A DNA stretch of 64,000 nucleotides from Eledone cirrhosa (Eukaryota), in contig CAXHJY010001010.1 of assembly GCA_964016885.1 (NCBI GenBank), positions 21,831-85,830 on the forward strand, read 5' to 3'. Below are positions 1 through 64,000 of the stretch, one piece after another. How positions within the stretch are numbered: the stretch's first letter is position 1; each line of letters begins with the position of its first letter. The notes below the pieces were generated by a model. The model was not told the DNA's origin, searched no databases, and was given only the letters and a program-made list of their open reading frames with translations. The translations under genes were made by a program, and so were the position numbers.

Positions 1-627
1 CACCTAGTTCTTTTACTTATTTCGTTATTTCTTTATTTCTTTCTTTACTTCTTTCTTTCTTTATTTATTTATTTATTCTAGACTAACAATAGCTAGAGAC
101 CTAGGTCGTAGAATTTAATTTACTTTACTTTTTTCTTTACACTCATTTGTTTTTCTTTACACTTATTTGCTTTTCTTCACTCTCAGTATTTTTTCTTTCC
201 TATATATTTCTACCTCCCATTGTTCTACCTACCGTTCCGACTTCCTCCCCCTCCCCCTCCCCTGTATCTTCTTTGACCTCATGCCCAGCTGTAGCTGGCA
301 CTACAAACGCTTGATTGGGGCTACTCCACCTCCTCCCCTCTTTCTCCTACTGGCTAAGTTTCGCGCCAATTCGTGTTGCAAAAATTCTTGTGGTCAAAAC
401 AATTTTGATTGGTTGGTAGAGGTCATGTGAATGTTAAAAATTGATTTTGCGCCAAATGTAGGTTTGTGTCGGCTGATTGAGAAGTCACTGAAAAATAAGT
501 CTTTCAAAGCAAATATGTGTGTGCGTGTGTGTAGTAGTAGTAGTAAAGAGGTTCGTTGTTGTGATAATGATCAGCAGGGATGTGTGTGCGAACCGCAGCC
601 TGTTGACAGTTCAAATGCCTATTAAGA

Positions 628-678
<51 letters not shown>

Positions 679-1337
679 GAGAGTAATTCGTGGTAGAGGG
701 ATGGTCAGTAGGAATGTGTCTGTAAGTGTGTGTGGGATATTTTAACATGTTAAAAGATATTTTTCAGCTCTTGTCTTATACGGAGAAGTGTGTGTGTGTA
801 TATGTCTCTTTGTATGTTAATGTACGCGTGTGTATATGTGTGTGTATATATGTGTGTGTGTGTGTGTGAGAATGTGTGTGTGTGTGTGTGTGTGGGTGGA
901 CCACTATTTATTTTTGTGATACTGGTAAAATGGTGTACATTATTCGATATTTTAAGTAAAAACGATTCTCTCAATAGAACATGAAAAACCTTAATAATAA
1001 AAGGTGTGAAATGATATATAGTATTGGCATAAGACCAAGGTGTGTGTGAGTGTCCAGATTGTACGTACTGCAAGGGGAATCCATTAGGCCTTGCCGTATT
1101 GGAATACTTGTGTACAAATATGTATGTGCCCATCAGTGTGCAATGCATGTGTGCGTTTATGTATGTGTGTGTGTCGGCACGTTTATATCTATAGACATCA
1201 AAAGATATGCAAATGTGTGTATATTTGTGTTGCACCATATAACATGTGTGTTTACGTATGTCATTGTGTTTATATGTGGATAGAGATGTATGCTGATGTA
1301 GGTATGTATGTTGACGTGTGTATGTTGTGGATTCGTC

Positions 1338-1712
1338 TTAGGGAGAAGTGTTTAGACGGGGTCCGTATTTGTTAATAAAGTAAGATTCCTTGCTGATGCG
1401 CTGGGTGTGGGTGGCATTATCTTTAAATTTGTATAGGGGAAAGATTCTGAAGTTGGGATGATTTTGGGCGGCACAGGTATCAATGTGTTCACTCAGTGGT
1501 ATTTTCCTGTATTCCCGTATTTTACTTTTGGATCTATGGACAATCATGTGTTCGCGGTGGCTGTTTTTGGTCTGGCCTATGTATTGTTCTCGACAACCTG
1601 AGCAAGTTAATACATATATTATATTTTTGATGCGCATGTGAAATTGTGTTTTACTATAAAACGTTGTCCTTCTTTGAAATAGAATTGCGAACCCTCTATT
1701 AGGTTGATGCAT
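1338..1712 (-). pseudogene. Penelope GIY-YIG endonuclease fragment
   Basis: NIIYVLTCSGCREQYIGQT...ESYFI...LN is the Penelope GIY-YIG signature. Confidence 0.9.
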
Positions 1713-2164
1713 ATGCCACAGTTGGGTCTATCGCATTTTTTTTACTGTGGGTTCCGTTGTTGTGGTTGGCAGTACTTTGGCATGTGTTAGGATGTTTTTC
1801 ATTGACTTAGATTGTCTTTTGCTCTTTATGATATCGTGTGTTCGTAGGATTTGGTTCATTCTATGGTCATTTTTCAACACAGGGATGTTCTGGAGGATGG
1901 TGTCAAAGGCCTCATTGTTGAGGGGGTTGTGTGTGGAGATGTATGGAAGAGCTTTTAGTTTCGGTTGATTTACTTTAGGGTGTCTAAGGTCCTGGGTACT
2001 GAGTTTAGGGAACGTTGGATTCCATTGTCAATTAGTGATGCAGGGTAGTCCCTGCCTATGAGTGTGTCCTTTAGTTCTTGTAGCCGTAAATAGCAGGTGT
2101 TTTTATTGGAGACTATAGTACATATTCTCTTGGCTAAGTTGTAGGAATATTAATTTTAACGTGT

Positions 2165-3094
2165 CTAAGGTGGCAAGAGTTGAAAGGAAGATATTGCTTG
2201 GAGTCTGTGGGCTTGTAGTATATGTCTGTTTCTATTTTTTTTGTTATGGATCTTAATGAGGATGTCGCGGAAGGGGAGTTGTTGATGGCTGTATTCCATC
2301 GTGAAGTTAATATTCGTGTTGAGCCCATTTATAAGGGTGTGAAATTCTTTAAGTTTCTCGATGTTTTCGTGCCAAAGGATGAAGCAGTCATCTAGATATC
2401 GCTTCCTGTTCCTTTCTATGTGTAAGTGGAGAGTGTTTCCAAATTTGTTTAGTACTTTAGTGTAGAGGGTGATTTCCAGGTATCCCATGACTAGGTTGGG
2501 ATAAGTGGCGGCTGTTTTCGTTCCCATAGCGGTCCCAGATTTCTGTCTGTAGGGTTTGTTATTGAAAACGAAGTAATTGTTCTCCAAGATAAATTTGAGT
2601 CCCTCTATCACGAATTCTTTTCTGATGCGTTGTGGGAGTTCATTGTGGTAATTATCCAGCCAGAATTGGATAGCTTCTATTCCTAGGTTGTGGGGGATGT
2701 TGGAGTAGAGGTTGACTACATCGAACATCACTAGTAGGGTTTGTTCAGAAAGGGGCATATTAGGGAGGTGATTGAGCATATCTTGGTCGTCCCTTATATA
2801 GCTTTTGATGTGTTTGAGAAAAGGCTTGAGAAGGGTATCAATGAAGTTGCTAAGGCGGTGGGTTTCGCAAGCGGGGCCTGCTATTATAGGTCTTAATTTG
2901 AGATCATTGGATGAGGGGACATTGATGACTATGTCTGTGGCTTCCTTGCATGCCTTACTTATTAATTCGCTTTTATGTACTTTAGGGATACCGTAGAAAA
3001 GGCTGGATTTACTTGTGAAGTCTGTGATGAAGCTGAATTCCTTGTTAGTGAGTCCTTCTTTGTATTGGTTGATCAGAGTTTTTAGGTTTCTCAT
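2165..3094 (-). pseudogene. Penelope-type reverse transcriptase fragment
   Basis: Motifs FYGIPKVHK, LRPII, FDVVNLYSNI, QKSGTAMG, RYLDD; continues after a frameshift into TDIYYKPTDSKQYL..SCH (2134-2328). Confidence 0.92.
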
Positions 3095-3465
3095 AATTTT
3101 CTGTTGATTGTAGTGTTCAGCCTTTTCGTAGTGTTTCGTTTTCCAATGTGGAGAGCGCTAAGTTGATATAGAATTCTGTCTCCATTAGGACTACTGTACT
3201 CCCTTTATCAGCCTCTTTAATTGTAATGGTTCTGTCGGTTTTTAATCTATTTAATTCTTCCCATTCTTTCTTGTTGAGGTTTGGCTTGTGTTTTTGTCTG
3301 TGCAAGTGTTGGTAAGGGAAGTTTGCGATGTGTTCACAGAATTCGTCCAGGATTTTATTTCTACCTTTTGATGGGGTGTAATTGCTTCTATTTCTGGCTA
3401 ATGATTCATCCTCATTGTACTGGTCGAATAGTTCTTCACTGAGTCGTAACTTTCTACAGAAGTCT

Positions 3466-3510
<45 letters not shown>

Positions 3511-3513
<3 letters not shown>

Positions 3514-5791
3514 CGTGCTGTAGTTCTTGGAACTTATTCCTGATCCCTCTGATGTGCCTTAGTCTTGCAGGCTTGCGACAGCATATGGCCTCACGGTCTT
3601 ATTTGCTTTCTTCTTCTTCAACCTCAAGCGGATTTATCCAACCACGAGATGATGGTCAGATCCGACGTCTGCCCCTCGGTAGGTGCGAACATCCAAGAGA
3701 GAGAAACGCCACCTCATGCCAATACAGATATAATCAATCTCATTCCTGGTGTTGCCATCAGGGGAAGTCCATATCATCTTGTGAATCCGCCTATGGGCGA
3801 AGAATGATATAGTTATTGGTAGAAGAATGGGGACCAATCGGGAACAGTGGATCAGCAGTACTTTATGGAATGTCATTGACGAGAGGAATGATGTTAAGAA
3901 CAAAAGAGATCAAACCAAATCTCGACAGCAATGGAAGGAAGTGGACAAGGAGTACAGACGTCTTGACAAGGAAGTAAAGAAGAGCTGTCGAAAAGACAAG
4001 CGCCAGTGGTTAGAAGATCGGGCTGCAGAGGCACAAGTGGAAACAGATTGAAATGATTCCAAGACGCTGTACCGGATCGTGAGAGCTAACTGGTGGACGA
4101 AGTGGAAGCAGTTTGCCAATCAAGAGCAAAGATGCTCAGATGCTTGCAGCCATTGAAGAGCAGCCCCAGAGGTGGAACGAACACTTTCGTGAGGTCCTCA
4201 ATCAGCCATCACCCAACACAGGCTTCGAGCTTGTCTGGGAGGAAGCGAGCTACCGGCTGGATGTACAACTAGACGGCATCACAAGAGCTGAGGTGGCCAA
4301 GGCCATCCGCTCCCAAAAGAATAACAAAGCGGCAGGGCTGCATGAGATTCCTGCAGAGCTTCTGAAGCACGGCAAGAATGTAATAGAGGAGCAGCTCACC
4401 CATTTATGCAATGTGATTTGGCAAGAAGAGGAGGTGCCGGAGGACTGCGGAAATGGAGTGATTGTACCACTACCAAAGAAGGGCTGTCTCAGCGACTGCA
4501 ACAACTATAGAGGGATCACGTTGCTATCAGGGCCAGGGAAGGTATTCTGCACAGGCATCCTGAACCGGCTGAGAGCAGAAGTAGATCGTCATCTTCGAGA
4601 CGAACAGGCTGGCTTCCGCAGTGGAAGGTCTTGTTCAGAGCAGATCTTCACTCTCCGAAATATCATTGAACAATGTCGGGAGTTCCATAAGTTCCTTGTT
4701 GTCAACTACATTGACTTCAGGAAAGCTTTCGACAGTCGTCATCGGAAATCATTGTGGAAGATTGTAAGACTCTAGGGTGTCCTAGAGAAATATATTAACA
4801 TCTTCAGGTCGCTGTACCGACATTCCAGGTGCTGCGTTAGGACAAAGGACGGAAACACGGAAATGTTTGACATCTTGACGGGTGTTCGACAAGGCTGCAT
4901 CCTTTCGCCTTTCCTTTTCCTCATTGTCATCGATTTCATCATGAAGAAGACAATGAGTGACCCTCGTTTTGGCATCAGTTGGGATGGAAGGAAATTAAGC
5001 GACCTGGACTTTGCCGATGACATCGAAGTGATAGGCCATTCCCGAGAAGACCTGCAAGAGATGACAAACGTTCTAAATGACAATGCAAAGAAAGTTGGCC
5101 TGCGCATCAGTTATGAAAAAACCAAGACCATGTCGACAGGTGACCCTCCAAATCTTCCCATCATGGTTGGTCAGCGTAACATTGAATGTGTAAACCACTT
5201 CCAATACCTTCTGACGATGGGGATGCTGAGGTGGATGTGTGCACAAGGCTGGGAAAACAGCGGCGGTCTTCCAGCGACTCCGTCCGGTATGGTCCAGGTG
5301 TTCCATCGGCAACGCAGTCAAATTCCGTGTTTACATGTCCATTGTAGTACCAACAGCGATATATGTCTGTGAGACATGGAAAAGTACGAAAAGTGTATGT
5401 AACAAGCTTGATGTATTCCACCGTCATTGCATTCGGACCATATTGAATATTTCATGGTTAGACGAAGTTAGCAACGAGGAAGTGATGAGGAGGTCAGGAT
5501 TGGAGAGGTTAAGGGACATTGTCCGGAAAAGGAGACGGTGGTTCGTGGGCCACATCCTTCGTTTGCCGGCACATCGACCTGCTCATATTGCCATGGATTG
5601 GGTACCAGAACGTGGCAGGAGAGAACGGGGAAGACCACGAAAAACATGGCGGAGCACATTCAGGGAGGACCTGCGGGAGATGGGAATTACCTGGAGAGGT
5701 GCTAGAAGGGCCGCCAGTGACAGGATCAAGTGGAGGAAGCTCGTCGCTCAATGTTCCACAAGGGATTGGAGGAACTAAGATTAAGACTAAG
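3511..5791 (+). mobile_element. RTE-clade LINE, decayed, with an inverted 5' segment
   Basis: RT motifs NYRGITLLS, EQAGFR, IDFRKAFDS, GVRQGCILSP, DFADD; C-terminal GRPRKTW; short tandem tail (taagat/taagac) at ~5776-5791. About 3511-3815 encodes endonuclease C-terminus (WTSPDG..NEIDY..GADVGSDH) on the minus strand. Confidence 0.92.
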
Positions 5792-5803
5792 ATATATATA
5801 TAT

Positions 5804-6862
5804 AGTGGTGGAACACTGGAAGGTAATATCCGTAGTGGTAGAGAACTCCGTCCATGGAACGAGTTAGGTAGAAGTTGTTACACAACAGTTAGTTCACCAT
5901 ACCGAGAACAATTGTTTCACCTTAGCGGATCCTCAGCTCGGAATGAGCATGGTTATAGGAACAGAAAGGACAACCGTATGAACGCGCATGCGCAGAAACC
6001 CGGTCACTTCACACAGGCAATACTAGACTGCGTGCGAGAGGTGTAAGGGAGATAACTGCGAAAGTCCGAAAAGTTTTTAGGTTGAAAATAAAATTACAAA
6101 GAATCAGTCCGGAGCCTTGTAGTTATGCAATAGGTGTTTGGCGACGTGTGGACAACGTGTAAAATATTCATTTCTCGTATTTAGGCAATCACTATTGCGT
6201 AATCTCTTTAGAATAGTTATTCGTTCGTCAATACATAAGCCACACGTCGGATTTCCCCTTGCGTATGGCTTGGACTTAGTGATGGCTTTCCATTGAATGG
6301 AGTAGTCTATACTTGAGTCCTTGAGGGACCATACGTGGCTGAAGGTAGACTGGTGGTTCAGGAAACGTTCATTAAATCGTGCCTCCACCATGCCCACATA
6401 GGATTTGATCTCCTGTGGTTCGTTTGGTCGGTTGGAAGTGACGACAGCTTCATAAATTACAGCTGGTGTGTTGCATTGCTGTTGAAGCGGGTAAGCTTCA
6501 GGCTTACGGCAAGAGCACCCTGGTGGGGTGTTGCTCCTAGGGCTGCTGGTGATGTGGGCCTTCATGTTCTTAGCGCAGGAGTATCCTAGTTTAACTTTGT
6601 GTCGGTTAAAGAGGGATCGGTATTTATTACCTATGGGAAAATGTCTATCTAAGAGGGCTAGACATTTTTATCCTACATTGGTTTTAACGTTTAGTGAGAA
6701 GGGAGGAGAGAACCAGATAATTTGTCTATTGTTGCGCTTACTTTTCTTAATGGCGTTTTGCTAGAGGGAGAGTAAGTGTTAGGTTTTGAGAAGCCGCTGT
6801 TAGCCAAAGCCGTGTTATAGTAGGATGCCGCCCTGTCAAAGATAGCCTTATTAGAGGAAAGG
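5804..6862 (-). mobile_element. Penelope-like 3' fragment: GIY-YIG (6104-6565) plus pseudo-LTR with hammerhead
   Basis: ORF with CSC..PL..C..AVIYEA..SYVG..RFNERFLNH..CGLC..E..LN.R.E..CPH; ends at a TA run. Confidence 0.88.
5902..5941 (-). ncRNA. Type I hammerhead ribozyme motif
   Basis: Minus strand: ccgag-CUGAGGA-uccgcuaaggu-GAAA-caauug-UU-cucgg; 5-bp stem I, palindromic helix III ACAAUUGU, GUU site. Confidence 0.85.
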
Positions 6863-7360
6863 TATGTATGTATATATACACATACTACTGTACGTCTGTA
6901 TACATATATGTATGTACGTATACATACTTATATTTAAGTAATAGCCGTACTAAGAGTGAGAAATGAAATTTCGTTTCATTTTTTTCCATTTATCGTTTTA
7001 GGTGCTCCCGGCCGATTAACTCTCTCGATATGCAAATTAGGTTGCACAGCCGTTAATATACATAAGGAAAGTATATACTTTCAGACGTTCAATCATCTGG
7101 CAGGAAGGTATACGGTGCTGACGATAGCTAATAAGCTTGAAACTAGTACATCGTTCATTTGTCAGTGTTGAACAAAAGGTCAACGATGGTTGCTAAACAC
7201 TGTACGGCTTAATTCGGGATGTTTGTTTACAAACAAACCGAGCATTATAATAAATGTTCGGTGAATCCATACGTACATATTTATATGTGTGCATGTATGT
7301 ATATATATACATACTACTGTACGTCTGTATACATATATGTATGTACATATACATACATAT
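6863..7360 (+). mobile_element. Non-coding HHR element, family A (about 429-bp monomer plus terminal redundancy)
   Basis: catactactgtacgtctgtatacatatatgtatgtac occurs at 6881 and 7310; internal HHR; homologous to the units at 22-26.7 kb. Confidence 0.8.
7112..7154 (+). ncRNA. Type I hammerhead ribozyme motif (family A)
   Basis: acggug-CUGACGA-uagcuaauaagcuu-GAAA-cuag-UA-caucgu; palindrome ACUAGU, GUA site. Confidence 0.85.
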
Positions 7361-10300
7361 ATATATATATATATAAATAAATATATATAAATGCACACAT
7401 ACATATCTGTCTATATGTGTGCCTGTATGGTGCTAATCATCTTAACAATGTATTGACATGATTTTGATATAATTTTAATCACTTTCCCTGAACATTTACC
7501 AACTTATGTTAGTCATTTCTATAACTCTAAATACAGTTACAATAATTGGTTCAATGCAACATTCTGAGATTCCCTCATTTCTTCTGAATATTTGGCGTGT
7601 TAATACTGTTGGATTACTTCCAGTTCAACTGTGATTTCCCACTATTTGGCAATGGCGTGGGACATAGCTTGAAGCAATAATCCAGGCAACTAAAACTAAA
7701 ATATCTTTCACTGAAGCAATAAAATTTATTGTTGTTCTCGTATAGTAAATTATAGGAATATCTGCATATTTTAGACATATGTGCATTTAACGATGTGATA
7801 TTACTCCAAATTTCCAGTTTCATATATATTTTGACACTGGAATTTTATTCTTTCCTTATTTAGTATATTCACATTGCAATATGGATAGCTGGATGGATGC
7901 CCGAAGTTTTCTAGCATCAAAATACAAGATGTTTACATCAGCCTCTCCTATCTGGATAGAATGTACATTAAAAATATTGTATGCAAAATGGAGGTGTGAT
8001 TTATACAATAATATGCATGGTATTTCTACTAAATATTTCATACTAGTCTGTTCAGAGTAATTTTATAAATGTTTAACCATTTGAAACTTTTACTTTGAAG
8101 ATCCATGATTTTGTTTAACAAATTTCAATTTTTTCTGATAATTATATGCTTAATTGTGTATTTGTTTGACTCTCTATTTCTCCCTCTCTCTCTTTCTTCA
8201 TGCCTCTCTTTCTCCATATCTCTCTCTCTTTGTGCATGTGTGTTTATGAGATTTTGTAAATTTACTATAATATTTCTTATGACTTTAAGCAACCAACTTA
8301 TGATGAATGCAATTAAGATGCATGGTGTCAATCTGTATTTAAATTACCACATATATTAGTATATGCTACAGTGTGTATATAATATTTTGGTCTTAATTTG
8401 TTAGCCATACATAAGTCACTTGTTGTTTTTTTTAAAATATTTTCTGCATTTTAATGTAGCATTTTAACTACAAACAACAACAAATTAATTAGCTCAAATA
8501 ATCCCAACCATGGTCAATACAGATTAGAAGTATATATATCAAAACAATATTTTTCAATGATTTATGTTCGAAATGAACAGATTAACCTTGGATTTTACCA
8601 TATTTGTTACCATAATTCTAATGAAAGATGTTGCCTATAATTTTCAAATAAACAAGAATTTGAAAGGATTAATTAATATAACTTTCTCATTATCTACATA
8701 ATTTATCAAGGCGTTTTACATAAAATGATGGAAGGACTTTAGATAAATATAAATACTTCAAAACAAATCACATTTTATAGTAGAATGAGAGGTGGTTTCA
8801 GATTGTTTTGGTGCCAGAAGGACTAAATTACTACTTCTAATTGATTGCAATACATGCATGATCTAATTAGCATTAGTAATACATCTGGTGAATAAAAAAA
8901 AACTGCATATGTGTTTCACACATATAAAGGACTTGTATACATGAATTCATGAAACTGTATCATCACCAAAACATATGTTTTTTAACAGAATTGAGTTTTG
9001 CTGAAGGGGTTATCTTTTTGTTTTGGCGCATGATGTCATCAACATATATTTATTTACAATAGACTCTTTAGTAACATCACAAACTCACCTAACATATTCA
9101 ATCATTTTCAGGTCTCTGTGTGTGTGCTGCAAATCCCAGTCAAGAGTGAGATTCAGTTATGTGTGTGGATTTGCATGCTTGATTGTTTAGTAAAAAATTG
9201 TTACTTACTTGTGTGTATATATATCATTCCGTGTAAACAATTCATCTGAAGTCTTATTTTTAAGAAACATATTTAAAATTAGAGGTTTTATCACTTAGTT
9301 CAATTATTTAAATATCATAACACAACCATTTATTGCATTTATAGATGGGATTCATTATTTAATGTATTGAAATATATATATGTATATAAGTCAGAGCTAA
9401 AAATATATGCTTGACGATCGGTTTATGTAATATATATTTGACATACCAGTTTATTTTCAATAATTGTTTTCCTTGGGATATTTTTCAAAATTCCTGACTT
9501 GAATTAAACTAAAATGTAATTTACATATTTTCAATAATGAAGCACATGCACATACGTTTCCTGCTTTGTCATATTTAAAATGGACAATTTTGAAAGGGTT
9601 AAAACTGAATATAAATATGCTTTAAATTTTCTTAACCAAAATAATAAAACCTCTATTTTGAAGCTGTTCTATTAGTATTTTTTTTAGCTATTCAAGAACT
9701 GACACCAAATATATATTTTTCTCTATGTATGGTATTTGAATGGTGAATCTTGATAATCACAATAGAATTGGTCCAGTGTTAATGCTTCTTTCTGTATATG
9801 AAGAAGATAAACATTTATGTCAATGTGTTTGTGTATGCATGTGTGTGATATAAGATTACATACCTTAAAATCAAATTTCTTATATAATATATTTATGATG
9901 ATGGTATCAACCCAAATCAAAGTAGAAATGTTGTTTAGTTAGACTAGTTGCAAGAAATTAGATATTTATTTCTAAACAAAGTGAGAGCGTGAGAAATAAT
10001 AATCTATACTATCATAAGGGCCATGCCTGTCAGTCCGTCTATCATGCTCTCTCTATATATAGAGATAAATAATACTCCATCCTCTCTCTAACTAACTAAA
10101 ATGTAATGTGCAGATAAACGAAAAGTATACGGAGTTTTTTTTTGGTGGGTGTGGTTATATGTATATATTTCTGTATGTCCTTCAACATATAGACAACACA
10201 ACACAGATTTTAAAATGGACTTTAACTATACTGAAATATTTTTTGTTATTGAGAGAGAAATACAGTGAGAAAGAGGGAATAGAGTTGTTGTTTGTGTGTT

Positions 10301-11121
10301 TCTGTATGTCTTTCAGCATATTGACAACACAACATTTCTTTTTCTTCTTCTTCACTCGCTTGTTGCTGAGAGGGTCGTGGGAGTAGATTCCTCAAACACT
10401 CCTTCCAGTGGATCCTGTCATAATCAACCATCTTCAACTGATCCAGCAGCATCCCAGAAGGGGGCAAACCTTGACGGTTGGAACCTGGAACATCACATCT
10501 CTTACATGCAAGGAACAGAGGAACTAGTGGAGGGGGCTAGTTGCTACCAAATTGATATAATCGGAAAAAGACAATGCAGCTCAAACTTTAAAAAAAACGT
10601 TCACTATAATGACAGGGAGAGAGAGACAGATATGTAAAGAGAGTTGTCACCACACTATGAGTTTTGAAAACACGAGAATTATAAGTGCAAGTTTGTCAAC
10701 ACATGTGGAAAAATGTGTGTCTCTGTATGCCCTAAGGGAAACTGGGATACAACTAGTAATAATAATAATAATGATAAAAACAATATCTTAACAATAGAGC
10801 AATTGGGGATCATATGGTTGTGAGAACCAACCAATACTAAACAAAATGGTACTGGAAAAGTGCTCTACAAAGAAAAGAAGTCTCAGCACAGCCTAGATAG
10901 ATCTTAGATAACACCTCACTTTCATAGAGTCTTTAATCTCTTGAGATTTACAAAATATCCCTCAGAATTATAAATTTATTGAAACAAAGTATGGAAAACA
11001 ACCTTTTCTTGAAACACAACAAAGGGATAACAAATTCAGAAGAAATCTTGATATGCAGAGGAATATTCCAGGGAGATTCGTGGTCTAGTAGTCAAGTCAG
11101 AAAGCTTGTGATTGGCATATT

Positions 11122-11955
11122 TTCATAGGTATATTTTAAACTTATAGCCTCGTTTAAATGATTTTTGTATGGTTGATTATGCTGATTGGGAGAAGAAATA
11201 CTGTATATAGTTTATCAAATGATTCTATGGACTTACTTTCTTATATATTGCACTGATAGTTGATTATTTAATTAATTAATTCGTCATTGAGCCACACCGT
11301 GAATGGTTGCCTAAAACATATATATATATATATCTATGGCTCTGTCTAGTTTGTGTATATACACTTTTAAATTTTATATACTCCCGTAAGGTTGAGTAAA
11401 ACTTTAGGCAGTATTCGGCTGCGCTTTCTGGCAACCAGCCTACTCGCTGACAGGCACCAATGACAAGCTTTCTTACTTGACCATTAGCCACGTGACAATT
11501 CTTAGCCATTTTGAATTCGTTTCTGGCGGTGAGCATTTAAGAAAAAATCTTTGTTCAATTGAGGTTGTCTCCTGATGATTTCGAAACTCGTTGATTTATC
11601 CAAGATCGGATATTTCCAAAAAGCGAATGAAACCTAGGCGGTAGAGGTATATTTAATGGTTTTGGTATGTTTATGTACACCTTTTCTTCTAACTTTGATT
11701 CTGTACCTAATTATATATGGTTAACTGTATGTCTAATCAATTTCTACAGGCTATCAGAAATATTAGGTAAATTTTCTGTGGCTGTGAATCGCGGATAAAA
11801 AGCTATCATTTATTTATCTATTATTCCTTCATAGGTATATTTTAAACTTATAGCCTCGTTTAAATGATTTTTTATATGGTTGATTATGCTGATTGGGAGA
11901 AGAAATACTGTATATATTTTATCTAATGATTCTATGGACTTACTTTCTTATATAT
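11122..11955. repeat. Non-coding unit bounded by ~125-bp direct repeats (period ~706 bp)
   Basis: ttcataggtatattttaaacttatagcc...ggacttactttcttatata at ~11122-11247 and ~11828-11955. Confidence 0.8.
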
Positions 11956-11968
11956 ATATATATATATT

Positions 11969-12870
11969 TGGAAAGAGAGATGTATTTTAATTATGTCTCA
12001 TATAAAATAATACAACTGGTTATCCGCAAAATACGTATAGTTAGCACCCTAAACGTATAATTGGGATTATACTAAGTTATATCCTAATGTTTGTTGAGTG
12101 AGATGGAAGCCGGTCGGAGTATTGCTTAAAGCTTTCTCTGTTAATGTATTAAATATTATACTCTTGATTTGGCTAGGGATAAATATTTCCAGATACTTTT
12201 TAGGTATGACTTTCCGTATTTATTCTTTATATGAAATATTGATTTTTCTTCCGGTATCTTATCTCTGTTTTTAGCCTAAGAAAATACCTATATGCGTGTA
12301 TAAATAATACATGCATATATTTATTTTAATATCCAATTGAGTTCTTTACGCATGGTTAAAATTATTGAAAGAATTAATTGACCCACGTGCATATTATTTT
12401 ATTTTTCTATGTTTTGCGATGACCTCCCCTTTCCGCTTGATGGCAGTGTGAGATTTATCATTGTGAGACTGCTGGAATTTCAAATTTGGCGGTCATTCTG
12501 GCAAGGAGGGGTACCATCGCTGAACATTAATATCGGTAAGGTTTTTTTTATCGATATTTGTCGGGCATCCACTGATGATTTATAAGTGCACACCTACACA
12601 TATTGCTACGGACTATGTGTAGGCTTCTACATAACCTGGACATTATTTTCCCAATTTGTAGAACATTTATAATGAAACGATCGTTTGGAAAGAGAGATGT
12701 ATTTTAATTGTCTCATATAAAATAATACAACTGGCTATCCGCAAAATACGTATAGTTAGCACCCCAAACGTATAATTGGGATTATACTAAGTTATATCCT
12801 AATGTTTGTTGAGTGAGACGGAAGCCGGTCGGAGTATTGCTTAAAGCTTTCTCTGTTAATGTATTAAATA
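11969..12870 (+). mobile_element. Non-coding HHR element, ~717-bp monomer with ~185-bp terminal direct repeat
   Basis: tggaaagagagatgtattttaatt...ctgttaatgtattaaat at 11969 and 12686; flanked by (TA)n on both sides. Confidence 0.82.
12568..12689 (+). ncRNA. Type I hammerhead motif with extended stem II
   Basis: ucca-CUGAUGA-uuuauaa[~80 nt]uuauaau-GAAA-cgaucg-UU-ugga; palindrome ACGAUCGU. Confidence 0.78.
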
Positions 12871-13418
<548 letters not shown>

Positions 13419-14187
13419 TTGCTTGTGTTTCTTTCCATCTTCGGTTAGCTTTCCCCTGTGTTGTTTACTTGTCTCACTCGCTTTACGCGTTTCAATTGTC
13501 CTAATAACTTATTTTAGTTATTATCGCTCCAACGTGTGGTATCTGATTTTTAATGCGATGAAATACCAATGATCGTTGGCAAATCACTGATGAGGGACTC
13601 ATTTAATAACATGTAAATCCATGTGCAACCACGCAGTATTCTTCTCCCCATATTTTTCATATATTTACCTAAACTGCGATTATCTGTTTCTCTCTTTCTC
13701 TCTTACTGCTCCCTCGTTCTCTCTGTTTCTCTTACTTTCTTTCGTCCCCTCTGTCATGTCAGTTAACACTTTCTCTCTACTGACCTCTTCCTCGCACTTC
13801 CACTTACTCACTCTCTGTTTCTCCCCTTCTCACCTCCTCCCGTTCGCTACGAAAACGATTTTCCTTCTTTCTAACATCTGATTCACTAGCGGAAGGTCTG
13901 TTTCTAACTCGCTCATATATTCACACAGCTTATGCTGATAGAATAACCATGTTGCTTGTGTTTATTTCTATCTTCGGTTAGCTTTCCCCTGTGTTGTTTA
14001 CTTGTCTCACTCGCTTTATGCCTTTCAATTGTCCTAATAACTTATTTTAGTTATTATCGCTCCGACGTGAGGTATCTGATTTTTAATGCGATGAAATACC
14101 AATGATCGTTGGCAAATCACTGATGAGGGACTCATTTTATAACATGTAAATCCATGTGCAACCACGCAGTATTCTTCTCCCCATATT

Positions 14188-14197
<10 letters not shown>
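13419..14197. repeat. Non-coding unit with ~245-bp direct repeats (period 533 bp), pseudo-LTR-like
   Basis: ttgcttgtgttt...cttctccccatattttt at 13419 and 13952; flanked by (TA)n. Confidence 0.8.
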
Positions 14198-14240
<43 letters not shown>

Positions 14241-14311
14241 TGTATATAAATATGTATATATATATACATATAATACATATGATCAAAAGATGGTTAAATG
14301 ATTTCCATGTA

Positions 14312-14378
14312 TTTTATTATGCGCATTTCAAAAACAAATATCATCATGCAATAACATTTGTGTTTTCATCAGATAAAA
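14312..14378 (-). ncRNA. Type I hammerhead motif
   Basis: Minus strand: uuuuau-CUGAUGA-aaacacaaau..auuuguuuuu-GAAA-ugcgca-UA-auaaaa; palindrome AUGCGCAU, AUA site. Confidence 0.8.
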
Positions 14379-14534
14379 CAGGAAGACATGATATGAAGGT
14401 TTAAAACACTTGTGGATAGTGCAGTTTTAAATCAACATATGAAAAGTAGTTTTAGATTGATGTGTGGAATTGGGGAAAAAATTTGTTGAGGGGGGGGGGG
14501 GGGAGGATGAAAAAGAGGAGGAGATGAGAGTAAA

Positions 14535-15671
14535 ATGTGGAGGGGGAGGAGTATAATGAGGAAGGATAAGATAGGAGGAGAGATGGGTGATAGAGAGAGA
14601 GAGAAACACACAATGGAAAGCATCCAGCAAATAGCAAACTCCATCCACCAGAGCATTAGAGTTACTATAGACTACCCAAGTAAACACCCCAACCATCGAT
14701 TACATGTACTAGACACAGAGCTCTGGTTAGATACCATTAACAACAAAAAACAAATCCTCCATTCCCATTATGCCAAACCCATGACTTCCAAACATCTGAT
14801 CCACCGAAACTCGGCCGTGTCGGACCATACCCAAATCAACATACTGATTGCGGATTTGGTACGGGTGATGAGAAATGTGTCCCGCATGTGCAACCCCGAA
14901 GAACTAGAGAGACACATACAACACTTCATCCACCGTATGCAGTTCTCTGGCTACAATCAGAGAGATAAAATCAGAGTGTATAGAGGAGCCAGAACCAAAT
15001 GGGAAAAAATGGTAAATAATGACATAAATGGGACCTGCCCCTTGTATAGGAGCAAATTTTGGAATAGAATAGAAAGAACTAGGAACAAGGCTAATAGAAT
15101 AAACTCATGGTATGATAGCAATAAATACCAGAGTGTAATGTTCATCGATACAACCCCTAGAGGTGAATTAGCTTACAAATTTAGAAGGGCCCTAAATAGA
15201 CATAAACTCAATATTAAGATAGTAGAAAGACCAGGTACCTCCGTAAAAACACGTATTAGCAAGACATACCCTTTTCAAAGACCCTCATGTATAGATAAGA
15301 AATGTATAACCTGTAAAATAAGCCCACATATTAACTGTAAAACTAGAAATGTAGTGTATAGCATAAGATGTACTGAAGGACAATGTAGAGACAAAAATAT
15401 AGTGTACATAGGTGAGACAGCCCGTAGTGTAGGTGAACGGATAAATGAACACTGGCGAGACCTTCAAGATAATAAAGAATCATCTGTACTCTACCAACAT
15501 GCTAAAATAGTACACAAGGGTAAATTAGAGAACATAGAAATAAAAATAGAATCTACACACAGAAAAAACGCAATGGTTAGACAAATTACAGAGGCAATAA
15601 ACATAAAAGAATTACAACCAAAATTAAATAGAAAATATGAGTGGAACAGCAACATCACAACTTACAATTAA
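14535..15671 (+). CDS. Penelope-like ORF C-terminal part (RT thumb, Cys-rich linker, GIY-YIG), 5'-truncated but open
   Basis: LHVLDTEL, HYAKP, CIDKKCITC, CKTRNVVYSIRC..C..VYIGETARSVGERINEH..EA..I..PKLNRKYEW; the RT catalytic core is absent. Confidence 0.88.
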   Translation: MWRGRSIMRKDKIGGEMGDREREKHTMESIQQIANSIHQSIRVTIDYPSKHPNHRLHVLDTELWLDTINNKKQILHSHYAKPMTSKHLIHRNSAVSDHTQINILIADLVRVMRNVSRMCNPEELERHIQHFIHRMQFSGYNQRDKIRVYRGARTKWEKMVNNDINGTCPLYRSKFWNRIERTRNKANRINSWYDSNKYQSVMFIDTTPRGELAYKFRRALNRHKLNIKIVERPGTSVKTRISKTYPFQRPSCIDKKCITCKISPHINCKTRNVVYSIRCTEGQCRDKNIVYIGETARSVGERINEHWRDLQDNKESSVLYQHAKIVHKGKLENIEIKIESTHRKNAMVRQITEAINIKELQPKLNRKYEWNSNITTYN

Positions 15672-15871
15672 GGACAAGATGAAAACACACACACACATAG
15701 AACAAACAACCAACCAGTAACATGTAAATAAACAAATAAATAAATGAACATAAACACACACAGACACCCGGATGTGGCGCATGCGCAGACTGAGCACACA
15801 ACACACACACAGAAACAAAATGGCGTAGGACAGAACAAAAGAGAGGCACAGAAACAAAGAAAGGAATCCCC

Positions 15872-15916
15872 AGTCACTGAAGAGGTCACAGAGTGTGTGA
15901 CGAAAGAACTATGACT
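15872..15916 (+). ncRNA. Type I hammerhead motif in the 3' pseudo-LTR of the Penelope copy
   Basis: aguca-CUGAAGA-ggucacagagugugugac-GAAA-gaac-UA-ugacu. Confidence 0.82.
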
Positions 15917-16108
15917 ATATATAAAGAACTATCTGGTTGTGGAACCAACCAACCAACCAGAAATTTATAAATTTATTATAATAAATTGAAGTGAAAGCAA
16001 CTGGTGCGTGTGTTTCTTATTGGCAACATGACCCTCCCAAAGTATAACAATATCGGTTTCAACACACGATTTCAGATAAAGAATCTTGCTAAACAAATTC
16101 AGAAACGA

Positions 16109-16140
<32 letters not shown>

Positions 16141-16143
16141 AAT

Positions 16144-16192
<49 letters not shown>

Positions 16193-16349
16193 AATATATA
16201 TGTATATTTATACATATATGTATAAATATATATATATACATATATATATAAATATATATATATATACATATATGTATAAATATATATATATATACATATA
16301 TATAAAACAATATATATATATTTATATAAATATGTATATATATATATAA

Positions 16350-16380
<31 letters not shown>

Positions 16381-16395
16381 AATATATATATATAC

Positions 16396-16426
<31 letters not shown>

Positions 16427-16535
16427 CATATACATATATATATATATATATAAATATATATATATATAAATATATATATATACATATATATATATATAAA
16501 TATATATATATATACATATAAATATATATATATAA

Positions 16536-16603
<68 letters not shown>

Positions 16604-16660
16604 ATATATATATATATACATTTAAATATATATATATACATATATATATATATAAATATA

Positions 16661-17975
16661 TTTCATTTCATTTCATTTGAGTTTGAGTCTATGCTCAGGC
16701 CAAGTCGAAGACTCCACCCTCAGAGTCTGGTGTGGTTGCCAGGTTGGATTCTCTGTTTAATTTTGACATGTGTAGGAGCGAGTTTGAGTCAGTTTGTGGT
16801 CGTTGTGTATATCCTGGGAGATGGGGTTCATCTCTAATGGTGCTTAAGTATCTATCCAGCTGCAATTTGAATGATTCCACACTGCATCCTGATAGATTTC
16901 TGACATGTACCGGAATGGAGTTGAATAGTTGTGCCCCTCGAACCAACAGACATGACTCTCGAAGGGTTTTTGCTGCCTGGCCAGCCCTTTTGTTGATTGG
17001 TGGTAGCTGGCAGCGTCTTCCGTGGCGCAGTGAGTTGTAGGTTTTGATACCAAAGTTTGATACCTTTTGCTCTATCATTTTCCAAATGTATATAATTCGG
17101 TATCGCTCAAATTTTCTTTCTATTGAGTACATCTTCGAGGTTTTGAATCTTTGCCAATAGTCCAGGTCCCTCGTTTCTGAGACGTATGAGGTAAAATTTC
17201 TTTGGAGCGATTCCATCTTAGATAGTTGGCCCTTTGTTGTTGGTGACCACAACTGAGAACAGTAGTCAATCCTCGGAAGTACCATACTCTTCCAGAGGGT
17301 TTTCATTGTTGAGGTATCTCTTGATTTGAAGGTGCGCAAGATCCACCCGCTATACTTTCTTGCAGTAAGACAGACTGATTCAAGGCGTTCTCTGAATTTT
17401 AGGCTTGTTCCCATGTGGATGCCTAAATCTTTCACACACTGTTTTTCCATTATTAGTTGTCCTGATGGGTTTCTGTAGTTTGTTGTATCTTTCAGATCTT
17501 GATCTGTTCCGTAGCGAATTAGTTCATACTTCTTGTCATTGAACAATATGTTGTTTGTTTCCTGCCATTTGTATATGGTGGTTAGGTCCTTTTGTAAGGC
17601 CTCTGTATCCACCTCGTCTTTGATTTGTCTCATGACCCTTGTGTCATCAGCAAAGGATGAGACGTTGCTGGTTGTATCTTCATCTATGTTAGAGATGAGG
17701 ATGAGAAACAGGATCGGGCCGAGTACTGTACCCTGTGGAACACTGCTGGTCACAGATGATGGTGTTGAATGGGTTCCATTCACAGTCACTGTTTGAGTTC
17801 TATTTGTAAGGAACTCATGTATCCATGTACCAACTTTTCCTCTTACTCCTAGCTTTCGAAGTTTTTGTCCCAGGATGCCATGATCTACCTTGTCAACTGC
17901 CTTGGCAAAGTCTAGGTAAATAACATCTGTGTTGTATCCATTCTCTAGATTTTCTAGGATTTGGTCACATGGACA
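16661..17975 (-). mobile_element. CR1-like LINE, 5'-truncated (RT and C-terminus in one open frame)
   Basis: [50 protein letters not shown]; tandem tail (aactca/aaatg repeats) next to (TA)n. The N-terminus of the listed ORF is microsatellite read-through. Confidence 0.88.
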
Positions 17976-17992
17976 CATACTAAAACATATAA

Positions 17993-18065
<73 letters not shown>

Positions 18066-18086
18066 CATATAAATATATATATATAC

Positions 18087-18137
<51 letters not shown>

Positions 18138-18293
18138 AATATAGATTTTGAGTATATGTTGGTTGTATACCAACACCTCAGTATGCAGGCTGGAGCACTC
18201 GACGAAGTGCGCAGGTTGGTTTGGTTACTCCGGAGTAATGTAAAATAAAGTTAAATAAAAAGTCAAATGTTTAAAATTTAGCTTCGTTTATTG

Positions 18294-18346
18294 CTGCTAT
18301 ATATATTTCAGTGACAGCCATCTTCGGCTGTGACCTCTTCAGGCAG
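18294..18346 (-). ncRNA. Type I hammerhead motif (pseudo-LTR)
   Basis: cugc-CUGAAGA-ggucacagccgaagauggcugucacu-GAAA-uauaua-UA-gcag. Confidence 0.82.
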
Positions 18347-21236
18347 TCCGAATTAGTGTGGTATAGACAAGTACATATGTTGCTGAGGTGTATAATATTG
18401 TCAATACTCTTATATGCCCAGTTCCTGGTTGGGTTGTTATTTCATTGAGGAACTAAAATAATATGAATTCAAACAAACGAATTTCAGTGTCAAAGGGCCT
18501 CTTCTCCTCTCATTGGTCAGTTGTTAGAACATTCCTCATTCTAAGTGTTGTTATTGTTGGAGTTAGCTTAAAAAATTGATAAAGTGGTAGAAGGGACAAG
18601 GTGTTAAAGGAACAAAATAACAAAAAAGGTGTCAAACTTCCCATTGGTCAGTTCTGAGAGCATTCCTCAGTCAGAAGTCTGTAGAATTATTTCTGGGGTG
18701 AGGCTCCCTGTAGTGTTTGTGTTTGCTATTGTTAAGTACATTTGACCTCTACCATTATTTTGGTAGTGTTGTTGGAGTTGTGGTCAGCTTATGTCTTGCC
18801 TCTGTTGACAATTTAGAAGTATCTGTGTGTGTGTTTCTTCATCTCTCCTGCCACCATCTCTCATAGTGGTGGTGGTGAGGGGGGGGGGGGGTTCTTCCAT
18901 GTATATGAAGAAATATAAGGCAATAAATGAAGTTGTATGATTTGAAAATAAATAATTAATAGAGAATAAAGAATAAATGAAAAATTGGTGAAAAAGTAAT
19001 GAAAATGAATATGGAGAAGTGAAAAATGAAATGAAGATTCAAATAAAGTAGGATAAAGTGTGTGTGTGCTATAACCAATCTCAAGGTCAGAAATATGTTG
19101 GATAGATTGGTATGAGGGACAAGATGTTAAAATAAGATAATCAAACAAAATGTGTTTGTGTAATAATCAATCTCAACTTAAAAATAAGGTGATACAGTGA
19201 AGAGGGCAGAAAACAAATAACAAATTAATAAAGAGAAAACAAGATTTAAAATTGGGACTTGAAAGTCAGAAATTAAGTAAATTAAAATGTGTTTGTGTTA
19301 TATAGATGTTGGCCAAATTATAATGGCTGTGTCCGATTCAATCACTAAGCTATCATGGTGTCTGCTCAGCCTGGGTTGTTCCCTGTGGCTTGAGGGTAGT
19401 TCACAACCTAGGGTATTTTTACTGCCCATATAGCTTGAGGGAGGTCTGGCTGAGAGGTGTTTACATGTTCAGTAGAAGTCCCTATAGCTTGAGGGGAGAT
19501 CACATCTTCTTGTGTTGCTACTATCCATATATATTAAGGAAGGTCCCGGCTCTAAGGTGTCTGCATGTTCCGAAGAATTCGGTTCTGAGGTTTATCAGGC
19601 TGCTTCCACCTCTTAGTATCTCGAAGGTCTCGTTCAGGCATAGTTTGCATATGCAAGATCCCCCTTTATCGGGTGGTACTTTCCTGATTATGTACCAGGC
19701 CAGAGAGTACGGGGTCCTGTCCAGCTTAAGCTTCCAGATCAGGTCGGAGAGAGCCATGCTTTTCCTTTTGGCCTCCTTATTGAATGAATGGCGATGGTTG
19801 TACCAGCTGTCTTTAAAGCTCGTTGATGTGGCTCCTATGTAGAGGTTTTCGGAGTTGGGGGTTTTAACCCTACAACCGTATACTAGGTTCTTCTTGAGGC
19901 ATTCATTACCAAGGGGGCATGATTCGGGGTTTCTGCAGTTGCAGAGAGTGGTCAACCTCTGCGTGCCTAGATTAGGGTTCCCGTTATGTGTTACATGTTG
20001 GTCTTCCCCCAGGCAAGGTGGGGGGTCCCCGGGTCTGTTTGGGTTTCTTGGGTGGGCTCTTGGTCCCCCCTTCCATCCTTTCACATGGTTCTGCTGAGTG
20101 TTTGTATTGCCATCTTCTGGTTGTGTCTGGTTTTTAAGCCTACTCCTGTTGATGCTAGCTATGTGTTGGGCCAGATTTCTCGTGGTGGAATACGAGAGCT
20201 TCACAGTGTGTCTATTGAAGATCCTGTGGTATCTGTGGTCCCTCGGGAAGCATTTATCAAGTGCTCCAAAGAATGATCGGGCCAAGCTGTTCTTTACTGC
20301 TATAACCAATCTCAAGGTCAGAAATATGTTGGATAGATTGGTATGAGGTACAAGCTGTTAAAATAAGATAATCAAACAAAATGTGTTTGTGTAATAATCA
20401 ATCTCAACTTAAAAATAAATATAAGGTGATACAGTACCAATCTATCCAACATATTTCTGACCTTGAGATTGGTTATAGCACACAGACACTTTATCCTACT
20501 TTATTTGAATCTTCATTTTATTTTTCACTTCTCCATATTCAGTTTCATTACTTTTTCAACAATTTTTCATTTATTCTTTATTCTTTATTCTCTATTTATT
20601 ATTTATTTTCAAATTATACAAATTATATTATTTATTTTCTGTTTTCTTCATTTATTGCCTTATATTTCTTCATATACATGGAATAACCCCCCCACCACCA
20701 CCACCACCACCACCACTATGAGAGATGGTGGCAGGAGAGATGAAGAAAAAACACACAAAGATACTTCTAAATTGTCAACAGAAGCAAGACATAAGCTGAC
20801 CATAACTCCAACAACACTACCAAAATAATGGTAGAGGTTAAATGTACTTAACAATAGCAAACACAAACACTACAGGGAGCCTCGCCCAAGAAAGAATTCT
20901 ATAGACTTCTGACTGAGGAATGCTCTCAGAACTGACCAATGGGAAGTTTGACACTTTTTTGTTATTTTGTTCCTTTAACACCTTGTCCCTTCTAACACTT
21001 TATCAATTTTTTAAGCTAACTCCAAAAATAACAACACTTAGAATGAGGAATGTTCTAACAACTGACCAATGGGAGGAGAAGGGGCCCTTTGACACTGAAA
21101 TTCGTTAGTTTGAATTCATATGATTCCAGTTCCTCAGTGGAATAACAACCCAACCAGGAACTGGGCATATAATAGTATTGACAATATTATACACCTCAAC
21201 AACATATGTACTTGTCTATACCACACTAATTCGAAA

Positions 21237-21287
21237 TGCCTGAAGAGGTCACAGCCAAAGATGGCTGTCACTGAAATATATATAGCA
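21237..21287 (+). ncRNA. Type I hammerhead motif (inverted pseudo-LTR copy)
   Basis: Same motif as 18294-18346 on the opposite strand, with a 3-bp stem I. Confidence 0.78.
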
Positions 21288-21364
21288 GCAATAAACGAAG
21301 CTAAATTTTAAACATTTGACTTTTTATTTAACTTTATTTTATATATAAATATATATATATATAA

Positions 21365-21419
<55 letters not shown>

Positions 21420-21745
21420 GAAATATATATATATACATAGAAATATGTATAAATATATATATATATACATAGAAATATATATATATACATATAAATATGT
21501 ATATATATATATATATACATATAAATATATATATATACATATATATATACATATAAATATATATATATATACATATATATATATACATATAAATATATAT
21601 ATATACATGTATATACATATAAATATATATATATATACATATATATACATATATTTATATGTATATACATATAGATATATATATTTACATATATATATAT
21701 ATATACTTATATATACATATATATATATATATATTTATATACATA

Positions 21746-21779
<34 letters not shown>

Positions 21780-21802
21780 CACATATATATATATATATAT
21801 AC

Positions 21803-21986
<184 letters not shown>

Positions 21987-22485
21987 AATGGAAAAGAATG
22001 AAACGAAATTTCATTTCTCACTCTTAGTACGACTGATACTTAAATGTAAGTATGTATGAATACGTACATACATATATGTATACAGACGTACAGTAATATG
22101 TATATATATACATACATGCACACATATATATATATTTGTACGTACGGGTTTACCGAACATTTATTATAAAGTACGGTTTGTTTGTTTGTAAACAAACAAA
22201 CAGCCCGAATGACGCTTAAAGTTCGGTAAACCCATACGTACATATATATATGTTTGCATATACGCCTGTATACATATATGTATGTACATATACATACATA
22301 CTTACATTTAAGTATCAGCCGTACTAAGAGCGAGAAATGAAATTTCGTTTCATTCTTTTCCATTTATCGTTTTCGGTGAGCCCGGCCGACTAACTCACTC
22401 GATATGCAAATTAAGCTGCTCAGCCGTTAATATGCATGTGGAAAGTATATACTTTCAGACATTCAATCATCTGGCAGGAAGTTAT

Positions 22486-22528
22486 ACGATGCTGACGATA
22501 GCTAAAAAGCTTAAAACAAGTACATCGT
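22486..22528 (+). ncRNA. Family A hammerhead, mutated core
   Basis: GAAACUAGU is replaced by AAAACAAGU. Confidence 0.7.
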
Positions 22529-22780
22529 TCCTGTGTAAGTGTTGAACAAAAAGGCGACGAACACTGAACACTGAACACTGAACACTGTAGGGCTTAATTC
22601 GGGCTGTTTGTTTGTTTACAAACAAACAAACCGAACATTATAATAAATGTTCGGTAAACCCATACGTACATATATATATGTGCATCTATGTATATATATA
22701 CACTACTGTACGTCTGTATACATATATGTATGTACGTATATATACATACTTACACACACACACACGCACACACACACACA

Positions 22781-22823
<43 letters not shown>

Positions 22824-22824
<1 letters not shown>

Positions 22825-23217
22825 CGGCTGGAGAGAAATGAAGCAAGTATGCTCCGTTGGATGTGTAATGTCAATGTGCGTGAACGACCAAGCATAGACG
22901 AGATGAGAAAGAAACTGGGTATAAGAGGGATAAGTTGTGGTGTGCAGGAAAGAAGGCTGAGATGGTATGGACATGTGATATGCATGGAGCATCACCGCTG
23001 GTTAAAGGCGTGCGAAGAAATCCCAGTAGAAGGAAGACGCAGTAGATGTAGGCCACGTAAAGCATGGGCGGAAGTGGTGAACCCAGACCTCAGATCGCTG
23101 TAACTCAACGAGGAGAGGACGAAGGCCCCTGACAAGTGGAGTGCTACTGTGCTGAATAGGACCCGTCCAACCCTTGTAAGCAGGGAAAAGCGGATATAAA
23201 ATGATGATGATGATGAT
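22824..23217 (+). mobile_element. RTE LINE 3' fragment (repeated at ~24876-25269 and ~26861-27253)
   Basis: RLERNEASMLRWMC..ERRLRWYGHV..RPRKAW plus a tail matching the RTE at 57495-57900. Confidence 0.9.
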
Positions 23218-23219
23218 AC

Positions 23220-23359
<140 letters not shown>

Positions 23360-23441
23360 GTTATTCCGGGTTGAATCGGAGGTAACCACAGTAAGTAAGG
23401 TACTCAATACATTGCAGAGTATAAAAGTTTTAATATAGATG

Positions 23442-23491
23442 AGATTCTACAGGACTAGAACTGTTTCATTCTTTAGAAATCATCAGGAATT

Positions 23492-23492
<1 letters not shown>
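23442..23492 (-). ncRNA. Type I hammerhead in 135-bp mini-element (copy 1)
   Basis: Minus strand: aaauuc-CUGAUGA-uuucuaaagaau-GAAA-caguucuaguccug-UA-gaaucu. Confidence 0.85.
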
Positions 23493-23537
<45 letters not shown>

Positions 23538-23538
23538 C

Positions 23539-23597
<59 letters not shown>

Positions 23598-23709
23598 ATA
23601 TGTATATATATATATATGTATATATACGTTATTCCGGGTTGAATCGGAGGTAACCACAGTAAGTAAGGTACTCAGTACATTGCAGAGTATAAAAGTTTTA
23701 ATATAGATG

Positions 23710-23759
23710 AGATTCTACAGGACTAGAACTGTTTCATTCTTTAGAAATCATCAGGAATT

Positions 23760-23760
<1 letters not shown>
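23710..23760 (-). ncRNA. Mini-element hammerhead (copy 2)
   Basis: Same motif as copy 1. Confidence 0.85.
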
Positions 23761-23839
<79 letters not shown>

Positions 23840-23840
23840 C

Positions 23841-23886
<46 letters not shown>

Positions 23887-23893
23887 CATATAA

Positions 23894-23924
<31 letters not shown>

Positions 23925-23937
23925 TATATATATATAC

Positions 23938-23991
<54 letters not shown>

Positions 23992-24529
23992 ATATATATA
24001 TATATATATGTGTGTATATATATATATATATAAATGGAAAAGAATGAAACGAAATTTCATTTCTCAGTCTTAGTACGACTGATACTTAAATGTAAGTATG
24101 TATGAATACGTACATACATATATGTATACAAACGTACAGTAATATGTATATATATACATACATGCACACATATATATATTTGTACGTACGGGTTTACCGA
24201 ACATTTATTATAAAGTTCGGTTTGTTTGTTTGTAAACAAACAAACAGCCCGAATGACGCTTAAAGTTCGGTAAACCCATACGTACATATATATATGTTTG
24301 CATATACGCCTGTATACATATATGTATGTACATATACATACATACTTACATTTAAGTATCAGCCGTACTAAGAGCGAGAAATGAAATTTCGTTTCATTCT
24401 TTTCCATTTATCGTTTTCGGTGAGCCCGGCCGACTAACTCACTCGATATGCAAATTAAGCTGCTCAGCCGTTAATATGCATGTGGAAAGTATATACTTTC
24501 AGACATTCAATCATCTGGCAGGAAGTTAT

Positions 24530-24572
24530 ACGATGCTGACGATAGCTAAAAAGCTTGAAACTAGTACATCGT
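24530..24572 (+). ncRNA. Family A hammerhead motif
   Basis: acgaug-CUGACGA-uagcuaaaaagcuu-GAAA-cuag-UA-caucgu. Confidence 0.87.
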
Positions 24573-24785
24573 TCATGTGTAAGTGTTGAACAAAAAGGCG
24601 ACGATGGTTGCCTGAACACTGTAGGGCTTAATTCGGGCTGTTTGTTTGTTTACAAACAAACAAACCGAACATTATAATAAATGTTCGGTAAACCCATACG
24701 TACATATATATATGTGTGCATCTATGTATATATATACACTACTGTACGTCTGTATACATATATGTATGTACGTATAAATACATAC

Positions 24786-24876
<91 letters not shown>

Positions 24877-25271
24877 CGGCTGGAGAGAAATGAAGCAAGT
24901 ATGCTCCGTTGGATGTGTAATGTCAATGTGCGTGAACGACCAAGCATAGACGAGATGAGAAAGAAACTGGGTATAAGAGGGATAAGTTGTGGTGTGCAGG
25001 AAAGAAGGCTGAGATGGTATGGACATGTGATATGCATGGAGCATCACCGCTGGTTAAAGGCGTGCGAAGAAATCCCAGTAGAAGGAAGACGCAGTAGATG
25101 TAGGCCACGTAAAGCATGGGCGGAGGTGGTGAACCCAGACCTCAGATCGCTGTAACTCAACGAGGAGAGGACGAAGGCCCCTGACAAGTGGAGTGCTACT
25201 GTGCTGAATAGGACCCGTCCAACCCTTGTAAGCAGGGAAAAGCGGATATAAAATGATGATGATGATGATAC

Positions 25272-25312
<41 letters not shown>

Positions 25313-25315
25313 ATG

Positions 25316-25346
<31 letters not shown>

Positions 25347-25347
25347 G

Positions 25348-25395
<48 letters not shown>

Positions 25396-25477
25396 GTTAT
25401 TCCGGGTTGAATCGGAGGTAACCACAGTAAGTAAGGTACTCAATACATTGCAGAGTATAAAAGTTTTAATATAGATG

Positions 25478-25527
25478 AGATTCTACAGGACTAGAACTGT
25501 TTCATTCTTTAGAAATCATCAGGAATT

Positions 25528-25528
<1 letters not shown>
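25478..25528 (-). ncRNA. Mini-element hammerhead (copy 3)
   Basis: Same motif as copy 1. Confidence 0.85.
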
Positions 25529-25625
<97 letters not shown>

Positions 25626-25737
25626 ATATGTATATATATATATATGTATATATACGTTATTCCGGGTTGAATCGGAGGTAACCACAGTAAGTAAGGTACT
25701 CAGTACATCGCAGAGTATAAAAGTTTTAATATAGATG

Positions 25738-25787
25738 AGATTCTACAGGACTAGAACTGTTTCATTCTTTAGAAATCATCAGGAATT

Positions 25788-25788
<1 letters not shown>
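25738..25788 (-). ncRNA. Mini-element hammerhead (copy 4)
   Basis: Same motif as copy 1. Confidence 0.85.
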
Positions 25789-25833
<45 letters not shown>

Positions 25834-25834
25834 C

Positions 25835-25884
<50 letters not shown>

Positions 25885-25891
25885 CATATAA

Positions 25892-25922
<31 letters not shown>

Positions 25923-25935
25923 TATATATATATAC

Positions 25936-25995
<60 letters not shown>

Positions 25996-26506
25996 ATATA
26001 TATATATATATAAATGGAAAAGAATGAAACGAAATTTCATTTCTCAGTCTTAGTACGACTGATACTTAAATGTAAGTATGTATGAATACGTACATACATA
26101 TATGTATACAAACGTACAGTAATATGTATATATATACATACATGCACACATATATATATTTGTACGTACGGGTTTACCGAACATTTATTATAAAGTTCGG
26201 TTTGTTTGTTTGTAAACAAACAAACAGCCCGAATGACGCTTAAAGTTCGGTAAACCCATACGTACATATATATATGTTTGCATCGCCTGTATACATATAT
26301 GTATGTACATATACATACATACTTACATTTAAGTATCAGCCGTACTAAGAGCGAGAAATGAAATTTCGTTTCATTCTTTTCCATTTATCGTTTTCGGTGA
26401 GCCCGGCCGACTAACTCACTCGATATGCAAATTAAGCTGCTCAGCCGTTAATATGCATGTGGAAAGTATATACTTTCAGACATTCAATCATCTGGCAGGA
26501 AGTTAT

Positions 26507-26549
26507 ACGATGCTGACGATAGCTAAAAAGCTTGAAACTAGTACATCGT
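26507..26549 (+). ncRNA. Family A hammerhead motif
   Basis: Identical to 24530-24572. Confidence 0.87.
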
Positions 26550-26760
26550 TCATGTGTAAGTGTTGAACAAAAAGGCGACGATGGTTGCCTGAACACTGTA
26601 CGGCGTAATTCGGGCTGTTTGTTTGTTTACAAACAAACAAACCGAACATTATAATAAATGTTCGGTAAACCCATACGTACATATATATGTGTGCATCTAT
26701 GTATATATATACACTACTGTACGTCTGTATACATATATGTATGTACGTATAAATACATAC

Positions 26761-26861
<101 letters not shown>

Positions 26862-27256
26862 CGGCTGGAGAGAAATGAAGCAAGTATGCTCCGTTGGATG
26901 TGTAATGTCAATGTGCGTGAACGACCAAGCATAGACGAGATGAGAAAGAAACTGGGTATAAGAGGGATAAGTTGTGGTGTGCAGGAAAGAAGGCTGAGAT
27001 GGTATGGACATGTGATATGCATGGAGCATCACCGCTGGTTAAAGGCGTGCGAAGAAATCCCAGTAGAAGGAAGACGCAGTAGATGTAGGCCACGTAAAGC
27101 ATGGGCGGAGGTGGTGAACCCAGACCTCAGATCGCTGTAACTCAACGAGGAGAGGACGAAGGCCCCTGACAAGTGGAGTGCTACTGTGCTGAATAGGACC
27201 CGTCCAACCCTTGTAAGCAGGGAAAAGCGGATATAAAATGATGATGATGATGATAC

Positions 27257-27325
<69 letters not shown>

Positions 27326-27439
27326 ATATGTATATATATATATATATGTATATATACGTTATTCCGGGTTGAATCGGAGGTAACCACAGTAAGTAAGGTA
27401 CTCAGTACATTGCAGAGTATAAAAGTTATAATATAGATG

Positions 27440-27490
27440 AGATTCTACAGGACTAGAACTGTTTCATTCTTTAGAAATCATCAGGAATTT
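27440..27490 (-). ncRNA. Mini-element hammerhead (copy 5)
   Basis: Same motif as copy 1. Confidence 0.85.
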
Positions 27491-27491
27491 G

Positions 27492-27551
<60 letters not shown>

Positions 27552-27554
27552 TAT

Positions 27555-27734
<180 letters not shown>

Positions 27735-27737
27735 ATA

Positions 27738-27955
<218 letters not shown>

Positions 27956-28048
27956 AATGAAGTATTTCCGTCGGAAGGTACAGGAATAAAAGAGTGCTCT
28001 ATGTAGGCTACAGAGCTTATTAGTTATGTAATAAACAACATAAGATAA

Positions 28049-28116
28049 TTATTTAATTTACCAGTGGTTTCTTGAAGACAGGTGTTGTATCTGTCTTCGG
28101 TCGTCAGAATGAATAA
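28049..28116 (-). ncRNA. Type I hammerhead motif
   Basis: Minus strand: uuauucauu-CUGACGA-ccgaagacag..cugucuucaa-GAAA-ccacugg-UA-aauuaaauaa. Confidence 0.75.
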
Positions 28117-28149
28117 AAAAACATGGTGTTTTTATTAAATATGGATTTG

Positions 28150-29690
28150 AAAGTAAAATTTAGGAAATATGAAATTGGGGCTGAAAGAGACGGGCGAAAT
28201 TGCAACACCAATTGGGAAGATCTTCTTTAGTCTTCACGATAAAATTTCCCACCCCAACACCGCTACCACAATATCAACAGAAACATTATTAAAGTTTCCT
28301 ACAGCACTACACCCGATTTGTACAAAACATTGCTTCATCTAACAACAGAAACTCCTCTCTAACAGAACAAATAACAACGATATTGGTGGTGAGCAAACTA
28401 GGAGTTGTAACTGTCCGGATAGATAATCGTGCCCCCTCAACAATAGATGCTTAGAATAAAACGTGGTCTACCAGGGCAATGTGAGGACAGAAAACTCCAT
28501 CAAGGCCTACATCGGATTAACCACCTGCGATTTTAAGACCCGCTATTACCAACACCAACATACATTTAGAAACCCGGCTCAGCGACACGCGACAGCACTT
28601 TCTGGTCATATTGGGGACCTTCAAGACAACAATATTACTTACTATCTAAGTTGGAGCATACTTTCCAAGGAAAAATCTTACATGGGAGGATGCCGTCCAT
28701 GCAATTTATGCTTGGAGGAAACGATCCTGATGATGTTTGCAAAGGAAAGGACCAACTCTTAAAAAAAGGATAAACTTGTTACCTCGTGAAAACACAGAAT
28801 ACATAAGACATATCTTATATTGAAACCCCCTCACGACCCGGCTGGGTAGACCTCGGCTGTATCTCTTTCCTATTTACAAACTAAGATAGAGGAAAGCCCA
28901 AGCATACTTAGGTAGAAGTGACATTTTTTTCTTTTCTTTTTCTTCGTTAGTTACACACTCTAATTAAACTTACGTGGATCTTTGCATATCTACATTATTA
29001 TATCAGTTTCCATTCTTCTTTAGGTTATCCCGAATTTGTTCACTCTTGTTAAATATACATAGTACCGGCTGAACACGTAGCCATGTTCTTTTTTTTTGGG
29101 GGGGGGGGGGGTATAATTATAAAAGATAATACTAGTAAATTACTGCATTGAGGTGCCGTTCCAGAATATTAGAGTGAGTGATAACTAAATTCTATTTTTT
29201 AGGAATTTAATTAGTATTAATATCTATATGCTTTGCTCTTTAGCAAACTGTTAGACCTGGCATACTCACTTTCACTCTACAACACTCCTTGATTCTCACA
29301 TGCTGATTTTACCCTCATTAGTGATAGTTGTAAAGAATTCTCTCTTAACGCATGAGCGGCCTGGCATCCACAGGTCAGAATGTCATCTTACTCCCTCCCC
29401 ATTGTTATACAGGCCAATTCAGCCCCCACCTCCCACCACGATGAAGGAATTGAACCATGTACATGACATCCCCAAATCATTGACCACTCCCCGTGACAGA
29501 CAAGAGAAACAACATTTTTTAGGATTGTTTGATTTGATACTTCTACTTTGTTTTGATTGCGTACCCATATATGGACTGTACTCCTGATAAGTTCAGCTAG
29601 GTCTCTGTGGTCCTAATACTACTGGTTTAGTTCGGATCTAGCTGTCGAAATGTCTGGTGCTCACCTGTCAGGGTCCTAACTCTTTTCCTA
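28150..29690 (+). mobile_element. Degenerate Penelope-like 3' fragment (GIY-YIG 28463-28762) with pseudo-LTR
   Basis: VYQG..AYIGLT..FKTRYYQH..CNLCLEE; decayed HHR (CUGAUAA..GAAA) at 29581-29673 just before a TA run. Confidence 0.8.
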
Positions 29691-32206
29691 TATATATATG
29701 TATATATATAATGATTCGTACACTGAAATCAATATAATGCTACTGCATGTTTCATGATTCAACTCCAGCCAAGAAACCTAAAGTAGTGTTTTAATGTTTA
29801 GAATGTCTAATTTATAATAAATTAGCTCTACTTTTTACATAGTGCTTTCTGTTTAGTTTCTTGCTACATACATGCATGCATACATACATGCTGGCTGAAA
29901 ACTCTGCTAAGAGTATTGTAATCGCTTGTCAGATTATAGTGTTTGGTGCACTTTGAAGTTACAGCTAGCCATACGATGCTGTAACATATCCTGAACAAGC
30001 AATACCTGTATTTTGAAGGATTTTTTAAGGGCAAAAGGTCTTGCACGCGACCAATCCCACTCTCTGAGTATTGAAAACACTAACTGCAAAGTAGAACTGG
30101 TCAACATCATCGGATGCTTCCAAAGCCACAGGTTTTTTTTTTTCAGAGTTTCCCTCTCTTAGAAAGGTGTTGTGACACCAGCTGGAGGCCTTTCATTCCC
30201 AGATGAAAAAATAAAAGTACAATTTGGATGGCCATTGACTCTGCTGAGTTCCTCCGCCCTTTGCTGGCTCTTGCATTTCATCCCGTAGGGTGTCCAAATA
30301 TCACCCTCCTCACCAAGCAAGCTTGATGGGGTTCCCAGTTTAGTCACTGACAACCCGACCATGAGACAGGTTGTACTGGGTTACAAGCTACCAGTAGAAC
30401 TCAAGAGCGACCGACGTACATACATACATACACACATATTTATGCTGCATTTCATTGTTGGTCATGCTTACTGTAAAGTTGTAGGTTCTTCATTTGTTGA
30501 GATTAAGTATCTTTTTTTTTTTTTTAACTCTTTAAGTGCTAGTCTTGTTTTTCGGTATTTTACATGATATTTTTGGGTATATGATAAAATGCACCCAGTA
30601 CACTCTGTAAATTGGTAGTGCTAGTTCCACAATGTAAGGCGCACAAATCATTCTGTAACTGGTCGTGCTGATGCCATAAGAAAATTCATGTAGTATATTC
30701 TGTAAAGTGGTAACGTTGGTGCCACAATAAAATGCATTTAGTACATTTTGTAAATTAGTTGTAAATTAGTTTCACAATGAAATGCACTCATTTCACTCTG
30801 TAAAGTATTTGCCATTAGGAAGAGCATCCAGTTCTTGAAACTGTGTTGGAAATGTAATGTATGAGCAAGACATAGTTCTCCAATAGTCTCAGACTGTGAC
30901 AACTTTTCAAAATCATGGCGGCCTTAAAAGACATATAAAATGATGATGATAATGATGATATTTTAGCAATAGCCAATATCTTGGATAGAGTATGTGCATG
31001 TCATTCCAGAATGCTATTGAGTTATTTAATGAAGCTTTGGCTCTCAGTTGTGACCCAACGACATACTATAGGAGTTACAAGATATTTTAATGTTAATGCA
31101 CCAGTATGTGTTTCCTTTTACATAGCCTAAATGCAAACATATTTCATTCTCTTTCCTTAAACTGTTGACTTTTTTTCGATTCACGAGACATTTGTGAAAC
31201 TCTTGAATCTCTATGAAATCTAATAGCACTCTTGGGTGCTTTGGATTATCACTTCAGCGAATCCTTCATTTTAAATGTATTGGAAATAAACCTATAAATA
31301 AAATTTGCTAGCAAAAAACAAAATAAATAAACAAAATGACAAGAAAGAATGTGAAAAAAAGAACATGCAAATAAAGCATTTAGAATTGTGGAATTAAATA
31401 AATAACTAAATAGATTGAGAAATATACAAATAAACAATATTTTATGTGTCTGAAATAGAAAATATTATATACAATTGAAAAGACACTCGCACTCACATAC
31501 ACACATGTATGAATGTATTCTCAAACACATTAACATTTCCCCACTCCTAACGATACATAATAAATATAAAAAATAATATTCTAAAAAACATATTTCTATA
31601 TTTCAATATGAAATAATATATATGTATATATAAAAACAAAAAGGTAAAATTAAAATTAAATAAAAAACTAAATAAAATATAATAAAATGAAATAAAGTAA
31701 ATTAAATTGAATAATGAATAAACAAAATAAACACTCTGAAAATGTATATAATTCCATTTCTAATCATAAAACCACATAGTTTTAGAATAATTGAACCAAA
31801 ATATTCCTCATTTCATGCTTTAGTTATCCATGAGTCAGCTTTGGAAATTGATTTTATGTCACTTTCGGTATTTATTCTATCTTATCCTCTTAAATCTCTA
31901 TTGCTGGTAACAATAGGCAAACTGGCTGACAAGGCACCATTAATATATTGTGCTGAATGCTGTAAAACATAAAATAAGCTCCTGGAGAGCCACTTTCACA
32001 ACATCGTTCCCACTTTATTTTGTATAGCCATTTCATGTCACTTATGTTGCTAATACCTTTAGTAAATTTTTTTTTTTTTTTTTAGAAAGGCATGAACACA
32101 ACTGTGTAATGTTTCCTTTTGCTTATTATGAGGAACTGAAATATTTCAACCCTTTTGACACCAAACTCGCCAAAACTAGCTCTGCTTCTACAAAACAAAT
32201 AACCAT

Positions 32207-32704
32207 TTTAACACTTTTGATGCCAACCTGACCAAAACCACCACTGGTTGATAAGTTTCAGAAAGCCAGTATGACCCAGTATAAATATATAAAAAGCAAA
32301 TGATGACAAATAAAACAAAACAAAGTAATGTTTGGGTAACTAAACACAATGACCATTTCAATAGCCTCAGTGTGAGTGTGTGTCCGTCAAACATATACAT
32401 ATTCACGAGGTCCGATCACAAAGGAACCAAACTACCATTGTCACTGCCTCCATCTCTCCTGCTTTCCCAATGTTTTACTCAGTATATTTCAACATCATAT
32501 TTCACAGCTATTACTACATCTCTGGTTCCTTGAAACAAAAACAGCCAATTGTAAAGGATTCCTATTTAGATTAAAATGTTCCAACATATAAGAACTATAT
32601 GTTAAGTTGCTATTGCCATAATGAAATAATTAGTTATTTTAGTAAATTTTGTAAAATCCAGCATTAATTAAAATAGTCTATGAAATTCAGTTATGAAAGG
32701 GTTA
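32207..32704. mobile_element. Possible decayed piggyBac-type MITE
   Basis: TTAA-cactttt start and aaaggg-TTAA end; similar ends near 35655-35920, 36270, 39070 and 9600. Confidence 0.4.
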
Positions 32705-33149
32705 AAGAATTAAGGCGAATTAACACTGATAAAATTCTTACTGATACATCTATCACAATCTCAGTGTTATTCACCCACCATTACCATTATCACACCCATC
32801 AATTTCTAGGCGATATAGTGTGGAGAAGTGTATTACCTCCCTTTCCAACTTTATTGCATCCACTTCCTGGATTTATACACCTACCTTTTATTACAACTAC
32901 TACAGTTTCTACAATGTAGATTCATCAGATAAAAAGAGCAGCCAGAGCTCAATTAAATTACACGTTGGTATGATATGGTATGGTTCCATAAATCCTGAGG
33001 GAGTCGTAGTGATACCATATTGCCATACAGCATATCTTGGGCATTTTAAACCTGGTGAAGCCCATCACTCTTCAGGCCTGAGTACAGCAGATTTCTTTGA
33101 TAGGATGATAGAAAGTGATAGGGAGAAAGTGAGAAAAAGATATAGATGA

Positions 33150-33305
33150 AGAATCAACCCCAGTACTGCACTGGTGCTTTTTTGTCAATGCCAACAAAAT
33201 GAAAGGCAAAGTTGACCTCGTTAGGATTTGAACTCGAAGACCAAAAAGCCAGAACAAATACTACAAAGCACTCTATCCAATGTTCTAACTACTCTGCCAA
33301 TTCAC
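33150..33305 (-). mobile_element. Old tRNA-derived SINE (related copies ~34670-34980, 46600-46710)
   Basis: Shared atgaaaggcaaagttgacctcg..ggatttgaac (B-box-like on the minus strand). Confidence 0.65.
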
Positions 33306-36300
33306 AACCTTTCTATCTTAAAAACATGTACATATAAGGAATTAAGCTGAACTAACACTGCTAGCTTATCACTGATACAACTATTGCAATTCCTGTGTTA
33401 TCATTACTTCTAACAACAATCACAATGCTAAGAACGTAATTTTAGAAAGATCGTTCAACATCTAGCAGGAATAGCTAAAGTTAACACAAACTATGCATTA
33501 CTATCTTTAAATAAATGGAATCAGTTTATAATGTAGCCAAGGTACCTCATACTCGAAAAAAATTAAAGATGGATTGTAATAGCTGGAACATCTTTGAGGA
33601 TATGTCTGTTGAACCCAATTTAACCTGGAGCAAAACAATATCAACATTAACATAAACATTTCTACCAGATATATGAAGTCATATATGAATATCTGGCAAC
33701 ATCTAATAGTGAATTCGTTTTAGAATATGTACAACATATGCCCACATATTGCAGGAAGCGGCTAAAGTGGTTAGTACTAGGAAGGGTATCCAGCTATAGA
33801 GCATTTCCTGAAAAAGTTCACCCATGAGGGATCACAACACTAATTCATGTTCTAGTAGGGAAAATAACCTTAAACTACTTAAATGGGGAAATAAGATATA
33901 ATCGTCTTGCATGCAGGTTAAAGTAATTACTTCACATGACATGGTTTCAAGTTTGATTCCAATAAGCTACACCTTTGGCAAGTCTCTCTTACTGTATCTT
34001 CAAATTGATTATTACCTTGTGTGTAAAGTTTGGTAGGCAGAAAATACATATATGTATGTGTGCTTGCGTGCATCTTTAGCTGGTGTCAATTAGAAAAGGA
34101 AGGTAACATTAACAAGAAATGTACAAAATGGTGCTCTTCGAATGAAGTCCACTGTAGCTATTTGTTCTGCACTAAGTTACAAATAGACACTCCTGTCACT
34201 CTCACCATCAGAATTAGAGTGAAACAGTGATTGCTCAACTGGAAATCTGTAAACAATGAGGATATTGTTTGCAAACTGTGATATACAAAACAATATATAT
34301 GCTTTTTCTATTTGAAGTATTAAAGGTGATTGCTTGACCTGCTACAAACAGTAGCCAACACCCTTCAAAAGGCTGGGCTGATGTATTGGTTATTGTTATC
34401 CTAGATTCAGGATGCCTGCAGAACTGATTTGTTGGTCGTAGCTAGAACATATTTGATCATGTCCTCTTAATTAGAACTGATCTGGGCTAAATAACAGCAT
34501 AAAGGTAGTTAACTAGCAAGCTAGCTAGCTAGATCTGTTTATACAAAACAGACATAGATAAATATATGAATAGTTAAATGGATAGATAGATGATGGCTGA
34601 ATAAGTAAACAGTGAGATGGGTACATATGAGTACATTTTCTGTTTATATATTTATATAATGCCAAGGTGATTGGTAGAATTGTTAAAGCAGAATCCTTTG
34701 TGACATTTGTTCCAGCTCTTTATGTTCGGTGTTCAAATAATTGTTTCTACTTTTGGCACAAGGCCAGCAATTTACCAGTACATTACTGGTACTTTATTTT
34801 ATCGACCCCATAAGGATGAAAGGCAAAGTTGACCTCGGCGGGATTTGAACACAGAATGGAAAGGGCCGTAATTCTATGCGTCAAAGCATGATGTCCAACC
34901 CTCTACCGATACTGCCAATCATAATGCAGTTTAATTGTGCCTTTCATCCTTACTAGGCTGATAAAATACAGTACTTCTCTATGTGCAGAGGTTTATTGGA
35001 ATTGTTGAAACATGGACTAATTGCCATGTGGTACTTGTTATAGCTCTTTATGTTCTGAGTTTACTTATAATAACACTGGAGTCAAAATATATCTTCGATT
35101 ACCTTTCCAATGACACTAGTAGTGCAGAGTGAGGACACTTACTGTATCAACAATTATTGGTCTTCCATAAAAAATGTGCTGACTTGCCCTGACTAACAGA
35201 GGGTTTAGAGAGATATAGTAAAGTAGTAAATTACAATAATTCCTATGAATATTGCAATTGGTAATATGTAACTTTGTTCCCGAAACCCACCAACATGATG
35301 CATGCATGGTTCTGTAACTTCTGAAGGATTTGTAGGGGTGTCGATTGACATACATCATGTCTAGGGCATCTTTAAGCCTGGCAGAGCCCATCTCCTCTTT
35401 AAGTCTGAATACAGAAGATTTCTTCCAGAGAAGGATAGAAAGTGGGAGAGAGAGGAAGTGAAAAATATATATAGGGGGAGAATTGACCCCAATTCTAGAC
35501 TGTTCCTTTTTGCATCGACCACAAATTGATGAAACACAAAGTAGTTCGCTACTACATTTGAACAGAGACAAAAGGAATACTGCAGAGCACTCATCTGATT
35601 TTCTAATGACTGCAAATTTGCCACATCACCAACATCATAGAACCAATTAAATACTTAACACTTTTCATACCAAACTGCCTGGACCATACCTAGTTCAATG
35701 ACAATGACGCTAAGCTGTTTATATTAAAATGTTTATATTCATCTAAAAACTTACCATCATCATTTTATTTAAGAAACTTTGATACGTTATGCTCCAAACA
35801 CCAGATTAATAATGTGAAAGTTATTTATATTACTAAATTCTTCTAAATTGTTTATTATTTCAAAATTATTTGAAACTCACAGGCAGTGTCTTTCATTAGA
35901 AATATTGTAATGAAAGGGATACTTTTATTCTCATTAGGACAACATATGTAATGAAATCAACAAATTCTTAAGAAATCTTCAGTAGAACAAGTAGACCTAG
36001 GTCAAGATTGCAAGTTATTAGCATAGTTTAAACATGATCCTGTCAATTAATTCTAGAGCTAAACCACCTAGAACTGACTTTGGTTTTATGATACAAAACT
36101 CTTCTATGTTTATATTTATCTGAAACCTTTCTATAATAATTCTATGTAACAACATTTTTTATGTTTCAAACACTAGCTTTGTCATAAGAAACCTATATTA
36201 TTAAATCTCTTCAGATTCTTGATTATTTTCAGAATTAAAGTGCCTTTTGATAGAAATATGCCAAAGAAAAGGTTAATGTCATTCTCATTAGAAAACCAGA

Positions 36301-36751
36301 CGTCATGGTAACCAAGTCAAGAAATTGTTATGAGATCTTCAGTAGAAAGAGGAGACCTGGGTCAGGATTGCAAGTTATTAGCATATTTAAAGCATTGTTA
36401 TCCTGTCAATTAATTATAGTGATATTTATTAAATATGCCTATAAGCAGATTTAATTGGAAAAAGGTTTCGTTGATTTGTATAACTTACCATACAAGTAGA
36501 TTTCATGTTCCAGAAGGTTATTATTGAATGTCTAGCATCATTCAGCAATTAACAGGAAAACAAAGGGTAGGAACAGAGAACATCACAATTCATATTTTAC
36601 TGTTAGAAAGGAAGTTAATTAGCAGAAATGTTATAACAGCAATATAAATAGCATACACTATTCAGTTTAATACCACTTTGTGACCACAACAGAATTTGAA
36701 CTCAGAAGTTCAAACTCTGCTGTGGTCACCCATATTTTTCCTCTCAAACAT

Positions 36752-36822
<71 letters not shown>

Positions 36823-38194
36823 ATGTTTGTGTTTGTGTCCATGTGTGGATGTTGTCATCATCATCAATTAATGTCTGTTTTCCCTGCTAGCAAAGGCTGA
36901 ATAGGTCGTCAGCATACTAGCTTGTTACTCAAATTAGAGATACTGACCCCATGGTTGATCAGAAGTCTGCACCTCATTTACATATGTTCATCATACACCC
37001 TACCAAGTGCACAGAAAGGCCAGTGGTGTAGATTTGTTTATGTTCAAGTGAAGGTAATTAGTGGTTTAAGTTATGTATTGTCAATGGGAGTGTGAGTGTA
37101 TTTATGTATGTGTTATCAGTGTGTGCGTGTTTGAGTGAGTCTGTATGGATTATTGGTCTGTATATGTGAGTGAGTGTTTACATGGGTGCATAAGCATGTG
37201 TAGCTATCTCTATCTGTATGCTTGGAGATGTGTGTATGCTCACAAATTGGGAAGAGATTTCAAGAGCATGTATTCCAAAATTTCAGTTGTTGGATTTCAG
37301 AAGTTGAGTGGCAAATGACTGCATTCTGGTGATGAGAAAAAGGTTTTTTTTATTGTTCAGTTCATTAGTTCAGAAAATTATGTGGTAGCAAGTGGGCTTG
37401 GTGGGTGAGACAGAAGTGTATGTCTCTAGGGATGAAGACTAGAGATATGTCAAGACAAGAAGTTTAGCTGACAGATTTCAAAGAATTTATTATTTATTTA
37501 GTTATTTACTCAATTTAAATGCCTGTATAGAGCTAGCAAACTATGACAAACTAGGTGAAGTATCTAGTACTTGTTACTTTTGAGAAACAAAAAAAAAAAA
37601 GATTTACAGAGATGAGTGAAAATAAAAATAAAATAAACAATAAAATAAAATACGAAATTTAAAAGACTTGAGGAACTCAAGAAGTTGTCCTTAAAGGTTA
37701 CTTTGAGGGAATGTGTGTTTTGTTAAGATTTATGTGTGTATGTGTGCATCTGTGTATTCGAGTGGTGTATATTTTGTTAGTGGTGATGGTATGTGTGTGC
37801 ATGTTTAGGTGCATTGTTGGTGAGTGTGTGTTTGTATGAATATGGTTCAGTTTATGTCTGTGTTGATGTGTATTGTTAATGGATGTGCATGTGAATGTGC
37901 GTTTTAGTATGCATCTGTTGGGATATATGTCATGTCTACCTGTGTGTATTTCTGTTTGTGCACAATTATTGGATGTTTTTATTTTTAGTTTGAGTGTATG
38001 TGAAAGTGGTGTATGTACATTTAGTTTCAGAAGGTTTGTGTTTATTCTAGTATATTTCTAAATATGGACGTGAAATTAAGTTTAGTTTGTTATAGTATAT
38101 TTCAGAGCTAGTGAAAAGACTTCAAACACAATCTCTTGGAATATCAAGAAAATATATCACTGGTTATTAATAATTTATTACTAAACTTCTTCTT

Positions 38195-38645
38195 TGCCCA
38201 CTTATTCCTGAGATGGTCATTTGCAGAGTCCTCAAACACTCCATCCAGCTGGTCCTGTCAGAAGCAACCATCTCTAACGGATTTGGCTGGATCCCCAAGC
38301 ATGATCAGCCAAGCTCATGGATGTTATCCTACTATCTTGCTCAGGGCCTACACCTTGGTGTCCTACCTGTTGGTTTCACCAGTAAAATCTGTCCAGTGAT
38401 TATTTCCTGAGATATGATAACCACATGCTCATAGTATCGGAGCTGTGATCTCTCAATTTGGAGAAGTAGCAGCTCTACCTGGAATGACTCTCTGATCTCT
38501 GAGCTATGCACTTTATCAAGTAACATTACTCCAAGGACCCTTCAGAGGAATCCCATTTCAGCTGCTTGTATTCACGATCATATTCTTTTAGTCATTACCA
38601 AAGATTTGTGACCATAGGCAAGGGTCGGTATGAAAACCGAATTAA
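38195..38645 (-). mobile_element. Old RTE LINE 3' fragment (related tail at ~10340-10520)
   Basis: IERSQLRYYEHV..KPTGRTPRCRP; shared tcctcaaacact..ccag..tcctgtca..caaccatct sequence. Confidence 0.7.
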
Positions 38646-40430
38646 AGGCAGCAAATTTGGCTGTTAGGCCTACCTACTAAACTATTTTCTTATATATAAA
38701 TTCATAGTTATTATAGTTTCCATTTTATTCCCCCTTTCGATATCAAATTGCCTGACACTGACCCTAGTTATATGATAAAATACTGTCTTAAATCTTTTGA
38801 CTATAACTTTATGTAAGAACATTTGTTAACTTTTTCATCACCTTATTTCTATGATTTTTCAAAATATAATTTTGAAAATAATCAAGAAGTTGGAGAGATT
38901 TAATAACATAACTCATCCATTATGTTCCTGTTGTTTGAAACATAACTTAATTAACAAAGGTTCTTACACAGAATTATGATTGAAGGGTTTTGGATAAATA
39001 TAAACAGTTTAAAACAGCTAGTTTTATATTATAAGATTAAGGGCAATTCCAGGCAGGTTGGTATCAAATGGATTAAGTTAAGTTTTAAACATCTGCATAA
39101 TAATGACTCACTATTAATGAGGAAGTTAGATTATCTTAATCTTCATCAGTGAACATATATTTTGTTCTGATAGCTAGGGTTGGAAATGTCATCACAGACG
39201 AAATCAGTATTCAAGTGGTGTAAATGATATCTCAGATTGGCTGGGGGCCTCCCTCTTGCTTTCTTACTTTCCTGCACTCTACCAGGTGTTCACGTGGGTC
39301 TACATTACTAAATACTCAAAATTCTTGATTATATTAAAAATAACTTGAAAATCAATGGTAGTGTTTGTCATTAAAAAGCATTATGATGAAAGTGTTAATG
39401 AGAGATTTTATGATATATTTCTCTATCAGATGTCATCAGGTCTGTTCTTCAATTATCCTCAGGTGTCTATTTTCCTATACATACCTACGGAAATTTGAAA
39501 TATTGAACCTTAATTCCATTACATAGGTTTGCAACACTCTTAACCATCTTGCTACAGTCATGTGCCAATATCCATTGCCATTAAATGTGCAGTTTTAAGT
39601 TGAATTTCCCTGAAGTTTTTGTTTTTGTGAAATTATTTCAAGAAATGGGGACATTTAAATACCATGAATATCTGAAACGTTCATTGAATTGTTTTACAGT
39701 TTTTTCTCATTTTACTTCTTGTTGCTCTTGAACTTGATGTTTGGGTGTTGATGGCAGTTATGGCTTCAGTAGTTGTTTAGGTTTAGTTCCTTTATAACAT
39801 ATGAAGCTTTACATAATTAGCTATTTCAAGTTTGAAAAGAACACTTTCCTGATAATTACCATTTTTTCTTCGTTTTATGGTTATTGTTATAGTTTTATTT
39901 AACTTTACCATAAAACATTACTACTTTCTTAAAGTGAAGCTAAGAAGTTGTTGAGCACAATATTAAGATTCAGACGACCACCATCCTTTCTTTTGAGTCT
40001 TGAATCATTCACCAAAATACTCACAACTACATAAATAAAGAAATATCAGTAAATTATTGAAAAATGAAATATTTATTACAAGCTGTGTAAAATGAATCCA
40101 AATGAAACTATGAAAAAAATTCCAACTGCTAGGTACATTCTTAATGTGGTTTCGTAAGTAAAAGGAAAGAAACATTGAAGAGAAACAAAACGAAAAATGA
40201 AGAACATGAACATTTTTTAGTTCTTTGTTTTGTTCTGTTGTTGCTTATTTTATTTATATATTTTTCTATATATTTTAGTTTAGAATTCATAAAGCAAAAT
40301 TCTGAAATGTTGTCAGGAAAACTTTTGAAAAATGTATAGAGCTTGAATAGCATTGGTCCCTAAGAAACTATCTTCATTATTTTAGAATATATACATTAAA
40401 CCCCCACCAAACAAAGATATATATATATAT

Positions 40431-40878
<448 letters not shown>

Positions 40879-41302
40879 TACATACATATATATATATATT
40901 CTTTTACTGATTTTAGACATCAAACTGTAGGCATACTGGGACACAACATTAGTGGTATATGCCTCCACATATATATATATATATGTGCCTCCATATATAT
41001 ATATATATATATTCTTTTACTGATTTTAGACATCAAACTGCAGGCATACTGGGACACAACATTGATTTAGTTAACCATATCGACTCCAGTACTTATTTCT
41101 TCAAGTCTGCTACTAATTATATTGAGCTTTCTTTGTCAAACTGATCAGTAATGGAATATAGACACAGACCCATGTGCAAACAGAAACATGGACATGGACA
41201 CTGACGAACACATACATATTCAGTAGTCAGTGGGACTAGACCCAAAACTATGGCTGCAAATCAAACTCTCCTTAACCACAAAATTAATATTGTGCCTATA
41301 TA

Positions 41303-42523
41303 TGAGGTGGTATCAAAAATATCCTAGACTAGTTATTTTTAAAATCAACTAATATATTTCCTAAGTTTTAACATCATCTCCTTCGAATTAGTCACCTTGC
41401 GCAGCAATACACCACTTCCACCATTCCGGTGTGGAAGTTGTTTTCTTTAAGCGAGTTGAGGGCCATCTGTGATTCACTCTGGATCTCAGGAAGGGTGTTA
41501 AAACTGCGACCTTTGAGCTGCATTTTCAACTTGGAGAAGAGACAGAATTTTGCAGATGCTAAATCTGGCAAATGGGGTGGGTGTGGAAGTGATACAATGT
41601 TATTTTTGGCAAGAAACTCACAAGTAAAGAGAGCTCGGTGACAGGGTGCATTGTCATCATGAGGAATCTAATTCTTTATGCTTCTTTATCCGGTCACTTT
41701 TGCCAATCATCCTCCCTCAAATGCCTCAAAATGATGCAGTAGAACTCTTGATTGATAGCCTGACCCTAGGGGACAAATTCTTCATGCACAACACTGCAGA
41801 TGTCAAAAAATAAAAACGATCAGCATGCTCTTGAGCTTCAGCTCTGTCATGCCTTCTTTGGTCATGCAAATGAAGGTCTTTTCGACTGTGTAGACTGATG
41901 CTTTGTCTCAGGGTTGTACGCCTAGACCCAACTCTTGCCACTGGAGAGGATCCGTGACATGAAGGATGGGTCATCAGTGGCAGGCTGACAGAGATCTTGT
42001 CAGACTTTGATGCAATGTTCTTTCTGCTCAGTGGTTAGCCAGTGGGGGATAAAGTTGGTAGCGACATGCTGCTTGTTCAATTCAGATGTAGGATTGCCTG
42101 CACAGACACATACGATAGACCAATAATATCAGCAATATTGTTGATTGTCCTCTGACCATCTTCATGCACACACTGATTGATTTTCTCTACATTTCCGGGG
42201 GTGACACTAGTGGCAGATCTTCCAGGTAGCTTCTTCCAGATAATCATCTTCCAGGGATGTTCTTCGACTTTTGAAGTGCCCGTGCTACTTGAAATATTGT
42301 GTATATTCCATTGCCTCATCACTATAAGCTTGCTGAAGCATGATCAATATCTCTGTAGCACACTTCCCAAGTTGAATGCAAAATTTCACGTTAGCTCTTT
42401 CTTCCAACTTTCTGTTCATGACAAAATCGCAGCATTCAAGTGATGTCACTACATGCACAACCATGTGTTGCCATATGCTTGTATTCTACAGAACTAGTCC
42501 AGAAAGTTTTTAATATCACCTTG
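41303..42523 (-). mobile_element. Decayed mariner (Tc1/mariner) transposon, about full length
   Basis: TA-flanked imperfect ~30-bp TIRs (tgaggtggtatcaaaa..gactagt / actagtc..tttttaatatcaccttg); HTH remnant GRSATSVTPGNVEKI..TINNIADIIGLSY. Confidence 0.85.
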
Positions 42524-42841
42524 TATATAATCATTTTAGGAATATTTTTCCATTATGGCATAGATTGAACAGGTCGTAAAAGATTGAACAAGTCAGTACT
42601 CAAGTGGAGCTACCCTCTTCCTAGATGAGTTCAAGGTCCATGTCTTATGAATATACATTCCATTTTTTGCAACCCCAACATTATTGTATGTGTATGTGTA
42701 CACACACACTCACACACATATATGTATGTGTGTATATATATATATATATAATATATATATATATGTGTATATATTTATATATATGTAAATGATATGAGCA
42801 CAACAAATAAGATGTAAATGTATATGTGTATATATATATAT

Positions 42842-42907
<66 letters not shown>

Positions 42908-42911
<4 letters not shown>

Positions 42912-43219
42912 GTTAGAGCATTGGCCTTGCAATCGAAAGGTTGTGAGTTCAATTCACAGACCGGGTGATGTGTTGTTTCCTTGAACAAGACACTTTATTT
43001 CACATTGCTCCAGTTTACTCAGCTGTAGAAATGAGATGATAGGGACTGGGGTCCATATCATTCCACTGCAAAGTGGTTGTGGAGGTGCCATGGCAAAAAA
43101 GCACCCACCACTCACTGTAAATGAGGTTGGTGTTAGGAAGGGCATCCAGCTGTAGAAATCAAGCCAGAATCAGTTCCCGTCCCACCCTTGCAAGCAGGGA
43201 AAAGTGGACATAAAATGAT

Positions 43220-43222
<3 letters not shown>
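42908..43222 (+). mobile_element. tRNA-derived SINE, same family as 40431-40776
   Basis: Near-identical sequence in the opposite orientation. Confidence 0.85.
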
Positions 43223-43253
<31 letters not shown>

Positions 43254-43299
43254 TAGGTATATGTGTGTGTATGTTTTGTATATATGATGATATACCCCA

Positions 43300-43665
43300 G
43301 ATGTCACGGTAGTGTCTCAAAAGCGATGACACATGACCGTGGCCTCTGGCTGGCGTCATGCAGTAATACAGATGACCTGACTTCCGATGGGTACATGCTG
43401 AAGCTGAAGCATGTAGACAATATGCCCCATCCCTTCCCACTGCAAAGTAGTCATGGAGGTGCTACAGAAAAAAAGCACCCAGCACTCACTGTAAATGAGG
43501 TTGGTGTTAGGAAGGGCATCCAGCTGTAGAAATTAAGCCAGAATCAGTTCCTGTATGAGCAAAACAAGGTCAGCCGACTAGACACTTCCCACAACAGGAC
43601 AACCTGTCTAACCCATGCTAGCGTGGAAGAATGAACGTAAAACGTGATGATAATGATGATAATGA
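43300..43665 (+). mobile_element. Related RTE-tail SINE or non-autonomous element (similar to 59110-59481)
   Basis: gcatgtagacaatatg..aaagcacccagc..ggtgttaggaagggcatccagctgtag..aacccatgctagcgtggaa..(tga)n. Confidence 0.75.
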
Positions 43666-44646
43666 TATATTCAATTCAATTCAATCCAGGGCTTTTTCAC
43701 TCCTACCAGAGGAACCCCTCACTGATTGACCTCCACCGTTTTCTGTTTTGGTATTGTCAGGAGTGTAGCCATATACACCATGCTTGTCCAGTTATGGGTT
43801 GGTGAGGCTATTTATCCCGGTAGCTGGGTAAATTAATTTCTGCAGCTGAGTGAACTGGAGCAATGGGAAATAATGTGTTTTGCTCAAGAACAATCTCAGG
43901 ATTATAAGCCAGACATTTTAACCACTAAACCATGCACCTTCACATATATACATATGTATATATGTTATTAAGAGTTAGAGCCTGATGGCTGAACTCTAGA
44001 CATTTTGACGGTGAATGAATAACTGAAATATTTTTCACTTGCAGCTCTTTCCAAACCTGATACATATGTATGTATATATATATATGGTAACATGTATCCC
44101 AGTACAACCTGTCTCATGGTCGGGTTGTTGGTGACTAAACTGGCAACCCCACCAAGGTTTCTTGGTGAGGAGGGTGACTTTGGATATCCTGCAGGACTAA
44201 AAACAAAACCTGTCAAAGGGCAAAGGAGCTCTTAAGAGTCAATGGCCATCCCAAATCACCGGGAGATATGACCCCTTAGCCTTTGTCAAGGCAGAATTCT
44301 AGGAGAAGGAAAATTCTGATATAACACCTGCAACCCTGATGGTATCCAATGATGTTGTCTTGTTCTTCTTTTTGGTAAATATCATCTTGGTTAAGAGAGT
44401 GGGACTGGCTTTGTGCAGTACCTTTGCTCACTATAAAAGCTTCACGGCACAGGCATTGCTTAATATCTGGAGATCTCTCTGCACTTGTCGTCACATGGTA
44501 CCATGGGCCCAGCACTAGGTGTAAATAATTGTCACAAGTGTAGTGTTTGTACCAAAGTTTTCAAGTCACACTTGTTCAGTGCATCGGTAGGGGTTCTCCT
44601 ACATGGATATAAAGTAGTGGCCGTACTCAAAAACGAGTTTGCACCA

Positions 44647-45687
<1,041 letters not shown>

Positions 45688-48095
45688 GTATGTGTGTGTG
45701 GGTGGGAGTGGGGGGTATATGTATATATATATCATATTTTAAATGCTGGAGAGAACAACAAAGATTTGTAATCACCATAACTAATCACCCTTCTCTCCTC
45801 CTGATTAGTCTACTTGCTTTTTACCTTATATGTATATACATCAAGTAATTCACATCTCGACATTGAGTGAAATAGCTCACTTATCAGTTGGTAAGCTGGT
45901 CCTGCCAACCTATAACATCTTCTGGGCCAGTGGATAACCGTGTTGATGGGGGATAGATGGGATTATAGATACTTTCCAAACTCAGAGGATGATAGTATTA
46001 CAGGCCTCTTCTGTTACGATAGATTTCTTGCAATATCTCCCTGCAATATCTTTCTAACAAAAGAAAGTAAACAAATGTTTCTGAAAATTTCATGTCATGT
46101 ATTACATCCTTAATTTTGCTGCTTACTATTATGATATCTCATGCTCTTTCTATCATATTCTGTTTTATTTTGTATTCTCTTGGAGCAATCAGAAAGAACA
46201 GTTTTTCTTACTATCATTTATTCATTTTCAAATGTTTTTATCAAATTTTAAGAAATCTAACATTCACAAACTCATGCACAAATGTTCACAGTCACACACA
46301 CCTGTGCGCTTTCACTCACAGAACCAGGCTGATGAAAAACGGTCATCTTTCATGTGTTATTTTGTCTTACTTTCTCCTTTCACTCTTTCACGTACCCTAT
46401 TCACACTCAATCTCGCTTTATCAATCCCATTCTCTTAAGCATTTTATTATATTTGATTGGTTTTTGACCAAAATAAAATCATGATGTATTATCTCTTACA
46501 GTCACACAAACACATGCACACATGCAATAGGGATTGGAAGGTTATTTAGTCAGGCTTGAACAATTTTCCAGTATTTAGCAGAAACTTTTTTGACTTTTCA
46601 TGCAAGATTATTAGAAAAATGGAAGGCTAAGTTAATTTTGCAGGCGTCGCCTTTGCTTTCCAATCTTTCTGGGTTAGATAAATAAAGTACTAATCAAGTA
46701 TTGGGGGCGATAGGATATAAACTTCTCAAAATATAAGGTTTTGATGAGGGATTAAGTTGTTTGAATGAAACAGTCTGCTTTTGAAATAAAATTTCAAGTG
46801 ATTGAATATGCTACAAATATGTAGCAATAACATAATTTTCAATGAAAAGGACATTGTGTGTTGGTTTACAAAGGGGCACTGAGTGCTAAGCAAAAAAAAA
46901 AATAAATTACATGTATATATATATATTTATAATATATATATAACCAGAAGATGATTTGGACATATTCCATTTCTAATCTTCTTTGGATTTGATGAGTAGA
47001 TTTGTCCTAGAGTCAAGCTGAATGCAAACAATTAAAGATCTGAGATGGTCATTTACAAAACATTTTATGTGTGATTATAAATAAAATATGTAGAACTGAA
47101 ACTTCAATCTCTTATTCTTAGTATATATATATATATAAGTTTTCTCAATTCTTTTGAAATTAAGACATGGCCTCTGTGCATTGTATTTGGCTAATGCCCC
47201 AATTGTACTCAGGATGTAGTAATAAAACTGTACAGTTTGGAGCAATATTATAAGTTCCCATACAAATCCGTTTATCCATTATGTAACGTATTGTGTTCAC
47301 TCTGATATGTGAATTTATATTTGCAACATACAATTTCTGTAAAATTATTGAGCATGTGGAAACCGGTGACCCTAGGTGATATCTAATTGTCTGGCATGTT
47401 ATAATTCTTGTATATATACATAGGATAAAGAGCATGGGTAAAGATCTCCTTCAGCCATGAATGCACTTGGGAATTTCCCCTCTGAGGCACAAGCCTTGAG
47501 GAAAACCAGTAGACACATATGTATATCAGTCTTGCCTCTCCATGCCTCTGATGTTTTCATAGGGAAAGGCGAAGGATATTGCAGCTTGGCACCAGTGACA
47601 TCATAGCTCATTGTTTCCATATATATATATATATATATAAATGCTGCATCTCGATTTCAAGAATTGCCATCCCTTGACCTTTTTCTCACATATGAGTGGC
47701 CCAGACATGATCTTTTAGCTCTGCAAAGGATGTAAATTCTTTTCTTCATAATCTGCAATGAAAGCAAAAAAGAAAAGGCCATGCTCTGCAACACATGTTA
47801 AAGTCATTTTCATCATGTGATGCCTGTGTTTGATGCTTTTTTTTAACTGGAGAAATGCTTTACACTAGACCAATCCCACTCTGAAAAATGGTAACAGGTA
47901 TCCGAAAAGAAGAACAGGTCAGCATGATTTGCTGTGATTGAGTCATAGGTTATACACCAGAGTTTTCCTAGAATGATGTCTTACAATAACTAGGGTCACT
48001 CACTCCCAGTGGGGTAACTGCACACTTGGGAACCAAACCCAGTTTCTCCCATGTGCCTATGCATATGTTAGTGTGTGTGTGTATATATGTGGTGT

Positions 48096-48498
48096 GTCAT
48101 CATCATCATCGTTTAACATCCATCTTCCACGCTTGCATGGGTTTGTACGGGAGTTTTCCCACTTGAGGCAAGAGTGGTTGTCTTGCTCGCATAGGACTGT
48201 CTGGTGGGTTTTCTACAGCTGGATGCCCTTCCTAACAACAACCACATTTACAGTGTGGACTGGGCGGTTTTTACTGTGTTACCTACACGGCCACATTACA
48301 GCGTGGACTGTGTGTTTTTTTGTCGTGACACCTACACGACCTCATTTTCTGTGTATGTATATATACGTCCCACCACCCCCACCCCATCCACACCGCCCCT
48401 TTCAATGTAAAGTTATGTTGGTGCTATAACATCCAGGCCGAAACAAATGGGAAAACTCCCGTGCAAACCCATGCAAGCATGGAACATGGACGTTAAAC

Positions 48499-48535
<37 letters not shown>
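48096..48535. mobile_element. Two divergent RTE-tail SINE pieces forming inverted ends
   Basis: (cat)n-gtttaac..gcttgcatgggtttg..gggagttttccca on the left and its reverse complement plus (gat)n on the right. Confidence 0.7.
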
Positions 48536-49470
48536 TGTGCGGGGGTGTGTATGCCCATGTTATGTCCTATAACTTAATGGTTTGAGAAAAAATTAGATAG
48601 TACATGGGTTGATATGATCGAATAAATTGAAACAGTGCCTTCCCCAGCTTGGCCCCAGTCCTTTAAATGAAATTAGTCAAAAAGTAAATGAAACAATATC
48701 AGTAGAAATCTTAGTCTCCCACAGCTGATATTATTCTACAACTATCAGGTGTTACTTCTGTGTATACCTGCTAAGATCTCTTTCCTCAAGAATCTTAATT
48801 CAGTCCTCCATGTTATCCCCACTAACGAAAGTTCTACACTATTGTAAAGCCAAGTACTTGTATTCTTGTGTTTTCAATATATTTCATGTCAAACAGCAAT
48901 CACAACAAAAGAAACCAAATGTGTTGGTGGTGGGCTGGAGGAGAGAAAATTGTAAGAAAAACGAATAGAAAAGGAAAATCTCTGCAAACTACTGGAACAA
49001 TCTTTGAATTTCTAGCAGGAGTCTGAGATATTGATTTCATTTGTACGTCATGGAAATCTATTGAAAAGATTCCATTGTATCCTGAGGGGCAGGGTGAAAG
49101 TAACTTGATAAACAGGAAGCATGCTGGGGGATAGATGACTATAGTTGGATCTTATCTTTTAATTATAGTTTTATAAATTGATGTCAATTACTAAATATGA
49201 ACATTTATTTGTGGGCTTGTCTTCATTTTGATATGTATGTTTAGATGGCCTTTCGTATCAATTGACGCAATAGGGTGTGTGTGTGTGCGCGCGCTCGCCC
49301 GCGCGGGTGTGTGTGTGTGTGTGTGTGTGTGTATACCAATTATACTGTGAAAATGTTTGTTTTTATAGGTTTGTACAAAGTTTAGTGTAGGTGTGTGTAT
49401 ATAAGTATAATCTTGCTTGTTAATTTCTATATGTATACTAATGTGCATATGATTTTGCCTCCATATATAA

Positions 49471-49505
<35 letters not shown>

Positions 49506-49656
49506 TGTGTATCTGTGTATTCATGCATTTACATATAGTATCATTGTATATAATTGTGCACAAGCATATGAGTGTGTGCATCTGATCACATATAAAATTG
49601 TGTATATGAAAGAGATAAACATATGCGTGTTTATATTTTCTCTTTGCGTGTATGTG

Positions 49657-49709
<53 letters not shown>

Positions 49710-51898
49710 CTGTGTGGGTGTGTGTATGTTTATGCTCTTGATGTACAGAAATTATGAATTTATGCTGGAGGTGAGTGAAGTGGAAATGTTTACTGAAAAG
49801 CCACACTGGGTCCTGCAGGCTTGATACTGCATGCAGTATTTAACATGCTAGTTAATAGGCTTGCAATACAAATCCTGATGTATGCCACATTAATTCTAGT
49901 GAGCACATTTATCCCTTACTATAAATGCATGATAAAAGAGATCTCTCCTGAATACAAAAGGAGGAAGAGTCTTAAATCGACAATCTCATGGAGGCATTCA
50001 CATTGAAGGTAAATAAAATCTGACACTGAGTGATCATTGATTCAATAAATTCTTTTGTGTTGAGCTGGACAGAACTTTACTACAGTGATAGATTGATGCC
50101 AACCAGACTTGGCACTTCTAGGTGCTGAATTGAAAATCAGTTGACCAAACCAACTTGGAATAACAGAATTATATTACAAGGGGATTCATATATTTGCATG
50201 AATGCATGTATGCACTGTCACACACATGCACACATTTATATTTGCAAGCTTACAAACAGATAAAGGGTTATATAAACTGACATATTTACATATATTCCTT
50301 ATTTGTCATTGATGCTGGTTCAAATTCTATTAACTAACCAATGATCTATTAACTGTCAAGCTACCGATTATTCAATCATCATAGAGAAGTGGTCAAAATA
50401 TTGCTTAATCCATCTGACTAAATATCCGTATAGCTCTGTTTGTGTTTTTATAATATCTCATAACAGAGAGTACTAAAGGGAATTAAGCTTATGTCCAGTG
50501 GATATAAGCCAAATTATGTAACCAAATAGCATTTTGCCACCTCACTTACAAAATCAGAAGCCTACAATTGTGTAGGTGATTCTATGCAGTTTATCAACCT
50601 ACTAGAAAAAGCAGCCAAACCCCCTTAAAATCAAATATAAAATGGTGAATGATAAATTTAGTTATACAGTCTTGCATTGTATGTTGCCTGATGTTTAAAA
50701 ATTGTAATGGTCATGGATGAAACACTTTTGATTATAGGTTTGTTGAATGAGGCCTGTTCGGGTGTTGAACAACAAAAACAACAACAACCTTAACTGAGTA
50801 ATCTATTTCTTCAAACACCTAAGTACCTAATTCTATAAGTAATAGATATCAAACTGATCTAATAGTTTTGTACATAGGTTAGAAACAATTATGATTGTAT
50901 TGGCAGAATATTTAGTGTATTACACAAAATTGCTGGTAGTATTTAGTTTTAAAGAATCTCGAGCCCGGAGGCATATCAAGCTAGTACTTATCATGGTTTC
51001 TGGGGTATTAAGTGACTGAGAATTCATGACTCCTGCTGGACAGAACAATAGGTCATTGCAGGGATTAAGTCCATTTACAAACAGCTCAGTATTATTTTCT
51101 ACTTCCAAAGGACTCCTCTGGTGAAGGAATTTGCTTCCAATGCTGGATAACTTCATTTATTAAGTTAATTAATACTGTTTCTTAATTCATGAAGCTGCAG
51201 TTAAGGATAAAAACTCCCTTTTATTAGTTAGTTTTGCTTGTATTCTACCCGACGTAGAATTTGGTATAGGTTAAACTAAGGTTATATGCTTCTCTGATTT
51301 AGATACCTTTAGCTATCTTTTCATTGAGATGTTCAGTATATTAGGGCCAAATAACTTTTTCCTTTTCTCTGTTTGATATATATATACATATTACCATGTC
51401 CCACCTTCCACTAACATTATCTAACAGATATTGTCAACATCACCACACCACCCCTTCTACATGCTTACCCATCCCCCCAGCACTCCCTAGCAGCAGCATC
51501 AACATCACTATATGTATTCATCCCTCAGTTGCTGTCTTCCCCCACCCTAAAACCCTTAGGCACCATAATTATCACACCCAAATAACTAATTACTTCACCC
51601 TACCCATGCCCCTACACTATCACTCCTTTATTACTTTCTCCATCACTACACTTCTGGCTTCTAGCACTGAGTGTTGTCATCTCCTTGAGAAAAAACAAAA
51701 CAAAAAAAAAGGGGTCTGAAAGACATATTAGTTTGTGTTAAAGGACATGACAACTTCTCCTGTACACTTGATAGACCATATGACTGTATGTAAGTGAGAT
51801 ACAGACCACATGGTCCTACTGTCAGTAACATTGCTTCAGTACTGACTTTATTTATGTAGACCAATCTAACTGTTGCTAGCAGGGATATATATATATAT

Positions 51899-52194
51899 CA
51901 TCATCATTTCATTTTACGTCCGCTTTTCCCTGCCTGCAAGGGTGGGACGGGAACTGATTCTGGCTTGATTTCGACAGCTGGATGCCCTTCCTAACACCAA
52001 CCTCATTTACAGTGAGTGGTGGGTGCTTTTTTGCCGTGGCACCTACACGACCACTCTGCTGAGTAAACTGGAGCAATGTGAAATAAAGTGTCTTGCTCAA
52101 GGAAACAACACATCTCCCGGTCTGAGAATTGAACTGACAACATTTCGATTGCAAGATTGCAAGGCCAATGCTCTAACCACTAAGCCATGTGCCT

Positions 52195-52196
<2 letters not shown>
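51899..52196 (-). mobile_element. tRNA-derived SINE, same family as 40431-40776
   Basis: Near-identical head, body and tail. Confidence 0.85.
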
Positions 52197-52253
<57 letters not shown>

Positions 52254-52264
52254 AATGTATATAT

Positions 52265-52319
<55 letters not shown>

Positions 52320-52409
52320 GTCCTATGCGGGCAAGACAACCACTCTTGCCTCAAGTGGGAAAACCCCCGTCCAAACCCATGCAAGCGTGGAACACGGACG
52401 CTAAACCTT

Positions 52410-52441
<32 letters not shown>

Positions 52442-52610
52442 ATAACGAAACGAAATGTAATTTCGTTTCTGTATTTGTTTTTATCGTCTCCGTTGAACCG
52501 GTACGTACTCACACTCTATGCAAATTAGTCTGCCCACTACTAATATTCATAGAAAAAGCATATAACGATATGTGCTTTTACGATTCTCCAGAAAGGCCGG
52601 AAGATAGGTA

Positions 52611-52655
52611 AATATTGCTGATGAGTTGTAACAACAACGAAACTAGTTCAATATT
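52611..52655 (+). ncRNA. Family B hammerhead, unit 1
   Basis: aauauug-CUGAUGA-guug-uaacaa-caac-GAAA-cuag-UU-caauauu. Confidence 0.9.
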
Positions 52656-53076
52656 CCTTGTCTGGCTTTCTGGAGAATAGAGGAAAGGTGTTTCCTCAAA
52701 AACCAGTATGACTCTAAAAACCGGTTTGTCTGTGTGTTTACATACAGAATAGCTGGATACTCACAGTAAAGTGACCAGTGAAAAACTTGGTACATCTACA
52801 TATGTATACGTGTGTGTGTTCATATGCATACTAGTATTTCAGTATACATATGTGGATGTACATTTTTAACTTAATTGTTTAAGCGTCAGTCATACAAAAG
52901 TGAGTTACAAACGAAACGAAATGTAATTTCGTTTCGTTATTTGTTTTTATCGTCTCCGTTGAACCGGTACGTACTCACACTCTATGCAAATTAGTCTGCC
53001 CACTACTAATTTTCATAGAAAAAGCATATAACGATATGTGCTTTTACGATTCTCCAGAAAGGCCGGAAGATAGGTA

Positions 53077-53121
53077 AATATTGCTGATGAGTTGTAACAA
53101 CAACGAAACTAGTTCAATATT
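53077..53121 (+). ncRNA. Family B hammerhead, unit 2
   Basis: Identical to unit 1. Confidence 0.9.
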
Positions 53122-53542
53122 CCTTGTCTGGCTTTGTGGAGAATAGAGGAAAGGTGTTTCCTCAAAAACCAGTATGACTCTAAAAACCGGTTTGTCTGTG
53201 TGTTTACATACAGAATAGCTGGATACTCACAGTAAAGTGACCAGTGAAAAACTTGGTACATCTACATATGTATACGTGTGTGTATTCATATGCATACTAG
53301 TATTTCAGTATACATATGTGGATGTACATTTTTAACTTAATTGTTTAAGCGTCAGTCATACAAAAGTGAGTTACAAACGAAACGAAATGTAATTTCGATT
53401 CGTTATTTGTTTTTATCGTCTCCGTTGAACCGGTACGTACTCACACTCTATGCAAATTAGTCTGCCCACTACTAATTTTCATAGAAAAAGCATATAACGA
53501 TATGTGCTTTTACGATTCTCCAGAAAGGCCGGAAGATAGGTA

Positions 53543-53587
53543 AATATTGCTGATGAGATGTAACAACAACGAAACTAGTTCAATATT
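53543..53587 (+). ncRNA. Family B hammerhead, unit 3
   Basis: One stem II mismatch (gaug for guug). Confidence 0.85.
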
Positions 53588-53875
53588 CCTTGTCTGGCTT
53601 TCTGGAGAATAGAGGAAAGGTGTTTCCTCAAAAACCAGTATGACTCTAAAAACCGGTTTGTCTGTGTGTTTACATACAGAATAGCTGGACACTCACAGTA
53701 AAGTGACCAGTGAAAAACTTGGTACATCTACATATGTATACGTGTGTGTATTCATATGCATACTAGTATTTCAGTATACATATGTGGATGTACATTTTTA
53801 ACTTAATTGTTTAAGCGTCAGTCATACAAAAGTGAGTTACAAACGAAACGAAATGTAATTTCGTTTCGTTATTTG

Positions 53876-53924
<49 letters not shown>

Positions 53925-53926
<2 letters not shown>

Positions 53927-54561
53927 CATCATCATCATCACCATCATTTGACGTCCGTGTTCCACGCTTGCATGGGTTTGGATGGGGGTATTCCCACTTG
54001 AGGCAAGAGTGATTGTCTTGCTCGCATAGGACTGTCTGGCAGGTTTTCTACAGTTGGATGCCCTTCCTAACACCAACCACATTTACAGTGTGGGTCTGGG
54101 AGGTTTTTACCGTGTTGCCTGCACGGCCACATTACAGCGTGGACTGTGTGTTTTTTTGTTGTGACACCTACACGATCTCATTTGTTTCGGCCTGGATGGT
54201 GTGGCACCAACATAACTTTACATAGGAGGGGGTGGTGTGGATGGGGTGGGGGTGGTGGGACGGGGGTGTATTTTGTTAGAGATGCCTACTGGCTGTAGTA
54301 GGTTTTACTATGTATTTAGGTAAGGCGGGTCTTCTCTATTACTGAGTACCGCCAAAGGTCTCGGTCCAGTGACATTGTCTTGGAGAGGTGTAAGTGTGTG
54401 AGGTCGGAGTTTATCAGCTCGTCCCAGGTTTTTCTAGGTCTGCCTATTCCGTGGCTACCGTCTATCTTTATTGCCCTGCACTTTGTTATACAGCTATCGA
54501 CTTTCATGCGCATCACGTGTCCATACCAACGTAGCCTTCTCTCGAGTAAACAACATCTGAT

Positions 54562-54565
<4 letters not shown>
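53925..54565 (-). mobile_element. RTE LINE 3' fragment with long 3' UTR or SINE-like tail
   Basis: ERRLRWYGHVMRM..GRPRKTW on the minus strand, then a tail ending in (atg)n. Confidence 0.8.
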
Positions 54566-54614
<49 letters not shown>

Positions 54615-54615
<1 letters not shown>

Positions 54616-57600
54616 ATAAATTTTTATGACCATGCTGTAAAATGGAGGGGTAGAGAGGGCCCTTGAGTCTAGTAAGACATCCTCTCTAGTGCTGGTGGCA
54701 CAGTCCATGCTGTAAAGTGGCGCTGGTGTTAGGAAGGGCATCCAACCAGTGTATCATAGCCAAAACGCTTATCAGCACAGCAACAAATAGGAACAACAAA
54801 ATATGAAGACGTCGCATCTCAGAGTTTCAACACTTAATGTTGGCACTCTCAGAGGTAGATCTGCTGAAATAGCGGAGATGCTGGAAAGAAGGCAGGTGGA
54901 TATGTGCTGCGTGCAAGAGGTGAGATGGAGAGGTGCCTCTGCGAGACTAGTCGTAGGCAAACGTCTTAGCTATAAGCTATTCTAGGTAGGTAAGGATGAT
55001 GGGTTAGGGGAAGTAGGCATTTTCCTGGTTGAGAAATGGATCAATAAGACAATAGAGGTAGTTCGAGTTAGTAATCGAATAATTAAGCTTAGATTAGTTG
55101 TAGGTAGGAGACTACTGACAATCATCGCGGCCTATGCTCCCCAAGCAGGCCTAGGCAAAGATGAGAAAGAATGCTTTTATGAGCAACTTTTGCAAACAAC
55201 CGCAATGACAGAGGACGGAGACATCAATATGCTAGCAGGAGACTTCAATGGTCATGTTGGAAAGCTCCAGGATGGTTACACTGGGGTACATGGTGGGTAC
55301 GGTTACAGTTCAAGAAATGAAGAAGGAGTGAAACTTCTTGAATTTTGTGATGCAGGTACATTGACTATTTGCAACACAAACTTCCAGAAACCTGCCAATC
55401 ACCTAATAACCTACAAATCTGGTGAACACATAAGCCAGATTTACTTCTTACTAGTTAGGCAGTGGGACAGGTAGATAGTGTGTAATACCAAGGCATACCC
55501 TGGGGAAGAATGTACCCCACAGCATAGGTTAGTTGTTAGTGATATCTCAGTAAGCAAGAGATGGAATGAGACATATAGGAAGGTGTGGAGAAGAAAGGTC
55601 TGGAAGCTAAAAGACCTTTCACTAAAATACAAATTTAGGATAGCCCTTCTACATGTATATGACGAAAAAGAAGACGATTTAGAGACGTATGACAGAGATA
55701 ATAACTGGAATTTCTTACGTGACAACTTGCTGCAGGCTACTGATGAAACTTGTGGCTGGGGCAGAGCTCCAACCAGATAGGGAGTGACCTGGTGGTGGAA
55801 CAGCACAGTAGATAAGGCTATTAGAGACAAAAGACTAGCATGGAAAGCTTGGAAAAAGGGTGGGAGTAGGGAAGAATATACAGCCATTAAGAGAGAAGCT
55901 AGACGTCAAGTGCACTTAGCACGCAGGAAGGCAGAGAGTAGGAGGTTTGCCAATGGTCTGCGACGGGAAGATCAGAGGCGTGCGGTGTTCCACATTGCAA
56001 GGCAGTGTGTCAATGCAAATCAGGATGTTGTTGGAGATAAATGTGTCCGGGATGATGCCGGTGTACTTAGTGTCACGAATGATCAGAAAAAGGAGGCCTG
56101 GAAAAGTCATTAGGGAGACTGATGAATGTGGAGAACAAATGGGAGAGAGAGAAATTACCCTTGGTAGATCCGACAGAGGGACCAGCTATTGAGATTGACG
56201 AATATAGGGTCCAAGAGGCGATTAGGGAAATGAAAAATGGTAAGGCTGCCGGACCATCGGGAATAGTTGCTGAGATGCTGAAGGCATCAGGGGACGTAGG
56301 CACTAAACTGGTTGCACGCATCATCAATCAGGCTATATATGGTGGTGTCATACCCAAAGACTGGTGCAGCAATATTCTCATAAATTGCTACAAAGGTAAA
56401 GGGGATGCTCTGGAGAGGAGCAATTATAGGGGTATAAAACTGATAGATCAGGTTATGAAAGTGGCAGAAAGGATTTTAGCACAACTAATTAGAGAAAGGG
56501 TCAAACCAGATGAGATGCAGTTTGGTTTTGTGCCTGGGAAGAGTACAACAGATGCCCTCTTCTTGGTGAGACAATTACAAGAGAGGTTCTTAGAGAAGAA
56601 TAAGCCACTATACTTAGCCTTTGTTGACCTAGAGAAGGCCTTTGATAGGGTACCCCAATCTGTCATCTGGTGGTCCCTAAGGAAGCTAGGTGTTGAGGAA
56701 TGGCTTGTGAGGACAGTGCAAACTTTGTACAGAGGTACTCTCAGTAAAGTCAGGGTAGGAATGGAGTTTAGTGAGGAATTCCAGATACAAGTATGAGTAC
56801 ATCAGGGTTCAGTCCTCAGCCCGCTCTTGTTCATTATAGTCCTCCAAGCCATAACAGAGGAGTTTAAGACTGGCTGTCCATGGGAACTTTTCTATGCTGA
56901 CGATCTGGTTCTTATAGCAGAATCAGTAGAGGAGCTAGAGAATAAATTCAGGCTATGGAAACAGCAGTTGGAAGCAAGAGGACTGAGAGTGAATCTAGCT
57001 AAGACAAAAGTGTTGATGAGTAGAAAAGAGGACAAAACCATGAATCCGTCAAGGAAATGGCCATGTTCGATATGCAGAAAAGGAACTGGCATAAATTCTA
57101 TAAAATGCACATAATGCAGATCCTGGGTACACAAGAGATGTAGCGCGATAGCAGGCAAACTAACAGGTAAGGAAAAATATGTATGCAGTAGATGTACAGG
57201 GAAATTAGACAGTAGAAGTCGCATTGATAGACACATTTTTCAAATACAGGAGGGCGCTATAGAAGTGGTGGATAGCTTCCAGTACCTAGGAGATCAGATT
57301 AGCATGGGAGGAGGGTGTTCCGAGGCCATAGTATCTAGAATAAGGACGGGTTGGAAGAAGTTTAGGGAGCTGCTTCCTCTGTTGACGAAGAAGGGTTTTT
57401 CCCTGCGTACGAAAGGCCGGTTGTATGATGCCTGTGTGAGGAGCGCGATGCTGCATGGTAGTGAGACATGGGCAGCAACTGCAGAGGATATGCGACGGCT
57501 GGAGAGAAATGAAGCAAGCATGCTCCGTTGGATGTGCAGTGTAAGTGTGCGTGAACGACCCAGCATAAACGTTTTGAGAGAGAAACTGTGTCTGAGAGGG

Positions 57601-57898
57601 ATAGAATGTAGTGTACGGGAGAGGAGACTGAGGTGGTATGGACATGTGATGCGCATGGAGGATGACCGATGGGTGAAGAAGTGCCAGGAAATGCCAGTTG
57701 AAGGAAGACGTGGTAGAGGTAGACCACGAAAAACATGGGCGGAGGTGGTGAGAACAGACCTCAGATCATTGAAGCTCATGGTGGTGGAGATGACGAAGGA
57801 GCATGACGAGTGGAGAGATGCTGTGCTGAATAAGACCCATCCCACCCTTGCAAGCAGGGAAAAGCAGACGTAAAATGATGATGATGGTGGTGATGATG

Positions 57899-57900
<2 letters not shown>
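54615..57900 (+). mobile_element. Near full-length RTE-clade LINE (APE + RT + Cys/His finger), inactivated by stop codons
   Basis: TLNVGTL..VQEVRW, AYAP, GDFNGH, TPQH; NYRGIKL, QFGF, DLEKAFD, YADD; RLRWYGHV, GRPRKTW; (ATG)n tail; flanked by (TA)n. Confidence 0.95.
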
Positions 57901-57939
<39 letters not shown>

Positions 57940-57940
57940 G

Positions 57941-59110
57941 CTAAAGTAAGCTGCTCTACTGGCATTCGTCGATCTGGAAAAAGCCTTCAACAGAGTCACC
58001 TGTTATAACATGGTGGGCTCTTAGAAAACTTGGAGTAGATGAATGGCTTGTGAAAGCTGTAAAAGCCATGTATAGGTGAGCAGTCAGAAAATTTAGGTTT
58101 AGCAATGACTATAGCGAGGAATTTAGCCTACAGGTCGGTGTCCACCATGGCTCTGTTCTTAGCCCTCTCCTGTTCATGATAGTTTTGCAGGCAATAATTG
58201 AGGAGTTTAAGACCGGATGCCCATAGGAACTCCTGTATGCAAATGATCTTGCACTTATAGCTGAATCTATGGTAGAACTAGAAAATAAATTCCAAACATG
58301 GAAGCAGGGACTAGAAAGAAAGGGTCTCAAAGTTAACCTGACAAAGACTAGGGTCCTCGTAAGTAGATGAGAAAACAGGACCCAGATTCCCTCTGGGAAG
58401 TGGCCTTCTTCAGTATGTAGGAAAGGTGTAGGTAGGAACTCGTCCTCTGCCCCAAATTCAAACAATGGGTACACAGGAGATGTAGTAGGATCTCAGGAAG
58501 CTTAACTAAGAACGTATGCTTCACATGTAGCAGCTGCACTGGGACAGCAAGCAGCAAACGGCCACAGGAAACATGCTCCACCAAACTCTGGGAGGGCTCT
58601 GTAGAAACAGTAGACAGCTTCTGCTACCTAGGTGACTGAATTAGCAGCGGAAGTTGTGTTCGGAAAGTACAATAACTTGGGTAAGAACGGGATGGAAGAA
58701 GTTCAGGGTGCTACTGCCACTGCTAGCTGCAAAAGGCTTTTCCCTCAAAATGAAAGGCAGACTGTATGATGCAATGTTACATGGTAGTGAGATCTGGGCG
58801 CTGTCTATAGAAGACTTGCGTAGATTGGAAAGAAACAAAGCATGCATGCTCCAATGGATGTGTAATAGTAATATACACAAACGGCAAAGCATAAACAAAT
58901 TGAGAGAGAGACTGAGCATAAGAGGAATATAATGCTGTGTGCAGGAGAGGAGGTTGCATTGGTATGGACATGTTATTCGTATGAAGGATGACAGCTGCAT
59001 GAAAAGGTGCAGAGTACTAGAAGTCGATGGAAGACGCGGAGTGGGGAGACCAAAGAAGACCTGGGATGAGGTGAAAAAAGCCGACCTTACCCAATTGTAC
59101 CTCTCACTGG
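57941..59110 (+). mobile_element. Second, more diverged RTE LINE 3' half
   Basis: AFVDLEKAF, GVHHGSVLSP, GWKKFR, RLHWYGHV, GRPKKTW, with many stops. Confidence 0.9.
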
Positions 59111-59481
59111 CATCACGCAGTAATACAGAAGAACCGACTTCCCACGTGTACAAGCCGAAGTTGAAGCATATAGACAATATGCACTACCCCCTCCCACTGC
59201 AGAGTGGTCTTGGAGGTGCCATGGCAAAAAAGCACCCAGCCACACTGTAAAGTGGATGTGTAGGCGCCACGGAAAAAAAGCACCCAGCTCTCACTGTAAA
59301 TGAGGTTGAGGTTGGTGTTAGGTAGGGCATCCAGCTGTAGGGAATCAAGCCAGAATCTGTTCCCATATGAGCAAGACAAGGTCAGCCGACCGGACACTGC
59401 CCACAACACGACAACCCATCTAACCCTTGCTAGTGTGGAAGAACGGACGTAAAACAGTGATGATGATGATGAGGATGATGA
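59110..59481 (+). mobile_element. RTE 3' UTR / SINE-like tail
   Basis: Homologous to 43370-43665; (gat)n end. Confidence 0.75.
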
Positions 59482-59493
59482 TATATATATATA

Positions 59494-59778
59494 TATATTA
59501 TTATTATAGATAACGAGGAATCAATAATGCATCAAACCACAATTTATTAACATATTACATGTTTCTCCGTTGATCAACTTGAGGCAAGATGTGTCACAGA
59601 TTGAACCTGACTCTGCATTTGAAGGTTCCTCAGACATATCTGAGGAACCTTCGAATGCAGAGTCAGGTTCAATCTGTAACAGATCTTGCCTCGAGCTGAT
59701 CAACGGAGAAACATATGTAATATGTTAATAAATTGTGGTTTGATACATCACTGATTCCTCGTTATCTATAATAATATA
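59494..59778. repeat. ~285-bp fold-back palindrome made of two divergent HHR-bearing arms
   Basis: Arms are reverse complements around ~59636 (cctcagacatatctgagg). Confidence 0.92.
59633..59726 (+). ncRNA. Type I hammerhead motif (mirror copy on minus strand 59549-59638)
   Basis: gacauau-CUGAGGA-[long stem II]-GAAA-cauaug-UA-auauguu; palindrome ACAUAUGU; stem II pairing is imperfect. Confidence 0.7.
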
Positions 59779-61189
59779 TCCGTAGGCAGTATGCTGGTGG
59801 AGCATCGAGTGCTCAACCAGCATACTGCCTACGGTTGCATTTACCTGCAACCCTACAACAACTATATATATATATATATATATAATCAACAGTTTTCCTA
59901 GAGATGGTGATGTGAATTGACCTGTATTTTCTCTAAAAATGTTTTTCATTTCTTCACTGCCCATCTCCTCAATCTTTCTATTTCTTCCTTAATGTATCAT
60001 TCTGTTTACTGGTGAAGGACTAGTGTTCAAAGCATTGAAATTATTTTCCTACAATATCAAGCATAAAACTAATAATTATATTTCTTCTTTGTTGTGTGTT
60101 GTTTGTTTTGTTATTTCTGTTTTCCCTTTGTGTGTTTCACACACACACATATATGTGTATATATATATATAGTAAAATTTTCATTGTGTGTGTCCGGGTT
60201 GTACTTAGATATTAATATTGTTCCATATCTCACCAGAAAAGTATTGGTAGTATTTATTTTTCCATAAACATATAAAAACTCTCCATTCTGTTGAGAATGA
60301 CTGTGAAAATGAGTGTAGAAGGGAGAGTATATGGTAAACAATTGAAAGAGAAAGTAAAGCAGAGAAAGGTTATATGTGCCTAAATATACTTTTTTTTTCA
60401 TAATATACCCGAGCATTGCTGGATACCTCTGCTCGTACTTATAGACATATATATATAAAATATAATCTTTAAATATTTACATACAATATATATATATATT
60501 TTATAAATATAGTTGATATAGGTGAAACCTTTCCATGGGTTTGATTAAAGACTGAGTTACTTTAAATGTAATCAGCTTAGCTTATTGCTTCCATGAAGAT
60601 TAAGAAAATCTGATGTATTTAAGAAAGACAACCTAGACAAAAAAGCAGAATCATTCAAAACTCAAAAAAATGTTTCTAGATATTAGAAATAAGTAGGTTT
60701 GTCCCTTATCATTTCAATGAAAATGCTATACTAAAAAAAAAGCTATAAATCAGTTTTTTTTATTCAGATACACATGTAATTATATCTTATGTGTGAATGT
60801 AATTATACTTATGCCTGTGTGTGCATACAAAATGGAGTTAAGTAGTTTTTACTTTGCTTACAGCATTCAATCTAGCTTCAGATATATTGCATATAAATGG
60901 CTTTGCTTTCCAGAATTGTTTTAATGTTTCTTCTTCTTACCTATTTAGTCACCTCTTATGATACACCATAGCTCAGTATGTTGTAATAAGTGGCTAAAAG
61001 TTCCCACAGTTAGTATGAAATCTATCTTCTTGTATTTATAAGTCCAACCCCACTGTTGTTTTTTCTGCAAAGTGTTTGTCCAAAGAACTGTTCATTGCAA
61101 TATCTACTACCCGAAGAGAAACGAAAAAAACTAAAAGGTAATTGATAGTCTTTAAGATATGGTCTTTGTTATCCAGAGCTAACACAATG

Positions 61190-62100
61190 TCCAAAATGAT
61201 AATGAAGCACTTGCCCTGATGGTAGCAAAAAGAAGTCCTAATATGAGACTCTACTAAATGAAGAATATAAATGGGACATTGAAGATTTAGCCTATATAGA
61301 GACCAGACATAAAATTTGACAGCAGGTAAGTTGTGAAAATACTTAAAGCATCCAGCATGGTGGGTTATAAGCTAGTCAGAGGCACAGTTAATCAATTAGT
61401 ACAGGGTCGTTTCACACCCAAGGACTGGTACAACAGTGTCATTGTAAACTGCTAAAAAAGCAAAAGAGACAGATTAGAATATGGAAAATATGGCGACAAC
61501 AAATTGATGAAAGTCATGACAGTTACAGAAAAGGTTCTAGCAAAGTTATTTTGTGACAGAATTAAGCTAAATGGGTAATACTAATGTATTTTTACTGGTT
61601 ACACAACTGCAGGAGAAGTGCTAGGCTAAGTGTAAGCCTCTGCTTCTAGCATTTGTGGATCTGGAAAAGATTTTTGACATAGTGTCTTGCTCTGTAATAT
61701 GGAGGATGCTGTGGAAGTTAGGTGTAGATAAATGGCTCACCAGGGCTGTGCAAGCCTTGCATAGTGATGCAACCAGCAAGTTGAGATTGGGAAATGAGTA
61801 CAGTGGTGAATATAAAGTGGAGGTGGGAGTCCACCAAGCTGAGTCGTCAGTCTATCTCTGTTTACCATTGTCCTTCAAGTCATTATGGAGGAATATGAAA
61901 CTGAGAATCCATTAGAAATCATATATGCTGATAACCTAGTACTTATAGTTAAATGCAAAATTCCAGGCATGAAAGAATATCCTTGGATGAAAGGCCTAAA
62001 ACTTAATTTAAAAGCTGTGGGTGTCTTTTATAACCTAGCAGATTTAATCATCAGTGGAGAAGGATACTCTGAAAGTGTAATAGCCAGGGTAGAACTGTGT
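61190..62100 (+). pseudogene. Highly degenerate RTE LINE RT fragment
   Basis: DLEKIFD..WKLGVDKWL..VGVHQ; IIYADNLVLI. Confidence 0.8.
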
Positions 62101-62293
62101 ATATCTAATGTAGTTCACAGGGAGATTTAACATGACACAGGGCATGACAAGATTGGCCCTTTGTATTTCAGTTACAAGTCATTTTTGCCAGTTGGGTGTA
62201 CTGGAGTAATGTTAAATAATGTGACTTGCTCAAGGCCAACATTTGGTGCTGAGAATTGATATAGAAACATAAATACATATATATATAATTGTA

Positions 62294-63365
62294 TGAGGTG
62301 CGTTCAAAAAGTATCTGACATTTGGGGATAAAAAAACAATATTGTACATTTTACAAATTTTATTTAATCACCTTCAAAATACTCCCCTTGGGCGTGCACA
62401 TATTTCTCCTAGTGTTTCTGCCACTGCTGGTAACACCTCCGAAATGCCTTCCCTAAAAGGCTATTGAGCTCTGCCATTGCTTTTCTCATAATTTTCTCTC
62501 ATGACACAAATCACTTCTCTTTCAGTGTGGTTTTCTGATTGGGCAGAGAGCCAGATGTTACACAGTGCCAAATCAGGAAAGGAGAGAACCTGTCAGACAA
62601 GTGGTGTGTTGTTCTTGACCAAGAAAGTTTGGATTATGCCGGAGGAAAGATTGGGTGCATTGTCATGGTCAATTTGCCAATACTTTGCCACCCACATGTC
62701 TAGCCACTTTTGATGCACAGCATCACGAAGGTGCTGTATAACCACAAGGTAATATTCTTAATTGATTTTTTTACCTACTCATGATGCACCATACCACAGA
62801 TGTCAAAAGAAACAGGTCACCATTCCCTTCACATTGTTGCAAATCTGACGTGCTTTTTTGGTGCCTTGCAGATGATGGATGCTTCCATAGGGAGGACTGG
62901 AACTTGGTTTCCGGGTCATAACCATAAACCCATATCTCATCACCTGTGACGATAGTCTTCATGAAGTCTGAGTTGCGGTTTGCACAGTCCAGCATGTTCT
63001 GAGCTATTTCCATGTGGAGTTGGTTCTGCTACTCTGCCAGTACAAGGGGAAGCTATTTCCATGTGGAGTTGGTTCTGCTACTCTGCCAGTACTTTGGGGA
63101 AGAATGTTGCTTTCACTCTCTGCATTCACAAATCCTCCATTAAAATTTTATGCACTGACCCTGTATTTATTCCCATTTTGTGAGCAATTTCCTGGATTTT
63201 TACAAGATATTCTTCTATTACCATTTGCCAAACATTCTCAATTGGCTCCTTGTTTCAGCTTGTGGATAGCCTACTTGAACATGCCTTGCTATCCACTGAG
63301 GTATAGCCATATTTGAAGTGGTTGTACTACTCCTTGATCTGAGTTTTATCCATAGCATCATCATA
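62294..63365 (-). mobile_element. Decayed mariner transposon
   Basis: IVTGDEIWVYGYDPETKFQSSLW; TA-tgaggtgcgttcaaaaagt TIR-like end; the other end is not evident. Confidence 0.85.
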
Positions 63366-64000
63366 TTATTCTACCCATAACTTTGTTGTTCAACAAAGAG
63401 AAAGAGAGATTAATAAAATATATATCAGCCTGAAATAAATAGTACTGTCAATTTGATTGGCTAAACCCTTAAACTCTTAAGGGAGTGGCGGGGAGCTTCC
63501 AGCATGGCCACAGTCGAATGAAAGAATAAAACCAGGTACATAATAACATCATTTTTCTCAGATGTTGAAAGTGAGGGCAGTATTCTGTTATTCTCAGTTC
63601 ATATCTTTTTGCTTAGTACTGGATTAAATTGAATGGTAGACTTAACCATTTCCTTACCATATTTCACTGATTTTAAAATAATTTTTAATATAATCAAGAA
63701 TTTGGAGGCATTTACTATATCAAATAACTTTCCTTTTATCAAGTTAATATTTGAAATATAACAAAATATATTCTTACATAATAATGGTGGAAGCATATTA
63801 AATAAATATATGAACTTAAAAATAAACAACCTTTTTGTAAAAAAAAAGTTAATCTGTCACACAGTTTACAACCATCACCTGACTTATGGGTGTCATCAGT
63901 AGACTCTAATTCATTACAAGTGTCCAGACCAGGCCTCCGATTTGAAGATACATCTCTCTGTTCTCCCAAGTTTCACAGATACTTGAAAATGGTCAAGAAC

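Follow-up and report, generated by a model that had tools for sequence, protein, structure and literature searches.

Metazoan non-LTR retrozymes, as described for coral, mussel, axolotl and newt satellite 2 (Cervera and de la Pena 2020, PMC7229834), are tandem repeats without an open reading frame (ORF) in which each unit carries one type I hammerhead ribozyme; they are low in GC, have strongly self-paired monomers and range from dimers to long multimers. Their repeats measure 150-450 bp and their RNAs 170-400 nt, helix III is short and palindromic in those amphibian retrozymes that need dimers, and Penelope-like elements (PLEs) are called a 'strong candidate' for their mobiliser in the same paper. 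A more recent study treats retrozymes as non-autonomous PLEs, based on co-occurrence and pseudo-LTR (pLTR) homology in 35 genomes, none of them from a mollusc (10.64898/2026.07.22.740005). For PLEs, it has been reported that the protein cuts both strands of AT-rich DNA and that the reverse transcriptase (RT) starts at two internal sites, the interval between which is the genomic 'tail' (PMC11167929), and an inverted 5'-truncated PLE arm has been described as well (10.1101/2021.04.23.441226). The family that we report here from Eledone cirrhosa shares with metazoan retrozymes the tandem units without ORF, the single type I hammerhead per unit, the low GC, the strongly self-paired monomer and the range from dimers to long multimers, and with the amphibian ones the short palindromic helix III. 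Its unit of 466-470 nt is longer, and circles, which have been demonstrated for the retrozymes of PMC7229834, are for this family a prediction. In the parts of that paper cited here, we found no description of a two-end tail or of inverted arms for retrozymes.

The window, by which we mean the whole stretch of 64,000 nucleotides that was analysed, contains at 52444-53841 three tandem units of 466 bp that are 98.5-99% identical, followed by a 38-nt end piece that runs into (TA)n. TRF reported a period of 466 with 3.1 copies and 98% matches at 52444-53882, and the units differ pairwise by 5, 7 and 4 bases, which bears out the three near-identical tandem units that a sequence-only reading of this DNA had noticed. 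The features of the insertion and its borders are as follows.

52320-52436, + strand: left flank, the 3' end of a LINE with an (ATG)n tail, which we take to be RTE-like from its C-terminal motif; outside the element
52437-52443, - strand: inverted arm of minimal length that turns back at the terminal palindrome; 52437-52469 matches q4-q36
52444-52909, + strand: unit 1, 466 bp, register q1-q466
52515-52528, + strand: octamer-containing motif, 14 nt identical to the -80 region of one U6 gene (E 0.004)
52583-52678, + strand: long hairpin that extends helix I, q140-q235
52611-52655, + strand: hammerhead 1, minimal type I, predicted cleavage after GUU at 52648
52873-52881, + strand: second fixed end E1, q430-q438, within a 5-bp hairpin
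52910-53375, + strand: unit 2, query for the genome searches and reference for the q1-q466 numbering
53077-53121, + strand: hammerhead 2, predicted cleavage after 53114
53376-53841, + strand: unit 3
53543-53587, + strand: hammerhead 3, helix II interrupted by an A-A mismatch at 53558, predicted cleavage after 53580
53842-53879, + strand: terminal piece q1-q38, a 13-bp hairpin plus a U-rich linker, ending at fixed end E2
53880-53926, no strand: (TA)n target microsatellite

The terminal piece, whose E2 end is joined to the (TA)n via about 3 nt of microhomology, is the 38-bp overhang of the sequence-only reading; the overhang is indeed present, but instead of a leftover it is a terminus that is fixed throughout the family, and we infer that E2 is an RT start site. 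The array had also been placed too far to the left, at 52437, since 52437-52443 is the tiny inverted arm and not unit sequence. As this arm sits at the terminal palindrome, both outer ends of the insertion are E2-type, and the window insertion departs from the usual form in that its second arm, folded back at the palindrome, amounts to a few bases. E1 is not an outer end here but internal, while in most other insertions it is the terminus of the opposite arm. The units are short tandem repeats without ORF, and apart from the units themselves no direct repeats are present at the termini; the longest ORF starting with ATG is 19 aa in sense and 50 aa in antisense, so that the description as ORF-less stands in the sense that no ORF exceeds 50 aa. 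The insertion lies between two RTE-like 3' ends arranged tail to tail (52320-52436 and 53927-54560), an arrangement that is repeated at another locus (L083) with (ATG)n on both sides, and a near full-length RTE-like LINE, with endonuclease and RT frames interrupted by stops, is located at 54755-57873 (+).

All three hammerheads have a helix I of 7 bp, a helix II of 5 bp and a helix III of 2 bp with a UA loop, giving the palindrome ACUAGU. One such type I ribozyme per unit had been recognised before, although the helix II mismatch of unit 3 (53558) had gone unmentioned, and the long hairpin around the hammerhead was found at 52583-52678 as expected. Running the array against Rfam, as the sequence-only reading had proposed, gave nothing that reached gathering score, but below it all three hammerheads matched Hammerhead_HH9 (RF02275, cut-off 52 bits) with 32.6-37.7 bits and E-values of 1.6e-7 to 6.7e-6. 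The cut-to-cut monomer is predicted to fold at -164 kcal/mol (z -11.8; 0 of 100 shuffles were equally stable) and the circular monomer at -159.7, compared to a mean of -93.4 for 20 shuffles. For the dimer, the predicted double-hammerhead fold reaches -201.4 kcal/mol versus -187.2 kcal/mol for two single folds, and in such models the long hairpin would pair across units in a multimer and present a double hammerhead.

Hammerhead cleavage triplets follow the NUH rule. At the cleavage base, position 17, family B ribozymes have C in 3,130 copies, U in 6,025 and a purine (A or G) in 10, thus C or U in 9,155 of 9,165, and a sister family, called A, has the triplet GUA, i.e. an A at position 17. Between lineages, both sides have changed in 4 of 10 pairs of helix I and in 3 of 5 pairs of helix II; since these comparisons comprise about three independent lineages only (B1, B2 and A), the covariation backs the fold rather than providing a formal test of it. 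Judged from these sequence patterns, covarying helices and a strict non-G cleavage base, the ribozyme is under constraint. Most family B copies carry the triplet GUU, and GUU is a weaker hammerhead triplet than GUC. Weak cleavage in vitro has been reported for minimal PLE hammerheads (PMC4209133), and 8 of 9 Xenopus retrozyme dimers showed no cleavage (10.64898/2026.07.22.740005).

In the 3.0-Gb genome, the unit gave 197 matches at 94-100% from the 40 of 660 candidates that were scored, and the exact ribozyme pattern matched 9,311 times, compared to 0 for the reversed control. The arrays range from less than one unit to at least 31 units, which answers the question of copy number and tandem state that had been raised. 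There is a 469-bp subfamily that is 88% alike to the 466-bp unit. B1 pieces deviate on average by 1.4% from the column yardstick (202 pieces), indicating that this family is young, in agreement with the recent activity suggested from the near-identity of the units. The ribozyme pattern of sister family A matched 16,948 times, and family A is present in the window too. It aligns to family B along the whole unit, with a mean column identity of 71% over 12 units, and this homology over the whole unit indicates that both have evolved for a long time as a closed unit. Family A copies contain an AT-microsatellite-like hairpin of variable length. These copies and the autonomous PLEs of the window are located as follows.

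1338-3533, - strand: very young PLE family with a 784-aa RT + GIY-YIG frame (loci L141, L142)
6104-6667 and 19521-20357, - strand: two more GIY-YIG PLE families (loci L222-L260)
6860-7350, 21990-22740, 24040-24770 and 26020-26750: family A copies with a GUA ribozyme
14511-16110, + strand: Neptune-like PLE, truncated at its 5' side, whose pLTR has a hammerhead at 15877 (loci L143-L145)

The last three family A copies of the window lie within a local 2-kb triplication, with spacings of 2052 and 1985. Elsewhere in the genome, a 19-unit family B array (L031/L032, G000:C1:375634780-375643976) shows higher-order repeats with a period of 3 and then 4, and in a family A array (L202-L207) the units alternate 484/502/494. 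Other small hammerhead-like motifs with a palindromic helix III occur in the window at 11572 and 23486-27484, and a further TA-targeted repeat end recurs in the flanks of L018, L022, L028, L057, L199 and L208. These may belong to more PLE or retrozyme families.

The ends of the insertions are what connects the family to PLEs. In a set of 138 arms, 127 of the 133 closed 3' ends fall at E1 or E2, 54 at E1 (q430-439) and 73 at E2 (q36-44), and the interval between the two, corresponding to the PLE 'tail', measures about 67-71 nt. A TA repeat lies directly next to nearly all of these fixed ends (123 of 127), and in 44 of 50 head-to-head insertions one arm terminates at E1 and its partner at E2. 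The first loci of this set had been picked by full-length or ribozyme matches; when 59 loci were picked solely for an E2 ending, 41 turned out to be inverted, with E1 on the opposite arm in 38 of the 41. Genome-wide, the junction of E2 with TA occurs 2,190 times, compared to 1 for a mid-unit control, and the E1 pattern gave 944 forward matches and 1,828 reverse matches, the latter including overlaps. Two insertions outside microsatellites (L037, L045) are flanked by target duplications of 9-12 bp, as scored by eye. The corresponding two ends of family A are separated by 58-59 nt, and an equivalent pair of ends on (TA)n was found in three of the genome's autonomous PLE families. The two fixed ends, the inverted arms, the (TA)n targets and the match with PLE chemistry lead to a strong inference of mobilisation by a PLE enzyme, and from these genomic signatures we consider such mobilisation very probable. 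Copying by a Penelope RT, which the sequence-only reading had postulated, has thereby gained support, and its assignment of the array to tandem retroelements of the non-LTR retrozyme type agrees with all features that can be read from the sequence.

Four PLE families of the genome were compared with the unit: the Neptune-like family, the family with the 784-aa RVT_1 + GIY-YIG frame and the two further GIY-YIG families, clade labels such as Neptune-like being our assumption based on motifs. The Neptune-like family gave 41,643 first-look candidates, with open frames of up to 1,261 aa, and its copies end on (TA)n at two fixed sites with about 59 nt between them; a 1,238-aa frame of this family had no Pfam match, and its RT is similar to that of the 784-aa family with an E-value of 2e-14. 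In the latter family (L141, L142), the 784-aa frame is preceded by an overlapping 455-aa frame, tandems of 4.7-4.8 kb occur, and no hammerhead pattern was found. The two other GIY-YIG families each have a pLTR hammerhead and two TA-abutting ends, with tails of about 66 and 97 nt. None of the four showed significant similarity to the unit, and a parent among them was rejected, the matches being either short chance matches or neighbouring family A copies. The units could nevertheless be solo or tandem pLTRs shed by an autonomous PLE other than these, given that our comparison covered four PLE families of this genome only, that hammerhead, tail and inverted arms are all pLTR features, and that among 57 Xenopus retrozyme families 24 correspond to elements already annotated, with few exceptions as PLEs (10.64898/2026.07.22.740005). 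We regard this as quite improbable, as in every multi-unit arm the units follow each other directly, at a period of 461-470 bp, the whole-unit homology of families A and B implies long evolution as a closed unit, and a PLE ORF in sense at the junction was found in 0 of 40 5'-facing flanks (151 loci), where four tblastn matches to PLEs were either distant or antisense. An RT + GIY-YIG ORF between repeats was absent as well in the copies sampled, and in these copies the family is not simply a pLTR; that the unit might occur only as the pLTR of an annotated Penelope element, a scenario that the sequence-only reading had set against its own proposal, is thus not borne out by the copies sampled. 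We give hardly any credence to an ordinary satellite that is spread by DNA recombination and carries the ribozyme motif by chance or as a fossil. Arrays of at least 31 units, some with higher-order repeats, would suit a satellite, but a satellite would not account for short insertions that are dispersed in their thousands, end at two exact sites and show 5' truncation, inversion and target duplication, nor for the covariation and the strict non-G rule at the cleavage base, and the fixed ends, with 2,190 junctions versus 1 in the control, contradict it.

As for the RNA template, 46 of 59 end-anchored arms extend beyond the cleavage site, 21 of them running through two such sites, only 3 of 133 5' ends fall at the cleavage site (q201-208, p 0.40), and this site has zero indels in 206 pieces. 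A cut linear monomer was rejected as the main template because there is no pile-up of 5' ends at the cleavage site and arms cross it, which leaves a circle or an uncut multimer. A mild excess of 5' ends at q200-230 (16 of 133, p 0.016, post hoc) may reflect stalling in the long hairpin, and another 16 5' ends, at q1, are spurious, having been produced by short pieces that escaped detection. In 58 two-armed insertions, 76 variants are common to all units of both arms, 20 of which are locus-private (in 12 loci), 42 are common to some units within one arm, 23 occur in some units across arms (13 loci), several of these in n-1 of n units, and 371 are confined to a single unit. One insertion (L158, G000:C1:30831600-30840870) has 20 pieces over both arms with zero single-unit changes. 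Most insertions thus have one haplotype on both arms, which fits one unit that is read repeatedly, as in a circle, and from these variant patterns we put the chance that the template was a circle at better than even, and not higher; homogeneous units would be equally expected if the transcripts were linear and came from very young arrays, or if local duplication were fast. Alternatively, the template of this non-autonomous PLE passenger may have been an uncleaved linear multimer, the hammerhead only trimming or regulating the RNA and the arrays growing later by DNA-level duplication. The precedent is an anole PLE that in vitro uses unprocessed RNA as its main substrate and does not need hammerhead cleavage (PMC11167929), and the 23 partial cross-arm variants in 13 of 58 loci, the prevalence of GUU among B copies, the local reshuffling in the 19-unit array (period 3-4) and the mosaic arrays L033, L034 and L146 point in the same direction. 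However, units cannot be gained during insertion by a linear route, which should also place unit-specific variants on both arms, yet only 23 are of this kind, compared to 76 variants found in all units and 371 in single units. Loci such as L158 and L400, in which both arms contain many identical units, would moreover need two independent expansions prior to mutation, and the ribozyme has remained intact, with compensatory changes, between families that are about 70% alike. On balance, we find a linear multimer unlikely, although it is a serious contender.

We therefore favour, as the likely explanation, a young, high-copy and protein-free non-LTR retrozyme, i.e. a non-autonomous PLE, which an autonomous PLE copies into (TA)n by means of its RT/GIY-YIG protein, the template probably being a circular monomer RNA. 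Read-through transcription of an array would yield a multimer, in which neighbouring hammerheads are predicted, from fold and covariation, to pair via ACUAGU into a double hammerhead and to cut after GUU or GUC, releasing a 466-nt monomer. A host ligase would close the monomer, and by analogy with PMC7229834 the ribozyme core would be misfolded and quiet in the circle. The PLE protein would then nick both strands of AT-rich DNA, and cDNA synthesis would start at E1 (q430-438) and E2 (q38); the fixed ends and their pairing are observed, and their interpretation as RT starts follows PMC11167929. Each cDNA may round the template up to many units, and two cDNAs joined 5' to 5' would give the head-to-head arms, the arms being observed and the rolling presumed. 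Long arrays would later be reshaped by local unequal exchange, as the higher-order repeats that are present suggest. More tentatively, and although we think it rather unlikely, families A and B could represent an old, self-contained lineage of circular-RNA parasites that did not arise as shed pLTRs, mimic the PLE tail by structure alone, are rolled out from both nicks as head-to-head multimers and have single-circle ADAR changes fixed in every unit. If true, the about 26,000 ribozyme copies would document, within the genome, Penelope rolling-circle reverse transcription.

Sense A>G changes among the all-unit variants outnumbered T>C changes by 23:5 in a first sample and by 25:3 in a second, and single-unit variants and the ORFs of two autonomous PLEs showed no A>G bias. 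In a third sample, the 59 end-anchored loci that had been set beforehand as replication, the ratio was 22:19, and 5:5 for private variants. Pooled private variants gave 20:5, with about 9 of the 20 from one locus (L352), which has 9 A>G changes among 22 all-unit differences. An ADAR footprint was rejected as support for an RNA monomer because the bias failed in the preset sample, and it is kept as a weak lead; selection on G-U wobble pairs could be the source of the skew. In L158, three A>G changes within 6 nt remove the octamer. The octamer motif at 52515-52528 is kept in family A and is also one arm of a conserved hairpin, and a TATA-like box follows it 42-43 nt downstream in the unit versus 46-47 in U6. 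A U6-type promoter was not adopted and is kept as a lead, since this comparison was post hoc, the motif doubles as part of a hairpin, Pol III would be stopped by T5 runs ahead of the second ribozyme and L158 lacks the octamer. BLAST of the U2 upstream regions gave no convincing match to the unit, and no octamer was seen when viewing the U1 upstream regions. In the U6 genes (L176, L177, L178), a motif resembling the octamer is located at -76 to -78 and a TATA box around -30, and U2 (L161, L163) and U6 have in common a CT-rich motif near -260.

Of 24 sequencing runs listed as containing the unit, none is an RNA run, which carries no weight for or against expression. The contigs of run X1 contain the unit at very high depth with TA loose ends at E1/E2, as expected of genomic DNA. 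Runs of about 15 other organism labels carry the unit at a word share of 0.17-0.69; X4 and X10 each gave one looped contig of 495-496 nt, at depths of 4.5 and 9.7, and X5 gave 18 fragments of the unit. The loops were not counted in favour of circles or horizontal transfer, because tandem arrays also collapse to a loop and the low depth fits carry-over, and trace carry-over of a high-copy repeat is the likelier explanation for the unit in other organisms' runs than transfer.

The class to which this family belongs has already been described, and by the characters that genomic data can reveal the family itself is a newly found non-LTR retrozyme. Experimentally, the class is defined by cleavage and circles, both of which are predictions for this family. 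In the literature on retrozymes, on cephalopod Penelope and SINE elements and on editing, we found no description of it, and repeat libraries (Dfam, Repbase) or supplements may list it under another name; the main text of PMC13282606 contains neither 'ribozyme' nor 'retrozyme'. Li, Clavereau and Pollet (2026, 10.64898/2026.07.22.740005) describe the same class with a proposed PLE partner, and our unit falls within their size range of 51-972 bp. Their study leans to local pLTR amplification, whereas we found no pLTR homology to the four PLE families compared, and the copies with two arms and several units have the appearance of having been produced directly by retrotransposition.

With the autonomous EN+ PLEs Poseidon_Ac (Frangieh 2024, PMC11167929), Penelope, Neptune and Naiad (Craig 2021, 10.1101/2021.04.23.441226), the family shares two RT starts that bound a tail downstream of the hammerhead, as well as partial tandems, an inverted 5'-truncated arm and AT-rich or (TA)n targets. 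It differs from them in the absence of an ORF, in a tail of about 67-71 nt compared to their 30-40 nt, and in the location of this tail, which is a non-coding hairpin region here and the start of the ORF in EN+ PLEs. The ribozyme has the core, the palindromic 15.2-16.2 and the loop 3 of minimal PLE hammerheads (Cervera and de la Pena 2014, PMC4209133) and Hammerhead_HH9. Family B has the G10.1-C11.1 pair of minimal PLE hammerheads, whereas family A closes helix II with U-U, and compared to Hammerhead_HH9 the best score, 37.7 bits, stays below 52 and GUU is the commonest triplet in B. A 466-nt template, thousands of young copies and autonomous PLEs with long ORFs in the same genome make up a small, defined test system, suited to tests of circular versus linear templates and of PLE trans-recognition. 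The findings bear on two open questions, how animal retrozymes move and how PLEs make tandem and inverted copies: where the retrozyme papers, in the parts cited here, offer co-occurrence and pLTR homology only, the PLE tail and the paired inverted arms tie a retrozyme directly to PLE chemistry.
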